Virus record (IMG/VR): IMGVR_UViG_3300010352_001202
Direction: 5' to 3' (one strand)
Source of the DNA: a virus
Taxonomy: Duplodnaviria; Caudoviricetes
DNA: 64,000 nucleotides
Shown here piece by piece: positions 1 to 64,000 of the stretch; the first letter of the stretch is position 1, and every line of letters starts with the position of its first letter. Under the pieces are notes generated by a model. The model ran no database searches, had not been told where the DNA came from, and saw only the letters and a list, made by a program, of their open reading frames with translations. Made by a program: the position numbers and the translations under genes.

Positions 1-1
1 A

Positions 2-289
2 ATTGTAGCTAGAGCTAAGGCACTGATTGCGTTAGCAGATCAGCTGGAAGATGATGCAGACAGTAAACGAGAAGAAGCCTATGCACTAGCACCTGAACTA
101 AAGCCTAGCAGAGGTAGACCTCCTACACCTGAAGAGCTTGTTGAGCAGAAGATGGAAGAGCGTAAGGCCAAGCGTCGTGAACGCGATCAGCGCAAGGCAG
201 CAGAAGCTAAAGTTGAAAAGAAAGAGGCAGCATTAGATGCCAAAGTAGCAGCAAAGATGAAAAGAGATGCTGCCAGGGCCAGTCAGTGA
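2..289 (+). CDS. 3' end of hypothetical K/E/A-rich protein (partial)
   Basis: Open frame from position 2 to TGA 287-289; GRP motif and coiled-coil-like tail. Confidence 0.7.
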   Translation: MVARAKALIALADQLEDDADSKREEAYALAPELKPSRGRPPTPEELVEQKMEERKAKRRERDQRKAAEAKVEKKEAALDAKVAAKMKRDAARASQ

Positions 290-327
290 ATCCCGTAATA
301 TGGCAGGTTTATAGCTTGCCATATTCT

Positions 328-335
328 TATAAATA
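328..335 (+). promoter_or_regulatory. T4-type late promoter (TATAAATA)
   Basis: Exact TATAAATA upstream of ORF 350; TAAATA core recurs before many genes. Confidence 0.6.
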
Positions 336-349
336 ATAGGAGTCGGGAG

Positions 350-694
350 ATGCGCAGAATGGCAAAGAAAACAACAACAAGCTTCAATATAGATAAAGCT
401 ATTAGTCGAATTGCGAAACCATCAGTCTTTGATCGTATCGTTAAGGAAATTGAAGCTAAGGAAATACCAGCTAAGTATATTGAACAAATCCTTGTTCAGT
501 ATTATGATGGTAATATTGTTGAACTAAGCGGTAATGAATTAACACATCCTATCCCAGTAAACAGAAATGCAAGCTGGGCAGTAATGGAAGATTCATTTAA
601 GAAAATGAGAGATGTTAAAATCTTTATCAACACTGATAGACTTGAAAAGGATATTAACGAAGAAGTTGAAAAACTACTCGGTAATTATTGCTAA
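350..694 (+). CDS. hypothetical protein
   Basis: ORF with SD (GGAG) and late promoter. Confidence 0.75.
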   Translation: MRRMAKKTTTSFNIDKAISRIAKPSVFDRIVKEIEAKEIPAKYIEQILVQYYDGNIVELSGNELTHPIPVNRNASWAVMEDSFKKMRDVKIFINTDRLEKDINEEVEKLLGNYC

Positions 695-1749
695 GAATTA
701 AATTTCTTTTCTAGCCAACTAAAATCATTAATCAACCCGAGCATATCGGGTTGATCCTTATGTGCAACGCCAAAGGCGCGCCCTTCGTTCGCACCCATAA
801 CAGCAAAATCCCCAAACTCCCTGTCTTCACCTAGTGTACACCAAGCGTGCAATCTTTGTTCGGTTTCGGTATTATCTTGGTTGTGGATTAGCTTGGAAGA
901 TAACTTCACGCATTCCCTAAACGCACTTCTCCAAGCCGAGAACGGATCTGTATTGAATTGGGTAATATTACTTACTTCGGGAATAACCTTAAAGCTCTTG
1001 GATACTGATGTAGTGAAATCAACTGGAGAACCTGTATATTTTAGTAAAAGATCGGTAGGGAATAGCTTTATACCACCGTACCCATATTCTAAGTCATTTA
1101 CAGGATTTTTAGAATGCCACACATGTACAGACAGCCTATCAAGCGACTCGGGCTGATAAGTAAAATCAAAGGTAGGCAGGATTACCGCGTCAGCATCAAC
1201 AACGAAAAACATATCTGATTTGTTGTATGATGCATATTCGGCTGCGGCCTTGTGTGCTTCATAAATGCCTTTGATATTGTGCAGCCGTTTTGCTCTAGGG
1301 AATCTATCTTGCAGTGTTTGAAAGTTTCTGTCAGCATACTCTTCATCGTAGCTAAGGAATATAATATCGAAGAGCGGATACTCAAATGCTGCAACAGGAA
1401 TACTCTTCAATCTCACTGTGCCTGCGGCAAGTTCCTTATCGGAATATCTGCCGGGATCGGACAACACATTCTCTGTATTGAATAGTCGCAATGCAATATC
1501 GTTATTCCAGATATGCACATAATCCTTGTCTTTGCTTTCTGGTCTAAAAGAAAAATCAAACTCGGTAAATATTATTTCTTTATATGTCTTGATAACATAA
1601 AAGTATTCACCTACACAGCTTTTAGCTATATCCAATAATACGGTATCTGTGAGTTCTTCTGCTTCTACTACTTCCGCAGAAGTATTGTTACAAATACGAT
1701 TTACTACATATTCGTTGTATTGATTCTTTAGGATATATACCTTTGCCAT
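691..1749 (-). CDS. putative GT-A fold glycosyltransferase
   Basis: FDIIFLSYDE...AHKAAA...FFVVDADA (DxD) pattern; TAAATA upstream on minus strand. Confidence 0.6.
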   Translation of the reverse strand: MAKVYILKNQYNEYVVNRICNNTSAEVVEAEELTDTVLLDIAKSCVGEYFYVIKTYKEIIFTEFDFSFRPESKDKDYVHIWNNDIALRLFNTENVLSDPGRYSDKELAAGTVRLKSIPVAAFEYPLFDIIFLSYDEEYADRNFQTLQDRFPRAKRLHNIKGIYEAHKAAAEYASYNKSDMFFVVDADAVILPTFDFTYQPESLDRLSVHVWHSKNPVNDLEYGYGGIKLFPTDLLLKYTGSPVDFTTSVSKSFKVIPEVSNITQFNTDPFSAWRSAFRECVKLSSKLIHNQDNTETEQRLHAWCTLGEDREFGDFAVMGANEGRAFGVAHKDQPDMLGLINDFSWLEKKFNS

Positions 1750-1840
1750 ACTGTTCCCATTATGTGCTACTATTTAGCATCCAGTGATTGACCACATCTG
1801 TTATTATATTGTAAACTCGCTACAAAGCCAAGGGGCGAAA

Positions 1841-2113
1841 ATGAAAGAATATGTTCTAGTTGAGTTCTTAGCCTCATTTGGAGAAGGCGGAATATTGCAG
1901 GCAAAGCTAGGCGCGCTCGGCGACGACTTTGTAATGATCAAAGACGATTATGAATATGATGTTGAGGACGATAGCGGGCTAAACTGGATTCGTGTATCAG
2001 GTAAGATTAGCTCCATGTATGCATCGGTCATTAAGTTACAAGATCCGTTCCTGGCCGAGCGTATGCGTATATCCTACATTCCAGAAGACCTAAAAGATAA
2101 GTATCGAACATGA
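1841..2113 (+). CDS. hypothetical protein (small xxLKL paralog family)
   Basis: ATG 1841; ASVIKLQDP motif. Confidence 0.65.
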   Translation: MKEYVLVEFLASFGEGGILQAKLGALGDDFVMIKDDYEYDVEDDSGLNWIRVSGKISSMYASVIKLQDPFLAERMRISYIPEDLKDKYRT

Positions 2114-2418
2114 AGTTCTATGTACCGCACAGTGTCATTGATCATCTTGAAGAACAAGAATGCACTTGGCTGAATCCCGCTGATTTTAGCTTCCACAAAA
2201 GATGTATCAGAATGAATGACTGGGCAAGCGGTTGGATATTTGAAGCAGACGATAGCTTCAATTCTTTCTTTACTATTATCACAGGTAAGCAACTACCTAC
2301 AATCACCGACGAAGAATATCAGCAATTTGTCATGGATAGAGTTGCCTTTCTTAGCAAGAAACGAGCCGAGGAGTTTCGCACTGCCTGGGTAGCGTTTCTT
2401 CCTAAGAGATCACCTTAA
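2110..2418 (+). CDS. hypothetical protein
   Basis: ATGA overlap with upstream gene. Confidence 0.65.
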   Translation: MKFYVPHSVIDHLEEQECTWLNPADFSFHKRCIRMNDWASGWIFEADDSFNSFFTIITGKQLPTITDEEYQQFVMDRVAFLSKKRAEEFRTAWVAFLPKRSP

Positions 2419-2432
2419 ATTAAGATAAATAG

Positions 2433-2819
2433 TTGATGACAACTATAGCGAACATCGAAGCATTACCATCAAGTCCATTTCAAGGTTCCGGCCTAGTAGG
2501 GATTGTTATCACAAACGGTGTTCCCTGCTATTTCCGTCTAACAGGAACAGATCTAAACCGTATAGTATCAATAAACTGGTATCCTAAGAATCCAGCAAGC
2601 CTGGTGTTTCAGATGCGCCAGCTTATCCTTGTTGATAACTCCGAAGGCACATTCATGGTTCAGGTAATGGATAATTACCTAGATACAAATGACCGCGGAG
2701 GAAGACTAAGCTTTCGCTTAGACGACGGAACAACACTGTCCGCACCAGTAAAAACTTACGGGAGAGTATCGGTTGGCCCTATGTGGCAAGCACCCGATCA
2801 AGGCCTAATTACAGGATAA
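2433..2819 (+). CDS. hypothetical beta-rich late protein
   Basis: GATAAATA immediately upstream; probable start ATG 2436. Confidence 0.6.
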   Translation: MMTTIANIEALPSSPFQGSGLVGIVITNGVPCYFRLTGTDLNRIVSINWYPKNPASLVFQMRQLILVDNSEGTFMVQVMDNYLDTNDRGGRLSFRLDDGTTLSAPVKTYGRVSVGPMWQAPDQGLITG

Positions 2820-2829
2820 GAAATGAAAG

Positions 2830-3138
2830 GTGAAAGAGGTTAGTGTAATATTGAGGAATCAATGGCTAATCACTATCGACGAATTTAGGGTTCTCGATAA
2901 TTACGCTTATTCAGGAAAAATTTGGACATTAATACATCGTCCAGGCTATACGAACAGCACCTTGATAACTGAAAGGACTGTTGAGTATATATTTGATCCA
3001 GAAGCACTTACTTTCTTTGGAATAGTTTCTTCCAATGTGTTGGCAACATGGGATACAAATTGCACAAGGAATCTCAAATCACATGAAGAATTCTGCATCA
3101 AAGATTCCCTGTTCATACGACCGTACTCTAAACATTGA
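2830..3138 (+). CDS. hypothetical protein
   Basis: ORF in gene run. Confidence 0.55.
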   Translation: MKEVSVILRNQWLITIDEFRVLDNYAYSGKIWTLIHRPGYTNSTLITERTVEYIFDPEALTFFGIVSSNVLATWDTNCTRNLKSHEEFCIKDSLFIRPYSKH

Positions 3139-3170
3139 CTTTGGTCAATATATTTGCTAAACTTATAATA

Positions 3171-3932
3171 ATGAAGTCTCTTCTGATAGCACTGAGTTTA
3201 GCAGTTTCGTTTCTGGCATTTGCTGGCCGAGGCCATAAACCTGTGGTACCCGAATTTAGCGCGAAGAGTTATCTTGTTGCTAACGAGGACGGTACGGTGC
3301 TAAGGGAACAGGCCGGTAATATAGTTCGTCCTATTGCATCCATTAGTAAGCTAATGATAGGATTACTTGCTTCAGAGCAGGACCTAACTGAACAACTTCC
3401 AATTCCAAAAACACGAACAGTCCACAGCAGCATCCCTTACAAGATATCAACTCTTTCTAGGCACAATCTCCTAGAGCTTGCATTAATCCGGTCTGATAAT
3501 TTTGCTGCACAGATATTATGTGCCAATCTTCCAAATTGCGTTGAGCATATGAACAGCAAGGCAAAAGAGCTGGGTATGAATAATACATCCTTTGCTGAAC
3601 CAACTGGCCTAGATAGCCGCAATGTAAGTACAGCACAGGATTTATTGCAACTCATGTTGGTAGCATCTGCTAATAGCGTCATCTCCAGTATATCGAGTAA
3701 ACCTAAAGCCGATATAGCTACACCTAAGAATACAGTCCATATCAACAATACAAACCCGCTAACTGCTAAACTTGACATTCTATTATCAAAAACTGGATTT
3801 ACTAACCCGGCAGGTGGCTGCTTGGTAATGATACTAAATTCACCTGTCGGTAAAAGAATCCTTATCTTGCTCGGAAGTACGAATGCTCATACACGCATTC
3901 CCGACATGGAAAGGTTAGTCAAGGAACTGTGA
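3171..3932 (+). CDS. D-alanyl-D-alanine endo/carboxypeptidase (peptidase S11, PBP7-like)
   Basis: Signal peptide; SxxK (ASISK), SxN (SDN), EPTGL and KTG motifs. Confidence 0.9.
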   Translation: MKSLLIALSLAVSFLAFAGRGHKPVVPEFSAKSYLVANEDGTVLREQAGNIVRPIASISKLMIGLLASEQDLTEQLPIPKTRTVHSSIPYKISTLSRHNLLELALIRSDNFAAQILCANLPNCVEHMNSKAKELGMNNTSFAEPTGLDSRNVSTAQDLLQLMLVASANSVISSISSKPKADIATPKNTVHINNTNPLTAKLDILLSKTGFTNPAGGCLVMILNSPVGKRILILLGSTNAHTRIPDMERLVKEL

Positions 3933-4105
3933 TTCAGCTCAATGTAATATTGCCGTCCGATACAGAACTCGACGAAGATAGAGAGTTGGATGTTATCAAT
4001 CACAGCAGGCACCAAGACTTCAACTACTACCTAGTAGAAACAACAGAAGAATATTTCACAATACTTACACTAAAATACGGAAAGGATAGCGTATGGCGTC
4101 GATAG
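3929..4105 (+). CDS. small hypothetical protein (xxLKL family), not in ORF track
   Basis: GTG 3929 to TAG 4105; EEYFTILTLKYG. Confidence 0.6.
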   Translation: MIQLNVILPSDTELDEDRELDVINHSRHQDFNYYLVETTEEYFTILTLKYGKDSVWRR

Positions 4106-4539
4106 AACAAGATTTCAAATTTGCCCCATTATCTGCTGCTTATGGACAGTTTCTTGTCGAAGTACATTCAATGGACTCGCATGCGCTATTGGTTAATGTT
4201 ACACATCACTATGGACTGACGGTTGTCGGTAGTGTAGTTATCTCTGTTACCACGACAGAAGATATTGCAATGTTGCTAAAACTTAGGTTCGGTACGGAAT
4301 TAGTTAAAAGGCCGGAGCCTAAGCCAGAGCCAGAACTTAAAATGAAGATTCTGAAGAATAGGAATTATGGAAGTTCCTCAAACAATAAAAAATATTACTA
4401 CGATTACGAAAGTAGCTTCGATTCTTCATACATGAAACTGATAAAGGATGATTTGCTCAACAGACTTATAACTACCGACAGTTTAAAAGAAGAACTTAAA
4501 TATTTAGACGAGTGGAAAGACCTCGACAAGTACGAGTAA
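4093..4539 (+). CDS. hypothetical protein (xxLKL family)
   Basis: EDIAMLLKLRFG. Confidence 0.65.
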   Translation: MASIEQDFKFAPLSAAYGQFLVEVHSMDSHALLVNVTHHYGLTVVGSVVISVTTTEDIAMLLKLRFGTELVKRPEPKPEPELKMKILKNRNYGSSSNNKKYYYDYESSFDSSYMKLIKDDLLNRLITTDSLKEELKYLDEWKDLDKYE

Positions 4540-4577
4540 CCGGTTACTATATTCGCTGACCTGCAATATACTAAGAC

Positions 4578-4802
4578 ATGATCACCCTAATCTATCATAT
4601 CAAGCCGGAAGATAAAGATGCCGAGCTCGAGTGGCTCAAGGAGCAGAAGATATTTCCGTCTACGGAAGTAGCATATAGATTCGACGATAAGGGTGAGCTT
4701 GTCAAACAACTAATGGTTGGCGCTATTGTATCGCCGGCGGCAGCACTTACCATCAAGCTTCGACACAATCTCGACATGCAGAAGGATTATAAGCAAAAAT
4801 GA
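4578..4802 (+). CDS. hypothetical protein (xxLKL family)
   Basis: AAALTIKLRH; leaderless start. Confidence 0.7.
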   Translation: MITLIYHIKPEDKDAELEWLKEQKIFPSTEVAYRFDDKGELVKQLMVGAIVSPAAALTIKLRHNLDMQKDYKQK

Positions 4803-5029
4803 AGCTTATGTCCTACAATGTGATTTACGGTCTAACCGAAAAGGCCAAAGAATGGCTGACTAACGAAGTCGGGGTTACAGTATTCAAGGTAGTGCCCGAT
4901 CACCGTGGTATGAAAGATGCAGCAGGAGAACCGTTAGAAAACATTATCATCTTCCGTGTCGACGAAGAGCATGCTACCGCTATTCGTTTAAAGTATCCTA
5001 GGTATGTCTTTAAGGACCTTTCGGCATGA
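4799..5029 (+). CDS. hypothetical protein (xxLKL family)
   Basis: EEHATAIRLKYP; ATGA coupling. Confidence 0.7.
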   Translation: MKLMSYNVIYGLTEKAKEWLTNEVGVTVFKVVPDHRGMKDAAGEPLENIIIFRVDEEHATAIRLKYPRYVFKDLSA

Positions 5030-5247
5030 AGAAACACCGATTTGCAATAGGTGTACTCGGTGCAGAAGCTATGTGGGACTTCGCTATGGTACATGAAATG
5101 AATATTCATAGCCTACCGCCCGAAGTTCCGAATATAAGCGATCCCGGCGAGAAGCATCGGAAAACGCTTTATGTCTATGAAGCTATAGCAACTGACGAAA
5201 CTTTCCTTGTGTTTAAGTTAACAGTGGATGGAGTAATAGCACGATGA
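5026..5247 (+). CDS. hypothetical protein (xxLKL family)
   Basis: DETFLVFKLTV; ATGA coupling. Confidence 0.7.
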   Translation: MKKHRFAIGVLGAEAMWDFAMVHEMNIHSLPPEVPNISDPGEKHRKTLYVYEAIATDETFLVFKLTVDGVIAR

Positions 5248-5450
5248 GAGCTATTGTACACATGCTGGTAACAAAAGACACCGAATCACTGCTAATAGAA
5301 AAAATCCTAGAACTAGGATATACACCGCAGCATGTTTGGCGTGGAGAGCATTATCAAGTATACATGGCAGAGATGCCAAGGGAAGAATTTCTGATACTGA
5401 AGCTGTCTATACCGTTTATTGAAGTAGACGAAATCATAAATCCATTATGA
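5244..5450 (+). CDS. hypothetical protein (xxLKL family)
   Basis: EEFLILKLSIP; ATGA coupling. Confidence 0.7.
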   Translation: MRAIVHMLVTKDTESLLIEKILELGYTPQHVWRGEHYQVYMAEMPREEFLILKLSIPFIEVDEIINPL

Positions 5451-5692
5451 AGCAAAAATACTATGTAAGGGTGTCGCAATCGGATGCCAGGTCATTAGAA
5501 AGGTATATGGAGCTAAACGGATATGCCTTTAGACACCTGTCAAATGACTTTGGACCTGGGCCCGGTACAAGCCTATATTCTGTGAAAATGGATTCAGTTG
5601 ACGAGCTGTCTCTAAAGCTATCATTCCCTGTTACAGGTTGTATGAACTTCACCAAGACACTTGACCGCTTTGCAGCGCCTGTGCTAAAATAG
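5447..5692 (+). CDS. hypothetical protein (xxLKL family)
   Basis: DELSLKLSFP; ATGA coupling. Confidence 0.7.
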   Translation: MKQKYYVRVSQSDARSLERYMELNGYAFRHLSNDFGPGPGTSLYSVKMDSVDELSLKLSFPVTGCMNFTKTLDRFAAPVLK

Positions 5693-5712
5693 TAAAACAA
5701 ATAGGAACCAAC

Positions 5713-6060
5713 ATGACCATCGACTGGACCGAATACACATTTACTTTCGAGCCGAAGGAAGAAGCCAATTTCCGTCGTATCCTGGATCGGCTCGAGCCCG
5801 AAGAATACAACATCATCGAAGATGTTCGCCCTGTGGATCACAAGGAAGGTACTGATCTCCGTTATGTCGATCGCCAAATGGTAATCGAGATGGATCCGGA
5901 AGCTGCACTTACCTTTCGCCTGGGCATGAAACATCTGAAGATCCGCCGCAAGCGCACGGAAGAAGAACTTGCAGAAGAGAAAGAAATCAATGATCGTCAT
6001 ACCATCAAGGTTACCGTGAAAGTTGATGGTATGCTTCCGCCGACCGGAACTACTCCGTGA
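5713..6060 (+). CDS. hypothetical protein (xxLKL family)
   Basis: SD AGGA; EAALTFRLGM. Confidence 0.75.
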   Translation: MTIDWTEYTFTFEPKEEANFRRILDRLEPEEYNIIEDVRPVDHKEGTDLRYVDRQMVIEMDPEAALTFRLGMKHLKIRRKRTEEELAEEKEINDRHTIKVTVKVDGMLPPTGTTP

Positions 6061-6299
6061 AGTTCAGAATACTGACTGCCGACGAAAGGGCAGATATTAG
6101 GAGAGAAAAATTATCCTGCTGGCATAAGTGGTTTGCATGGCGCCCTATTAGACTTACTTCCGACGAGCACGAAGTCAGGTGGCTTGAAGTGGTGTACCGT
6201 AAAGGGCGCCTACGTGGAAGCGAGGAAGGCGATTTCTGGAAATGGAAGTACGCCGATAGCTCCCTGGATATCCTGAAGTTACACGTGGGCGACGAATGA
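6057..6299 (+). CDS. hypothetical Trp-rich protein
   Basis: WHKWFAWRP motif; coupled to neighbours. Confidence 0.65.
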   Translation: MKFRILTADERADIRREKLSCWHKWFAWRPIRLTSDEHEVRWLEVVYRKGRLRGSEEGDFWKWKYADSSLDILKLHVGDE

Positions 6300-6607
6300 A
6301 ACAATACTATACCCTGGTGCAGGCGTTCTCGCCTGAGAATGACAAGCACCTTGAGGACTTTCTTCGCGAACAGGGTATAGATTTCGATCTCGGTGCCGAT
6401 ATTGCCAGCGAACTCAAGGAGTTCGGATATAAAGAACTTAGTGGAGCACACCCGATGGCTCTGCTAAAGAAATACACAGTGCTTATCGAAGAGCATGAGC
6501 TGTCAGCGATAATGTTATCAGTGGGCGGAGTTACAGTTATAAGAAACCGTCCTGCTGTAAATGCAAAAAATAAAGTAAGAGGAATGTTCAAGTGGATCTT
6601 GAACTAG
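6296..6607 (+). CDS. hypothetical protein (xxLKL family)
   Basis: EHELSAIMLSV. Confidence 0.65.
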   Translation: MKQYYTLVQAFSPENDKHLEDFLREQGIDFDLGADIASELKEFGYKELSGAHPMALLKKYTVLIEEHELSAIMLSVGGVTVIRNRPAVNAKNKVRGMFKWILN

Positions 6608-6897
6608 GTGTTTATTACAACATTATCGAACCATACACCGAAGAATATAGGGATGTTGGTTCATACCTCTATAACCACGGAATAAGATACTCTCTTAGAA
6701 TATCTACAGAACGGGACGGCATCCCGGATGCTAACTGGATGGTCACAATGAAACCGCAGACCGTTGTGATCTATACAGCCAGGATGACAGAGGAAGATAT
6801 GGTGGTGCTAAAACTAATATTTCCTCACATTGTCATAAAGAAGCCCGTAATGAAAGAATCAATCCATGTAATGGTAAAAAGAATCTTACCGTCTTGA
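6592..6897 (+). CDS. hypothetical protein (xxLKL family)
   Basis: EEDMVVLKLIFP. Confidence 0.65.
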   Translation: MDLELGVYYNIIEPYTEEYRDVGSYLYNHGIRYSLRISTERDGIPDANWMVTMKPQTVVIYTARMTEEDMVVLKLIFPHIVIKKPVMKESIHVMVKRILPS

Positions 6898-7157
6898 AAC
6901 ATTACATGATTATAGAAAGATACCCCGATGACAATTCGGGTATCGAAACAATGCTAAAGGAAGGTGCAGTCCATGTCGGGACAATCATCTTTGATACGCA
7001 TTCTTCCATGACAAAAGCAATGTATAGAAAATATATCCTATCGTTAAGTGACGCTGATTTATTGGTATTCAAATTGCGGTACAACGGTATGGTTTCAGTT
7101 GAGCCACTTAGCTGTGACGAATATCATCATTATAATAATCTCGGTTATATCAAGTAA
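6894..7157 (+). CDS. hypothetical protein (xxLKL family)
   Basis: DADLLVFKLRYNG. Confidence 0.65.
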   Translation: MKHYMIIERYPDDNSGIETMLKEGAVHVGTIIFDTHSSMTKAMYRKYILSLSDADLLVFKLRYNGMVSVEPLSCDEYHHYNNLGYIK

Positions 7158-7171
7158 TCGATAAATAGAAG

Positions 7172-7624
7172 ATGAAACACATTATCCTAATGCTCGTTGT
7201 ATTGATGTGTTTTGTCGCCAGTGCCTCACCCGTAACCGACCAAGAACCCAATTGGCAACCTATTTACGGTTATAAGAACTCCTATAATAAAGTATACATA
7301 GATACAAATAGTCTTGAACGCACTCAAGACAGGGACGGAGATTACGGCATTGGAATACTACTTATAGTTCCTAATCAGCCAGAAGTTGCGAAACGAAAAG
7401 GTAAGCCTGATGTAACCATACGGAGTATGGTAAGACGATTAATGGTTGAATGTTCGGCAGGTGTAGGAACTCCATTGTACGACTTATACTTCGAAGTAGA
7501 AAAGCCGACAAATACCACAACTTCGATTACAGGTAAATCATACGACGATGTAATTGAAGATAACATATTCAAGCTTCCAAGAACAAATCCAATCTATCAA
7601 ACCCTCTGTCCGATAACAGTCTGA
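7172..7624 (+). CDS. secreted protein (possibly surface-adhesin-E-like)
   Basis: Signal peptide; W..(Y)ID..S and ..EC.. pattern; GATAAATA directly upstream. Confidence 0.55.
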   Translation: MKHIILMLVVLMCFVASASPVTDQEPNWQPIYGYKNSYNKVYIDTNSLERTQDRDGDYGIGILLIVPNQPEVAKRKGKPDVTIRSMVRRLMVECSAGVGTPLYDLYFEVEKPTNTTTSITGKSYDDVIEDNIFKLPRTNPIYQTLCPITV

Positions 7625-7660
7625 TTTTCCTTTTTACTTTTCATTCTCAGATTACTATCT

Positions 7661-7732
7661 CAGATTTGGAAATTTGAATAGCAATCCTACACAGGAATCC
7701 TGCGGGAAAATCCTGCACAGATTTCCCGCCTA
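7661..7732. repeat. 13-bp periodic element, copy 1
   Basis: CAGATTT then 13-mers at 7668, 7681, 7694, 7707, 7720 (consensus about RRAATCCTRCACA). Confidence 0.7.
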
Positions 7733-7789
7733 TAGGCCTATGCACGCATGAACTCTTGACTTTCCAAAATGTCTCAGCTAAACTATTTT

Positions 7790-8323
7790 ATGGACGAACA
7801 AAATTACGAAAACTTGGCCAAACGCCATCCTGACCTATTCCAAAAAGCAGGATTAGAATACTTCTCAATCGGTAATGGTTGGATCGGTATTGTAGATACA
7901 TTGTGTGGTTTTATTTCCTACGATGTAAACCAGGCTCGCTATAAGCTGAAGTATGCAATGGAACATCAGGGCGAAAAATATGCCATGACTATTCCCGAAG
8001 CCGAAGCTAATCTTGCAAAAGCATTGGAAGATCTTCCTACTATCCAAGATGTGAAGGAAAAGTTCGGGGGCCTGCGTTTCTATGTAAGTGGTGCAAGCGA
8101 TAAGGTCTACAACTATATCGAATTTGCCGAAGCATTGTCTCATCGCACCTGTGAAGAATGTGGTGCACCTGGAGAGCGTAGATCCGGCGGCTGGATAAAG
8201 ACGCTATGCGATACGCACCATAAGTCACGCAAAGGCATCCTCGGCGATGTGGATGATTACGATGACGACGAACCGCTTACAGCGGCGCCTACCCAACTCG
8301 CTCCCAAAATTGCCGACGAGTAA
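7790..8323 (+). CDS. conserved phage protein with C-terminal Zn finger
   Basis: VKEKFGGLRFY and CEECG...TLCDTH. Confidence 0.75.
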   Translation: MDEQNYENLAKRHPDLFQKAGLEYFSIGNGWIGIVDTLCGFISYDVNQARYKLKYAMEHQGEKYAMTIPEAEANLAKALEDLPTIQDVKEKFGGLRFYVSGASDKVYNYIEFAEALSHRTCEECGAPGERRSGGWIKTLCDTHHKSRKGILGDVDDYDDDEPLTAAPTQLAPKIADE

Positions 8324-8445
8324 AGATTTCCATCCATCCAAACCGAGAAAATCTTAGGAAACTTTTCGAAAGATTTTCATCGAAAATCAAAGAAATTTTG
8401 TTACAGTTCGTTACAGTTCTTACGAACTGTTACTTCCAGTTACAT

Positions 8446-8832
8446 TTACTGACCTAGATATTCAATGGCACTTTTCAAGATTGAAACATCATCTTGAAGG
8501 TGTCCTAATCCACGATTACAGTTATCACAGAGAAGCCCGCGGACGCGACCTGTTTCGTGACAATGGTCGACAGTAAGTCTACGCGGTGTTCCGTAGGATG
8601 AAATAGCAGTTTCGGGTTTCTTGCATATTCCACAAACATTATTGTGGCTTTCTAAAAGCTCTAGATAAGTTTCGTAATCTAATCCATAACGGGATTTCAA
8701 ATCGGCCTTTAGTGCTCGAAGTCTATTTTTCTCATCTGGTAGCTTTTTCAGCCCAAGCCTGGCTTCCTTCAGTGAATTGCTAATTTTTTCCTTGTGTTCC
8801 TGCGTTCGTGGTTGCCTTCTTTTATCTTCCAT
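8446..8832 (-). CDS. endonuclease VII-type HNH endonuclease
   Basis: YGL..E.Y, CGIC, VDHCH.TG.VRGLLC..CNRGLG. Confidence 0.9.
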   Translation of the reverse strand: MEDKRRQPRTQEHKEKISNSLKEARLGLKKLPDEKNRLRALKADLKSRYGLDYETYLELLESHNNVCGICKKPETAISSYGTPRRLTVDHCHETGRVRGLLCDNCNRGLGHLQDDVSILKSAIEYLGQ

Positions 8833-9055
8833 AAAATTCCCGATATGTAGTTATTACTTATCTTCCTCCTGTTGCTGGCCCGCAACACATTGATCTTGGC
8901 CTTGGTCGGTCTTCACCCTGTAAGATCTTTGTTGCATATAGGCGACAGCAAGGGCAATGGTCTTGGTAAAACTCTTTTTCGTTCAACCGATCGACATACT
9001 ATATAGTCAGCCTGCGTCCAGTTAACAGCTATTGCAGGCCTGCTAAAATGTAGGC

Positions 9056-9367
9056 ATGTACAAACAAGTTGGTCCCTGGGTTATCGTCGACGGATATGCT
9101 GCTGCGCGGCATCTTGTCGGCGCAGATCCCGACGATGTTCGTTCCCGTGTTGCACTCATCGAGAAGACCCCGCGTGTTCGCATCCGCCCTGCCTACCAAC
9201 GCGAGAATCGCGGCACCTATGAAGACGGTGGCGAATACATCAACTATCGTTGGGAAGAACACCTTGATTGGTGCTATGGCGACAAGGGCGACGATGCGTT
9301 TGACCAAGAATCCCGAGCATGGTGCGATGCCATGCTGAAACTGTTAGGTTACACACTGGAGAACTGA
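9056..9367 (+). CDS. hypothetical protein
   Basis: ORF directly behind sigma70-like promoter. Confidence 0.65.
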   Translation: MYKQVGPWVIVDGYAAARHLVGADPDDVRSRVALIEKTPRVRIRPAYQRENRGTYEDGGEYINYRWEEHLDWCYGDKGDDAFDQESRAWCDAMLKLLGYTLEN

Positions 9368-9529
9368 CATGCCCAATCCGCGCTATGCAAAAATCGACAA
9401 CGACGAAATCGACGAAGACACCGAAGACTGGTACGATGCCAACGGTAATCCGACACCCGGCGGCCTGTATGATGCAGGCGGCCACATGGACGGCGAACGG
9501 GCCGCGGACCGTGCCGACTATCTCCGCGA

Positions 9530-9787
9530 ATGAACGAAGAAGTTATTGTCCCTGCATGGGACCCGATTGCCTACCTCAGCGGCCTGCACACCAGGCAGAT
9601 CATGAATCTACGGGATGACTGCCACAAGTTTCAGCACGATGCGGTCGACTTGTTGGAATATGCTCCCTACCACACCATTACGCTGGACCAAATCCGTGAG
9701 GTGTTGGCAACGCGAGAGCACATTCCCAACAAGGCTGAAGCAAAAGTAATCCGCCAGCAGAAAGCAAAGGCGAAGCGCAACCGCTAA
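9530..9787 (+). CDS. hypothetical protein
   Basis: LATREHIPNK motif; ORF in gene run. Confidence 0.65.
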   Translation: MNEEVIVPAWDPIAYLSGLHTRQIMNLRDDCHKFQHDAVDLLEYAPYHTITLDQIREVLATREHIPNKAEAKVIRQQKAKAKRNR

Positions 9788-9825
9788 CCTGTTGCTGTTG
9801 CTGCCTGTCTACACTAAAATACAGC

Positions 9826-10152
9826 ATGACCACAGTACCTCCAAAATACGATTCAAGCTGGTATCCTATTCCAGCAGGATATAAACAGTGTCCTGTCTGT
9901 GAAGGCACCGGTGTTGTTCCGCTTGACGAGAAGGAACTTACCTATAGCTGGAACAAGGGAGCCACTCACCGGGCATGCTGCAACTGTGGTGGCCAGACAA
10001 TGAGTGGCCGTGCGCTGGGCTACACGAAGATCGACCCAGGGACAGATCTTGGGTGCAAACACACATTCGTCGGTAGAAATGCGGGCCGGTGTTACACAAT
10101 CTACACCTGCACCAAGTGCGGCACGCATTACGACATCGACAGCGGAGATTGA
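9826..10152 (+). CDS. DnaJ-like CxxCxGxG zinc-finger protein
   Basis: CPVCEGTG, CCNCGG, C-terminal CTKCG..DIDSGD. Confidence 0.65.
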   Translation: MTTVPPKYDSSWYPIPAGYKQCPVCEGTGVVPLDEKELTYSWNKGATHRACCNCGGQTMSGRALGYTKIDPGTDLGCKHTFVGRNAGRCYTIYTCTKCGTHYDIDSGD

Positions 10153-11023
10153 TTTGACAACACAAGAAATCACAAAACCCGTTTGTTACATCAAGTGGGA
10201 CGATAACGGCGGCCGGTATTCAATACCGGAGGCAGAAGTGGATGCGTTCACTTACGCGGTTGAATCTATCCAAAATGCCGAATGGGATTCTAACGAACGA
10301 GATCTGCTCATTGACGATTTAGAGCAACGCTTCGGGCACTATAGAAAGAACTGAAATGAAGATGCAACCCGGTGATTACCAAATCTACGGCGTGGGTTCG
10401 GACTATATTTGGGTGGTTTCTGGCCTTCTAACCTACAGTATGGAATGGCCAGACAGAATCGTCAATCGCGGGAAAACCTACAAGTTCGGTTCAAACGAGC
10501 CAATGGACGAGTGGATGATTGGCGTCTGGGGCGGCCATGCAAAGTACATCGAGGTGAAAGAATGAAAGATCGTGATCTGGTTGTCTCTGTTGTCAAGATC
10601 ATTCAACTGCGGGTCGAGTGGATAGGTGTTGATGGTAGGGTACAAGGATACAACAAGAAGTTTCAGAAGCCTGGTATCGCTGCCGACCATTGGGCGCGCG
10701 ATAAGATTCGACGGTGGGAAGATAAGACATTCAGCCAACCCGGTGCTGGACCTGCCTATCACACCATGTCTGCGGCTGATCACAAAGAAAGCCGACGCCG
10801 TTTCGAGATTCTGAAGCGCCGTGCTACCCGTGTGTTCAAACGGATGATCGCCTAATAAATAGTTGACAGCAGGCGCTTGCCCTGCTACAATATACACAAC
10901 AAGGAGATACCGTGGAAAAACTTCAAGTCGTCTTGCTTCAAATGTTCGGCGCAGTGATCTGCAACCCCGAATGGTGGTTTGTCCAGTACGCACCGGTCTT
11001 CCTGTCAGCCTTCCACTAACAAC

Positions 11024-11098
11024 CTGGCGTTAGTATAACGGACAATACAGCGGCCTTCTAAGCCGTCAATAGAGGTTCGATTCCTCTACGCCGGACCA
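11024..11098 (+). tRNA. tRNA-Arg(TCT)
   Basis: Acceptor CTGGCGT/ACGCCGG, loop CTTCTAA, GGTTCGATTCC T arm, encoded CCA. Confidence 0.93.
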
Positions 11099-11135
11099 TA
11101 CGAATAGAGATAAGTAATCTAACCGAGGAGGTTAG

Positions 11136-11480
11136 ATGAAATATCAGTGCAGGACATGCTCGACAACAGGCGAAGAAAACTTTTATAAGACCGCAAGGTA
11201 TCAATGCAAGGCTTGCTGGAATAAAAGAACAGCACAAACAGGCAAGGATAAGATAAAAGATATCAAACTGGAATACGGTGGAAAATGTTCCAGGTGTGGG
11301 TATAATACTTGTTTAGATGCTTTAGAGTTTCACCATACCGATCCATCGATTAAGGAGTTCCACTTAGGCGAACGACGCGGACTTAGGATTGATACCTTGC
11401 GCGCTGAACTAAACAAGTGTATACTTGTATGTAGGAACTGCCATACTGAACTTCATTTTGAAATGAAAGACAAGGACTAA
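11136..11480 (+). CDS. HNH endonuclease
   Basis: GGKCSRCGY..C..ALEFHH...KCILVCRNCH..LH. Confidence 0.88.
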   Translation: MKYQCRTCSTTGEENFYKTARYQCKACWNKRTAQTGKDKIKDIKLEYGGKCSRCGYNTCLDALEFHHTDPSIKEFHLGERRGLRIDTLRAELNKCILVCRNCHTELHFEMKDKD

Positions 11481-11482
11481 AA

Positions 11483-11704
11483 ATGTTACTCAAGCGTCAA
11501 GAAATCATTGAGTTCGATCCTGCCAAGAAAGCACATCGGGCTGCTGTTCATGCTTTCATGAGGCGCGGCGCGTGGTCGGATTCCCCGCTGCGGTTTGCCT
11601 ACGATCCTTCCTTCGGCAGTGTTGCCGACCAGGTCCGTGCCAAGTTGCTTGATTGGTATGTATCGCGAGAAACCAAGCTACCCACACCGGAGAAACAAAC
11701 ATGA
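11483..11704 (+). CDS. hypothetical protein
   Basis: SD AAGGA; FDP....HR motif. Confidence 0.65.
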   Translation: MLLKRQEIIEFDPAKKAHRAAVHAFMRRGAWSDSPLRFAYDPSFGSVADQVRAKLLDWYVSRETKLPTPEKQT

Positions 11705-11869
11705 CCTTTCTGATCGGCCTTGTCATTTCAATCCTTGCTGCCTTCATTGGCTGGCTGGGCGTGCAGCGTACCGGCAACTACGAAAACGGCTGGGGCGCAT
11801 TGCTCCTCTGGTCGATCCCGGTGTACCTGGTTGTCGCTGGCCTACTCTTCATGCTCCTATAAGAACACA

Positions 11870-11887
11870 GGGCCCTTAGCTCATGGT
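11870..11887 (+). pseudogene. 5' fragment of a tRNA (Ile2-like)
   Basis: GGGCCCTTAGCTCATGGT just upstream of intact CAT tRNA. Confidence 0.5.
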
Positions 11888-11894
11888 GTGATAA

Positions 11895-11971
11895 GTGCCG
11901 GTAGCTCAGTCGGTTAGAGCGTCGACCTCATAAGTCGCGGGTCGTGGGTTCGAGCCCCACCCGGCGCACCA
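11895..11971 (+). tRNA. tRNA with CAT anticodon (probably Ile2, otherwise elongator Met)
   Basis: GTGCCGG/CCGGCGC acceptor, loop CTCATAA, GGTTCGAGCC, CCA; paired 1-72 so not initiator; C4:G69 and C5:G68. Confidence 0.9.
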
Positions 11972-12617
11972 TATCATATTCTTTTACCTTTGCCACAAGT
12001 TCTTCGTAGGTAATAGAGCTTTTGGTATGTTTTTTGGCATTCTCGCTGAAAAGCATAAGTTCACAGTTCAACGGATGTTTTATGTAATATGGATCATACC
12101 CATTTATGATAGCTTCGTTGACACTCACCCTGTGATCTCTTGTCACACCACCTGGATTATCTTTACTCCTCATTCCGTGTTTCCGAATAAGAGTTCCATC
12201 AAAAAGATCTGGATAATCCGATAAAGTGAATGTAAACCAAAATTTGGCGCGCCCCTCGTGACTATATAGTGTTTCGTGATTTTCGCATATTTTCTTTGCA
12301 GTCCGATCTCTCCAAGAATATCCACAATGTTTACAGACACATTTATATAGAGTGGAAAATGGTGCCTTAGGTGATTTTGGTTTAGGTACCGGTCCAGTTC
12401 TTATCTTTGAATAATCTTTCTTCGCATTCGTGTGCTTTGCACTGCAAGATCTGGAACAATAGAAATTGTGTTGTTTCCCCCATTCTATTTTTATACCACA
12501 TCCACAACAGAATTTCGGATTAGCAGCATATTCGGCCATTCGTCTCTGGCGCATAACTTCTCCACCGAGTTTACCATTTTCCTTACTGGCATTGTTTGAC
12601 CATTTGCGTTGCGACAT
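11928..12617 (-). CDS. putative HNH/Zn-finger homing endonuclease
   Basis: C..C, YCSRSC, RDH...HPLNC..M...N..K; TAAATA just before ATG 12617. Confidence 0.75.
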   Translation of the reverse strand: MSQRKWSNNASKENGKLGGEVMRQRRMAEYAANPKFCCGCGIKIEWGKQHNFYCSRSCSAKHTNAKKDYSKIRTGPVPKPKSPKAPFSTLYKCVCKHCGYSWRDRTAKKICENHETLYSHEGRAKFWFTFTLSDYPDLFDGTLIRKHGMRSKDNPGGVTRDHRVSVNEAIINGYDPYYIKHPLNCELMLFSENAKKHTKSSITYEELVAKVKEYDMVRRVGLEPTTRDL

Positions 12618-12677
12618 GCTATATTTAGTTCGTAACGGTGTCGGCCTATTGTAATCCCGAACCAAACGAAAGACACT

Positions 12678-13061
12678 ATGAACCACGACGACTACATGGC
12701 ACTCAAGCGCGGTAAGCTCACGCCCATGCGCGGCTTGCAGAGCATCATTACCGAGGTTGGTGCTGGCGTGTATGCCTACATGGTTATGCTTTCTAATGCG
12801 GGACGCGACCAGGAAGCAGGTTTCTACGGCGATATTCGTGAGCGTGCATTCAGGATTCGTAGCGAGGTCTACGACAATCCTGTGCAGGAAAATCTTGACA
12901 AGTGTTCGGCTGATATGATGTGTATCTATCGCGACTTGAATACTGCCTACATCTTCCTGCAAGCACACAAGCCCGATGAGGCTTGTCTCCTGCAATCGGT
13001 TACCAATACTGCTTGCGAGCTGGAGTATGACATCAAACACTTCCTGGATGCTGCAACATGA
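12678..13061 (+). CDS. hypothetical protein
   Basis: ORF in coupled run. Confidence 0.65.
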   Translation: MNHDDYMALKRGKLTPMRGLQSIITEVGAGVYAYMVMLSNAGRDQEAGFYGDIRERAFRIRSEVYDNPVQENLDKCSADMMCIYRDLNTAYIFLQAHKPDEACLLQSVTNTACELEYDIKHFLDAAT

Positions 13062-13628
13062 TCCACTTCGATTTCATTGTATCCGATGTTGAAGCAGAAG
13101 ACATTATGGGTGCAATTCATGATCAAATCATCAAATGCCATTCGGATCGAATCGAAGCGTGGGGGACCAGCGGGCACGAAGATCCTGCCAAGAAGGAATG
13201 GTTTACTGCCCGCGTCAAGTACCTCGAAGAGCTGAAGGCAAAAATGACAAATCGGAGGGTTAATGAAGGTTGATAAGAAAGATGCCAAAGTCGGTGATTG
13301 GAGAGTCGACATCATCGAATCCGAACGCGGGTGGGGTAGCAAGGTAGACGATAGCGTTTACTTCACTGATCGGACTGAAGCTGCTGCCTGGGTGAAAGAA
13401 TACAACGACAAGTTCAATCCGCCCGTGCCAGCGCCGGATTGGTACATGATGGCAGTGGCACCTGTTCAAGTCAGGTAAAGGTGGGTGGCGGATGCGAAAG
13501 TGAAGGCCGCCTACGGACAGTGGATACATCAGTGTGTGGGCTAGACCAGCTGGCGAATCCGCCGTGCTCTGTATCGTGACTGTCACTAATCCTTTGACAT
13601 CTATATCCTGTTGTTGCATAGTAGAGCT

Positions 13629-14150
13629 ATGCGACACCTACTCCTATCTTTAGCTTTGATTCCTGCTGTTGTTACCCCTGCAGAAATCACCATGTGTTAC
13701 CGCGACAAGGCTGCTGAATATAGGCAAACTCAGGAAAAATGCTTGGCCACGATGATCTACGGCGAAGCTCGAGGGGAGGCGTTTACGGGCAAGGTGGCAG
13801 TTGCCTACACTGCGCTGAATCGTGCTGTAAACCGGCCTTTATGCGATGTAATCCTGCAGCCTAAGCAGTACAGCATCTTTAATGGCAGCGCAGAGTGGCA
13901 TGCTGCTGCAACAGACCCACTTGTGGAGCCTGCACAAGAAAACAAAGCCGATGAAGAAGGATGGCAAGATTCGTTGCGTGCGGCCAAGTTGGTTATGGCA
14001 GGCGAAGTTAGTGACCCATCTAATGGTTCCACTCATTATATTTCTGATCGCGTAATGAAACTAAAGAAATATAAGTATCCGAAATGGTCGCGAACATATG
14101 TGCAGGTTGCTAAAATAGGAGAGCATAGATTCTTCAAACAAAATATATAG
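13629..14150 (+). CDS. SleB-like cell wall hydrolase (Hydrolase_2)
   Basis: CLA..IYGEARGE, VA....LNR, QPKQYS, IGEHRFF; signal peptide. Confidence 0.9.
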   Translation: MRHLLLSLALIPAVVTPAEITMCYRDKAAEYRQTQEKCLATMIYGEARGEAFTGKVAVAYTALNRAVNRPLCDVILQPKQYSIFNGSAEWHAAATDPLVEPAQENKADEEGWQDSLRAAKLVMAGEVSDPSNGSTHYISDRVMKLKKYKYPKWSRTYVQVAKIGEHRFFKQNI

Positions 14151-14152
14151 AT

Positions 14153-14812
14153 ATGGATTACAATCATCATTATACCAGACTAATAGAAAGAGCAAAAACA
14201 CGGACTCCAGATCCTGCTATTCATTATGAAAAACACCATATTATTCCGCGGTGTCTCAATGGTACAAATGATAAATCAAATCTAGTGAAACTAACACCCG
14301 AAGAGCACTATGTTGCACATCAACTATTGGTAAAAATATTTCCAGGAAATCGCGGATTAGTTCATGCTGCCACCATGTTATGTGTCGATGGTTCGGGTCA
14401 TAGATCAAATAATAAAATCTACGGATGGCTTAGAAAACTCGATGCTGAAACAAAAAGTAAATCGCAAAGGGGTAGAAAACTAGGACCAAATAAAAAGAAA
14501 GGCCGACCTGGTCATCCTTCGACCTTAAAGGGAACAAAACGAGGCCATCCATGGAACTACGGATTAAAAACAGGACCGAACGGTAAGGCCGGAATAAGTA
14601 CAGGACCAAATAAAAAGAAGGGTCGGCCCGGTGCTGCCTCTGCAAGGAAGGGAAAGAAATATGGTCATAATGCTAAACTCGGAAAACCAGATGGTCCACA
14701 AGAAAAGATTATATGCCCGTACTGTGGTAAGGAAGGCGGAAAAGGCGGAATGAAAAGATATCATTTTGTTAACTGTGAGTTCTACAAGCCTATTGACATC
14801 ACAACGGTGTAA
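14153..14812 (+). CDS. HNH homing endonuclease (MobE-like N-terminus)
   Basis: Y..LIERAK, EKHHIIPRC..G...SNLV.LT.EEH..AH.LL; repeated GPNKKKGRPG tail. Confidence 0.9.
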   Translation: MDYNHHYTRLIERAKTRTPDPAIHYEKHHIIPRCLNGTNDKSNLVKLTPEEHYVAHQLLVKIFPGNRGLVHAATMLCVDGSGHRSNNKIYGWLRKLDAETKSKSQRGRKLGPNKKKGRPGHPSTLKGTKRGHPWNYGLKTGPNGKAGISTGPNKKKGRPGAASARKGKKYGHNAKLGKPDGPQEKIICPYCGKEGGKGGMKRYHFVNCEFYKPIDITTV

Positions 14813-14903
14813 TCGTATACTAGCTACGCCGTGTGAAGGACAGTGCGAGCGGAGGCAATATCAATAAGACCTCCCCCGTTCTTGTCTCGGTAAATAGACG
14901 ACT

Positions 14904-15186
14904 GCCCCGATGGTGAAATCAGGTAGACACAAGGGACTTAGACAAATTTGAGTGCCTGGTTGGAAACAATCAGAGTAGAACCCGTCAAATTCGGTGAACG
15001 CTGTAAAATGCCAATACCGAGCCAAGCCCAAAAGGGAAGGTGTAGAGACTAGACGGCGGGAACCTAAAGCGAAAGCTATGGTTAAGGTATAGTCCAGACC
15101 ACAAACAGAAATGGTAACGAAAGTTATAGTGGTAAGAAAATCCCTCGGCTTCGGCCATGCCGGTTCGATTCCGGCTCGGGGCACCA
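14904..15186 (+). tRNA. trnL: tRNA-Leu(TAA), intron-containing (exons 14904-14939 and 15137-15186)
   Basis: GCCCCGA/TCGGGGC acceptor, AGGGA/TCCCT anticodon stem, spliced loop CTTAAAA, long variable arm, CCA. Confidence 0.92.
14940..15136 (+). ncRNA. group I (IC3) self-splicing intron, 197 nt
   Basis: P AAATTCGGTGAA, Q ACCGAGCCAAG, R GTGTAGAGACTAGACGG, S AAGGTATAGTCC; P1 U.G at splice site; terminal G. Confidence 0.92.
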
Positions 15187-15200
15187 AGGATACTGGAAAT

Positions 15201-15440
15201 ATGGCTAGCATGCAGATTGATGTTCCTGCTGAAGTGTATGGTAGGTGTGATTGGTTTGTTCCGCCGCGCATTGCAGCATGGCTGAAAGAACAATCTCTTG
15301 CGTATCATTTTACCGGAACTACTTCGTATGGTTCGGGTCAAGGATTGAAAGGGCACTATACGGTTGATCTCTCCAATCCAGACGATGCGACTGCATTCAA
15401 AATTCAGTTTCCGGATTGCAAGGTACATTATTTTGAATAG
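15201..15440 (+). CDS. hypothetical protein (xxLKL family)
   Basis: DDATAFKIQFP. Confidence 0.6.
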   Translation: MASMQIDVPAEVYGRCDWFVPPRIAAWLKEQSLAYHFTGTTSYGSGQGLKGHYTVDLSNPDDATAFKIQFPDCKVHYFE

Positions 15441-16471
15441 GTAATCATGAATAATATCTGCTATGAGGAAATGAAGGCACTGTACTTCCAGTGGCTCCGT
15501 AGACCCGTCGGTACCGAATCTGATTTCTTCGAATTGCACGGATGGACCCGTGACGGATTCTTTGCCACAGGCAGAGCGTTGGAAGAGAATGTCTAAATCC
15601 AAATCAAGACCGCAAAGAATAAAAATGGCTGTTGGCGTAAAAGTCAAGAGCCTTCATCCTTCTGGCGAGGAAGGTGTGGTTGTTGCTGTGTCTCCACATA
15701 ATCCTAGAAACCCGATCAGCGAGCATGGCATGATTGAGTTCAAGGTTACCGGTCCTTGCAATAGCACTTACCTGAAAGTTGGCGACGATGAACATTATGT
15801 TGAGTACGAATGGGAAAAACATTTGAAGGTGATAGGATGATACTAGATAAAGAAATCACAGAAGAGTTGTTCTATGACTTTTCTGTGTGGATGTGGAAAT
15901 GTGACCTCAATGTAACAAGAGATGACATTGAGGATTTCTTCCGTGAGAACGGAATCACGCGCCATGAAGCTGTAACCTCTGCCAATCATCACGGCATTGT
16001 TATTTCTGTTGTCACATTCGAAAACGATAGATCTTCTGGATGGGCTAGGTTCTGGAAGTGGATCTGGAAGTGAGCACACCACCTGTCCTGGATGAGACTT
16101 CATTCAAGTCAACCTACATTGCAACTTTTCTTGCGTCTTACATGGCTGGGCGTTATAATGATGACTGTATGAACGGACATCCGGGCAAACCGTACGAAAA
16201 TCAGCCGATCGAAGATGCTGTTTTCAATGCCGAGTGTGCGTGGGATTCTTACAGAAAGATATACAATGTTTGATTGGATTAAGAAACTATTCGGTCACGG
16301 CCATATCTATGCAGACTTTGTGTGCGAAGACGGAACCATAGGTCATAGTAAGGCACCCTATATCGGCGACACAGATACCTTTGATCTCGATAAATATTCC
16401 GAGCATCTGAAGGCTGAGATTTAGCACAACCATGGTAAGCGTGTTACAACTATTTCGAATGTGAGACTTGT

Positions 16472-16861
16472 ATGAAAATGTACATCCCCGAAATCAGTGA
16501 CGAGATTCGCCTCCTATCCGATTGGACATTTGGTCTTGTCAACGAAACTCGCAATGCGACACTGATGGAGAAGATTGGTGACAACCGCAGTACACAGTAT
16601 GCCTACAGGGATCCGTATACTACCGTTCCCTGCACTATTCCGGCCGGTGCCGTATTGAAGATTGATCGCATCTATGTTCGCAAAGGCAAGGGCGATTTCA
16701 GTTCCATTACTTTCCTGTGGAAAGGTGAAAGTATAGATCCCAGGGTGGTACAGCGTGATCCACAATACTGGGGCGAAACCATAGTCAAGATTCCACGCAA
16801 GCCCGTCCGCTTTTGGGCCAAGCTGGATGATGTGAACAATATAGAGTTCGAAAGAGCGTGA
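16472..16861 (+). CDS. conserved phage hypothetical protein
   Basis: IDRIYVRKG...RFW.KL.D.N. Confidence 0.7.
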   Translation: MKMYIPEISDEIRLLSDWTFGLVNETRNATLMEKIGDNRSTQYAYRDPYTTVPCTIPAGAVLKIDRIYVRKGKGDFSSITFLWKGESIDPRVVQRDPQYWGETIVKIPRKPVRFWAKLDDVNNIEFERA

Positions 16862-17086
16862 CTGAAGACGATACCTTCCGCATCCTTGCACGACCTTCCT
16901 ATGAGGAAATGATAGGTCTACACCGGGAATGGCAAATCGGGTGGCGCAGAACTCATTCCAATAGCAGTACATATCCCTCAACACAGAATATTGTATTTGC
17001 AGAGCACTATGGATGGACGTGGCTGGAGTACCAAAAACAAATACAATACCATAGACTGCATCCATAGGCACTGTTATACTAACCCC

Positions 17087-17530
17087 ATGGGCCAATATAT
17101 CAGACATGCTGTAGTACCAATGGAAGAGATCGTTGAAAAGATCTTATTCTTTTGGGGTGCGCCGCGCCGTACCAAAGCTCTGTTATCAACTGGCCACGAG
17201 GTCGGCGTTGTCAGCCTCCGTATGCGGACATTTGGTAGGGCCGCATCAAGCAAGTCGGGTATCCACTGCAAAGCATGTGGGCTAAAGGCAACGCATTTTG
17301 CAATCGAAGGATTTACCGGCAGCCAGATTCCTTCTGTGCATGCTAATCTGTACGGCATGAAGCACAATGTGGAAGTGCTATTCACACAAGATCATGTCCT
17401 TCCTGTATCGCGCGGTGGTAAGGATAGCCTGAATAACTCACAGGTAATGTGCCAACCCTGCAACAGCAGAAAGGGTTCGCGCAGCGATAGGAAGTTCAAG
17501 GCCGAAATGCGAGGAGAAAAGAAATGCTGA
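17087..17530 (+). CDS. HNH endonuclease
   Basis: CKACG...DHVLPVSRGG...NSQVMCQPCNSRKG; leaderless start. Confidence 0.85.
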   Translation: MGQYIRHAVVPMEEIVEKILFFWGAPRRTKALLSTGHEVGVVSLRMRTFGRAASSKSGIHCKACGLKATHFAIEGFTGSQIPSVHANLYGMKHNVEVLFTQDHVLPVSRGGKDSLNNSQVMCQPCNSRKGSRSDRKFKAEMRGEKKC

Positions 17531-17782
17531 TGACAAAATACAAGTTCCTTACATTGCACGACGAGCGTGGCAATCATCTCGTTGTGACTCGGTTGGAGGA
17601 CGGTGCGCAAAAGTATTTCTTCCTCGCCGGAGAAGATAGGACGCAAGGCCTTACCGAATTTATGAAATCAATGACGGACGAGTTGATCGAGGGCTACTTC
17701 CCGAAGCCAGGAAAGCGTGGTGGCAGTCCGGTTGACAATTGGGCCTTTCTCGGGCATAATCCCGGGAGACAGCTCGCAGAGC

Positions 17783-18208
17783 AGCGGGGAAGGTGCTACC
17801 CAATCTCCCGAAAGCAGACAAAAGATTTCCGAGGGTGTAAGAAAATATTATCAAAATAGAACAGAAGATCAGAGACAAACCAATAGACAAAATAGATCAA
17901 AATCTGCAAAATTAGCAAATAGACAAAGAACTATAACAGACGAAGAAAGATTAGCAGCATCTATTCGTGCTAAAAAACAACGACGAGAAGAAGACGAATC
18001 ACAAAGACAAGCAAGAATAGATAAGCAAAAGAAGTCGAGAAAAGAAAGAACACAGGAACAAAAAGAAGAAACCAATAGGAAAAGAGCAGAATCGTTTCTA
18101 AAAAAGACACCCGAACAGATAGCAGAGACTAATAGAAAAAGAAACGAATCGCATAGGCTGAGACGGCTAAGAATAGCGGGAACAACTGATGATGGTACAC
18201 CGCAATAA
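17783..18208 (+). pseudogene. orphan basic DNA-binding tail of a GIY-YIG-type endonuclease
   Basis: Begins at GEG...SPESRQKIS, the junction seen in the intact GIY-YIG genes here; no nuclease domain or plausible start. Confidence 0.5.
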
Positions 18209-18319
18209 AAGTACCGAAACGGGCGGATTGTAGAGAGTAGAAGAGCTTTCCAATCCGCAAGGAAGATCGACTCCAGTGGGATGGGCACTGTCGATTCTCT
18301 TCCTTGTGGCCCGTATTGT
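18176..18319 (+). ncRNA. type I hammerhead ribozyme
   Basis: Stem I ACAA/TTGT, CTGATGA 18186-92, stem II GGTAC/GTACC, GAAA, stem III CGGGC/GCCCG, GUA cleavage triplet 18313-15; loop II CCGC can pair with upstream GCGG. Confidence 0.75.
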
Positions 18320-18768
18320 GCTGGCTGATTAAGATCCTTGAGGATCTGAAGGTCACCAAGCCCTCTGGAGGGTGGGTACCGGATATGGACCCCGATAGAT
18401 ACTTCCATGGCATTAGAGTATAGTAAAAATAGAGTGAAGTAAAAATAAAGTGTGAAAGAAATCAATCTAACCCGAGTCGTCGGCCTGAGGAGATATATCC
18501 AAAGTACGCTAACTTTTCTAGATAGGGCCTAAAAACCCGGCCACTTTCATCGTGCAGGCGTGGGCGCCACAAGGTGAAATGCACTTATATTTTAATTTTA
18601 GATTATAAATTGTGAATGAGTCTCGGAGAACACTGGAGAAAAGGTAGCGAGAGCTACTGAGTACATTGAAGGTGCTGAGGCGGAGAGTGTCGCTGGAAAC
18701 GGTGATATCAATAAGTTCTATTGGAGCCTACCAAGTCTAGCACGGCTAGCGGGTGGGCTTTTCTCTTT
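18316..18768 (+). ncRNA. large structured non-coding RNA candidate
   Basis: No convincing ORF; many helices, GAGA/GAAA tetraloops, G.U pairs on + strand, intrinsic terminator 18725-18768. Confidence 0.6.
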
Positions 18769-18815
18769 GTCCAAACTCTATTTGACATTGCTGCTGCCCG
18801 CGCTATAATAAGCAC

Positions 18816-19133
18816 ATGGGACACAGAACAATAGTCATCTTCAACAACGACATTACCGATCAATGGGGCGAAGACCCGGAGCTTGGTAAGAAGATTCAGC
18901 GAGCATCGCCACATGCAATGGGTGGCAAGATGGCTGACTTCGGGACTGGTCGTGTAGTAGAATGCTGCCATGCAGATCAACAAACGCTGGCGGTGATTGA
19001 TAGCACCAGTATGTTTCCGATTGTGCATTCTAGCTGGCACCGCGATCAAACCTGGCAGACACGCGATCTGGGACTGCTGAGATTGGCAGCCGAGAAAATG
19101 GGTTACAGACTTGTAAAGAAAGCAACAAAATGA
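18816..19133 (+). CDS. hypothetical protein
   Basis: Leaderless behind TTGACA/TATAAT. Confidence 0.7.
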   Translation: MGHRTIVIFNNDITDQWGEDPELGKKIQRASPHAMGGKMADFGTGRVVECCHADQQTLAVIDSTSMFPIVHSSWHRDQTWQTRDLGLLRLAAEKMGYRLVKKATK

Positions 19134-19576
19134 AATGCAACATCACGGCTAACACCAACGGCAAGGGCCGCTGGACGGATGAGGAACGCATGGTCCTCAT
19201 CACCAAGCTGAAGATTGGCTACAACAGCCAGGAGTATTACCCGGAGGAACCGTTCAATGGTGAGCTGCGTGCTTACTTTGATCCAAGCGGCTTCGTCCCG
19301 GGTTCCTGGTATGTTCCGGGCCACGGTTTGATCTACACGGACAAGCAGTGGATGAAAGAGTTCAAGAAGGGCTTGCGTGAGCTCGGCCTGAGCATCAAGG
19401 CTGTGCAGGATGTCTGTTACAGCGAACAAGGAATGCAGGGCAACGATTATGTCTCGTTGGACATTGGTCCTGTGTTTTATGCAAGCTGGAAACGCCTCCT
19501 GAAGAAGCAGGAACAACCGATTGAACTTTCTCTTCCGTGGAAACCACAACTTAGTAACCTTAAGGAACCAGTATGA
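19130..19576 (+). CDS. conserved phage hypothetical protein
   Basis: GLIYTD...YSEQGMQG..YVS. Confidence 0.75.
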   Translation: MKCNITANTNGKGRWTDEERMVLITKLKIGYNSQEYYPEEPFNGELRAYFDPSGFVPGSWYVPGHGLIYTDKQWMKEFKKGLRELGLSIKAVQDVCYSEQGMQGNDYVSLDIGPVFYASWKRLLKKQEQPIELSLPWKPQLSNLKEPV

Positions 19577-19863
19577 AGCGCACTATTGCAACGATTCTTG
19601 CAGCGTCCATCCTGCTTACCGCTTGCGGTGCAGACAACAAGGTGATCGGTGGTGTCGAATATGGCACTTACGGTTTGATGAACCAATCGGAGATGAAGAA
19701 TCCGAACATCCAATACGAGATTTCGGGCTGGTCCATCTTTTGGTCATTCATTCTTGTTGAGACCATCATTGCCCCGATCTACTTCATCGGCTGGGATATG
19801 TACCAACCGATCGGCAAGAAGGACCCGAACTGGGTGCCTGGCCAGGTAAATCCGGCCAAATAA
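19573..19863 (+). CDS. lipoprotein
   Basis: Lipobox LTAC; internal hydrophobic segment. Confidence 0.75.
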   Translation: MKRTIATILAASILLTACGADNKVIGGVEYGTYGLMNQSEMKNPNIQYEISGWSIFWSFILVETIIAPIYFIGWDMYQPIGKKDPNWVPGQVNPAK

Positions 19864-19864
19864 A

Positions 19865-20170
19865 TCAACCTTTGTATTTGTGGACTGAGGAGACCACTAC
19901 GTAAACGTAGTGGTCTCCTACTTGTGTCATAAGTGGCAATCTATGTTGATCAGATCGGTAAGCCTTCAATATCTCTACATTGTGATCGATAAGGAAGGTA
20001 AGTAGTTCTCTAAGGTGTGTTCGGGATATATTTCCGTGCAAACCCCTGATCCAAACAATGGTCGATGTCTCCCATAACAAAGTGCATATAGCAACATAGG
20101 GTTCAAATGGATTATCGGTTTCGGAAGAATAAAAACGTAGGGTGGATGTGAGGATTTCATGTCTGATCAT
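19865..20170 (-). CDS. hypothetical protein
   Basis: TAAATA late promoter just upstream on minus strand. Confidence 0.6.
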   Translation of the reverse strand: MIRHEILTSTLRFYSSETDNPFEPYVAICTLLWETSTIVWIRGLHGNISRTHLRELLTFLIDHNVEILKAYRSDQHRLPLMTQVGDHYVYVVVSSVHKYKG

Positions 20171-20300
20171 ATTATTATTTAGTTTGCAACCAGATTGACA
20201 TCTAACTCGCTATAACACATAATACAACTTCCCAGGACGGTCTGTGATAGGCACAGTGGGGTCCAACAAAGTAACTAATGCCATGAAAGGCACACATAAA

Positions 20301-21044
20301 ATGAAGAAAATCCTTACTGCTCTTGCACTTGCAGCGTGCACCTTTTCGGCGTCTGCCGGGCTGGTGTTGGGCGCACCCGGTCTTGCTGATCAAGGTACTT
20401 TGACCTTGAATAATTTTGCCAATGGTGGCCACAGTGGCACTATCCAAGCAAACCCGTTTCCTGCCGAATCGGTTGGTGTCGGTGGTATGAACACTACGTT
20501 CGCCGGCTCGCTTGCGAGTGACGGTTCGTACACTGTCTACTGCGTCGAAGCATATTCCCCAGCATATTGGGGCGCAGGCGGTGCGCATGTTTACGACTTC
20601 GGTGCTGCTGCTGTCAGTGCTCAGAGCATCCTGATCAGCAAGCTGTTCACTGTCAACGGCGGCGTGACTGCTTCGAGTAACGACAACTCCGCTGGCCTGC
20701 AGCTGGCTATCTGGGAAGTTTTGTATGACTCGAATCCGGTGGACGTGACCTCCGGCCAGTTTCATGCATCCGTTACTTCCGGCGCCACTGCACGGGCCAA
20801 CTACCTGCTGTCGCAAGTCAACTCGGTCGGTGCCAACTACATGGTATCGTTGTTCACTGATAACAACCTGGAGAAGCCGGGCCGACAAGACTTCATCACC
20901 GTGACCGCAGGGACGTTCGGCTGTAATGAAAATGATTGTGGCGGCACCGTTCCCGAACCAGGCAGCCTAGCACTTGCTGGCATGGGCCTTATGGGCGCAG
21001 GCGTGGTTGGTCGGCGTCGCAAGCTGAAGGTTGTTTCCGAGTAA
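20301..21044 (+). CDS. PEP-CTERM sorting-domain protein with putative Cys-Gln thioester domain
   Basis: Signal peptide; VYCVE and LQLAIWE; C-terminal VPEPGSLAL-TM-RRRK. Confidence 0.9.
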   Translation: MKKILTALALAACTFSASAGLVLGAPGLADQGTLTLNNFANGGHSGTIQANPFPAESVGVGGMNTTFAGSLASDGSYTVYCVEAYSPAYWGAGGAHVYDFGAAAVSAQSILISKLFTVNGGVTASSNDNSAGLQLAIWEVLYDSNPVDVTSGQFHASVTSGATARANYLLSQVNSVGANYMVSLFTDNNLEKPGRQDFITVTAGTFGCNENDCGGTVPEPGSLALAGMGLMGAGVVGRRRKLKVVSE

Positions 21045-21064
21045 ATCCGGAACTTCTTTCATAC

Positions 21065-21086
21065 AGAGGCCTTCGGGCCTCTTCTC
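21065..21086 (+). terminator. intrinsic terminator
   Basis: AGAGGCC-TTCG-GGCCTCT TCT. Confidence 0.65.
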
Positions 21087-21151
21087 ACGACCGCAAATAA
21101 CAACAACACCCTTTTCTCTGATAAATACATAAAACATTATTGGAGAAAAAT

Positions 21152-21955
21152 ATGTTAGCATTATTGAAAGCATTCTTCGCAAAGTTCTTCGCCAAGAAAG
21201 TTGCTGAAGTTATTGAACATCAACTAAATGGTTGGATTGTAGATAAGGCCGATGGCAGGGACCTTATCTACAAGGCACCGCGAGTTACAAAAACACGCGC
21301 ATTGGCACCATCGGTTGATCTTACACCATTATTCGGCCCGGTTGAAAGTCAAGGAGCACTCAATGCCTGCGTCGGGCATGCTGTTACGTCAGCACTTGAA
21401 GTTGGCCTAAAGACTACTGATAAATCTCGCCTATTTGTATACTACAATGCCCGCGCTGGCGAGCTAACAACATCAAGGGATGCCGGCTGTGGAATCCGTA
21501 GTGCGATTCTGGGCGTAGCAAAAAAGGGTGCGGCAGATGAAGCACTGTGGCCATACGACGCAAGCATGGTCCTGGTAGCACCCACAGCAGCCGCGGTTTC
21601 AGACGGATTAAGCGTGCCGCCCAGGATCTCTACATACGAGCGCGTCACTACACTTGCAGCACTGAAGGGTGCCATCAATAGTGGCCTACCAGTTGTATTT
21701 GGTTTCAAGGTATATCAACACTTCCGCACAGAAACTGCAACAACAGGAATGTATTCATTCCCAGCAGGCCAATCACAGATTGGTAGCCACGCTGTTGTAG
21801 CCGTAGGGTATGATGACACAACAGGTATGGTGAAGTGCCGCAACTCGTTTGGATCAAACTGGGGGCAGGCAGGATATTTCTACATGCCTTATGCCTGGTT
21901 TGTTGACTTCACTTCGCAGGTATCAGACGCCTGGGTTATTCGTCCTAAAGTCTAA
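21152..21955 (+). CDS. papain-like cysteine protease (C1A)
   Basis: QG.LNAC, HAVVAVGY, RNSFG..WG..GYF; ATAAATA upstream. Confidence 0.92.
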   Translation: MLALLKAFFAKFFAKKVAEVIEHQLNGWIVDKADGRDLIYKAPRVTKTRALAPSVDLTPLFGPVESQGALNACVGHAVTSALEVGLKTTDKSRLFVYYNARAGELTTSRDAGCGIRSAILGVAKKGAADEALWPYDASMVLVAPTAAAVSDGLSVPPRISTYERVTTLAALKGAINSGLPVVFGFKVYQHFRTETATTGMYSFPAGQSQIGSHAVVAVGYDDTTGMVKCRNSFGSNWGQAGYFYMPYAWFVDFTSQVSDAWVIRPKV

Positions 21956-22342
21956 TATCATTTGCCACCCCTGGGTGGTCGCATAATCTCCTGTCCAGCT
22001 GCATAATACTTGCAGCAACAGGAGATTGTCTTTTGTTGCACCCCAACCCACACACGAAAGACACAAATGGAAGCCCTTGTCAAACTCATCCTCGTCGTCC
22101 TGTTCATCTGTTTCCTGCTGCTGGCAGGTCCCTGGTGCTTCATCTGGGGCATCAACACGCTGATGGCTGCTTCGATGGTCGGTGCTCCGGCTGGCGCCTT
22201 TGTCCCGCAGATCGCCTTCAGCTTCTGGACCTGGCTGGCTGCGATCCTGGCAGGCGGCCTGGCCATCCTGCCGTCCGTGCGCCGCGGTTGATCTTCCAGT
22301 GGGGTGGTGCTATACTAACGCATCACCCCACTTGGAACAAAA

Positions 22343-22723
22343 ATGAACGCGAAGCCAGGAGATAAGTTTTCACTCAGGATACCTGGTCAGGGTGTCCAAA
22401 ACAAGGTTGCCTGCATCAAGGCTATCCGTACACTTACGGGCCTTGGGCTGAAGGAAGCAAAGGATGCGTCCGAACGCTACAACGAGCAGCAATCTTTCGA
22501 GTTCTCTGGCTCGCTCTTCCTTCCACACATCGCCACCGATCAAGAAATCGATAACCAGTTCCGCATCCTGCGTGCTGAAATGGTTGAAGTCGGTGATCCC
22601 GTCTACAAACTGCTGGAAGAACTTCGCAGAATCGGTGCGCAAGCATTGATTCAAGGTGAAGACGAACTTGCCAACGAAATCCTTCAACTTGTCTTAGCGG
22701 AGAAACTTCGTAGAGCTGTATGA
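22343..22723 (+). CDS. ribosomal protein bL12 C-terminal-domain-like protein
   Basis: NKVACIKAIRTLTGLGLKEAKD. Confidence 0.8.
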   Translation: MNAKPGDKFSLRIPGQGVQNKVACIKAIRTLTGLGLKEAKDASERYNEQQSFEFSGSLFLPHIATDQEIDNQFRILRAEMVEVGDPVYKLLEELRRIGAQALIQGEDELANEILQLVLAEKLRRAV

Positions 22724-22888
22724 AGCAGAACCCGACACCGCAGCGGTTGCACGATCGCATTTCGAAAAATAGAAAAGTTCGAAAACTGATATTTGTTGTC
22801 TGCTATCCGGGAAGACGGCTACTACCGTCGACAAAGCGGGCAAGAAGAATATCAAAAACATTCTACCAGAAACTTTCGGAGAATAAGC

Positions 22889-23092
22889 ATGACTGAGTTC
22901 AAGGCTGGTGATAAAATCCGTCTGATCAAAATGGGTGATGATCCTACCCCCATTCCGCCGGGTGCAACTGGTACTATCCAACACTACACCATCTTTGGTC
23001 TCGGTGCCATTATCACTGTGAAGTGGGATCCACCAAACGAATCCAGAGCACTCAATCTCTGCTATCCGGAAGATTGGTTTGAGGTTATTTGA
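22889..23092 (+). CDS. DUF4314-like SH3-fold protein
   Basis: GDKIRLIKM.DD..PIPPG.TGT...VKWD. Confidence 0.7.
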   Translation: MTEFKAGDKIRLIKMGDDPTPIPPGATGTIQHYTIFGLGAIITVKWDPPNESRALNLCYPEDWFEVI

Positions 23093-23112
23093 TAAGACTC
23101 CAAAGGTAATAG

Positions 23113-23152
23113 TTGACGCAGGTACTGGTCTGCTACATAATACATACATCGC
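23113..23152 (+). promoter_or_regulatory. early promoter cassette
   Basis: TTGACG-N17-CATAAT-ACATACATCGC. Confidence 0.8.
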
Positions 23153-24423
23153 ACACAGGAGCACACGATGAGCCGAACCAAAGCAATCAATGAATACTGC
23201 AAGGGTTGCATTTACGACCACAAGGCGCCCGGAACTTGGCGTGAACAGGTCGAGAACTGCAACTCTGGTCCGCAAGCCAAGGTGCCGTGCCCGCTGTGGC
23301 CGTACCGTCCCATCACCGTTGCAACCGTCAACGCCAACCGGAAGCACCGCGACACGGCCGGCAACGAGATCGACATGGATGCACTCCTGGCCGATCTGGA
23401 AGACGAAGAAGACGAGCCTGCTGCGGATCCGGTGGCATGAAAAAGTTCATCCTGTGGCACGATGGTGACAAGGATACGGGCATTCCCGGCGAGCGCGCCG
23501 AGGTGGTGTTCGATCCCGATTCCATTGCCGGCCATTCTGCCGAAATCGGGCAAAGCCATGTTGCCCATGTCAGGATTGTCCTGAAGGATGCTTTTCAGAA
23601 GCTCTGGGACTTTCCTGTCAAAGTCAATGTCGAATAAGGAATCGTGATGCTCAAGTCTATCAGTTACTGCACCGCAAACGAAGACGGCGTGGAAGAAATC
23701 TCCATTTGCCGTGATCGCACACTGCTCGAATGGTCCAAGCACATGCTGGCCACCGGCTCCAGCGATCGCGAAATCACCGAGGTGTATGTGGTTGATGGAC
23801 TGCAATGGGTGGACAAGGCTACTCGCATTGCGCCCGGTTTCGAGAAGCAACACGAGCTCTTCGAAATCAAGGGCGAATTCAAGCGCCAGGACAGCCAGTT
23901 GACGGCATAACTCCTTCTGCTATAATAAACACAAGCAACAAGGAATAGACATGCGAGTTTCCAAGCAAGGCCTGCAATCACAAGTTCGTGTGTTGAAGCG
24001 TCCCGAAACCATGTTTGCGGAAGACGACAGCTGGCGCATGGGCCACATCATGCTGGACAAGGATGCAAGCGGCTACATGCTGGAAGAGGTGGTTGGTTCG
24101 GCTGGTTCCACTAACAACCTGTCAACTCGCATGTCTGCATCGGACATGGATACCTACCTTACCGGCATGCTGCGCGGTGTTGGACTCACAGTGAAAGTGT
24201 AAGAACATGGCACTCTTAGGAAAACAGGTCAAACTTACTGGCCTCAGTCAAAAGGGCAAGAACAGGGTCAGGGAACACTCAAACGAGTGGGTAGTTCTCG
24301 CGGAAACAGATCATGTTTTGTTCGCACCGGGGGCTGTTGGCCCGTGGATCTTTGTGTCCCCGAAGGGCTGCGATCAGAATCACAAGGCATCGAGATGGAT
24401 CAAGGTAACCGGGGACCCCGATT

Positions 24424-24981
24424 TTAGGATAGAGGAGTAGACTCCAACCTTTGTAGTCTTTTTGCCTCTTCTCTTGCCTTTGCTGCTATTTTCATCCGGG
24501 CTTTTGTTTCTTCGCTTTTCGGACCGAATGATCTTCCCTTCAGGGCTGCACTTAGTTTATCTTTTGTTTCATTACTGATTTGTTTCTTCGGCCTGCCTAA
24601 GTGATATTCCCTAATCCTGGCCTTTGCCTCTTCTGTGTGATGATAACCCGGTTTTCCCTTTCTTCCTTTTTGTATAATACTTTTTTGTTTTTTCTGTTCC
24701 TCTGTATATTGATAACCGGATGTTCCGTCGCCACCATCCGTCCTGTTATTTAGAATACCTGTTCCTAAGTCCTTCCTACCATACCACCTAATCATTCTGC
24801 GTTCAAGAGCAAATGCTCCAATCTCGGATAGGTTGGTCTCTAAGAAAACTATTCTAAAACGATCTCTCGGTGTAGTCGCACTTCCGTTATGCGGTCTTAC
24901 AGCACGATCGCCTTTTCCTTTTCCAATGTAATATGGTGTCCCATCCTTTCGGAGGTAAGCATAGACATAAAATATATACAT
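24424..24981 (-). CDS. GIY-YIG homing endonuclease with NUMOD3-like tail
   Basis: FYVYAY...PYYIGKG...R; ERRMI.WYGRKD; N.TDGGDG. Confidence 0.9.
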
Positions 24982-25102
24982 ACTTTATTTATCCGGGCTA
25001 ACCGTAGGTTGACAGACTTCTGCCAAGAGTGCATAATCAGACTACGGTGGACGGAATAAGCCAGACACCTGTAAACACACACAATCCACTTTGGAGATAC
25101 AC

Positions 25103-25570
25103 ATGACCCAAGCTACCGATACCACCGTTACCCAAACCCCCGACACCACGACCGCCACTGCTGCGCCGGCTGCCCCGAAGGCCCCGAGCAAGAAGTCCCT
25201 GGCCCTGGCGATCTTCCAGGCCAAGATGGCCGACCGCGTCGCCGGCAAGTTCGCGTCCAACAAGGAATTCCGCGCTGCTGTGCTGACCACCATCCAGGCC
25301 GACCTGGGCGTGAGCGTTGCATCCGCTGCGACGATGTACAACGCCGCCAAGAAGGACGCCGAAGCCGCTGACGCCACCGTCAAGCTGGGCCGTGACCCGA
25401 AGAAGGAAAAGGCCCCGTCGACCGGCAAGCGCGGCCGTCCCGCTGGTAGTCGCAACAAAGAAAAAGCACCTGTCGAAGCACCTGCAGCCGATGCTGTGAT
25501 TCTTCCGGCTGCTGAACTGGAAACTGTTCCGGAAGTTGCAACGCCCGCGGCTGAACCGGCACACGCCTAA
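25103..25570 (+). CDS. putative DNA-binding protein (ASAATxYN family)
   Basis: FR..V...LGVSVASAATMYN; KRGRP AT-hook-like motif. Confidence 0.75.
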   Translation: MTQATDTTVTQTPDTTTATAAPAAPKAPSKKSLALAIFQAKMADRVAGKFASNKEFRAAVLTTIQADLGVSVASAATMYNAAKKDAEAADATVKLGRDPKKEKAPSTGKRGRPAGSRNKEKAPVEAPAADAVILPAAELETVPEVATPAAEPAHA

Positions 25571-25614
25571 TCAGATTCCAGTCTGCCACATAGTCCATAG
25601 CGGGTAAATACGCT

Positions 25615-26277
25615 ATGGACTATTCGCGCATTTACAATCAGCTAATAGAACGCGGGCAAAATCGTCAAGAAGGCAGGCGCCGTAAAGACCTGGTTAGTTT
25701 ACTGGGACACATAGAACGACATCATATAAAGCCGAGATCTCTCGGTGGTGCAGATTCTCCGGAAAATCTAGTATACCTTACCCCGGAGGAGCATTTTGTT
25801 GCACACAAACTTTTAGTAAAGCTTCATCCAAATGATATCGGTCCGTTACGGGCGCTGATGATCCTATCGGGAAGAAATAACAAATATAGAAACAACAAGT
25901 TATTTGGGTGGGCCCGCAAACGCTATTCGGAAATGCGCAAGGGTAACATACCTTGGAATAAGGGTCTAACCTGGTCGGAAGAAGTAAAAGATAAGATAAG
26001 GGAAGCTCGTAAGTTGCAAGTTATCACAGACGAAACTCGGGCAAAGATTAGTGCCGCCGGAAGTGGTAAAAATAATCATTTCTATGGTAAAAAGCATTCG
26101 GCCGAATCAAAAGCAAAAACGAGTGCAAACAATAAATCCAGTAAGAAAGTATCCTGTGATGGTGTTGTGTATAACTCAATGGCCGATGCCGCCACGGCAT
26201 ATGGATTCAAGTTATATGTAACAGTAAAGAAAAGATGCTTATCCGAAAAATGGCCCGGTTGGTTCATACTCGATTGA
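25615..26277 (+). CDS. HNH homing endonuclease with NUMOD3-like tail
   Basis: ERHHIKPRSLGG...NLV.LT.EEH..AH; PWNKG; N.FYGKKHS. Confidence 0.9.
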   Translation: MDYSRIYNQLIERGQNRQEGRRRKDLVSLLGHIERHHIKPRSLGGADSPENLVYLTPEEHFVAHKLLVKLHPNDIGPLRALMILSGRNNKYRNNKLFGWARKRYSEMRKGNIPWNKGLTWSEEVKDKIREARKLQVITDETRAKISAAGSGKNNHFYGKKHSAESKAKTSANNKSSKKVSCDGVVYNSMADAATAYGFKLYVTVKKRCLSEKWPGWFILD

Positions 26278-26307
26278 CTATTTGTTTTGCAGCCATTACA
26301 ATGCAGC

Positions 26308-26856
26308 ATGGCAACAAAATCTACCAAATCTACCAAACTTCCCGATCAGGTCTATGTGACCCAGAAGAAGCAACCCAAGTATGACAACGGCGTCATCATC
26401 GGGTATGACACCCCGCTGGGCTTCCTGAACGCTTACGAGCCGAAGAAGTCGACCTGGGCATCCAAGATGAAGACTCAGATCGAATGGGCCTATGGTGGAT
26501 ACATGGCTGATTTCAAATGGGAAGACCGCGGCGGGCATATGTGGATCTCCGGCTGGCGCTGGGACTACGATCCCGTTACCCGCGACAGAATAAAGAAAGT
26601 GCTCGACGACTGGGCCGATCCACAACCGATGGTGTACGACAATGCACCGATGCGTGGCTTCAAGATCGAGAACTCTGTGAGTCGATATTCCACTTCCAAC
26701 AAGCTGTGGCGCATCCTGGACCCACGTGGGTTTGAACTTGAGATCACTACTGGCTGCCTGGAAACAATCATCATGGAAGCTGGCATCCTGAAGGGCGGGG
26801 AGATCGACGCACCTTGCAGCTGGATGAGCAACAAGAACCTAGTAGTGGTGCCCTAA
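26308..26856 (+). CDS. conserved phage hypothetical protein
   Basis: N.P..GF.I...RY...NK.WRI.DPRGF.LEI; leaderless. Confidence 0.75.
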   Translation: MATKSTKSTKLPDQVYVTQKKQPKYDNGVIIGYDTPLGFLNAYEPKKSTWASKMKTQIEWAYGGYMADFKWEDRGGHMWISGWRWDYDPVTRDRIKKVLDDWADPQPMVYDNAPMRGFKIENSVSRYSTSNKLWRILDPRGFELEITTGCLETIIMEAGILKGGEIDAPCSWMSNKNLVVVP

Positions 26857-26857
26857 T

Positions 26858-27325
26858 ATGAAAAATGTAACTGCTCAAGTCAACAACGGCCACGAAGACT
26901 GCATTGTCAAAATTGCAGAAGTTGAAGCCAGACGCAATGCGAAATATGTCGGGCAGATGGCAATCCGCGACGCCCACGGCAACTGGTCGGAAGATGTTCC
27001 TGCGGAGATCTTCTGGCAGGAAACACCCCCGGTGGAAGGATACTCCAACTACTTCGCATTGTTCGTGCGTCGTGGTGTGCTGTACATCACAAGTGGTGCA
27101 TCTGCTGTAGAAGGCGTTATCAACGGTGTAGTGGCGGATGATGGCGAAATCATCTACAGTCGCGCCCGCCACGACATGCGCTACTCGCAAGACAAGTCTG
27201 TCTGGATTGACGGTGGAAGAGACTACATGCGCAGCGGTATGCATGGCCGATTCATCCTGCTGAAGGTTGTTGACGGACAATGGTTCGAACTCGAAGGTGA
27301 GGAGATTCCAAATGAAGGCGAGTGA
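26858..27325 (+). CDS. conserved phage hypothetical protein
   Basis: IIYSRARHD...IDGGRDY. Confidence 0.75.
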   Translation: MKNVTAQVNNGHEDCIVKIAEVEARRNAKYVGQMAIRDAHGNWSEDVPAEIFWQETPPVEGYSNYFALFVRRGVLYITSGASAVEGVINGVVADDGEIIYSRARHDMRYSQDKSVWIDGGRDYMRSGMHGRFILLKVVDGQWFELEGEEIPNEGE

Positions 27326-27535
27326 AGCACGGGCGATGGCAGACGAGAAGTCTTACTTCAGGCAAATCCGTGCTGAAGCAATGACAGGGAAAACTGTCAC
27401 CACCCTGGAGTTTATTTCTCGCGAGTTTGCCGACCAGGCAAGGCTTCATCTGACAAGTCTGGGTTATGAATGCGGCAAAATCAAAGAGCACAAGGATTCG
27501 TTTGGTGATGACTACTTGTTCCATGTGAGCTGGTA

Positions 27536-28009
27536 ATGAACATCCTGCTTGTAATCCATTCATCTGGTAGTTATGATGACTTCCGTGAAGATCCTGTCCT
27601 TGCCACATTCGATCAAGCGAAGGCTGATGCGAAGGTAGCAGAGATGAAGGCTCGCCTTGTTCGCAGGAACGAAGTGTGGGGTCTGATAAACATCACCCAT
27701 ATGAAACAATGGGATGCAGTCAATCCGCGACCATTGGTAGGTACCATCAAACCGAAGGCACTTCCTAACTTCGGTGGCGGCGGGTTCAACAAGTGGACAC
27801 TGACGCAAAAGGAACAGTATCGTGCAGCAAAAGCTGCCAATATGCAGGCAGCAATTGATGCGGCAAAGCCACACAATGAATGGTGTAATCGCCGATACGA
27901 CGAACTAAAGCGAATCACTGCAACCTATACAGCGCAGGAACAGGAAGATCTTACGCAAATGTCTGACGATTCCGACTGGCGCGTCGACGAAGTACCCTTT
28001 GTGGAGTAA
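27536..28009 (+). CDS. hypothetical protein
   Basis: ORF in coupled run. Confidence 0.65.
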   Translation: MNILLVIHSSGSYDDFREDPVLATFDQAKADAKVAEMKARLVRRNEVWGLINITHMKQWDAVNPRPLVGTIKPKALPNFGGGGFNKWTLTQKEQYRAAKAANMQAAIDAAKPHNEWCNRRYDELKRITATYTAQEQEDLTQMSDDSDWRVDEVPFVE

Positions 28010-28011
28010 GC

Positions 28012-28224
28012 ATGGTTATCAAAGTTATCAAAGAAGGGCCCGATCCCTCCGTTGTGAAGCAGGTTGTATGCAGTCATTGTGGTGCAACCCTTGAATACAC
28101 GCCGATTGATGTCCAGCAACGGAGCTATACGGATTACGGCGGTGATAGCGATACTTCATATTGGATCAATTGTCCTAAATGCAGCTCGCACATTTCGGTA
28201 AGGAACCCTCTTCTTCGGTCATAG
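28012..28224 (+). CDS. Zn-ribbon protein
   Basis: CSHC...CPKC. Confidence 0.65.
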   Translation: MVIKVIKEGPDPSVVKQVVCSHCGATLEYTPIDVQQRSYTDYGGDSDTSYWINCPKCSSHISVRNPLLRS

Positions 28225-28758
28225 TTGTATATGAAAAACAACATGACCGAAGACGACACCTACAATGCACTGCGTAGGATTCCTTGGCATGACTTGTTAG
28301 AACGCACCCGTAGTCTTACTCATTTCTGTGTAGGGCACGAGGTGCGTCGCCGCGAAGAAGCACTCGCAAACGCTGCCGAACTCCGTAAGTACAATAGGAT
28401 GAAGTGGTTGAAACCTTTCCTTGGAGCACAGGCTGTTGAGCCTATCTATCTCAACACAACCATCAATCTGGATACATCAGTCACTCGTTCTGCATTAGAT
28501 GGTACAGGATGGATATACGAAGATTACATGGCAGAAATCAACAAGATAGTTGATGCAATAGATGCCGAAGCCCTTTCAAAAAAGAGGAAGAAATACGGAC
28601 TTATTGGCGCACTTTGTTTCCTAGCATTATTTCTCAATGTGGTAGTTACCTTGTTATTTGGGCCCGTAGGATGGTTGAGTGAGATTTTTATTGGCCTGGT
28701 AAACGGTGTTCTATCTGGTTCCCTATATAGCATCCTTGAAGAAAAACTAGACCTGTAA
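28225..28758 (+). CDS. membrane protein (MTEDDT family, cf. 16858)
   Basis: MTEDDTYNALRR; two C-terminal TM segments. Confidence 0.65.
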   Translation: MYMKNNMTEDDTYNALRRIPWHDLLERTRSLTHFCVGHEVRRREEALANAAELRKYNRMKWLKPFLGAQAVEPIYLNTTINLDTSVTRSALDGTGWIYEDYMAEINKIVDAIDAEALSKKRKKYGLIGALCFLALFLNVVVTLLFGPVGWLSEIFIGLVNGVLSGSLYSILEEKLDL

Positions 28759-28799
28759 TCTAAAACCTACAGTAGATTTTCCGGTTTAGTTTTCCATCT

Positions 28800-28871
28800 C
28801 AGATTTGGAAATCTAAATAGGAAAGTTACACAAGAATCCTGCGGCAAAATCACACACAGAAAACGCACCTA
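28800..28871. repeat. 13-bp periodic element, copy 2
   Basis: CAGATTTGGAAAT; 13-mers at 28807, 28820, 28833, 28846, 28859. Confidence 0.7.
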
Positions 28872-29146
28872 TGAACACGCACGTTGGTTGGTTTCCTCCT
28901 CCTATCGACTCTACACGACTGTCGCTATATCGTGTTGTGATAAGGACAGAGGATAAGGATAGGTTCTTCGACCTATTGGCAGGTATCCGGCCTGACGATA
29001 ATAAGATAGACAGAATAGAGCCACACTCTGACATCCACAGGATTGATATTGTAATCAACGACGAGGAACTTGCTTTCCTAAAGTTGGCCATGCCAAAGTT
29101 TACTGAAAGTTGGCTCCAAATGTGGGATGATAATGACCGTTACTGA
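28871..29146 (+). CDS. hypothetical protein (xxLKL family)
   Basis: DEELAFLKLAMP. Confidence 0.6.
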   Translation: MNTHVGWFPPPIDSTRLSLYRVVIRTEDKDRFFDLLAGIRPDDNKIDRIEPHSDIHRIDIVINDEELAFLKLAMPKFTESWLQMWDDNDRY

Positions 29147-29411
29147 ACAACCACGCGATCGTCCCTACCTGCGTTATGTGTTTGTGCGTGCAGCAGATGT
29201 GCCACGGATGCGTGAAATCATTACGGCTATTCCACGCAAGAAAGTATTGCGCCATATAAATCATGGAACAGATGCTATATCTCGTTTTTCGATTTATGTA
29301 AAGCAGCAAGAACTTCTTATGATGTCGCTAACCTTCCAGTGGATACGAATAGAGAAGCCGAGATATAAGAAAGCAAAAGACAGATTTGGTTGGAAGAATA
29401 TCCAAGTCTAA
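29127..29411 (+). CDS. hypothetical protein (xxLKL family)
   Basis: QQELLMMSLTFQ. Confidence 0.55.
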   Translation: MIMTVTEQPRDRPYLRYVFVRAADVPRMREIITAIPRKKVLRHINHGTDAISRFSIYVKQQELLMMSLTFQWIRIEKPRYKKAKDRFGWKNIQV

Positions 29412-29725
29412 AAGAATCCATTGGTTTCATCTGTATATCATTGTGTCATCCCGATAGTATTGGACCACTCGATTTCTACAGATTACCAAATGGGTTTCTA
29501 TTAGAGTTTCATAGACGAATACCATAACGAAACTCGAAAACCGAAACCTAGTTACATTTCGTTGCCAAAAGGCGACGCGGCCCGGCCAAACGGTCTTGGT
29601 GAAACCCTATACGCGGTCACTATATACAATGTCGACCGGACGCGGAACGGTTATCATCCTTTGGTCGACCAATCCCGAGGATGGCCATACACTTATGGAA
29701 TCGCTAACCAAACGCCACAAGCAAC

Positions 29726-39226: not shown

Positions 39227-39432
39227 TGGCCTACACTGTGTTTCAACGCGACGAACGCTATGGCCCTCGCAAAGGGCTGGAAGGCCCGTTCACTTACGGC
39301 AACGGACGAATCCTGTACTATGATCCTGCGGAAGGCAAGTACTGGGATCCGCGAACCGACTTCTTTGTGGACAACGGCGAGTTGGCAGACCTGCAAGGTC
39401 TGCCAATCAAGAAACTTCAGGGAACGAAATAA
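39226..39432 (+). CDS. conserved phage hypothetical protein
   Basis: GLEGPF...LYYDP.EG.Y.DP.TD. Confidence 0.7.
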   Translation: MAYTVFQRDERYGPRKGLEGPFTYGNGRILYYDPAEGKYWDPRTDFFVDNGELADLQGLPIKKLQGTK

Positions 39433-39659
39433 TGGCAGCTACCGCAACCTATACTTGCCGATGCGGTAAGGATTTCACGGCAAGAACTGCCGATCGAAAT
39501 CGCGGTTGGGCAAGGTTCTGTTCCAAGAGATGCAAGGCAGTGGAGCAAGAGTCTCGCACTGGTCAACACAGAGCCTTCCTTGCACGGACCGAGGTAGACG
39601 AGGGGTTGGAAGGCCTTGAAGCTGGCTGGGACGGGCACAAGAACGTTTTCTGATAGTTG

Positions 39660-39707
39660 TTGACAACAGCATCCTGTGGCTGCATAATACAGACATCGCA
39701 ACAAGGA
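39660..39707 (+). promoter_or_regulatory. early promoter cassette
   Basis: TTGACA-N17-CATAAT-ACAGACATCGCAACAAGGAG. Confidence 0.85.
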
Positions 39708-40441
39708 GTCACTCATGCAAATCGACGACGACGGCCGTGGTAACTGCCCCGGCAATCCGATTGCTGCTGTGTTGGACATCGAAGCACGAAACAAGGCCAA
39801 CATCGGCAACTTCACTGCTGCGCAGAAGCTACTGGCGCAGCGACTGAATGTGTTGGTGGCCGCTGCCTACAACTGCAAGACCTATCCGCCGAACTATCGC
39901 GGGAAGGAAATCACTGTCAAGGCCGAAAACTGGCACCGACAAGTGGAGCCGCAGTACGCCCAACTGGTGGCTTTCTGTGATGCCAACAGCATCAAGTGCC
40001 GCCGTACCACAACCAGCGCGGACATCTTCGTCATATCATGAGCATCTACATCAACTACAAGGGCGGTGAAGGCAAGGAAACCGTCGACGAGTTCGACAAC
40101 CGCAAGGAAGCCGAGCTGGCGCTGAAGGAATACAAAGCGTCGGACAAGGTTGGCGAATACTGGATCAGTCCGCGGCCGTGCGCTGGTTGGGAGAAGTCAT
40201 GAGCGAAATGCTTGTCCATCAAAGCAATCTCCTGTTCGCCCTCCGTGCGGCGATTGTCGACCAGCGTCGGGTTGAAAAGGATCACGGATTCACAGGTGAC
40301 TCTGCGTTGGTGGCCAGGTGGGAAGCCATGTACAAGCATGTCCAACTCGGAGGTCAGATTCACATTATGGCTTCCAAAAGTTAGTTGACAATCCCACCCT
40401 GATCAGCTAATATAAACACACTGCACAAACAGGAGCCACAG

Positions 40442-40783
40442 ATGGGACTCGTAGTTTCGGTTTACAAGAACCCGATGGGAGATTGCACCAACGGTGGCAT
40501 TTCCAGCCGGGATACTCAACTGCTGCTGATCAATGTCTCCGGCCCGACGGACAACGACCACCCCGAGTACCAGAAGGCCTTGCTGATCCCCGGCAACGGC
40601 AGGGGCCTGGTGAAGATCGTTCCGGCACGCCGCGTGCCTGCAGGCTGGGTGAAAGACGATGGCTGGTACATGATGGGCGGCAACTATGCGGCCACTTCCG
40701 ACAGCCGCTTCCACGAAGCTGTTCGTCTGATCACCGGCGGCCAGTCCTACGGTGCCGTCCCCATCCACGATCGCAAGGAGTAA
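40442..40783 (+). CDS. conserved phage hypothetical protein
   Basis: DCTNGGISS...MMGGN...SDSRF...PIHDR. Confidence 0.75.
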   Translation: MGLVVSVYKNPMGDCTNGGISSRDTQLLLINVSGPTDNDHPEYQKALLIPGNGRGLVKIVPARRVPAGWVKDDGWYMMGGNYAATSDSRFHEAVRLITGGQSYGAVPIHDRKE

Positions 40784-41047
40784 GAACATGACAATGACTG
40801 TGAATGAATTGGCCGACCACATCCAGGAACTCAAGGATGCCGGCCACGGTGACAAGGAAGTGATGTTTTCGTACAACTACGGAGACCACTGGAGCACTCA
40901 GGTGGCCGTTGGCGCGAATCCGGGTGAAGTCGCCCGGGTGAAGTACAGCGAATACCACCAGATGGACAAGCTCGTGAACAACGCCGACGAGTTCGACGAA
41001 GACGCGCCTGTCGAAGGCCGCGAAGTCATCTTGCTTTCGTAAACAGG

Positions 41048-41096
41048 TAGACAGCCGGCCATCCTGCCTGCATAATACAGACATCGCAACAAGGAG
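41048..41096 (+). promoter_or_regulatory. early promoter cassette
   Basis: TAGACA-N17-CATAAT-ACAGACATCGCAACAAGGAG. Confidence 0.85.
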
Positions 41097-41102
41097 TCAC
41101 AA

Positions 41103-41603
41103 ATGGCAACAGCCAAGGAACGCGCAATCGAACTTTACAACCAGCACATCGCGCTGGCGGCAACGGATGGCCGCAACTTCCGCAAGACGGTGATGGACAC
41201 GCTGATGGCGGAAACTGGCTGTTCCTTGGCGGCGGCTGCCACGCACTACAACAACGCCAAGAAGGCTGCGCCGGTCGAAGGCCTGGGCCGTGCACCGGTT
41301 CCCAAGGGCATCCGCAAGCCGGGAAGTGGCAAGGCGAAACCCGGCAACGATCTGCAACCCGACAACGAATGCTTCGCGGTTGTCGAGGTGCTGAAGGATG
41401 GCACGGTTGGCCGTACGCAAACCTTCCTGATGCAGGGCGATGCCAGCGAAAAGTACGACGAGAAGGTCGGCTACCGCCCCGACATCCAGTGGGTCATGCT
41501 GCAAGGCCTGGGTCCCATGTCCGGTGACAACTTCAAGCTGGAAGCCGGCGAGAAGATCATCAAGCAGAATCCCGAACCCAAGATTGAAAAGGTGACGGCG
41601 TGA
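41103..41603 (+). CDS. putative DNA-binding protein (ASAATxYN family)
   Basis: FRKTVM..L....G.SLAAAATHYNNAKK...LGR. Confidence 0.75.
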   Translation: MATAKERAIELYNQHIALAATDGRNFRKTVMDTLMAETGCSLAAAATHYNNAKKAAPVEGLGRAPVPKGIRKPGSGKAKPGNDLQPDNECFAVVEVLKDGTVGRTQTFLMQGDASEKYDEKVGYRPDIQWVMLQGLGPMSGDNFKLEAGEKIIKQNPEPKIEKVTA

Positions 41604-41932
41604 ACAAGCGCGAACGCATTCATCGGGCACTGGTGCTCGCGAAGGCTCACCTCTCCAAGACCTACAGTATCGGCTCCAAGGAGCAGTTCATCTGCTTCGC
41701 ACTGTACAAGACTGTCGGGTTTGGAAGGAGCACCTACGGTGACTACCTTCTTGCCAAGGAGATGGTCATGGAACGGCTGGGACACTTCAACTGTGTCGAA
41801 GACTGGCTAAGGACAGAAGGCGTTGGCTTCAAGTCCTACTATGCGGCCAAGGAAAAGGACCAGGATGTCGTCCAGAAGTATCGCCATCGCTGGCTGGATG
41901 CATTGATTGAGGAGTTTTCAAAACCTGCTTGA
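41600..41932 (+). CDS. hypothetical protein
   Basis: FIC.AL...YR.RWLD.LI.EF. Confidence 0.65.
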   Translation: MNKRERIHRALVLAKAHLSKTYSIGSKEQFICFALYKTVGFGRSTYGDYLLAKEMVMERLGHFNCVEDWLRTEGVGFKSYYAAKEKDQDVVQKYRHRWLDALIEEFSKPA

Positions 41933-41987
41933 CAGGGTTCATCCTCCCTGTTATAGTAAGACACTGGTTAGGTAGATAAATAGTTGT

Positions 41988-42563
41988 ATGAAATACTACA
42001 CCTATATCTACTTCGACCCGTCAAGGAACAATGAGCCAATCTATGTAGGTAAAGGATCCGGTAGAAGATCTACTTACCACCTCAAGCGTAAGAAAAAGAA
42101 GCATCCGTTTATCCAGCGGTTAGAGCTAATGGAGAGAGCGGGAATCGCTCCGCTGATTCGGCGTATAGATACATTCGACGAAGAATGTGCCTATGAAATA
42201 GAAATGGAGTTTATTGCTTTCTTTGGAAGAAAAGATCTCGGGAAAGGCCCGCTACTCAATCTAACAGACGGAGGCGGCAAGAACTCCGGTGGTAGGTTAA
42301 CCGAAGAACATAAAAAGAAAATCGGTGATGCTCATCGTGGCAGAACTTTGTCCGATGCGCAAAAGGAAAAAGTCTCAGAGTCTGTTTCCGATTATCTTCA
42401 AAAAAATAAAAGAGTATGGAGTCAGGAAACAAAAGAGAAGATTTCCAAGAAACTTCAAGGACATGTGTTCTCTGCCGAAACTAAGGCTAAACTAAAAGAA
42501 GCCCAGCGTAAACGCAGAGAAAGAGAGAGGTTGACAGCAGACACAGAGTCAGTTATACTTTAG
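41988..42563 (+). CDS. GIY-YIG homing endonuclease
   Basis: YYTYIY.DP...PIYVGKG..RR; NLTDGG; GATAAATA upstream. Confidence 0.88.
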   Translation: MKYYTYIYFDPSRNNEPIYVGKGSGRRSTYHLKRKKKKHPFIQRLELMERAGIAPLIRRIDTFDEECAYEIEMEFIAFFGRKDLGKGPLLNLTDGGGKNSGGRLTEEHKKKIGDAHRGRTLSDAQKEKVSESVSDYLQKNKRVWSQETKEKISKKLQGHVFSAETKAKLKEAQRKRRERERLTADTESVIL

Positions 42564-43406
42564 TCAGTGGTTAGGGATCTTCCACATCTAAGATCCCGCG
42601 TGATAGAGAAGAGAGTTACACCATGCAATCGATGGCATTCATCAAGTACGCCAAGGAACTGATCACCAAGATCAATGTGGGCACCTCGCCCATGAGCACC
42701 CTCGAAGAAGACCGGGCCTGGGCCAACGGCGTCCAGAAGGAACTGAACAGCTTGTTCGGTGGCCTCCAGAACCCGACGCTCCCGAGCGCCTTCAACCTGC
42801 GCGACACTGCGCTGGCCAACGGCTTCCAGGTGGACCCGCGTGTCCTGCAGCGCCTGGCGAGCTTCGAGCACATCACCGGCTGATGTCATGGACGGCTGGA
42901 TCATCGTCGGCCTAACGATACTGGCAATCGGCGCCATCTATTTCGTCGTCCTGGGGTCTTTTGCGCTCCTGGATCTGATGAACGAGATCTACCACGGCCC
43001 GAATACCGGTGCGTTGATGCTGGCGAAGATCCTGCTGCTCCTCCCATACATCGCACTGACGCTCTGGTGCGTCGTGCTTCAGATCGTCATCGCCATCTTT
43101 GCGATCTTCACAGGGTACCAAATCCTGAAGGGTGTACGCGACTGGTGGCACAAGGGGTGAAACATGAGTAGCACTCAATCCATCATCGTGTACCACAACC
43201 CTGCCCAGCAGGCATTTTGGGAGGGCGGTTACCTGATCCCGATCGGTGGTTCCCTCCTCGCAGGCATGCTGCTCTTCATCGGGCTGCTGACGCTTGCGGA
43301 ACGCTTCCTCGGGAATAGCCGTGTCAACTGGTTCATCATGTTGGCCTCGGCAACGGCTTCCGTTTCACTTGCCGTGCTTGTGTTCAACTGGCTATTCATT
43401 TAGCGG

Positions 43407-43450
43407 TAGACATGCGGCTCCTGTTGCCGCATAATACATACATCGCAACA
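43407..43450 (+). promoter_or_regulatory. early promoter cassette
   Basis: TAGACA-N17-CATAAT-ACATACATCGCAACA; spacer ATGCGGC/GCCGCAT. Confidence 0.85.
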
Positions 43451-43467
43451 CAAACAGGGCACACAAA

Positions 43468-45036
43468 ATGAACGCTCCTTTCAAACTTTCCGCGCAACAG
43501 ACTGCGGTCGATGCGTGGGTCCTGGAAGGTACCGGTTCGCTGGAACTGGTTGCCCGTGCTGGTTGCGGCAAGACCTCCACGCTGATGGTTGTCATCGACA
43601 CCATCGTGCGCAACCGCCTGGGCGATGTGGCTGTGATGGCCTACAACAAGAGCATCGCCACCGAAATCAAGGGCAAGCTCGAAGCCGCTGGCTACGACTG
43701 GAAGGCTGCGCAAGCGGGTACCGTCCACTCCTTCGGCTACGGCGCGTGGCGCAAGGTTGCCCCGGAAGCCAAGCTGAACGCCAAGAAGGTGTTCGAAATC
43801 ATCGACGCGCAGAAGTTCACGGAAGGCGCTGAAATCTTCGAGCAGTGCGGCGCAGCGATCGCCAAGCTGGTTGGCTACGCGAAGCAACGCGCCGTCGGAC
43901 ACCTGTGCCCCTTGGATGACCAGTCCGTCTGGTACGATATGTGGGATCACTTCGACCTGGAGAACGATGTCACTGAAGGTTGGACGGACGAACAGGTCAT
44001 CAAGGCGGCGCAGTACATCTACCGCATCAGCCTGAATAGCTGCCGTGAAGTCATCGACTTCGATGACATGATCCTGGCTCCGCTGTACTTCAAGGCTCGT
44101 TTCTGGCCCAAGAAGTGGGTGCTGGTTGACGAGTCTCAAGACACCAACCCGGCGCGTCGTGCGCTGGCGCTGGCGATGCTGGCTCCGCGTGTGGGACGCA
44201 TGATCTTCGTTGGCGATCCGTGCCAAGCGATCTACGGTTTCACCGGTGCTGACTCCAACTCCATGGATCAGCTGCGCCAAGCTACCAAGGCTACCACCCT
44301 GCCGCTGACGCTGACTTATCGTTGCCCCAAGAACATCGTCAAGGAAGCTCAACGCCTGGTTCCGGACATCGAAGCACACGAAACTGCACCGGACGGCGTG
44401 GTGCGTGCAACGACCTACATGGAAATGATGGAGAAGGAGCAGCTGACTCGTGAAGATGTCATCCTGTGCCGCAACACCGCTCCGCTCATCCAGACTGCCT
44501 ATTCGCTGCTGGCGCGCGGAACTGCATGCCGCGTCGAAGGGCGTGAAATCGGCGAAGGCCTTGCCAAGCTGGCATCCCGCTGGAGGATCACCACGCTGGC
44601 CGCGCTGACGAACAAACTCGACGACTACGAAGCCCGGATGACTGCAAAGTTCATGTCCAAAGGGCAGGAAGAGAAGGTCGGTGCGCTGGTGGATCAGATC
44701 GATTGCCTCCGCGTGCTGATCACCCGCTGCCAAGGCCAAAACAAGCACAACCTGTCCGACCTGCTGCAGGAAATCGACACGATGTTCGGCAACACTCCGG
44801 AAGGCGAAAAGGCCAAGGTGCTGACGCTTTCCACCATCCACAAGTCCAAGGGGCGCGAATGGAAGCGGGTGTTCCTGCTGGGTCGCAGCACTTTCATGCC
44901 CAGCCCGTATGCACGGAAGGACTGGCAAATGGTCCAGGAATCGAACCTGGAATATGTCGCAATCACCCGGGCACAGTGCGAATTGATCGATGTTACGGCA
45001 CCCCCTAAGGGTCAGACCAAGCCCGCCGGAAAATAA
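43468..45036 (+). CDS. UvrD/Rep-family SF1 DNA helicase
   Basis: ARAGCGKT, VDESQD, VGD..QAIYGF.GA, YRCP, STIHKSKG.EW, YVAITRA. Confidence 0.93.
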   Translation: MNAPFKLSAQQTAVDAWVLEGTGSLELVARAGCGKTSTLMVVIDTIVRNRLGDVAVMAYNKSIATEIKGKLEAAGYDWKAAQAGTVHSFGYGAWRKVAPEAKLNAKKVFEIIDAQKFTEGAEIFEQCGAAIAKLVGYAKQRAVGHLCPLDDQSVWYDMWDHFDLENDVTEGWTDEQVIKAAQYIYRISLNSCREVIDFDDMILAPLYFKARFWPKKWVLVDESQDTNPARRALALAMLAPRVGRMIFVGDPCQAIYGFTGADSNSMDQLRQATKATTLPLTLTYRCPKNIVKEAQRLVPDIEAHETAPDGVVRATTYMEMMEKEQLTREDVILCRNTAPLIQTAYSLLARGTACRVEGREIGEGLAKLASRWRITTLAALTNKLDDYEARMTAKFMSKGQEEKVGALVDQIDCLRVLITRCQGQNKHNLSDLLQEIDTMFGNTPEGEKAKVLTLSTIHKSKGREWKRVFLLGRSTFMPSPYARKDWQMVQESNLEYVAITRAQCELIDVTAPPKGQTKPAGK

Positions 45037-45060
45037 CCGGGGTCGATCTTCAAGCAGGAG

Positions 45061-45103
45061 TTGACAGCTAAACTCAACTCCTGCACAATACAGACATCGC
45101 AAC
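45061..45103 (+). promoter_or_regulatory. early promoter cassette
   Basis: TTGACA-N17-CACAAT-ACAGACATCGCAAC. Confidence 0.8.
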
Positions 45104-45127
45104 ACATCAGCAAGCAAGAGTCGAAAC

Positions 45128-45646
45128 ATGAACCTTGTCCGCCGCCTGAATGCACTTGGCAAAGAAATCAACGCCAGGTACGAAAACATCAACTGCGGTG
45201 GGTGCGCCGTCTATGCTGCACTGGTAGCTGAAGAGCTTGTGAAGCTCGGGGTGAATGTGCGAGGCATCACTGCATCCTACCGCATGCGTGCCGATTTGGA
45301 CATCGACAAGGTGCGTCCGAAAATCACCAAGGGCAATCCCCGAGAGTGGAGCGACAACGGCGTCTTCTTCGGCCATGTCGGCCTGGAGTTCGAGCACAAC
45401 GGCAAGCTGAGGCACTACGACTCCAACGGTGTGAAAGCTAAAGGTACTCGCCTGATGGAACTACCCATCTACAACGGCCGCCTGACTCCGAAGGAGTTGA
45501 AGACCATTGCCGGCACCGACGAGGGTTGGAACACAACTTTCAATCGGCGGCACATTCCTACCATCCGGCGTATGGTGAAGGAGCACATGGCAAAGGTGGA
45601 TATGTCTCCATCAAAAGGTCGACGGCAGGCTCCTGCTGCTGCATAA
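45128..45646 (+). CDS. hypothetical protein (possible Cys-His-Asp fold)
   Basis: INCGGC..YA, GHV, YDS. Confidence 0.6.
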   Translation: MNLVRRLNALGKEINARYENINCGGCAVYAALVAEELVKLGVNVRGITASYRMRADLDIDKVRPKITKGNPREWSDNGVFFGHVGLEFEHNGKLRHYDSNGVKAKGTRLMELPIYNGRLTPKELKTIAGTDEGWNTTFNRRHIPTIRRMVKEHMAKVDMSPSKGRRQAPAAA

Positions 45647-45662
45647 TACAGACATCGCAACA
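45619..45662 (+). promoter_or_regulatory. early promoter cassette
   Basis: TCGACG-N17-CATAAT-ACAGACATCGCAACA. Confidence 0.75.
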
Positions 45663-46267
45663 CAAACAGGACGCAAGTCATGTACACCAAGGACCAGATC
45701 GAAGAAATCCCGACGGGCTGGAGCATCAACATCCTGGATCCGGATGGCCACTGCATCGCCGTGCTGGACTTCATCATGGTCCCGGGCCAGCGGTACACCG
45801 AATATGTAGAGCAATCGCTGAATGTCCGTGCCGACGCCCTCCTGTCCCACCTCAACCGCTGAACATCATGCCGAAAATCGCAACGCTGAACGAGCGGCCA
45901 GCCGAAGAAGAGGCTGTCACGCGCCAGACCGAAACCTTCCTGAAGTCGGCCCAGGCCATCCTGAAGTCGAAGGGTTTTATCCGCGTGGATGCGCGCCTGC
46001 AGAGCGCCATGTTTCACTGGGAGTTCAAGAAGGGAGACCGCATCCTGGTCATCACCGGATGGCACGGCACCGGCAAGCGAGGCACCAGCCGCTGGTTTGG
46101 CAACCTGAAGGCCATCCTGAGCATCTACGACAACAAGGCCTATGTGGATACGGCCATGGCGCGCTGGAAACGCGATCAGATCTTCGACATGGATGTCCTG
46201 GAAGGCACGGTCGCCGACCACACCAAGCTCCTGATCGAAGCTGCCAACTACATCACGAAAGTCTGAT

Positions 46268-46699
46268 ATGAGCAAAGATGTTTCCGAACTCCTGGATGCC
46301 TATATGGCGCAGGAGAATATGCACCACATGGAAGGTCGGCGCGGGGTGGAAAACCTGTGCCAAATCGCCAGGGCATTGGGCTACAAGGACCCGATGTGCT
46401 ACGGGCAACTGACCGCCAAAGCAACAATCGGCGATCTTCTCTGCATGCTGGAAGACAACAGCGGCATGATCGAAGCCATGGTGGAGTGGATCCGTGATCG
46501 CAACTTCAGCGAGTTCCGCGAGCCGCTGGAAGCCCTTGTGAAGGTGGAGGGGGCGGCTGTGGACCAATACGAGGGCGGAGTCTGCCCCGACTGCGGCGAA
46601 GAGATCAATCCGACTGCCGTGCGTGGCGATGAATGCGACAACTGCGGCCATGTTTTCAACTGGGGAGAAAGCGATGACACGACTGCCGACGGACGCTGA
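46268..46699 (+). CDS. hypothetical protein with C-terminal Zn ribbon
   Basis: CPDCG...CDNCG. Confidence 0.65.
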   Translation: MSKDVSELLDAYMAQENMHHMEGRRGVENLCQIARALGYKDPMCYGQLTAKATIGDLLCMLEDNSGMIEAMVEWIRDRNFSEFREPLEALVKVEGAAVDQYEGGVCPDCGEEINPTAVRGDECDNCGHVFNWGESDDTTADGR

Positions 46700-46842
46700 A
46701 ATCCAGCGCGTGATGGATGAAACCGGGATGCAATACATCCAGGCCCGCAACCACCTCGTGCAACGCTATTCGATCCAGGACAAGGCGGCCCGAGAACGGA
46801 ACCCTTATCCGCTGGGGAAGAGTGTTTCGTTGGAAGTATGAC

Positions 46843-47292
46843 ATGAAGAAACTTCTCATCCTTTCATTGCTGGCTGCTGCTGGTGCTGCGTCCGCAATTG
46901 TGGTAATTCCGGCGCGACCGGTGTTCATTGCCCCGCGTCCCATCATCATTCCTGCACGCCCTGCGCCTGTGGCGCCGAAGCCCGCCGGCCCTGCGCCTGT
47001 GCATGCTACACCTGAACCTGCTCACCCTGCTGGCGCTGCTGCAGGGGGCGGAAAAGGTGGTGGCTCCGTGCCTCCTCCAAAGGGCCCGGGCGGCAACAAC
47101 GACCACGAATCCAACGGCGGCTCTGGACGAAACAGTGTCGGGCCTGCAACGAACATCGGGCCTGCAACGAACATCGTGCCTCCACCCGTCTACAACCATC
47201 ACACAGCCTCGCATCCTGCGGTGGCGCGTGCCGCAAGCTCTCCCGAGGACGCTGCATCGGCGGCGAAACGAAAGAAGAAAAAGACCGGTTGA
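46843..47292 (+). CDS. secreted Pro/Ala/Gly-rich protein
   Basis: Signal peptide; PARP/PRP repeats; GPATNI x2; KRKKKK end. Confidence 0.6.
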   Translation: MKKLLILSLLAAAGAASAIVVIPARPVFIAPRPIIIPARPAPVAPKPAGPAPVHATPEPAHPAGAAAGGGKGGGSVPPPKGPGGNNDHESNGGSGRNSVGPATNIGPATNIVPPPVYNHHTASHPAVARAASSPEDAASAAKRKKKKTG

Positions 47293-47332
47293 CGGGTTGC
47301 TCCTGTGGTGTCATAATACAGACATCGCAACA
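47289..47332 (+). promoter_or_regulatory. early promoter cassette
   Basis: TTGACG-N17-CATAAT-ACAGACATCGCAACA. Confidence 0.8.
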
Positions 47333-47879
47333 CAAAACGGCCAGCAAAATGAAAGAGCTGATGACGCGCCAGGAATTCATCCGATACGCTCACGAAGCGT
47401 TGGATGCTGATGCGCTGGAAGGGCTGTACGAACGCATCTCCGAGCACAACGGCGAAGTGGCACGCTTCGGCGACAGCTGGCCTGGCGCCCTCGTTCAAAT
47501 CCACTCTTCGATTGCCTGGGTAAAGGGCATCGAGCGTCAGCTGGCTCGGTTGGAAAATCGGCCGGAACGCAACTTCCGTTTCTGCGTTAGCTCGCCCCGC
47601 TGATATGACCGCTCCGCACACAATCTTCATAGTCCTTGCAATGATCGCTTTCGCGACAGGGCACTGGATTATCGGCATCCTGTTGGCAATCATTGCCTTT
47701 GGCTAAGATCACTATGAAACGCAGACGAACATAACACGATGGAGATCGTGAGGGATCAAATCTGAAACATTGATCGGTGGGCTGCGTTTCTGAACTTGGT
47801 TTTGAACCCACCACCCACTTTCCAGGTAAAAGCGTAATCTCCAAACACCGGTCAAAACGCTGCCGGTTTCATTTAGTAG

Positions 47880-47926
47880 TTGACAGGATCCGTCCTGTCA
47901 TGCATAATACATACATCGCAACAAGG
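47880..47926 (+). promoter_or_regulatory. early promoter cassette
   Basis: TTGACA-N17-CATAAT; spacer TGACAGGA/TCCTGTCA. Confidence 0.85.
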
Positions 47927-47932
47927 ACACAG

Positions 47933-48436
47933 ATGAAATACGCCACTCTTGTCAATGCTGTCGCCAACATCAACGGCGCAAGCTTCGTTGGTTTGGACAC
48001 GCACACCGATGTCGCCCTGACCGGCGGCCAGAAGAATCCGATGCAAGGGCGTGTCACGAAGCGCATGCGAGGTGCGACCGTGATGTCCTTCCAGAACAAG
48101 AACTTCAGCGCCTACGAAGCCATGGTGCATCGCCGGCTGGCTGCCGAAGGCAAGGATCCGGCCAAGTTCGAACTGGGCGAGCGCGCCTGGGGTGTTCGCA
48201 TTCCGAACATGCCCATTGTCGAACACAAGGGTGAATACTACCTGGAAGTGATTGCGATGTCGCCGGGCATCATCACTTACGAACTGGATGGCAACCCGAT
48301 CGATGCATCGGCCATCATCGGCCTGAAGAGTCAATCTGCTGGCGAACAAGGTGGATTGGAAAACAAAGTCATCATCCGCACATTCAAGGCAGAGTCCATT
48401 GTGGCTCTTCGGATTGACGGAGTGGAATATAAATAA
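47933..48436 (+). CDS. conserved phage hypothetical protein
   Basis: NP..GRVTK...Y...V.RRL..EGK. Confidence 0.75.
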   Translation: MKYATLVNAVANINGASFVGLDTHTDVALTGGQKNPMQGRVTKRMRGATVMSFQNKNFSAYEAMVHRRLAAEGKDPAKFELGERAWGVRIPNMPIVEHKGEYYLEVIAMSPGIITYELDGNPIDASAIIGLKSQSAGEQGGLENKVIIRTFKAESIVALRIDGVEYK

Positions 48437-48439
48437 AGT

Positions 48440-49033
48440 GTGAACTACCGAAAAATATACGATGCTCTAATAGAAAGAGCACAAAATAGAACAATAACGG
48501 GTTATGTGGAGAAACACCACATAACCCCTCGGTGTTTGCAGGGTTCCAATAATCCCGAAAATATAGTGATTCTCACCGCAAGAGAACATTATATCGCACA
48601 TCTTCTTCTCATAAAAATATATCCAGGAAATCCCAAGCTGGTATATGCTGCCGCAATGATGTGTTCTGCCTCGGGCAGATTGCAAAGGTCCAACCGACTT
48701 TATGAGAGGTTGAAGATTGCCCGCTCTGCGGCGATGTCTGAGCTTCATAAGGGTAAGATTGTAAGTGAAGACACGCGACAAAAGCTACGAGAAAAGAATA
48801 AGAACTACCGTCCCGCCGAAGATGCTAAAAGGCGCAGTCGAGAAGCACAAATCGGGCACAAGACCTCGGAAGAAACTAAAAAGAAAATCTCTATTTCAAA
48901 TACCGGCGGAAAGTCTAGAAAAGGTCAAGTCTGGATGACAAATGGCATAGAAAACACAAGCATCTATCCAGAACATATTCAAGATTGGCTGACCAGAGGA
49001 TGGAGGAAAGGCCGGTCTGCATTCAAAAAATAG
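48440..49033 (+). CDS. HNH homing endonuclease
   Basis: EKHHI.PRC..G.N...N...LT.REH..AH.LL; W..NG/GW..GR tail. Confidence 0.9.
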   Translation: MNYRKIYDALIERAQNRTITGYVEKHHITPRCLQGSNNPENIVILTAREHYIAHLLLIKIYPGNPKLVYAAAMMCSASGRLQRSNRLYERLKIARSAAMSELHKGKIVSEDTRQKLREKNKNYRPAEDAKRRSREAQIGHKTSEETKKKISISNTGGKSRKGQVWMTNGIENTSIYPEHIQDWLTRGWRKGRSAFKK

Positions 49034-49073
49034 TTGACCACAGGAGGTAACTCCTGCATAATACATACATCAC
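49034..49073 (+). promoter_or_regulatory. early promoter cassette
   Basis: TTGACC-N17-CATAAT-ACATACATC; spacer CAGGAG/CTCCTG. Confidence 0.8.
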
Positions 49074-49305
49074 AAAACAAATCACTGAAAGACATCATGA
49101 CCATCCTCGCACTCTACGCAAGCAAGAAAGACCTCAAGGCCGCGGTGGGGCAACCCCTGCGCTACCAGGAGACCAGCGCCTTCGGACCCGAATACCGCGC
49201 AACTGGCAGGTTCTCGGTGGCAGGTCGACCCCACCTGTCCCGTATCTGCAAGCGCGAGTTCTTCGCAGAGGTTGTCATGGAAGACGGAAAGATTTCAAAG
49301 GTATC

Positions 49306-49354
49306 TTGACTGCAGGACCCAACTCCTGCATAATACATACATCGCAGCAAGGAG
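49306..49354 (+). promoter_or_regulatory. early promoter cassette
   Basis: TTGACT-N17-CATAAT-ACATACATCGCAGCAAGGAG. Confidence 0.85.
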
Positions 49355-50226
49355 TCAACAAAATGGGCATCGCTGAACTGGCAAAGGAATACGGTGTGCG
49401 GAATCTTCGGATCTTCGCACCGATGTCCAAACTCCAGTACGCAGGCATCATCCCGGGAATTGCTTTCCGTGTGGGCGGCAATCCGGAAGAGGATACTGAA
49501 TGCGTGATCAACGAATCCCGCTACAAGGTGGAAGAAGGCTACAAGGTCACGCTGCGGGCACTGAAACCCGAGTACGGCCAGGACCACTTCTACCAATCAG
49601 ATTTCGATACGATGTGCGACGGCAAGGAACGCTATCGCATCTATGTCCTCAACATCGACGGTTACCAAAGGATCGCATAGCCATGTTCACTTCCGGCCAA
49701 ATCTTCCTCTTCATGCTGTTCTTCGTGGTGCTCACCGGTGCCTGCGCGTCGATGGGTGCAACGGTGCTGGCATACACATTCGGCATCTGCGGCTGCCTGA
49801 CCTTCTGCGCCTCCCTTGTGCGCTACCTGAACGGACAATGAAATGAGCAAGCTCACTGACGCAATCGAACAGAACATGCTGGACATGGTGGCCCGCTCCG
49901 CGGCGCTGGCCAATCCGCAGACGACACTGGACACCCAGAAACTCATCCAGCTGATCTACGCCCAAGCGAGAACGGCGGACATGTGGATCCAGCAGTGGGA
50001 ACAGTACAAGGATGTCGGCGGCGTGCGCAACGCATCCCTGGCCATCGGCAAGATCTTCGGCATCTACAATGCCCTGCTGGCGTTGAACGGTGGCGGAATG
50101 AATGCTCCGGATGATGTGATCGAACTGATGCAGAAGTATCAGACCATCTGGAACGACTTGTACATTTCGAAGACGATTGCAAGTGCAATCGCCGCGCACG
50201 GATAAACCCCAACCCAAGGAAACATC

Positions 50227-50538
50227 ATGGAATACCTGATCGTCATTGCCCTCACAGTGGGCGTCACTGCTGCTCTCTCCATCTGGAAAGGCTTTGTCTT
50301 CACGAAGCTCTGGATGTGGTTCGTGATCCCGATGTTCGGTCTGCCACCGATCTCCATTCCGATGGCTATCGGCCTGTGCCTGGTTGCCGCATTTCTCACG
50401 CATCAGGCGCGCATCTCCCCGCCGGGTGCCAGCAGCCACGATGACCTGGACCAGGCTGCGAAGCTCTTCGGGTACGGCTTTGTCAACGCAGGTGTCATCC
50501 TGTTCGTCGGCTGGGTCGTCCACGCCTTTTTCATGTAA
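50227..50538 (+). CDS. membrane protein
   Basis: Three hydrophobic segments; LW.WFV.P.F. Confidence 0.7.
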   Translation: MEYLIVIALTVGVTAALSIWKGFVFTKLWMWFVIPMFGLPPISIPMAIGLCLVAAFLTHQARISPPGASSHDDLDQAAKLFGYGFVNAGVILFVGWVVHAFFM

Positions 50539-51138
50539 TGGTCGACATGCGGCTCCTGTAGCCGCATAATACTGACATGATACAAACAAAGCAACTCCAC
50601 CCGAACCCCAAGTTCAATCCTGCTTTGCCAGAGGACTGGATGACCAACAGACCGTTGGTTTGGAGGTTCGAAAACGCCGAACGCAACCTGCGCGAAGGCG
50701 ACCATGTGGAGTTCCTTTGCAACGGCAGAGGCCGTGGAGGTCATGTACGGGTGTTTGCGAAAGTCACAAAAGTCAATCGCAAGACCTTCAAGGCTGTCGA
50801 ATGGAATCGCTCCTACGCTCCGGGCACGATCTGGACCGTGAACATCGAGCACGCCCTATAACCGCAATGTCATCTCGGCCTGGAGAGCTTACAAATGAGG
50901 ACTGTTCTCGAACGCGTCTTGGCCTACTCCCTTCCCGAAGGGCCGGACGCCATTGACATGGAATGCATCATCACGGCGATTGACGGCCTGCAGAAAGAAG
51001 AATGGACGGACGATGAAATCGTTTCCTATCTGCGGTGGTTGGAGCATGTGAATCCAGAGACTGCCGAGGATGTTGCCCTGCGGAACATGGCACGGGTGCG
51101 TGGGCAGGTAACGGAACGAAAACGCATCCAATCTATGG

Positions 51139-51182
51139 TCGACCAAACCGGTTCCTGACTGCATAATACATACATCGCAACA
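51139..51182 (+). promoter_or_regulatory. early promoter cassette
   Basis: TCGACC-N17-CATAAT-ACATACATCGCAACA. Confidence 0.75.
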
Positions 51183-51199
51183 CAAACAGGGCCCACAAA

Positions 51200-52105
51200 A
51201 TGACCCCCATCGAACAAGTCCGCGCCAAGTGCAACGAAGTCATTGCGCTGGCGAAGTCCAAGTACAACATCGACCTGAGCAAGGTGGCGATCAGCTTCAA
51301 CCTGAAGGGCCGTGTTGCTGGCTGGGCTTGTGCGCGTGGCACCCTGTTCGATCGCAAGTACCAGGTGAAGTTCAACCATGACATGATCACCCGCGGTGAC
51401 CCCGAAGTCCTGGCGGACATGATCAACGACACCGTGCCGCACGAACTGGCACACATCGTCTGTTTCATCAACCCGACGCTGGGCAGGAACCACGACTACG
51501 GCTGGGCTTCGGTCTGCCGTGCGCTGGGTGGTACGGGCAACCGCACGCACGACAACGAGGTGGTGTACGGCAAGGGCACCACTTACGAATACACCACGGA
51601 CCGTGGACACAAGGTGCGCATGAACGACCGACACCACAAGCGCATCCAGTCCGGCGGCAGCATACGCTACCGCAAGGGCATGGGCACTGTGACGATGGCC
51701 TGTGCGTACAGCATCGTCGGGCACCAAGGCCGCACGCTGGCTGCACCGATCGTGAAGCAGCCCGTCAACCACCCTGCGCAGATCGAAGCTGCCGTGCGTG
51801 CTCCGCAGCCGGATGCCGCTGAAATGGCACGCCGCCAGGCAATGGTGGACGAACTGCGGCGTCGCCAGCTGGTGCCCGCCCCCATCCAGAACCGTTTCCC
51901 GGTCGGTGCAGTGACACAGCATGCGGGCGAATCCAAGGCTGCTACCAGCCGTCGCATCATGCTCAGCGGCTACCAATCGGGGCAGAGCTACGAAGTGATC
52001 ATCCAGGCGATGATTGCCGCGAACGGTTACGACCGCCAGCTGGCGCGTGGTACCTTCAAGGCCAACGCTCCCAAGATTGGCATTCCGGCCAGCTTCTACG
52101 CCTAA
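51200..52105 (+). CDS. SprT-like zinc metalloprotease with C-terminal extension
   Basis: G..AG.A, HELAH, H...W. Confidence 0.85.
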   Translation: MTPIEQVRAKCNEVIALAKSKYNIDLSKVAISFNLKGRVAGWACARGTLFDRKYQVKFNHDMITRGDPEVLADMINDTVPHELAHIVCFINPTLGRNHDYGWASVCRALGGTGNRTHDNEVVYGKGTTYEYTTDRGHKVRMNDRHHKRIQSGGSIRYRKGMGTVTMACAYSIVGHQGRTLAAPIVKQPVNHPAQIEAAVRAPQPDAAEMARRQAMVDELRRRQLVPAPIQNRFPVGAVTQHAGESKAATSRRIMLSGYQSGQSYEVIIQAMIAANGYDRQLARGTFKANAPKIGIPASFYA

Positions 52106-52483
52106 GGAGGCAACATGAACGGTCAATGCATCCAACAGGAGCAGCAGGCGGGGCACACCAAGCTCACTGCTGTGAACATCTACGCGAGTCCCGGCCGTCG
52201 GCGTACCTTCTTTGTGCCTCTGCTGCACAACGACAAGGGCCAGGCGATCCTGCCCGAGGCTACGCTGAATCGGTTGCTGGACGAAATGCGTGTCCGGCGT
52301 GGCGACACCTACAGTTGGGGTTGAAGTCATGACGATATTAGGGGCTTTAGTCATCGGTTTGCTGTGCTATATAGGCGGCACTGTGCTCTTGCTTGCAGGG
52401 GCTTACTTGGCCGGTTCGGTGTTCATCTGCTGTGGTGTAGTGTCCTCATTGATGTTTTGGAAGGAAATCTTGAAGTGTAAAGG

Positions 52484-52527
52484 TTGACACTTCCTGCCAA
52501 CGACCGCATAATACATACATCGCAACA
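52484..52527 (+). promoter_or_regulatory. early promoter cassette
   Basis: TTGACA-N17-CATAAT-ACATACATCGCAACA. Confidence 0.85.
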
Positions 52528-52821
52528 CAAACAGGCCAGCAAAATGGGATACCGCGCATACCACAAGGAAACGACCCGCTACCTGGCGTTCCATCCGAAG
52601 GTGAGGACTGACAAGGAGTGGTTCGAGACGGCCGGTGCTGCCAAGGCTGCCATCACCCGCGAAGCCAAGCGCGGTGCGATCAATGCGGAAGACTTCGCGG
52701 TCCTGAGCTCCGAGGAGTTCTACAAGATCGAGAAGACCACCACGGTGAAGAACCTGATGTCCGGCAAGGATGTCGTCCAGTCCGTGAATACGCCGCGGGC
52801 CTGTGATCCTTCAACGGAACT

Positions 52822-53421
52822 CTACTGGTCTTGCTGATCGGGCCGGCGCATCACAAAGGAACCATCGGGCAGATAGTACCGTTTGGTTCCTTTCTTGCTT
52901 GCCTTCATGCGCTCAACACCCACAGGATCGTGAACTCTTCCGAGGTTGGACTGCCGGACACATTCCACTGCATCTCTTGGCATTCTCCAGCCCTCATCTC
53001 TTCTCCTCTGCCTGTCCACTAAGGCCCTCTGGCTGATGCGAGACTTGTGCTCCTCAGCCAAAATTCGACCGGATAGAGACTTCGAAAGTTTAGCACGAGT
53101 TTCGTCACTGTGTCCTGTGCAGTAAAATCTCCCAGATTGAACATGCTGATTCAGCCAATCCTCACGGATATCCACGCGAAGCCTGCGTTGCACAGTGCTC
53201 TCCCATAGTTTAGCACGCTCAGCTGAATCAAACACCCTTCGGACTTCGTAGGTAAAAGAATCCTTACCGTGCTCCTTTATGAGTTTCTTTACCTCTACGG
53301 AACTCGAAAAGTATTTCGTCCACAAATCAGACGGACTGCATCCTCGACAATACCGAACGCCGTAATATTTCTTTCCTGTGGGAATGTGACATAAAAAATA
53401 AGTGAAAGGTTGAGTTGACAT
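52822..53421 (-). CDS. GIY-YIG (Seg-like) homing endonuclease
   Basis: FTY......TGKKYYG.R...YFSSS; HS.ETRAK; TAAATA and SD upstream. Confidence 0.8.
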   Translation of the reverse strand: MSTQPFTYFLCHIPTGKKYYGVRYCRGCSPSDLWTKYFSSSVEVKKLIKEHGKDSFTYEVRRVFDSAERAKLWESTVQRRLRVDIREDWLNQHVQSGRFYCTGHSDETRAKLSKSLSGRILAEEHKSRISQRALVDRQRRRDEGWRMPRDAVECVRQSNLGRVHDPVGVERMKASKKGTKRYYLPDGSFVMRRPDQQDQ

Positions 53422-54505
53422 TAGGCGGCTCCTGTGGCATAATGTATTTATGCAATCAATCTACTGGAGCATGTGATGATTTGGCTTGGAATCGCTATCT
53501 TGGTGGCCGCTGTGGTGGCCGGTCTCAGTCTGGAATGGGTTGCAGGAGGCACCGGTCGCAAGCCGTCAGGGCGTCACATCCTGGTGGTCGTTCCGTTCTT
53601 GGCTGCAGGCCTGTTGGTCTGCGCCAGCTGGATGATTTTCGGCCTACCTCTCTGAATCCATGTTTGCACTCTTTCTCTTCGCTTGTGTCTGCATCACCCT
53701 CTGGGCTACAGGTTGGACGATGATCGACATGGTGACCAACCTCGCAGCCAATATCAAGTTCTGGATGTGGAAGAGGACACAATGAACACAAACTTCTCCA
53801 TTGCATTGCTGGCAGCGGTATTCGGTGCCATCATCAACCTCCTCGGTGGTTGGGGCATCTACAGCGCCATCGGTGCATTCGTGGTGACATTCATCCTGTC
53901 GCTGGCGCTGAACTACGCGATCGATTGGTGGAAGTCATGATAAACGACCACATGAAGGGTTTCTTGCTGCTCGTGTCAATCCTGTACACGGGTGTCTTTG
54001 CCCTGCTCATGTTTGGTCTTGTGGTGCTGCACGGGTTCCCGTTCGGAGCAACCGCCTTATACCTTGCGGCAATCCTGGTTGCTGCAGGGCTTGCGTCTGC
54101 TGTAGCATACTGGCTCACGCACAAAAGGGCACGCACATGAGCTTCATTGTAATCATTCTGGCGCTTGGTTTCCTCGCGCTTACGGTGATGGGAGTGAAGG
54201 AACTGCACAAGAACGGAGTGATCAATCCTCCGACTGGTTCCATGCTCATCATCCTCTCCACCATCCTCTGCGTGTGGGCAGTCCTTGCCCTCCCTATCTA
54301 ATATGAAATTCAAAGACATTGCTCCGGGCACACCCTTCCGTGTACCCTCGCCTTGGGGCGACATCAAGCCCTACACCTACATCAAGGCTATCAGCAATGC
54401 CACGCATCTGAATGCCGTCCACATCTGCACCTGGCGCGCAGGGACGCTGGACTATATCCACGACGATACGGAGATCGTTGTGTTGAATCTCCAAGTAACG
54501 AGTTG

Positions 54506-56237
54506 ATGGAAAACATCTTCAACCTAATCAAATATCCGGTTACGATACGCTTCGAAAGGGAGATCCTCGAGGCCCTGCCGCCGCTTGTCCTCGATTATTG
54601 GTGGGAAGAGTTCATCCAAAAGTATAGTGGCGGCAACCCGAAATACAGTCGCATTCCACCCACAGCGGATAGACTGCATCAGTACCTCAATCACAGTACC
54701 AGCATGAAAGCCAGGGGCTGGGCGCTAAAGCTCCTGCGTGCTCGTATATTAGCCCTAGAAGAATAACCTATGACGGTATTCGATGTACTCAAATATCCAG
54801 TGTCGGACAACATGCCCATTGACGATTTCCGTGCGATTCCGCTTAAAATGCGCGAAGCCTGGGTAGAACATCCCGACTATATCAACAATCCAACGCCGTC
54901 CAGTGTTGATGCTGTTGCGCATGCAAAAATGATCTCCCATATGAATATAATCCTCCTACGCAAGATAATCGCGGAGTGGCCATGACTATATTCGATGCAT
55001 TGCGACATCCTGTACAGGACAAAATGTCGATAGAAGAGTTTCGTGCTATCCCCATCCGCATACGGGAAGAATGGGTTGCCCATCCTAAGTTTCAGCAAAT
55101 CTATCCATTACGCGACCACGATAGAAAAGATCGCAAGATAATGGAACTCAACAACCAAAACATCAACCTCCTACGTAGAATTATACTGGAGTGGGAAACA
55201 TGAGCCTATTCGACCTTATCAAATACTCACCTCTCAGCGTATCCGAAGAGATGTGCCAGCAACTACCTCGCGACCTGTGCCAACAATGGTTTGTTCATTG
55301 CTACGATGCACACCTGGTAATGCTTGAGATTGAAGATACGAAGAATACATCTTTTCGTGATGACGCCAATATGATTTCCAAAGCAGAACGAAAATGGTTT
55401 ATTGAATCCCTCAAACTAAAGAAAACCGAGCAAGAAGCCATCAGACTCCTTGCTCTCCTTCTAGTAAGTCAACCATGAGCCTATTCGACCTTATAAGATA
55501 TCCAGTAACAAAGGATACCACAGACTTCACCCATCTCCCAGATGATATTTGGGATAGGTATATGCAAGAACGAATGCTCTGGAGTACCACTGAGATAAAC
55601 GCCGAACGCGAAACCAATGCAAGGATGATCCAGATAATCAAGGAATGGGACACCGAACGAGCATCTTCAATAACGTAAAGCCCGCAAAGAAGAATCCCGA
55701 ACTCGAGCTTTACATCAAGCTGAAATACGGAGAGCCACAACTCACGCTTGAGTATCTAGAAACCCTTCCCGATGCCGTTGTAAGAGAAGCCTATAGACTT
55801 TCAGACACGGCAGGCAATCGCACCTTCGGTAGCCACCCGGATGTCAATACTCAGAAACAAGTATTGAATATCATGTACAGGCAACCCGCTAATAAAGAAC
55901 TCGCAATCCAAGCGGTAATGGATGCACTGTATAACTACCACCTTCTATTCTCAGCATGAATAAAGAACTCGAAACCTTCGTAATACTGAAACATCTTCCC
56001 TACAAAGGAACTATCGATTATCTGAATAGTCTACCACCCACTGTACCCTATAAGCTATATAAGAAACTCTTTCAAGACGGGGAAGTAGGAAGTCTAGTAG
56101 GCACAAGACTACTATTCGCACTATCATCTCCACAGTGGGCACATATCACACGCCCCAAGCTAATAGAAACATTAGTAGAATATTACTATATACACGGCAC
56201 TGAATACAGTATAAGACTATCAAGAATCGGTGTTTAG
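54506..56237 (+). other. tandem array of 7 small paralogous genes (xxFDxIKYP...LP)
   Basis: ORFs at 54506, 54770, 54982, 55200, 55475, 55645, 55956 share the N-terminal motif. Confidence 0.7.
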
Positions 56238-56250
56238 TAGAACACTGTGA

Positions 56251-56300
56251 GTGGATGTGTAAGGATGTGTGGGATTGTGCAGAATTGTGTGGAATATCCT
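56251..56300. repeat. imperfect 10-bp tandem repeats
   Basis: gtggatgtgt/aaggatgtgt/gggattgtgc/agaattgtgt. Confidence 0.55.
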
Positions 56301-56351
56301 GGACGCACCATATTTCTTCGGTTTTGCGTGAACCTCTCTCGATAAGAGTTT

Positions 56352-56427
56352 CGGTCAGAATTGGAATCCTGTCTAGGAATTCTGTATAGGAATCCTGCAC
56401 TACATTCCTACACTGAAATCCGACCGC
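56352..56427. repeat. 13-bp periodic element, copy 3
   Basis: CGGTCAGAATT then GGAATCCT-like 13-mers at 56363, 56376, 56389, 56402, 56415. Confidence 0.7.
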
Positions 56428-56611
56428 GTTTTGCAGCGTAGAAATGCTCTCTATGTTCGAAATTTGTGCGGCATCTATGCATGCAGTGTTTTTCACTATA
56501 GAAGACCTTGTGCGTAGTGAACTTCTCCAAAAAACCGCGTAAGATCTTCATGTTCTGGCACAGTGGTCACTACGGATCGAACATTTCTCCCGATCTTCTA
56601 CGGTGCCAACA

Positions 56612-56808
56612 GCCTCGGCATACTGTGTCGACCGGCTCTCCCAGTGCGCCCGAGGCGTGTCTTGAACTGTTTTAACTATGCCTCGCACAGTAGTTCTTAT
56701 GAGTCTCGTGGGTCATTGCGAGGCTCTTGTGCAACTTGTTGATCTATATACACTACTAGCTATGCCTCGGATCTTGTGCTGACCCAGTCTCGACTCACAT
56801 TGCGAGGC
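56612..56808. repeat. three GCCTCG-N33-CGAGGC inverted-repeat sites
   Basis: CCTCG/CGAGG at 56613/56651, 56681/56719, 56765/56803. Confidence 0.75.
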
Positions 56809-57294
56809 TGTACTTAGTGGTCTCAGTGTTGTGACCTTTACATACTAAGTGCTTGACTACTGTGCTGAAGTCTATTACTATATAGTCATTGCAACTGTAA
56901 AGCAGCAGCACATGAGTACACGTTACACTGTCTGGGCCACAAACGCAGACCTTGAAGAAGTTCGCAACTACTACATTGGCGACAGTCGGGACATTGCTGA
57001 AACTCTTGCGTGTCGCTTGTTCTTGGCTTCCATGTTCGAAAAGGACTTCATGATCACTGCTCGAAAGGGTACGGAAACCGAAATCCATGGAACCCTTTTC
57101 TCGGACCGCACGAAACGGTTGCGAGACGAATGCCAAGGATGAGTTTCACGCGAGGCAGGGGCTGGGTTTCAGCCTCGGGGATTGCAGGCTTCGAGTCGTG
57201 GTCTGATCCCGAGGTAGATTGGGATTCAGTCTCGGAATCGGGTCTGTTTCTTCTTTAGGTTGACATGGCCAGGAAGCCGTAATATACTGCGATC

Positions 57295-57711
57295 ATGGAT
57301 AAGGTTCTGCTGGAGACAGTAAAGTCAATCGCCGAAGATGTTCGTGGCTGGGCCGAAGAGCTCGCATACAAGCGCGAACAGTGGAAATCCCACAACTTGA
57401 ATGGCTACTGTGCCATCGCCTCGGCTGAACTGCACAGAAGGCTGACACGGGCTGGAATCGAGGCTACACTTCATGTGAGCATCCAGTCTGATGGTAGTTG
57501 CCATGTCTACTGTGTGGTCTCGGATCACATCGTCGACGTCACGGCGAGCCAGTTCCGAGAACTGCGGGATCAGCCCATCTATATCGTGCATCATCGTGAA
57601 GGGCAGCGGTATTACTTCTACGATGATACCGCATCCTTTAATACTGCTGCGGACTTGCGGCGGCATCAACTTCAGACCGGCTGGCCACAGAAGCAAGTCG
57701 CATACAAGTAG
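57295..57711 (+). CDS. hypothetical protein (possible Cys-His-Asp fold)
   Basis: GYC..AS, H.YC, VDVTASQF; leaderless. Confidence 0.65.
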   Translation: MDKVLLETVKSIAEDVRGWAEELAYKREQWKSHNLNGYCAIASAELHRRLTRAGIEATLHVSIQSDGSCHVYCVVSDHIVDVTASQFRELRDQPIYIVHHREGQRYYFYDDTASFNTAADLRRHQLQTGWPQKQVAYK

Positions 57712-57872
57712 GCATCCTGCTATAATAGCACAAACTTCGGAGCAATCATGTTTGATCAACTCTTCCTGTGGATGATCGGTGGTCTTCTTCTCGGAACCTG
57801 CATCGTCGCCTACTGGGGCTGGCAGTCCTACAAGTACGAACACAAAGACGACTACAGGCCGCCGCAAATGCC

Positions 57873-57915
57873 TTGACAGTGCTGGACTCTTCCAGCATAA
57901 TACAGACATCGCAAC
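57873..57915 (+). promoter_or_regulatory. early promoter cassette
   Basis: TTGACA-N17-CATAAT-ACAGACATCGCAAC; spacer TGCTGGA/TCCAGCA. Confidence 0.85.
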
Positions 57916-58385
57916 TAGGAGCACACATGAAGCTTCGTCAACACCGCCTGAACATCTACGCCCGCATGCACGCACCGATCCTGGAGAGCGCCTACTGGCA
58001 ACGCGTCATCGACCGGGCCATGGTGCCGACGGCGGAAGAGATCGAGCGGTCTCGCGCCTTGCTGGCCAAGCAATGGGAAGGCCTGGCCGCGATGTTGAGC
58101 CTGCCCACGCTCTCGCAGGAAGTCGCCGGCGGCCCGGTGGCAGTTCACCCGATGGTCGAGGAGTTCCTGAAGCCCGTGGAAGGCCTGTTCGTCCCCGAGC
58201 CGGGTGTGGTGCTGCAAGCCGAGGAAGCCAAGCTCTACACCGTCTCGCGTGTCAAGGACGGCGAAGTCGTGCTGACGACGGCCGACATCAACGAGGCCAC
58301 CGCCCTGCTGGAGAAGCACCACCGCCAGAAGAAGGCGAAGCTGCAGGTCTTCTGCAGCGAGGCGCAGCCGGCCGCGTAAGTTTGC

Positions 58386-58570
58386 GGGAGGAAGATGGAG
58401 GCCCGCCCCGGTCTTGACTTGGGCCTGCCTCAGGGGATCGGGTAAGCGAGTAAGGCAGCACGCCAGAGGGCGTGTGGTCATAGAGTTGCTGCATGCGACC
58501 ACTACACCAGCTGAGGACTTCGCTGATACCGACTAGCGGAATCGCCCCACATCTTCCTCCCTTTTTCTTT
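58386..58570 (+). ncRNA. pseudoknotted structured RNA candidate
   Basis: 12-bp closing stem GGGAGGAAGATG/CATCTTCCTCCC + U tract; several internal stems. Confidence 0.55.
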
Positions 58571-58576
58571 GACCTG

Positions 58577-58620
58577 TTGACACACAGGCTGCTCTGCTGC
58601 ATAATACATACATAGCAGCA
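58577..58620 (+). promoter_or_regulatory. early promoter cassette
   Basis: TTGACA-N17-CATAAT-ACATACATAGCAGCA. Confidence 0.8.
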
Positions 58621-58918
58621 CACAACAGGAAGCAGCATGTCGGTCGACACTGTCAATTACGCACTCACGGATGTCACCCGTCGCATCCGTGACAACCCCA
58701 ACAACTTCAGCGAACAAGGGCTGAGCAAGCTGTTGGCCATCTGTGCGTGCATGCGTGACTGCCTCATGGGTGGGTACATCGCTGACTTTGATCGCTACGT
58801 CGATGGCCTCCTCGCACGCGAACCCGACGCTGCGGACTACGTGCTCGAGGACCTGTTCAACGAGCTCAACATCCAGGATCGGGATCAACTGTCGGCCATC
58901 CTTGCTGCTGAATAAATG

Positions 58919-58972
58919 TGTAACTGTGGTTGACTGCTCAAGCTGTTGACTGCATAATACATACATCGCAAC
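58919..58972 (+). promoter_or_regulatory. early promoter cassette with TGTAAC box
   Basis: TGTAACT-N4-TTGACT-N17-CATAAT-ACATACATCGCAAC. Confidence 0.8.
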
Positions 58973-59760
58973 ACAAACAACGAGCACAACATGAACGCAA
59001 TCACCCTAAAGGACTCCGTGACGCTGCCGGACGACCTGCGCGACATCGAGCTGACTGTCCGCAAGGACGGCGTGCGTGTGGTGTTGGAAGACCGTCACAG
59101 CCCGGGCTACGACCCCGTGGTGGTGTCGCTGAGCTGGTCGCAACTGTGCGATGTCGAGCTCCTGAGCAACCGCTTCGAGTTCGAAGCCGTGGCCACCTTC
59201 CGCGTGCTGGTGGAGATGCTGGGCAAGGTCTACGCCAACAAGCACATCTACGAAGCACTGACATGAGCGGCTTTGCCATCTTCTACCTGCTCTGTGCGAC
59301 AGTAGCAGGCATTGGCCTCATAGGCCTGGAGGCATGGGATCGCAGGCACAACCCGAGGTATGAGCCCATGACGCTGGCTAACCTGTTCCAAGGGCTGGGC
59401 CTGTCATTGTGTCCCCTCGTGAACATGTTCGCCGCAATCGGAGTAGTGATCTACTTCTTCGGCGAGATCGCACCCAAGGTCGTTTTGTTCGGGAAGAAGA
59501 CATGAAGTTCCTCATCGCTGTGTTCCTTGGCATGTTCGTGTACGGTCTGTGGGCTGGCATCTACGGTGCGGCACTCCTCGCATTGCTGATGGCAGGCTTT
59601 GTCCAGTACGCCCGAGGTCACTTTGCTCGTGCCGATGCACGCTGGGAAGCGATGCCAGGGAATGCCAAGCAGCCGGTGGCCACAGAGTACAGCCTCTGCA
59701 GGTACGAGTGCGAGTGCATGCGTGACAAGCTCTAGGCCTAGGTTTCCGATCTAAGTCTTG

Positions 59761-59823
59761 CGGTCAGATTTACAAATCAAAATCGGAAATTTAATTCCAA
59801 ATCTGGCGACAGATTCCTGCTCA
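59761..59823. repeat. 13-bp periodic element, copy 4 (degenerate)
   Basis: CGGTCAGATT then AAT-containing 13-mers at 59772, 59785, 59798, 59811. Confidence 0.5.
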
Positions 59824-60474
59824 TAGGCCTAAAGGCCTATTGCCCTTTGCACCTAAAGGCCTTATTATACACACATGAGCACACAAACCCCTGTTGTCAA
59901 TCCCCGCACGCTGGCTGACACGACCTACACACTGGTCATCAACGAGCGCCAGTTGCACTACATCCGTCTCGCCCTGCGCGAGTTCAATGCCAGCAACCCC
60001 GACGAGGAGTTGGACGAGTTCGGGCAAGACATCCCGACCGTGCTGGAAGAGATGCTGGTGGACCCTCTGCTTCCCAGCCCTGCCATCAACGGGCTTACGC
60101 TCTAGCACCCTGTGCAGCTGGCTACGCAAGTAGTCAGCTAGATTCGCAAAAATATGGCGAATCTACAAGCGAAGCAAGCAAAGGTAATGCCCCTGTAGCA
60201 AGGGGCAAAGTTGTGACAGCTAGCTAAGTAGCAGGGCTGTGAAGTAATCAGCCCTTGGTCTTCTTGCACTGTTTCAGCAGCCGGATCACGATCAAGAACT
60301 TGAGAAGTTGCCTGTCCTTGAAGGCTACCTTAGTGAAGATGAGTTTGGATCCCCAAAAGATTTCCCAACCTGTGGGATCCACATCGGAATACTGAACAGC
60401 CTCCACTCCGAGTTTCATGGCTTCCCTTTGGAGGTTACCATGAGTGAGTTTCATTGGCATTCTCGGTCTCCAAC

Positions 60475-60521
60475 TTGTAACAAAATGTAACAACAGTTTC
60501 GTGTGTTACATTTTGTTACAA
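60475..60521. promoter_or_regulatory. palindromic operator-like cluster of four TGTAACA boxes
   Basis: TGTAACAAAATGTAACA-N11-TGTTACATTTTGTTACA. Confidence 0.75.
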
Positions 60522-60522
60522 T

Positions 60523-60623
60523 CCTCGCAGGCCTAGACCGTTGACCGTGGTCGGCATTGCGAGGTTGATCGCACAGGTGCCTCGGGAGGGCTAGCTCAGG
60601 ATCTGAACCTGTGAACCCGAGGC
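60523..60623. repeat. two CCTCG-N32/33-CGAGG sites
   Basis: 60523/60560 and 60580/60618. Confidence 0.7.
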
Positions 60624-60869
60624 AGACCGCCTACAGCCCTGTCAGGTCCAGAAGGGCATGCACGCGGGCTTTCTCCGCTTCGTCTCGGCGGTCAGGCCAG
60701 TGATCCTCCCCTGTGACCTGCACGGTATAGCCCATCTTGGCCAGCGACTCCTGCACAGAGAAGCCCCAGCGAGTGTCCGGCAGGTGCAGCCTCGTAGCTT
60801 GCCCTCCTGCTGCGGTGATCATGTACACGCGGATCATACAGTTCTCCAAGGTGGATTTGGTCGCGTGAA

Positions 60870-60983
60870 TAGGGGGCTTGTGCCCCCTTCTGACCTTAGG
60901 TAGGGGGCTTGTGCCCCCTTCTGACCTTAGGTAAGGGGCTTGTGCCCCCTTCTGACCTTAGGTAAGGGGCTTGCGCCCCCTTC
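60870..60983. repeat. 31-bp tandem repeat x3.7, each with a GC hairpin
   Basis: Unit TAGGGGGCTTGTGCCCCCTTCTGACCTTAGG. Confidence 0.95.
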
Positions 60984-60984
60984 C

Positions 60985-64000: not shown

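Follow-up and report, generated by a model that had tools for sequence, protein, structure and literature searches.

At positions 14904-15186 of the window, the 64,000-nt stretch of DNA that was analysed here, lies a tRNA-Leu(UAA) gene split in its anticodon by an intron (Table 1). The DNA comes from an IMG/VR virus record of 152.7 kb (IMGVR_UViG_3300010352_001202) with an estimated completeness of 39% (CheckV), and its phage character is apparent from PHROG matches to a helicase and to HNH proteins. The host of the split gene is an uncultured giant (jumbo) phage. Upstream of the tRNA and on the same strand are a cell-wall hydrolase gene, a free-standing HNH gene that ends 92 nt before the 5' exon, and a predicted promoter followed by a short leader. 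The HNH open reading frame also matches the Pfam HNH model at 17.9 bits, below the cut-off, and has two paralogues in the window (25615-25938 and 48440-48925).

Table 1. Features of the split tRNA-Leu(UAA) locus, in window coordinates
Feature	Position	Strand	Evidence or remark
Cell-wall hydrolase / endolysin-like gene	13611-14150	+	Pfam Hydrolase_2, E 4e-14; PHROG 938 endolysin
Free-standing HNH homing-endonuclease gene, 219 aa	14153-14812	+	PHROG 655 'homing endonuclease', E 3e-53
Predicted sigma-70-like promoter, TTGACA-17-TATACT	14793-14821	+	Consensus match at 11/12 positions
82-nt leader, promoter to tRNA	14822-14903	+	~72% identity to positions 570-670 of related locus L445
tRNA-Leu(UAA) 5' exon	14904-14939	+	ARAGORN with introns allowed
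Group I (IC3-type) intron, 197 nt, ORF-less	14940-15136	+	Rfam RF00028, ARAGORN, covariation
P1	14937-14942 with 14947-14952	+	U14939.G14950 is the splice-site wobble pair
P2	14956-14962 with 14967-14973	+	GAAA loop
P3	14981-14986 with 15055-15060	+	Both-side changes in 4/6 pairs
P4	14990-14996 with 15015-15021	+	
P5	14999-15001 with 15010-15012	+	
P6/P6a	15022-15040	+	
P7	15045-15051 with 15090-15095	+	Putative guanosine-site pair G15047-C15094; A15046 bulged
P8	15063-15081	+	CCUAAA...UAUGG receptor-like motif; GAAA loop
P9	15098-15133	+	Two GAAA hairpins
Terminal G	15136	+	Final intron base; invariant in 26/26 aligned homologues
tRNA-Leu(UAA) 3' exon	15137-15186	+	ARAGORN with introns allowed

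The split tRNA-Leu is absent from the default ARAGORN output for the window and is called, as tRNA-Leu(taa) with a 197-nt intron, when introns are allowed. The 5' exon carries the acceptor 5' strand, the D arm, the 5' strand of the anticodon stem and C32 U33 U34, ending in ...GGGACTT. The 3' exon (AAAATCCCT...GGGGCACCA) resumes with A35 A36 A37 A38 and the 3' strand of the anticodon stem, followed by a 13-nt variable arm, the T arm, the acceptor 3' strand, the discriminator A and a genomically encoded CCA. Joined, the exons form a canonical tRNA-Leu, called as tRNA-Leu(taa) of 86 nt, and the anticodon stem shows compensatory changes among homologues. Empty sites are frequent: at least 120 viral contigs have an intronless tRNA-Leu(UAA) gene in which the exact 27-mer of the joined exons runs uninterrupted, and the best whole-tRNA identity of intronless genes to the joined exons of the window is 92%. 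We found no leftover tRNA-Leu fragments marking cassette replacement in the window at up to 3 mismatches.

The intron begins with AGACAAATTTGAGTG directly after U34 and ends with GTGGTAAG before A35. The Rfam model RF00028 (Intron_gpI) matches positions 14930-15117 over its full length (model positions 1-253), scoring 58 bits where the gathering threshold is 50 (E 4e-12), and the + strand of the intron holds no ORF of more than 37 codons. A first-pass annotation made from the letters alone had described a group I intron at U34^A35 of tRNA-Leu(UAA), the classical bacterial and plastid insertion site (Leu.3Ug); ARAGORN, the RF00028 score and covariation all agree with this description, and the Rfam group I search that it proposed indeed scored above the gathering threshold. 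The gene extent, the 197-nt length and the lack of an ORF that it gave match the sequence, all the core strings that it quoted are present in the intron, and the HNH gene does sit directly upstream. The intron is also, as it had noted, shorter than the Azoarcus intron of ~205 nt.

We drew the secondary structure by hand and then tested its 62 pairs on 26 phage homologues. The proposed pairs form in 95.8% of cells, compared with 30-41% when partners are slid; none of 500 shuffles matched the observed pairing values, and 31 of the 62 pairs show compensatory changes on both sides. In P1, the exon/guide pairs C14937-G14952, U14938-A14951 and U14939.G14950 are invariant in 26/26 homologues. Equally invariant are five of the six P7 pairs, among them G15047-C15094, which we take to be the guanosine-binding site by analogy with Tetrahymena G264-C311; the remaining variation in P7 is a single AU/UA swap. 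The catalytic core is intact throughout, with the U.G pair, the P7 G-C pair and its bulged A, J3/4, J6/7, J8/7 and the terminal G all in place. The profile score, P1, the core helices and the putative guanosine site confirm, at the level of sequence and predicted fold, a complete group I intron, which we label IC3 by its homology to introns listed as IC3 in the literature. The P5abc extension is absent, P2 is present, and P5 is very small: a 3-bp stem with a conserved 8-nt UGUAAAAU loop, carrying in the window a C-C mismatch at 14999/15012, with no recognisable 11-nt receptor seen. Because P5 is so small, folding of the intron may need a protein helper or high Mg2+. This reduced form of P5 and P6a is common to the whole phage clade and is kept by compensatory changes.

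The predicted promoter overlaps the final codons of the HNH ORF and is likely to be where the pre-tRNA transcript starts. Two related loci, L445 and L245, have its TTGACA counterpart where their hydrolase gene ends. The leader contains a conserved GGAGG...CCTCC hairpin, which is GGCGG/CCGCC in L445, a compensatory change. As a known RNA the leader was rejected, with no Rfam match and a fold no better than that of shuffled sequence (z -0.9). Its removal from the pre-tRNA would fall to RNase P.

The reading that we favour, at a rough probability of 0.8 for the whole, is that of a working class II tRNA-Leu(UAA) gene of a jumbo phage, interrupted by a compact ORF-less IC3 intron from a mobile phage lineage and neighboured by a separate HNH insertion. 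The pre-tRNA would probably be transcribed from the TTGACA/TATACT promoter and the intron would fold into the P3-P9 catalytic core, with the internal guide pairing to ACUU, the final bases of the exon, in a P1 helix that sets the U.G pair at the splice site. Free guanosine, bound at G15047-C15094 in P7, would then attack after U14939; the terminal G15136 would take its place in the guanosine site, and the 5' exon would attack after G15136. The predicted junction, GGGACUU|AAAAUCCC, would restore a normal anticodon arm in the product ...GGGACUU-AAAAUCCC..., and the tRNA, once finished by host RNase P and 3' processing enzymes, would decode UUA and UUG. Biologically the locus is ordinary, a working tRNA gene that harbours a selfish and probably neutral intron.

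We further investigated the lineage to which the intron belongs. Viral and bacterial introns were gathered through one exact 18-nt R motif (GGTGTAGAGACTNGACGG), a search that misses introns with a different core, including the cyanobacterial ones. Among the matches listed, at least 65 viral and at least 67 bacterial tRNA-Leu(UAA) introns occupy the identical site, with a median length of 200 nt in viruses against 234 nt in bacteria; the bacterial minimum among them is 202 nt, against 197 nt in the window. The median identity of the window intron is 79% to phage tRNA-Leu introns and 64% to bacterial ones. In a tree of ~210 columns with weak deep support, it groups with viral sequences only, in a 31-row clade (SH-aLRT 92) that includes the 735-kb phage LR756501, Agrobacterium phage Atu_ph07 and a contig partly matching DNA of Gordonia phage Daredevil. 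The window intron is a member of a lineage of shortened IC3 introns in which phages predominate. Three homologous loci (L001-L003) gave no Rfam group I match even at E 0.01, and their homology was therefore shown by alignment.

Three suggestions of the first-pass annotation change with this placement. It had called the intron Azoarcus-like, which holds for the shared IC3 core; a specific kinship was rejected on identity and tree placement, since Azoarcus-type tRNA(CAU) introns, represented by relatives from Polynucleobacter, Comamonas, Propionivibrio and two phage contigs as proxies, are 58-63% identical to the window intron and form a clade of their own with 99% support. It had also ranked the intron among the smallest natural group I ribozymes: at 197 nt it is compact, but this is typical of the phage lineage, and relatives of 184-189 nt exist. 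Finally, it had suggested that phages shuttle tRNA introns between bacterial phyla, which is not supported: phage and bacterial introns lie apart on the tree, with 4 label changes observed against 38 expected.

Within phages, the identity of introns is nearly uncoupled from that of their exons (Spearman 0.16), and introns 97-98% identical occur in two tRNAs that share only 55-60% identity, one an 83-nt class II tRNA-Leu, the other a short-arm tRNA(UAA) of 73 nt. These sequences clearly speak for a mobile lineage, though an ORF-less one, and the introns would have moved among phage tRNA genes by recognising little beyond the anticodon loop. Since an exact 30-mer from the P2/P3 region found no near-identical copy of the window intron among viral contigs, the evidence of recent mobility concerns the lineage and not this particular copy.

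The HNH gene has a history of its own. The hydrolase upstream, whose homologues in L245 (55% identity) and L445 (64%) serve as a synteny anchor, is followed in L445 directly by a homologue of window positions 14779-14880, with no tRNA-Leu after it, and the HNH cassette (~14129-14778) is missing from both relatives. The final HNH codons (FYKPIDITTV) derive from the original hydrolase C-terminus. The HNH is thus a separate, independent selfish element that entered the hydrolase gene at its 3' end. Homologues of this HNH were examined at 80 loci. Neither an intron-split tRNA nor the R motif occurs at any of them, and 27 lie in arrays of intronless tRNAs; some are directly beside an intronless tRNA-Leu(UAA), as in L263 (at 12 nt), L257 and L277. 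Conversely, the family adjoins none of 119 intronless tRNA-Leu loci. Its members seem to settle habitually in phage tRNA clusters, and in the window three of the four tRNA genes have an endonuclease ORF adjoining or overlapping them, with or without an intron. A different family, PHROG 10822/14736, abuts 17/66 intron-bearing against 1/119 intronless tRNA-Leu genes (p 7e-8), or 11/51 against 1/119 when unique sequences are counted (p 7e-6). An association of endonuclease and intron across genomes is therefore absent for PHROG 655 and present for PHROG 10822/14736. An iterative HMM search to unite the HNH neighbours stopped at 11 unique members, and for this reason their total share can be given only as a lower limit: at least 14 of the 121 nearest ORFs.

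That an HNH adjoins an intron-bearing tRNA may nevertheless be of consequence, given how strongly this other family is enriched there. It is conceivable, and we propose it only tentatively, that phages harbour a lineage of their own, made up of minimal IC3 ribozymes (184-213 nt) that hop among tRNA genes via the anticodon loop and are mobilised in trans by a free-standing HNH specialised in tRNA genes, the pair in the window being one instance of a general and undescribed homing system. The tRNA types concerned would be Leu-UAA of two structural classes, Arg-UCU, Lys-UUU, Thr-UGU and others.

The narrower proposal of the first-pass annotation, collaborative homing with the adjacent HNH, fares less well. 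The HNH would cut the intronless tRNA-Leu(UAA) of co-infecting phages at the insertion site, the intron would protect its own genome by splitting that site, and repair would copy the intron and often the HNH too. Such teaming has a reported precedent in the cyanophage psbA intron with F-CphI, said to have been described by Zeng, Bonocora and Shub in 2009. The position of a homing-endonuclease PHROG 92 nt upstream on the same strand agrees with it, as do the mobility of an intron lineage that has no ORF, the enrichment of the other HNH family beside intron-bearing tRNA-Leu, the syntenic L245, which has neither HNH nor intron and an intronless tRNA-Leu(UAA), and the trans homing by T4 mobE (PMC2790892). 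However, L245 and the window have very different tRNA exons, and the two loci are not a simple presence/absence pair. The clean insertion of the HNH cassette at the hydrolase 3' end seen against L445, the 0/80 homologue loci with a split tRNA, the 27 among intronless tRNAs and the endonuclease ORFs beside window tRNA genes irrespective of introns all argue against it, and we regard it as unlikely, both for the cutting and for the protection and copying that would follow. Under the favoured reading of a separate insertion, the most that the HNH could do is carry the intron-bearing tRNA beside it along by co-conversion.

It is less probable still that the intron benefits its phage, either by splitting the anticodon-loop DNA that tRNA-gene-targeting endonucleases of rival phages recognise or by tying the maturation of tRNA-Leu(UAA), and with it the timing of its supply, to guanosine or Mg2+. 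HNH endonucleases abound near phage tRNA genes, both in the window and in related loci, and an intron with an intact core is kept in many phage lineages and several tRNA isoacceptors, but a purely selfish and phenotypically neutral intron accounts for the same data; moreover, at least 120 viral contigs have the allele without the intron, which is therefore dispensable. Least probable by far is a decayed relic that no longer splices in a tRNA pseudogene: the minimal P5 and P6a and the P5 mismatch could be taken that way, but the reduction is clade-wide and maintained, the exons yield a canonical tRNA-Leu, and the conservation of every core element led us to reject the pseudogene.

This intron type, long known in bacteria, is common but unannotated in phage tRNA genes. 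Besides the window, at least 90 other viral contigs carry intron-split tRNA genes, and cultured carriers are Atu_ph07 and, by partial DNA match, Gordonia phage Daredevil. Reviews, by contrast, have placed phage introns only in protein-coding genes, one in 2014 stating that all then-known phage group I introns were found there despite the many phage tRNA genes (PMC3984707). In a search of open-access papers we came across no account of a group I intron in a phage tRNA gene. The split genes have gone unannotated because default tRNA finders skip them and the Rfam model misses close homologues (L001, L002); as a consequence, phage tRNAs are undercounted and spurious 'hypothetical protein' genes are annotated across such introns. 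Nature has shortened the phage introns, members of a well-studied ribozyme class, down to ~185 nt, and they are therefore possible scaffolds for minimal ribozymes. Together with one enriched HNH family, introns that are mobile without an ORF offer a tractable natural system for the teaming of intron and endonuclease.

The closest known relatives are the tRNA-Leu(UAA) introns of bacteria and plastids, for which Xu et al. and Kuhsel et al. are said to have given the original reports in 1990. Introns of this type are widespread also in Pseudomonadota and Acidobacteriota. The type is termed 'Leu.3Ug' and assigned to subgroup IC3 (Williams 2020, bioRxiv 10.1101/2020.01.27.920355). By its position between residues 34 and 35 of tRNA-Leu(UAA) (CUU/...g/AAAA), the window intron falls within the site definition of Leu.3Ug, and it shares with these introns the host gene, the insertion site CUU/a...g/AAAA, the U at -1 in a U.G pair, the terminal G, the lack of an ORF, the core sequence and the P1-P9 layout, at least 67 bacterial examples having the same 18-nt R motif; the comparison with cyanobacterial introns rests on published knowledge, our sample holding no cyanobacterial sequence. 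Unlike bacterial Leu.3Ug introns, to which it has a median identity of 64%, it resides in a phage genome and a phage-dominated clade, and it is shorter, with P5, P6a and P8 trimmed.

The Azoarcus sp. BH72 intron of pre-tRNA-Ile(CAU), 'Ile2.5Ug', is reportedly an IC3 intron of ~205 nt, described by Reinhold-Hurek and Shub in 1992. Like it, the window intron is a small ORF-less IC3 intron in the anticodon loop of a bacterial-type tRNA. The two have the core strings GUCAAAUUCGG, CCGAGCCAAGC and GGUGUAGAGACUAGACGG in common; in both, P2 is capped by a GAAA loop and P8 bears the receptor motif CCUAA(G/A)...UAUGG. The Azoarcus intron sits in a different tRNA and after position 36, whereas ours follows position 34; its type ends in ACAAACCGG, while P9 in the window has two GAAA hairpins and ends in GUGGUAAG.

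Typical group I introns of phages are of the IA2 or IB type, as against IC3 here. The introns of T4 td, nrdB and nrdD, of the SPO1 DNA polymerase gene and of psbA in cyanophage S-PM2 are, as the window intron is predicted to be, of the self-splicing type, but they interrupt protein-coding genes and not a tRNA gene. As in the trans homing by T4 mobE (PMC2790892), a free-standing HNH adjoins an ORF-less intron. A parallel in setting is offered by the Lak megaphages, very large phages that likewise carry intervening sequences in tRNA genes; these were tested against Rfam, left without a named family and termed 'enigmatic' (Devoto et al., bioRxiv 10.1101/356790). Unlike them, the intron in the window can be put down, by profile and predicted structure, as a full group I ribozyme.

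The group I intron in this phage tRNA-Leu(UAA) gene is real. ARAGORN missed the gene at 14904-15186 at default settings and called a tRNA-Leu(taa) with a 197-nt intron in the window once introns were permitted; once joined, the exons are called as a class II tRNA-Leu of 86 nt. The Rfam search proposed in the first-pass annotation returned an above-threshold, full-length group I match at 14930-15117 (58 bits, for a gathering score of 50), the sole such match across the entire 152.7-kb virus record. With covariation in 26 homologues, these calls bear out the split gene that the annotation had recognized, and its description of the intron as ORF-less also holds, with no open frame above 37 codons on the + strand. 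The IMG/VR viral contig has an estimated completeness of 39% (CheckV), which implies a jumbo phage. The window encodes a PHROG helicase along with five or more HNH endonucleases.

The intron was folded by hand with the Rfam alignment as a guide, yielding a full group I helix set (table); three U's of the guide could form P10 with the A's that open the 3' exon. We tested this fold against 26 aligned phage homologues. Standard pairs occupy 95.8% of cells, against 30-41% when partners are slid by 1-3 columns, both sides have changed in 31 of the 62 pairs, and none of 500 shuffles reached the observed values on any measure. Many compensatory swaps fall in P2, P3, P5, P8, P9b and the anticodon stem. 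Neither the U.G pair nor the guanosine-site G-C pair varies among the 26 sequences, and the alignment column of the terminal G is likewise invariant. Pairing, covariation and invariant catalytic positions thus confirm the observation, and the intron looks catalytically intact from its sequence.

Both intron boundaries also find natural evidence in intronless genes. At least 120 viral contigs contain an exact, unbroken copy of the joined-exon 27-mer GGTAGACACAAGGGACTTAAAATCCCT, which spans the junction GGGACTTAAAATCCCT that had been predicted. This 27-mer lies inside an ordinary tRNA-Leu(UAA) gene in 117 of 119 newly fetched loci, and these intronless genes reach 92% identity to the window's joined exons.

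Features of the split tRNA-Leu locus, its intron fold and related loci (positions are those of the window; L-numbers are fetched comparison loci)
Feature	Location	Strand	Remarks
tRNA-Leu(UAA) 5' exon	14904-14939	+	ends ...AGGGACUU
Intron	14940-15136	+	197 nt, last base G
tRNA-Leu(UAA) 3' exon	15137-15186	+	starts AAAAUCCCU; finishes with discriminator A and encoded CCA
P1	U14939.G14950		exon C-U-U and first intron bases with guide UUUGAG; the location is the splice-site wobble pair
P2			GAAA loop
P3			CCCGUC with GGCGGG
P4			7 bp
P5			very small
P6/P6a			present
P7	G15047-C15094		pair adjoins bulged A15046
P8			CCUAAA...UAUGG receptor-like motif; GAAA loop
P9			two GAAA hairpins
Terminal G	15136
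HNH ORF	14153-14812	+	PHROG 655 'homing endonuclease', E 3e-53
tRNA-Met	11895-11971		intronless; overlapped by antisense ORF 11928-13040
ORF	11928-13040	-	370 aa; weak HNH match, PHROG 1271, E 5e-4
tRNA-Lys(UUU)	31301-31375		intronless
ORF	31414-31821		PHROG 1271/10822-type HNH, 39 nt downstream of tRNA-Lys(UUU)
tRNA-Lys(UUU) introns	L044, L121		184-185 nt
tRNA-Arg(UCU) introns	L045, L056, L065, L069
tRNA-Thr(UGU) intron	L063
Azoarcus-type tRNA(CAU) introns	L043, L113
PHROG 4134 ORFs	L013, L024, L027, L049, L053, L078, L079, L088, L100, L102		mostly 33-85 nt downstream of the split tRNA-Leu; L013 ORF, as called, overlaps the tRNA 3' end by 39 nt

A DNA similarity search picked out three phage records with homologous split tRNA-Leu genes: LR756501, a 735-kb uncultured phage (intron of 205 nt), Agrobacterium phage Atu_ph07 (278 nt) and Gordonia phage Daredevil, where the match is partial and inside the intron. 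The Atu_ph07 record (MF403008.1) has no tRNA annotated at this gene, and its 'hypothetical protein' AUZ94936.1 covers the intron 3' end and the tRNA 3' exon (112825-112941; 1562-1678 in our fetched locus L002); it is probably a false gene call arising from the unrecognized intron. Rfam RF00028 gave zero matches on the phage homologues L001 (1484-1774) and L002 (1252-1613), even at E 0.01; a public model that misses clear homologues and yet gives the window's copy 58 bits cannot be relied on to detect this phage lineage.

An exact 18-nt core motif, GGTGTAGAGACTNGACGG, matched at least 120 viral contigs and at least 120 bacterial ones. Among the viral matches listed, 91 hit regions, the window's included, hold an intron-split tRNA, which is tRNA-Leu(UAA) split at the same site in 65; others include Arg(UCU), Lys(UUU), Met/Ile(CAU) and Thr(UGU). 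By ARAGORN splice positions, the compact viral introns in non-Leu tRNAs occupy several anticodon-loop positions. Among the bacterial matches listed, 67 are tRNA-Leu(UAA) split at the same site, mainly in Pseudomonadota and Acidobacteriota. The intron had been ranked among the smallest natural group I ribozymes, which holds only in part: among the matches listed, tRNA-Leu introns have a median of 200 nt (minimum 185 nt) in phages and 234 nt (minimum 202 nt) in bacteria, and the shortest phage tRNA introns, in tRNA-Lys, measure 184-185 nt, so the window's 197 nt is typical and no record.

A tree was built from 117 distinct tRNA-Leu introns. It places the window in a clade of 31 rows, all viral (SH-aLRT 92), together with LR756501, Atu_ph07 and the comparison locus L014; a second clade, of 18 viral rows, is supported at 100%. 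The tree requires 4 virus/bacterium label changes, against 38 in shuffles, for viral and bacterial samples that were both drawn from the matches listed for one exact motif and lack cyanobacterial sequences, and its deep branches are weakly supported. The window's intron has a median identity of 79% to phage and 64% to bacterial tRNA-Leu introns; phage Thr, Arg, Pro and Lys tRNA introns, at 69-74%, stand above the bacterial tRNA-Leu introns, and several phage non-Leu introns nest among the phage tRNA-Leu introns. A specific likeness to the Azoarcus intron was not upheld: Azoarcus-type tRNA(CAU) introns are only 58-63% identical to it and form a separate clade with 99% support.

Intron identity scarcely follows exon identity (Spearman 0.16) among the 52 distinct phage tRNA-Leu loci compared. 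Introns 97-98% identical to one another reside in 83-nt class II tRNA-Leu genes (L067, L013) and in 73-nt tRNA(UAA) genes whose variable loop is short (L102, L119); between the two kinds of tRNA the exons are only 55-60% identical, with little in common beyond the anticodon loop. Near-identical introns in such dissimilar tRNAs indicate that this ORF-less lineage has moved between different genes. We saw no sign of recent transfer for the copy in the window, whose closest introns reach 84% identity; a search for a near-identical copy came up empty. The 73-75-nt phage tRNA(UAA) genes (L102 2788-3060, L119 11077-11347, L036 10422-10693), unlike class II tRNA-Leu in their short variable loop, share nearly the same intron with normal 83-nt genes.

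The first-pass annotation had the intron spread by collaborative homing with the HNH gene directly upstream. This gene has two paralogues inside the window, and its Pfam HNH score is under the cut-off. Its homologues at 80 viral loci lend the proposal no support: none has an intron-split tRNA, 27 sit in arrays of intronless tRNAs, and some directly adjoin an intronless tRNA-Leu(UAA). Of the four tRNA genes in the window, three are touched or nearly touched by an endonuclease ORF. Adjacency therefore appears to be a habit of such genes, and is best read as independent insertion of free-standing HNH genes that settle in phage tRNA clusters. Intron-endonuclease teamwork is nevertheless plausible in phages in general, since a different HNH family, PHROG 10822/14736, does track the intron: its genes lie within -24 to +113 nt of tRNA-Leu at 17 of 66 intron-bearing versus 1 of 119 intronless genes (p 7e-8), or 11 of 51 versus 1 of 119 for unique sequences (p 7e-6), both p-values being rough because the samples are related. 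Other members of this family lie between intronless tRNAs. In the second viral clade, a small PHROG 4134 protein is encoded just downstream of tRNA-Leu, and sister contigs have an HNH gene in that slot.

Two relatives show the window's HNH gene to be a discrete insertion. In the metagenome contig L445, a hydrolase 64% identical to the window's continues directly into a homologue of window 14779-14880, a segment containing the putative promoter and leader. The hydrolase ends in ...HRFYKPVDKRAVRT in L445 and ...HRFFKQNI in the window, where the HNH protein ends in ...EFYKPIDITTV. These tails and the continuity in L445 show that a cassette (about 14129-14778) landed in the last hydrolase codons, and the HNH ORF now runs on through what was the end of the hydrolase. 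That tail reads FYKPIDITTV in the window and FYKPVDKRAVRT in L445, and the downstream unit's putative promoter sits within it. Both cassette junctions bear a similar TTCT(T/A)CAA(A/G)C string (window 14120-14150 and 14776-14812; L445 540-600). What follows the leader in L445 is no tRNA but a protein gene resembling ORF 2815-3132 of the second relative, L245. L245 has a hydrolase 55% identical, lacks the HNH gene, and carries an intronless tRNA-Leu(UAA) quite unlike the window's in sequence, followed by about 240 nt without an ORF (3258-3498). Between putative promoter and tRNA, the window has a non-coding element of about 65 nt (14827-14890), kept in L445 (about 615-680) before the protein gene. 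Its hairpin shows a compensatory change (GGAGG/CCTCC versus GGCGG/CCGCC), with CCCGTT(C/T)T after it; the element has no Rfam match and could be an attenuator or leader.

Our searches of the open-access literature turned up no phage tRNA gene described as carrying a group I intron. The survey by Williams, which lists type Leu.3Ug under subgroup IC3 along with Arg.5Ug, fMet.2Ug and Ile2.5Ug, charted 5292 such introns across bacterial genomes; phage genomes lay outside it (bioRxiv 10.1101/2020.01.27.920355). A 2014 review of bacterial group I introns puts every phage example in a protein-coding gene, although phages have many tRNA genes (PMC3984707), and Devoto et al. called the tRNA introns of Lak megaphages 'enigmatic', testing them with Rfam and naming no family (10.1101/356790). 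By site and architecture, the window's intron is of the classical tRNA-Leu(UAA) type Leu.3Ug; its predicted mechanism is ordinary, the intron is not specifically Azoarcus-like, and it places a known kind of intron in a little-described setting, the phage tRNA gene.

Follow-up and report, generated by a model that had tools for sequence, protein, structure and literature searches.

The locus described here combines the parts of a type I hammerhead ribozyme with a downstream, apparently non-coding RNA of about 450 nt that ends in an intrinsic-terminator hairpin (Table 1). It lies in the window, by which we mean the whole 64,000-nt stretch of DNA that was analysed, and the window itself belongs to an IMG/VR virus record of 152,693 bp that is estimated to be 39% complete. 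The cluster to which the HNH protein of the window belongs is also known on a contig of up to 388 kb, and from these two sizes we conclude that the source is an uncultivated jumbo phage. Searches by blastn with the locus and with that of one relative, L009, gave no match among GenBank phages, which suggests that no cultured phage carries it.

On its upstream side the RNA locus is preceded by an HNH endonuclease gene (16991-17530, at a distance of 0.65 kb), by the last conserved ORF (17524-17859), for which a search of viral contigs for relatives gave none, and by a spacer with an AT skew of 0.5-0.66. Alignment with loci L007 and L006 indicates that this A-rich stretch of ~320 nt replaces RNA modules that stand upstream of the hammerhead in relatives. 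An ORF of 163 aa (17717-18208), rich in K, R and E and lacking an internal Met, reads through the spacer, and its TAA stop (18206-18208) falls within loop II of the hammerhead. It has no Pfam or PHROG match; a NUMOD-like identity was considered for it and is unsupported by Pfam. The region around the locus is rich in homing-type endonucleases, tRNAs and small genes, and 3 kb away there is another HNH gene with a group I intron after it.

The downstream boundary of the RNA gene is marked by a promoter of the sigma-70 consensus type, and L006, L009 and L011 share this arrangement. No dedicated promoter was found between the ORFs and the RNA in the window or in L007, and a TTGACA at 17732 sits within a stretch of conserved codons. 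Since the RNA of these two loci comes after protein-coding genes and has no convincing promoter to itself, a processing step would be needed to free it.

The HNH protein is ~147 aa long and consists of the HNH domain only, without a RuvC domain. In relatives its homologue lies 1.3-3.8 kb upstream of the RNA, at variable distance, and in L009 none was found within 3.3 kb upstream. The order that recurs among relatives is tRNA-Leu(UAA), HNH, RNA locus and an L7/L12-like gene, and we take the HNH gene to be a neighbour by synteny and not a partner of the RNA. A gene with an ATP-dependent ligase domain was also tried as a partner and rejected; it adjoins the RNA in L009 and L013 and was not seen adjoining it in L006, L155, L157 and L158.

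Table 1. Positions in the window of the hammerhead, the downstream RNA and their boundaries
Feature	Position	Strand	Basis or remark
Spacer, A-rich/T-poor	17860..18181	+	between the last conserved ORF and the hammerhead
GCGG, 5' of stem I	18177..18180	+	candidate pseudoknot partner of loop II CCGC (18200-18203); tentative, L158 being the sole informative relative
Stem I, 5' strand ACAA	18182..18185	+	pairs with UUGU at 18316-18319; 4 bp
Catalytic core C3-A9, CUGAUGA	18186..18192	+	sequence; kept in homologues
Extra U after A9, before stem II	18193	+	common to the window and L158
Stem II, GGUAC (18194-98)/GUACC (18211-15)	18194..18215	+	12-nt loop II ACCGCAAUAAAA
Core G12 A13 A14 and A15.1 (GAAA)	18216..18219	+	invariant in 12/12 homologues
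Stem III, CGGGC (18220-24)/GCCCG (18309-13)	18220..18313	+	encloses an 84-nt branched insert with two hairpins
U16.1 and A17	18314..18315	+	UA invariant in 12/12 homologues; predicted cut between 18315 and 18316
Predicted 3' cleavage product, structured ncRNA of ~450 nt	18316..18768 (end approximate)	+	retains 4 ribozyme nt (UUGU)
Local hairpin CCGA-GUCG-UCGG	18474..18485	+	covaries: CCGA/UCGG, GCGA/UCGC (L155)
Conserved motif GGAGAUAUAUCCAAAG	18489..18504	+	alignment of relatives
Hairpin GGG...CCC, then CCACU	18526..18547	+	CCACU invariant in 10/10 sequences
Invariant motif GAGAACACUGGAG and helix H1, CACU (18631-34)/GGUG (18671-74)	18626..18674	+	H1 encloses H2
Variable hairpin H2, GUAGC-GAGA-GCUAC	18644..18657	+	in all homologues, with a different sequence each time
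GGAGA, 5' strand of the closing helix	18682..18686	+	pairs with terminator tail UCUCU (18762-18766)
Hairpins H3 (GAAA loop) and H4	18688..18723	+	covariation in the 3'-terminal block
Intrinsic-terminator hairpin AGCCUACC...GGGUGGGCU, with inner CUAGC hairpin and tail UUUUCUCUUU	18725..18768	+	conserved
Sigma-70 consensus promoter (TTGACA, 16-nt spacer, TATAAT) and next-gene ATG	18782..18818	+	ATG 6 nt past the -10 box

The hammerhead and its homologues

The first-pass annotation of this DNA had proposed a complete type I hammerhead core, with its stems, ahead of the RNA. Read from the sequence, core and stems I-III occupy positions 18182-18319, and the assignment is borne out by the predicted fold, by a descriptor scan and by twelve homologues. 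The minimum free energy (MFE) fold of 18170-18330 is a three-way junction in which stem III carries an insert of two hairpins, in keeping with the branched insert described earlier; its energy is -58.3 kcal/mol, compared with -43.8 ± 4.0 kcal/mol for shuffled sequences (z = -3.7). To match the descriptor, a sequence had to have the core together with GAAA and U-H, stems II and III of 4 bp or more each, and a stem I of 4 bp. In 128 kb (both strands of the window) a single site did so, and in 300 dinucleotide-preserving shuffles none.

The A15.1-U16.1 pair is present (A18219-U18314) and nucleotide 17 is other than G (A18315), and these features are invariant in all twelve homologues. The G10.1-C11.1 pair is also present, separated from A9 by the inserted U18193, as it is in L158, and in L155 and L157 a U...U flanks a CCC/GGG stem. 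The extra U after A9 and the 4-bp stem I could slow or abolish cleavage in the window copy. Both an extra nucleotide at this place and covariation of positions 3 and 8 have precedents in natural hammerheads (PMC4209133).

Loop II of the window copy can pair through its CCGC with the GCGG on the 5' flank of stem I, a contact already suggested in the first-pass annotation, and the equivalent in L158 is CCGU/GCGG. The subtype with an extra U and a long loop II is made up of two sequences, the window (ACCGCAAUAAAA) and L158 (ACCGUUAAAA), while the other homologues have a GNRA-like loop II for which no partner was identified. The pairing between loop II and the 5' flank probably braces the extra-U subtype, and we treat it as a tentative lead drawn from two sequences. 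It would be a pseudoknot like those that about 40% of natural hammerheads have been shown to require if they are to cleave fast (PMC3088659).

Relatives were found through homologues of the neighbouring HNH protein, on contigs where the genes come in the same order, and further relatives were added by motif scans of IMG/VR and JGI metagenomes. Twelve distinct hammerheads homologous to the window copy were collected, all in metagenomic jumbo-phage contigs. A scan of viral contigs with ACAACTGANGA...GAAACGGG returned 20 loci that are apparently chance matches in unrelated sequence, barring L022, which is an unrelated hammerhead; a scan of metagenomes with a relaxed motif of the 3' domain also gave mostly chance matches, only L078 and L116 being real.

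The stems differ in sequence among homologues and retain their pairing. Stem I, of 4-6 bp, is represented by ACACAA/UUGUGU and in L158, with a change from A-U to U-A, by CACUA/UAGUG; it is 94.8% paired over 13 sequences. The sequence of stem II varies in almost all copies (GGUAC/GUACC, GUCUU/AAGAC, GUUC/GAAC, GUCG/CGGC, GACGU/ACGUC and others), and the opening pairs of stem III vary in concert (CGGG/CCCG, UGGU/ACCA, CGUC/GACG, CUGU/AUGG, CAGA/UCUG and CAGG/CCUG). In the model-fitted alignment stem III is 93.6% paired, with five of its six pairs changed on both sides, and the stretch from A15.1 to U16.1 measures 60-117 nt in relatives. Within the core, N7 is U or C, and in L011 and L116 the core reads GUGAUCA, that is, C3-G8 is jointly swapped to G3-C8. 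C3 and G8 of the hammerhead core pair with each other in the active fold.

A covariance model was built from the twelve hammerheads and the sequences were then refitted to it. On the resulting alignment 89.4% of cells are paired and double changes occur in 10 of 16 pairs, although this covariation appears inflated, as it comes from ~12 distinct sequences that are all metagenomic, phylogenetically narrow and fairly close relatives. None of 500 shuffles scored as high, and when the partners were slid by 1-3 columns the paired fraction was 31-52%. RNAalifold also gives the junction on the plain MAFFT alignment, and the covariance model finds one copy per locus and a single copy in the window. We conclude from these alignments that the ribozyme motif is genuine and subject to selection, and we infer that it is capable of self-cleavage.

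A comparison with Rfam by Infernal had been proposed for hammerhead I, ROOL and GOLLD, and nothing was returned for any of them even at E ≤ 10. For hammerheads, the Rfam 15 search of the window came up empty at the locus both at the gathering score and at E ≤ 10, as did that of L006 and L007 at E ≤ 1; the miss is probably due to the long insert in stem III. By every criterion checked except detection by the Rfam model, the ribozyme would be placed in the hammerhead class, as an unusual variant. With the type I hammerheads of bacteria and phages (RF00163; Perreault et al. 2011, PMC3088659) it shares the core CUGANGA...GAAA...UH, an open stem I, the three-stem junction, the phage setting and a candidate pseudoknot. 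It differs from them in that the stem III insert of 60-117 nt is branched and partly conserved and stem I has 4-6 bp, and also in the extra U after A9 of the window copy, the G3-C8 of two relatives and the lack of an Rfam match for any member tested. The minimal hammerheads of Penelope-like elements (Cervera and de la Pena 2014, PMC4209133) are motifs of eukaryotic retroelements with U3-A8 and minimal stems, whereas here G3-C8 is found in an ncRNA locus of phages.

The downstream RNA and the modules of related loci

The RNA that follows the hammerhead is conserved in ten further loci (L006-L009, L011, L013, L014, L078, L116 and L155; nhmmer E from 1e-41 to 1e-121), and across the family the predicted cut leaves 4-6 ribozyme nucleotides on it. 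The remark made at first reading that this RNA has no convincing ORF holds up in the comparison: no ORF is conserved, the longest ORFs (18-60 aa) lie at non-homologous places, and the substitutions show no three-base (codon) periodicity. The invariant blocks include GGAGAUAUAUCCAAA, CCACU, GAGAACACUGGAG, GAAGGUGC and GGGCUUUUCUCU. As a whole, the 460-nt RNA folds modestly better than its shuffles (z = -1.6).

Covariation, which the first-pass annotation had named as something to look for among homologues, is present both in the hammerhead stems and in the 3'-terminal block of the RNA. The layout of this block is alike in every homologue despite differing sequences: CACU/GGUG encloses a variable hairpin, and a junction follows that is formed by two hairpins and the terminator hairpin and is closed by GGAGA with UCUCU. 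Helix H1, in which L155 has three compensatory pairs, is 100% paired. The closing helix is 100% paired after the model refit and 96% paired on the plain MAFFT alignment, with compensatory changes to GAAGA/UCUUU in L013 and L014 and to GGAAGA/UCUUCU in L008. All eight pairs of H3 are changed on both sides, with 87.5% of cells paired; H4 is weaker, with 65% paired. Taken together, the block is 82% paired with double changes in 17 of 29 pairs on the sequence-only (MAFFT) alignment, and 89% paired with double changes in 18 of 29 after refitting to the model; the slid controls gave 45-58% and 43-52%, respectively, and in either case 0 of 500 shuffles reached the observed level. The terminator hairpin with its U-run, which had been placed at the end of the RNA, is present and conserved, and every homologue keeps GGGCUUUUCUCU, with a promoter after it.

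The structure of the middle of the RNA is only partly resolved by comparison, and the elements drawn in the first-pass annotation fared differently from one another. The AGAUCC/GGAUCU hairpin is present in the sequence, as are the GAGA tetraloop, in the form of GUAGC-GAGA-GCUAC, and the GAAA tetraloop, which caps another hairpin. The hairpin given as CCCTC/GAGGG exists in a shorter form, but as written it leaves a loop of 2 nt. Of the long-range pairs, CCGAG/CTCGG competes with the covarying local hairpin CCGA-GUCG-UCGG, of which L155 has a GCGA/UCGC form; the A/U-rich pair AAAATAAAGTG/CACTTATATTTT fails at the matching place in L007; and AATCTAA/TTAGATT lies within a poorly aligned A/U-rich stretch. 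The earlier picture of an ncRNA headed by a ribozyme is therefore retained in its conserved, covarying hammerhead and its conserved, structured non-coding RNA, and left without support in several of its long-range helices. As far as alignments can tell, the downstream RNA is conserved, non-coding, structured and ended by a terminator.

GOLLD and ROOL (RF01998, RF03087; Weinberg et al. 2017, PMC5737381) are likewise large ornate ncRNAs of phages and prophages encoded near tRNA genes. The present RNA differs from them in that no match in sequence or structure was found and the locus is a mosaic of modules, not one fixed fold. An assignment of the 3' RNA to ROOL or GOLLD was rejected, as Rfam gave no match to either at the locus even at E ≤ 10, and no Rfam family matched the 3' RNA. 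Multimers are known for both ROOL and GOLLD, and we know of no report that either is processed by an embedded self-cleaving ribozyme.

The first-pass annotation had also treated the hammerhead as the mere head of one RNA, and on this point the relatives point to a different arrangement, in which it would cut within a larger modular locus. Most of them have a gene-free stretch of 0.4-1.1 kb inside which the hammerhead is situated. The RNA modules upstream of it include one with a T-arm-like hairpin, a tRNA-shaped domain, an element with a CCACCCAAG hairpin, and others; in some relatives small ORFs are wedged among the modules, and in L006 and L157 a consensus promoter precedes the first of them. 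In the tRNA-shaped domain (module B) an acceptor stem and a T arm, GGUUCAAGACC, are accompanied by a GG region that stays unpaired, by a long helix that covaries and by an apex, CCUGCAAGCAUG, that is conserved; neither ARAGORN nor Rfam calls this domain. It resembles the tRNA-like domain of tmRNA and of two-piece tmRNAs in its acceptor stem, its unpaired D region containing GG, its long helix and its T arm, and it differs from them in having neither a tag reading frame nor G3-U70. A tmRNA-like RNA at 34156-34405 of the window showed no resemblance to module B on reading.

The minimal version of the locus is that of L158, where one upstream module is followed by the hammerhead and then directly by the tRNA-shaped domain and a U-run, with the predicted cut 4 nt ahead of the acceptor stem and the 3' domain absent. 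The window holds the hammerhead and the 3' domain only; modules A-E and the tRNA-shaped domain, present in almost all relatives, are absent from it, and no upstream module of the relatives was found anywhere in the 152-kb genome fragment, the record being ~39% complete. Since the module content varies among loci and the hammerhead recurs, the hammerhead is the constant element.

Proposed processing of the RNA and its possible roles

We consider it probable, at roughly three chances in four, that the locus produces a phage ncRNA that belongs to a new family, is processed by a ribozyme and has protected ends, the ribozyme being a type I hammerhead at the 3' end of the HNH-operon transcript. The ribozyme would fold into stems I, II and III during transcription, the extra-U subtype probably being braced by the pseudoknot between loop II and the 5' flank, and would cleave itself between A18315 and U18316. 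The upstream fragment would keep the body of the ribozyme, as expected of type I, and end in a 2',3'-cyclic phosphate, while the downstream fragment, from 18316 to about 18768, would start with a 5'-OH and carry only UUGU from the ribozyme; the latter would be the product that matters. A 5'-OH end is a poor substrate for RNases that sense a 5' monophosphate. With this nearly scar-free start and with the U-tail at the 3' end paired back onto GGAGA, both ends would be shielded, and the fragment should therefore be a stable stand-alone ncRNA. In relatives the ribozyme would separate other RNA modules from the 3' domain. The fact that the same ribozyme stands ahead of differing modules, such as the tRNA-shaped domain in L158, suggests a general role in which it makes the 5' end of whichever module follows.

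An alternative that we regard as unlikely is that the hammerhead mainly tunes or destabilises the upstream HNH-operon mRNA by removing its terminator hairpin, the 450 nt being a mere structured 3' UTR or terminator. Bacterial and phage hammerheads are usually suggested to process polycistronic or 3'-UTR transcripts (PMC6765202), and in the window and in L007 the ribozyme comes directly after protein-coding genes with no intervening promoter. However, a mere 3' UTR does not account well for a 3' domain with invariant motifs and covarying helices of its own, and this domain is retained in L006 and L157, where its upstream partner is a set of RNA modules with a dedicated promoter. The type I topology, moreover, gives the clean end to the downstream piece.

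The window copy might instead be a decaying remnant, with a ribozyme that is perhaps inactive (extra U, short stem I) and with the loss of the upstream modules that gave the locus its function. The absence of modules A-E and of the tRNA-shaped domain agrees with such a history, as does the atypical A-rich filler in their place. Decay is nevertheless hard to reconcile with the state of what is left: every catalytic nucleotide is in place, the 3' domain has kept its full set of invariant motifs, the extra-U subtype is common to L158, which is otherwise well formed, and the model scores of the window copies (84.5 and 132.3 bits) are within the range of the family. We find this explanation quite improbable. 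Very improbable indeed is a single mobile or RNA-guided unit made up of the HNH gene and the RNA (a homing cassette, a remnant of a group I or II intron, or an IscB/HEARO-like nuclease with its guide RNA), for which the HNH gene 0.65 kb upstream and the second HNH gene and group I intron 3 kb away could be cited, since the protein of ~147 aa lacks the RuvC domain of an IscB/HEARO effector (RuvC and HNH, about 400-500 aa), the gene's distance from the RNA varies among relatives and it was not found within 3.3 kb in L009, relatives show synteny across the entire region and nothing in it points to an insertion, neither a HEARO nor an intron match came from Rfam, with no intron at 16500-19500, the flanking genes are complete (phrog_7147 matches 1-104 of 105 positions), and a promoter separates the RNA from the next gene.

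Returning to the ribozyme-processed ncRNA, our guess is that it serves as a protein-binding scaffold, or as one related to translation or tRNAs, made early in infection. The surroundings of the locus, with tRNAs, RNAs shaped like tRNA and an L12-like gene, give a loose hint of translation or tRNA biology, and we give this hint low weight. A wider proposal, to which we assign clearly less than even odds, is that these loci represent a new class of large, ribozyme-matured and end-protected jumbo-phage RNAs (the 3' domain, the tRNA-shaped RNA and other modules), which would be made early from promoters of the sigma-70 type and would have a biochemical job of their own, for example binding or decoying a host factor of translation, tRNA processing or defence, with the hammerhead acting as a general separator of cassettes in phage "RNA islands".

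For almost every genomic hammerhead of bacteria and phages the role is still undefined (PMC6765202), and our literature search found no paper on hammerheads in jumbo phages. The job of the ribozyme appears readable at the present locus, where it sits at the place at which a structured RNA needs a 5' end and has a topology that would leave almost no scar. The natural G3-C8 cores and the very large stem III inserts are of interest to ribozyme specialists. The released RNA would be a new, well-supported family of structured RNAs in jumbo phages, whose ncRNAs are barely studied. Reuse of the same ribozyme before different modules in related phages makes the idea of a ribozyme that separates RNA cassettes directly testable, and if it is true, cassette separation by a hammerhead would be a way of processing RNA that has yet to be described in dsDNA phages.

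tRNA-shaped modules of the relatives

At nine loci of metagenomic jumbo-phage contigs that carry a homologous RNA locus (L numbers in the table), a tRNA-shaped RNA of ~105 nt that resembles the tRNA-like domain of tmRNA is conserved, with the shared motifs GAAUGGGGAUG, CCUGCAAGCAUG and GGUUCAAGACC and with the palindrome GCAUGC within its apex. Neither ARAGORN nor Rfam made a call on this module, which the window lacks. The window holds a promoter-driven tRNA-ended RNA at 34156-34405 (acceptor GUGCUGG/CCAGCAC; T arm GGGG-UUCGAAU-CCCU), in which a reading of the sequence showed no resemblance to the relatives' module.

In L158, where the hammerhead directly precedes a tRNA-shaped module, the acceptor stem (GUUCCUG/CGGGAAC) begins 4 nt downstream of the predicted cut, and the T arm (UUCGG-UUCGAGA-CCGAA) is followed by a U-run. 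The 3' domain, i.e., the conserved structured non-coding RNA found downstream of the window's hammerhead, is absent at this locus.

Features of the RNA loci and adjoining regions
Feature	Locus	Coordinates	Strand	
tRNA-shaped module	L006	5871-5988		
tRNA-shaped module	L007	1476-1592		
tRNA-shaped module	L008	2124-2242		
tRNA-shaped module	L009	3168-3288		
tRNA-shaped module	L013	1968-2087	(-)	
tRNA-shaped module	L014	1525-1646	(-)	
tRNA-shaped module	L116	3798-3920	(-)	
tRNA-shaped module	L155	5786-5911		
tRNA-shaped module	L157	4627-4752		
Hammerhead, then directly tRNA-shaped module	L158	7169-7425		
Hammerhead, GUGAUCA core	L011	2082-2228	(-)	
Hammerhead, GUGAUCA core	L116	3489-3634	(-)	
Small hydrophobic ORF between RNA modules	L157	4406-4471		
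Small hydrophobic ORF between RNA modules	L007	1208-1483		
460-aa protein, ATP-dependent ligase domain (PF01068), upstream of RNA locus	L009	981-2363		
460-aa protein, ATP-dependent ligase domain (PF01068), upstream of RNA locus	L013	3106-4503	(-)	
Consensus promoter TTGACA/TATAAT and next gene's ATG	window	18782-18818		
Consensus promoter TTGACA/TATAAT and next gene's ATG	L006	6717-6754		

Hammerhead cores and small reading frames

Two family hammerheads (L011 and L116) read GUGAUCA in place of CUGAUGA with the remainder of the motif intact, which represents a natural joint swap of the core pair C3-G8 to G3-C8. The stop codon of a K/R/E/Q-rich window ORF (17717-18208; 163 aa, zero internal Met, no family match) lies in hammerhead loop II. 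AT skew reaches 0.66 in the stretch holding this ORF; the ORF may not be a gene and may owe its existence to the shortage of T. In L157 the hydrophobic ORF wedged between the modules has AAGGAG ahead of it and encodes 21 aa.

Neighbouring genes and possible leaderless transcripts

The ligase-domain gene was not seen adjoining the RNA locus in L006, L155, L157 or L158. At 14153-15117 of the window, a 188-nt group I intron (Rfam 58 bits) comes after a gene for an HNH homing endonuclease (phrog_655); at the syntenic place in relatives tRNA-Leu(UAA) is uninterrupted. A phage-encoded protein at 20244-21044 combines a thioester domain (Pfam E 1.6e-4) with a PEP-CTERM sorting signal (Pfam E 7e-7).

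The promoter/ATG layout that follows the RNA in the window and L006 recurs at the corresponding place in L009 and L011; L007 is an exception, having a normal leader that carries AGGAG. Because in the other four the ATG lies 6 nt past the -10 box, without a Shine-Dalgarno sequence, the layout suggests leaderless mRNAs in the window's phage lineage.
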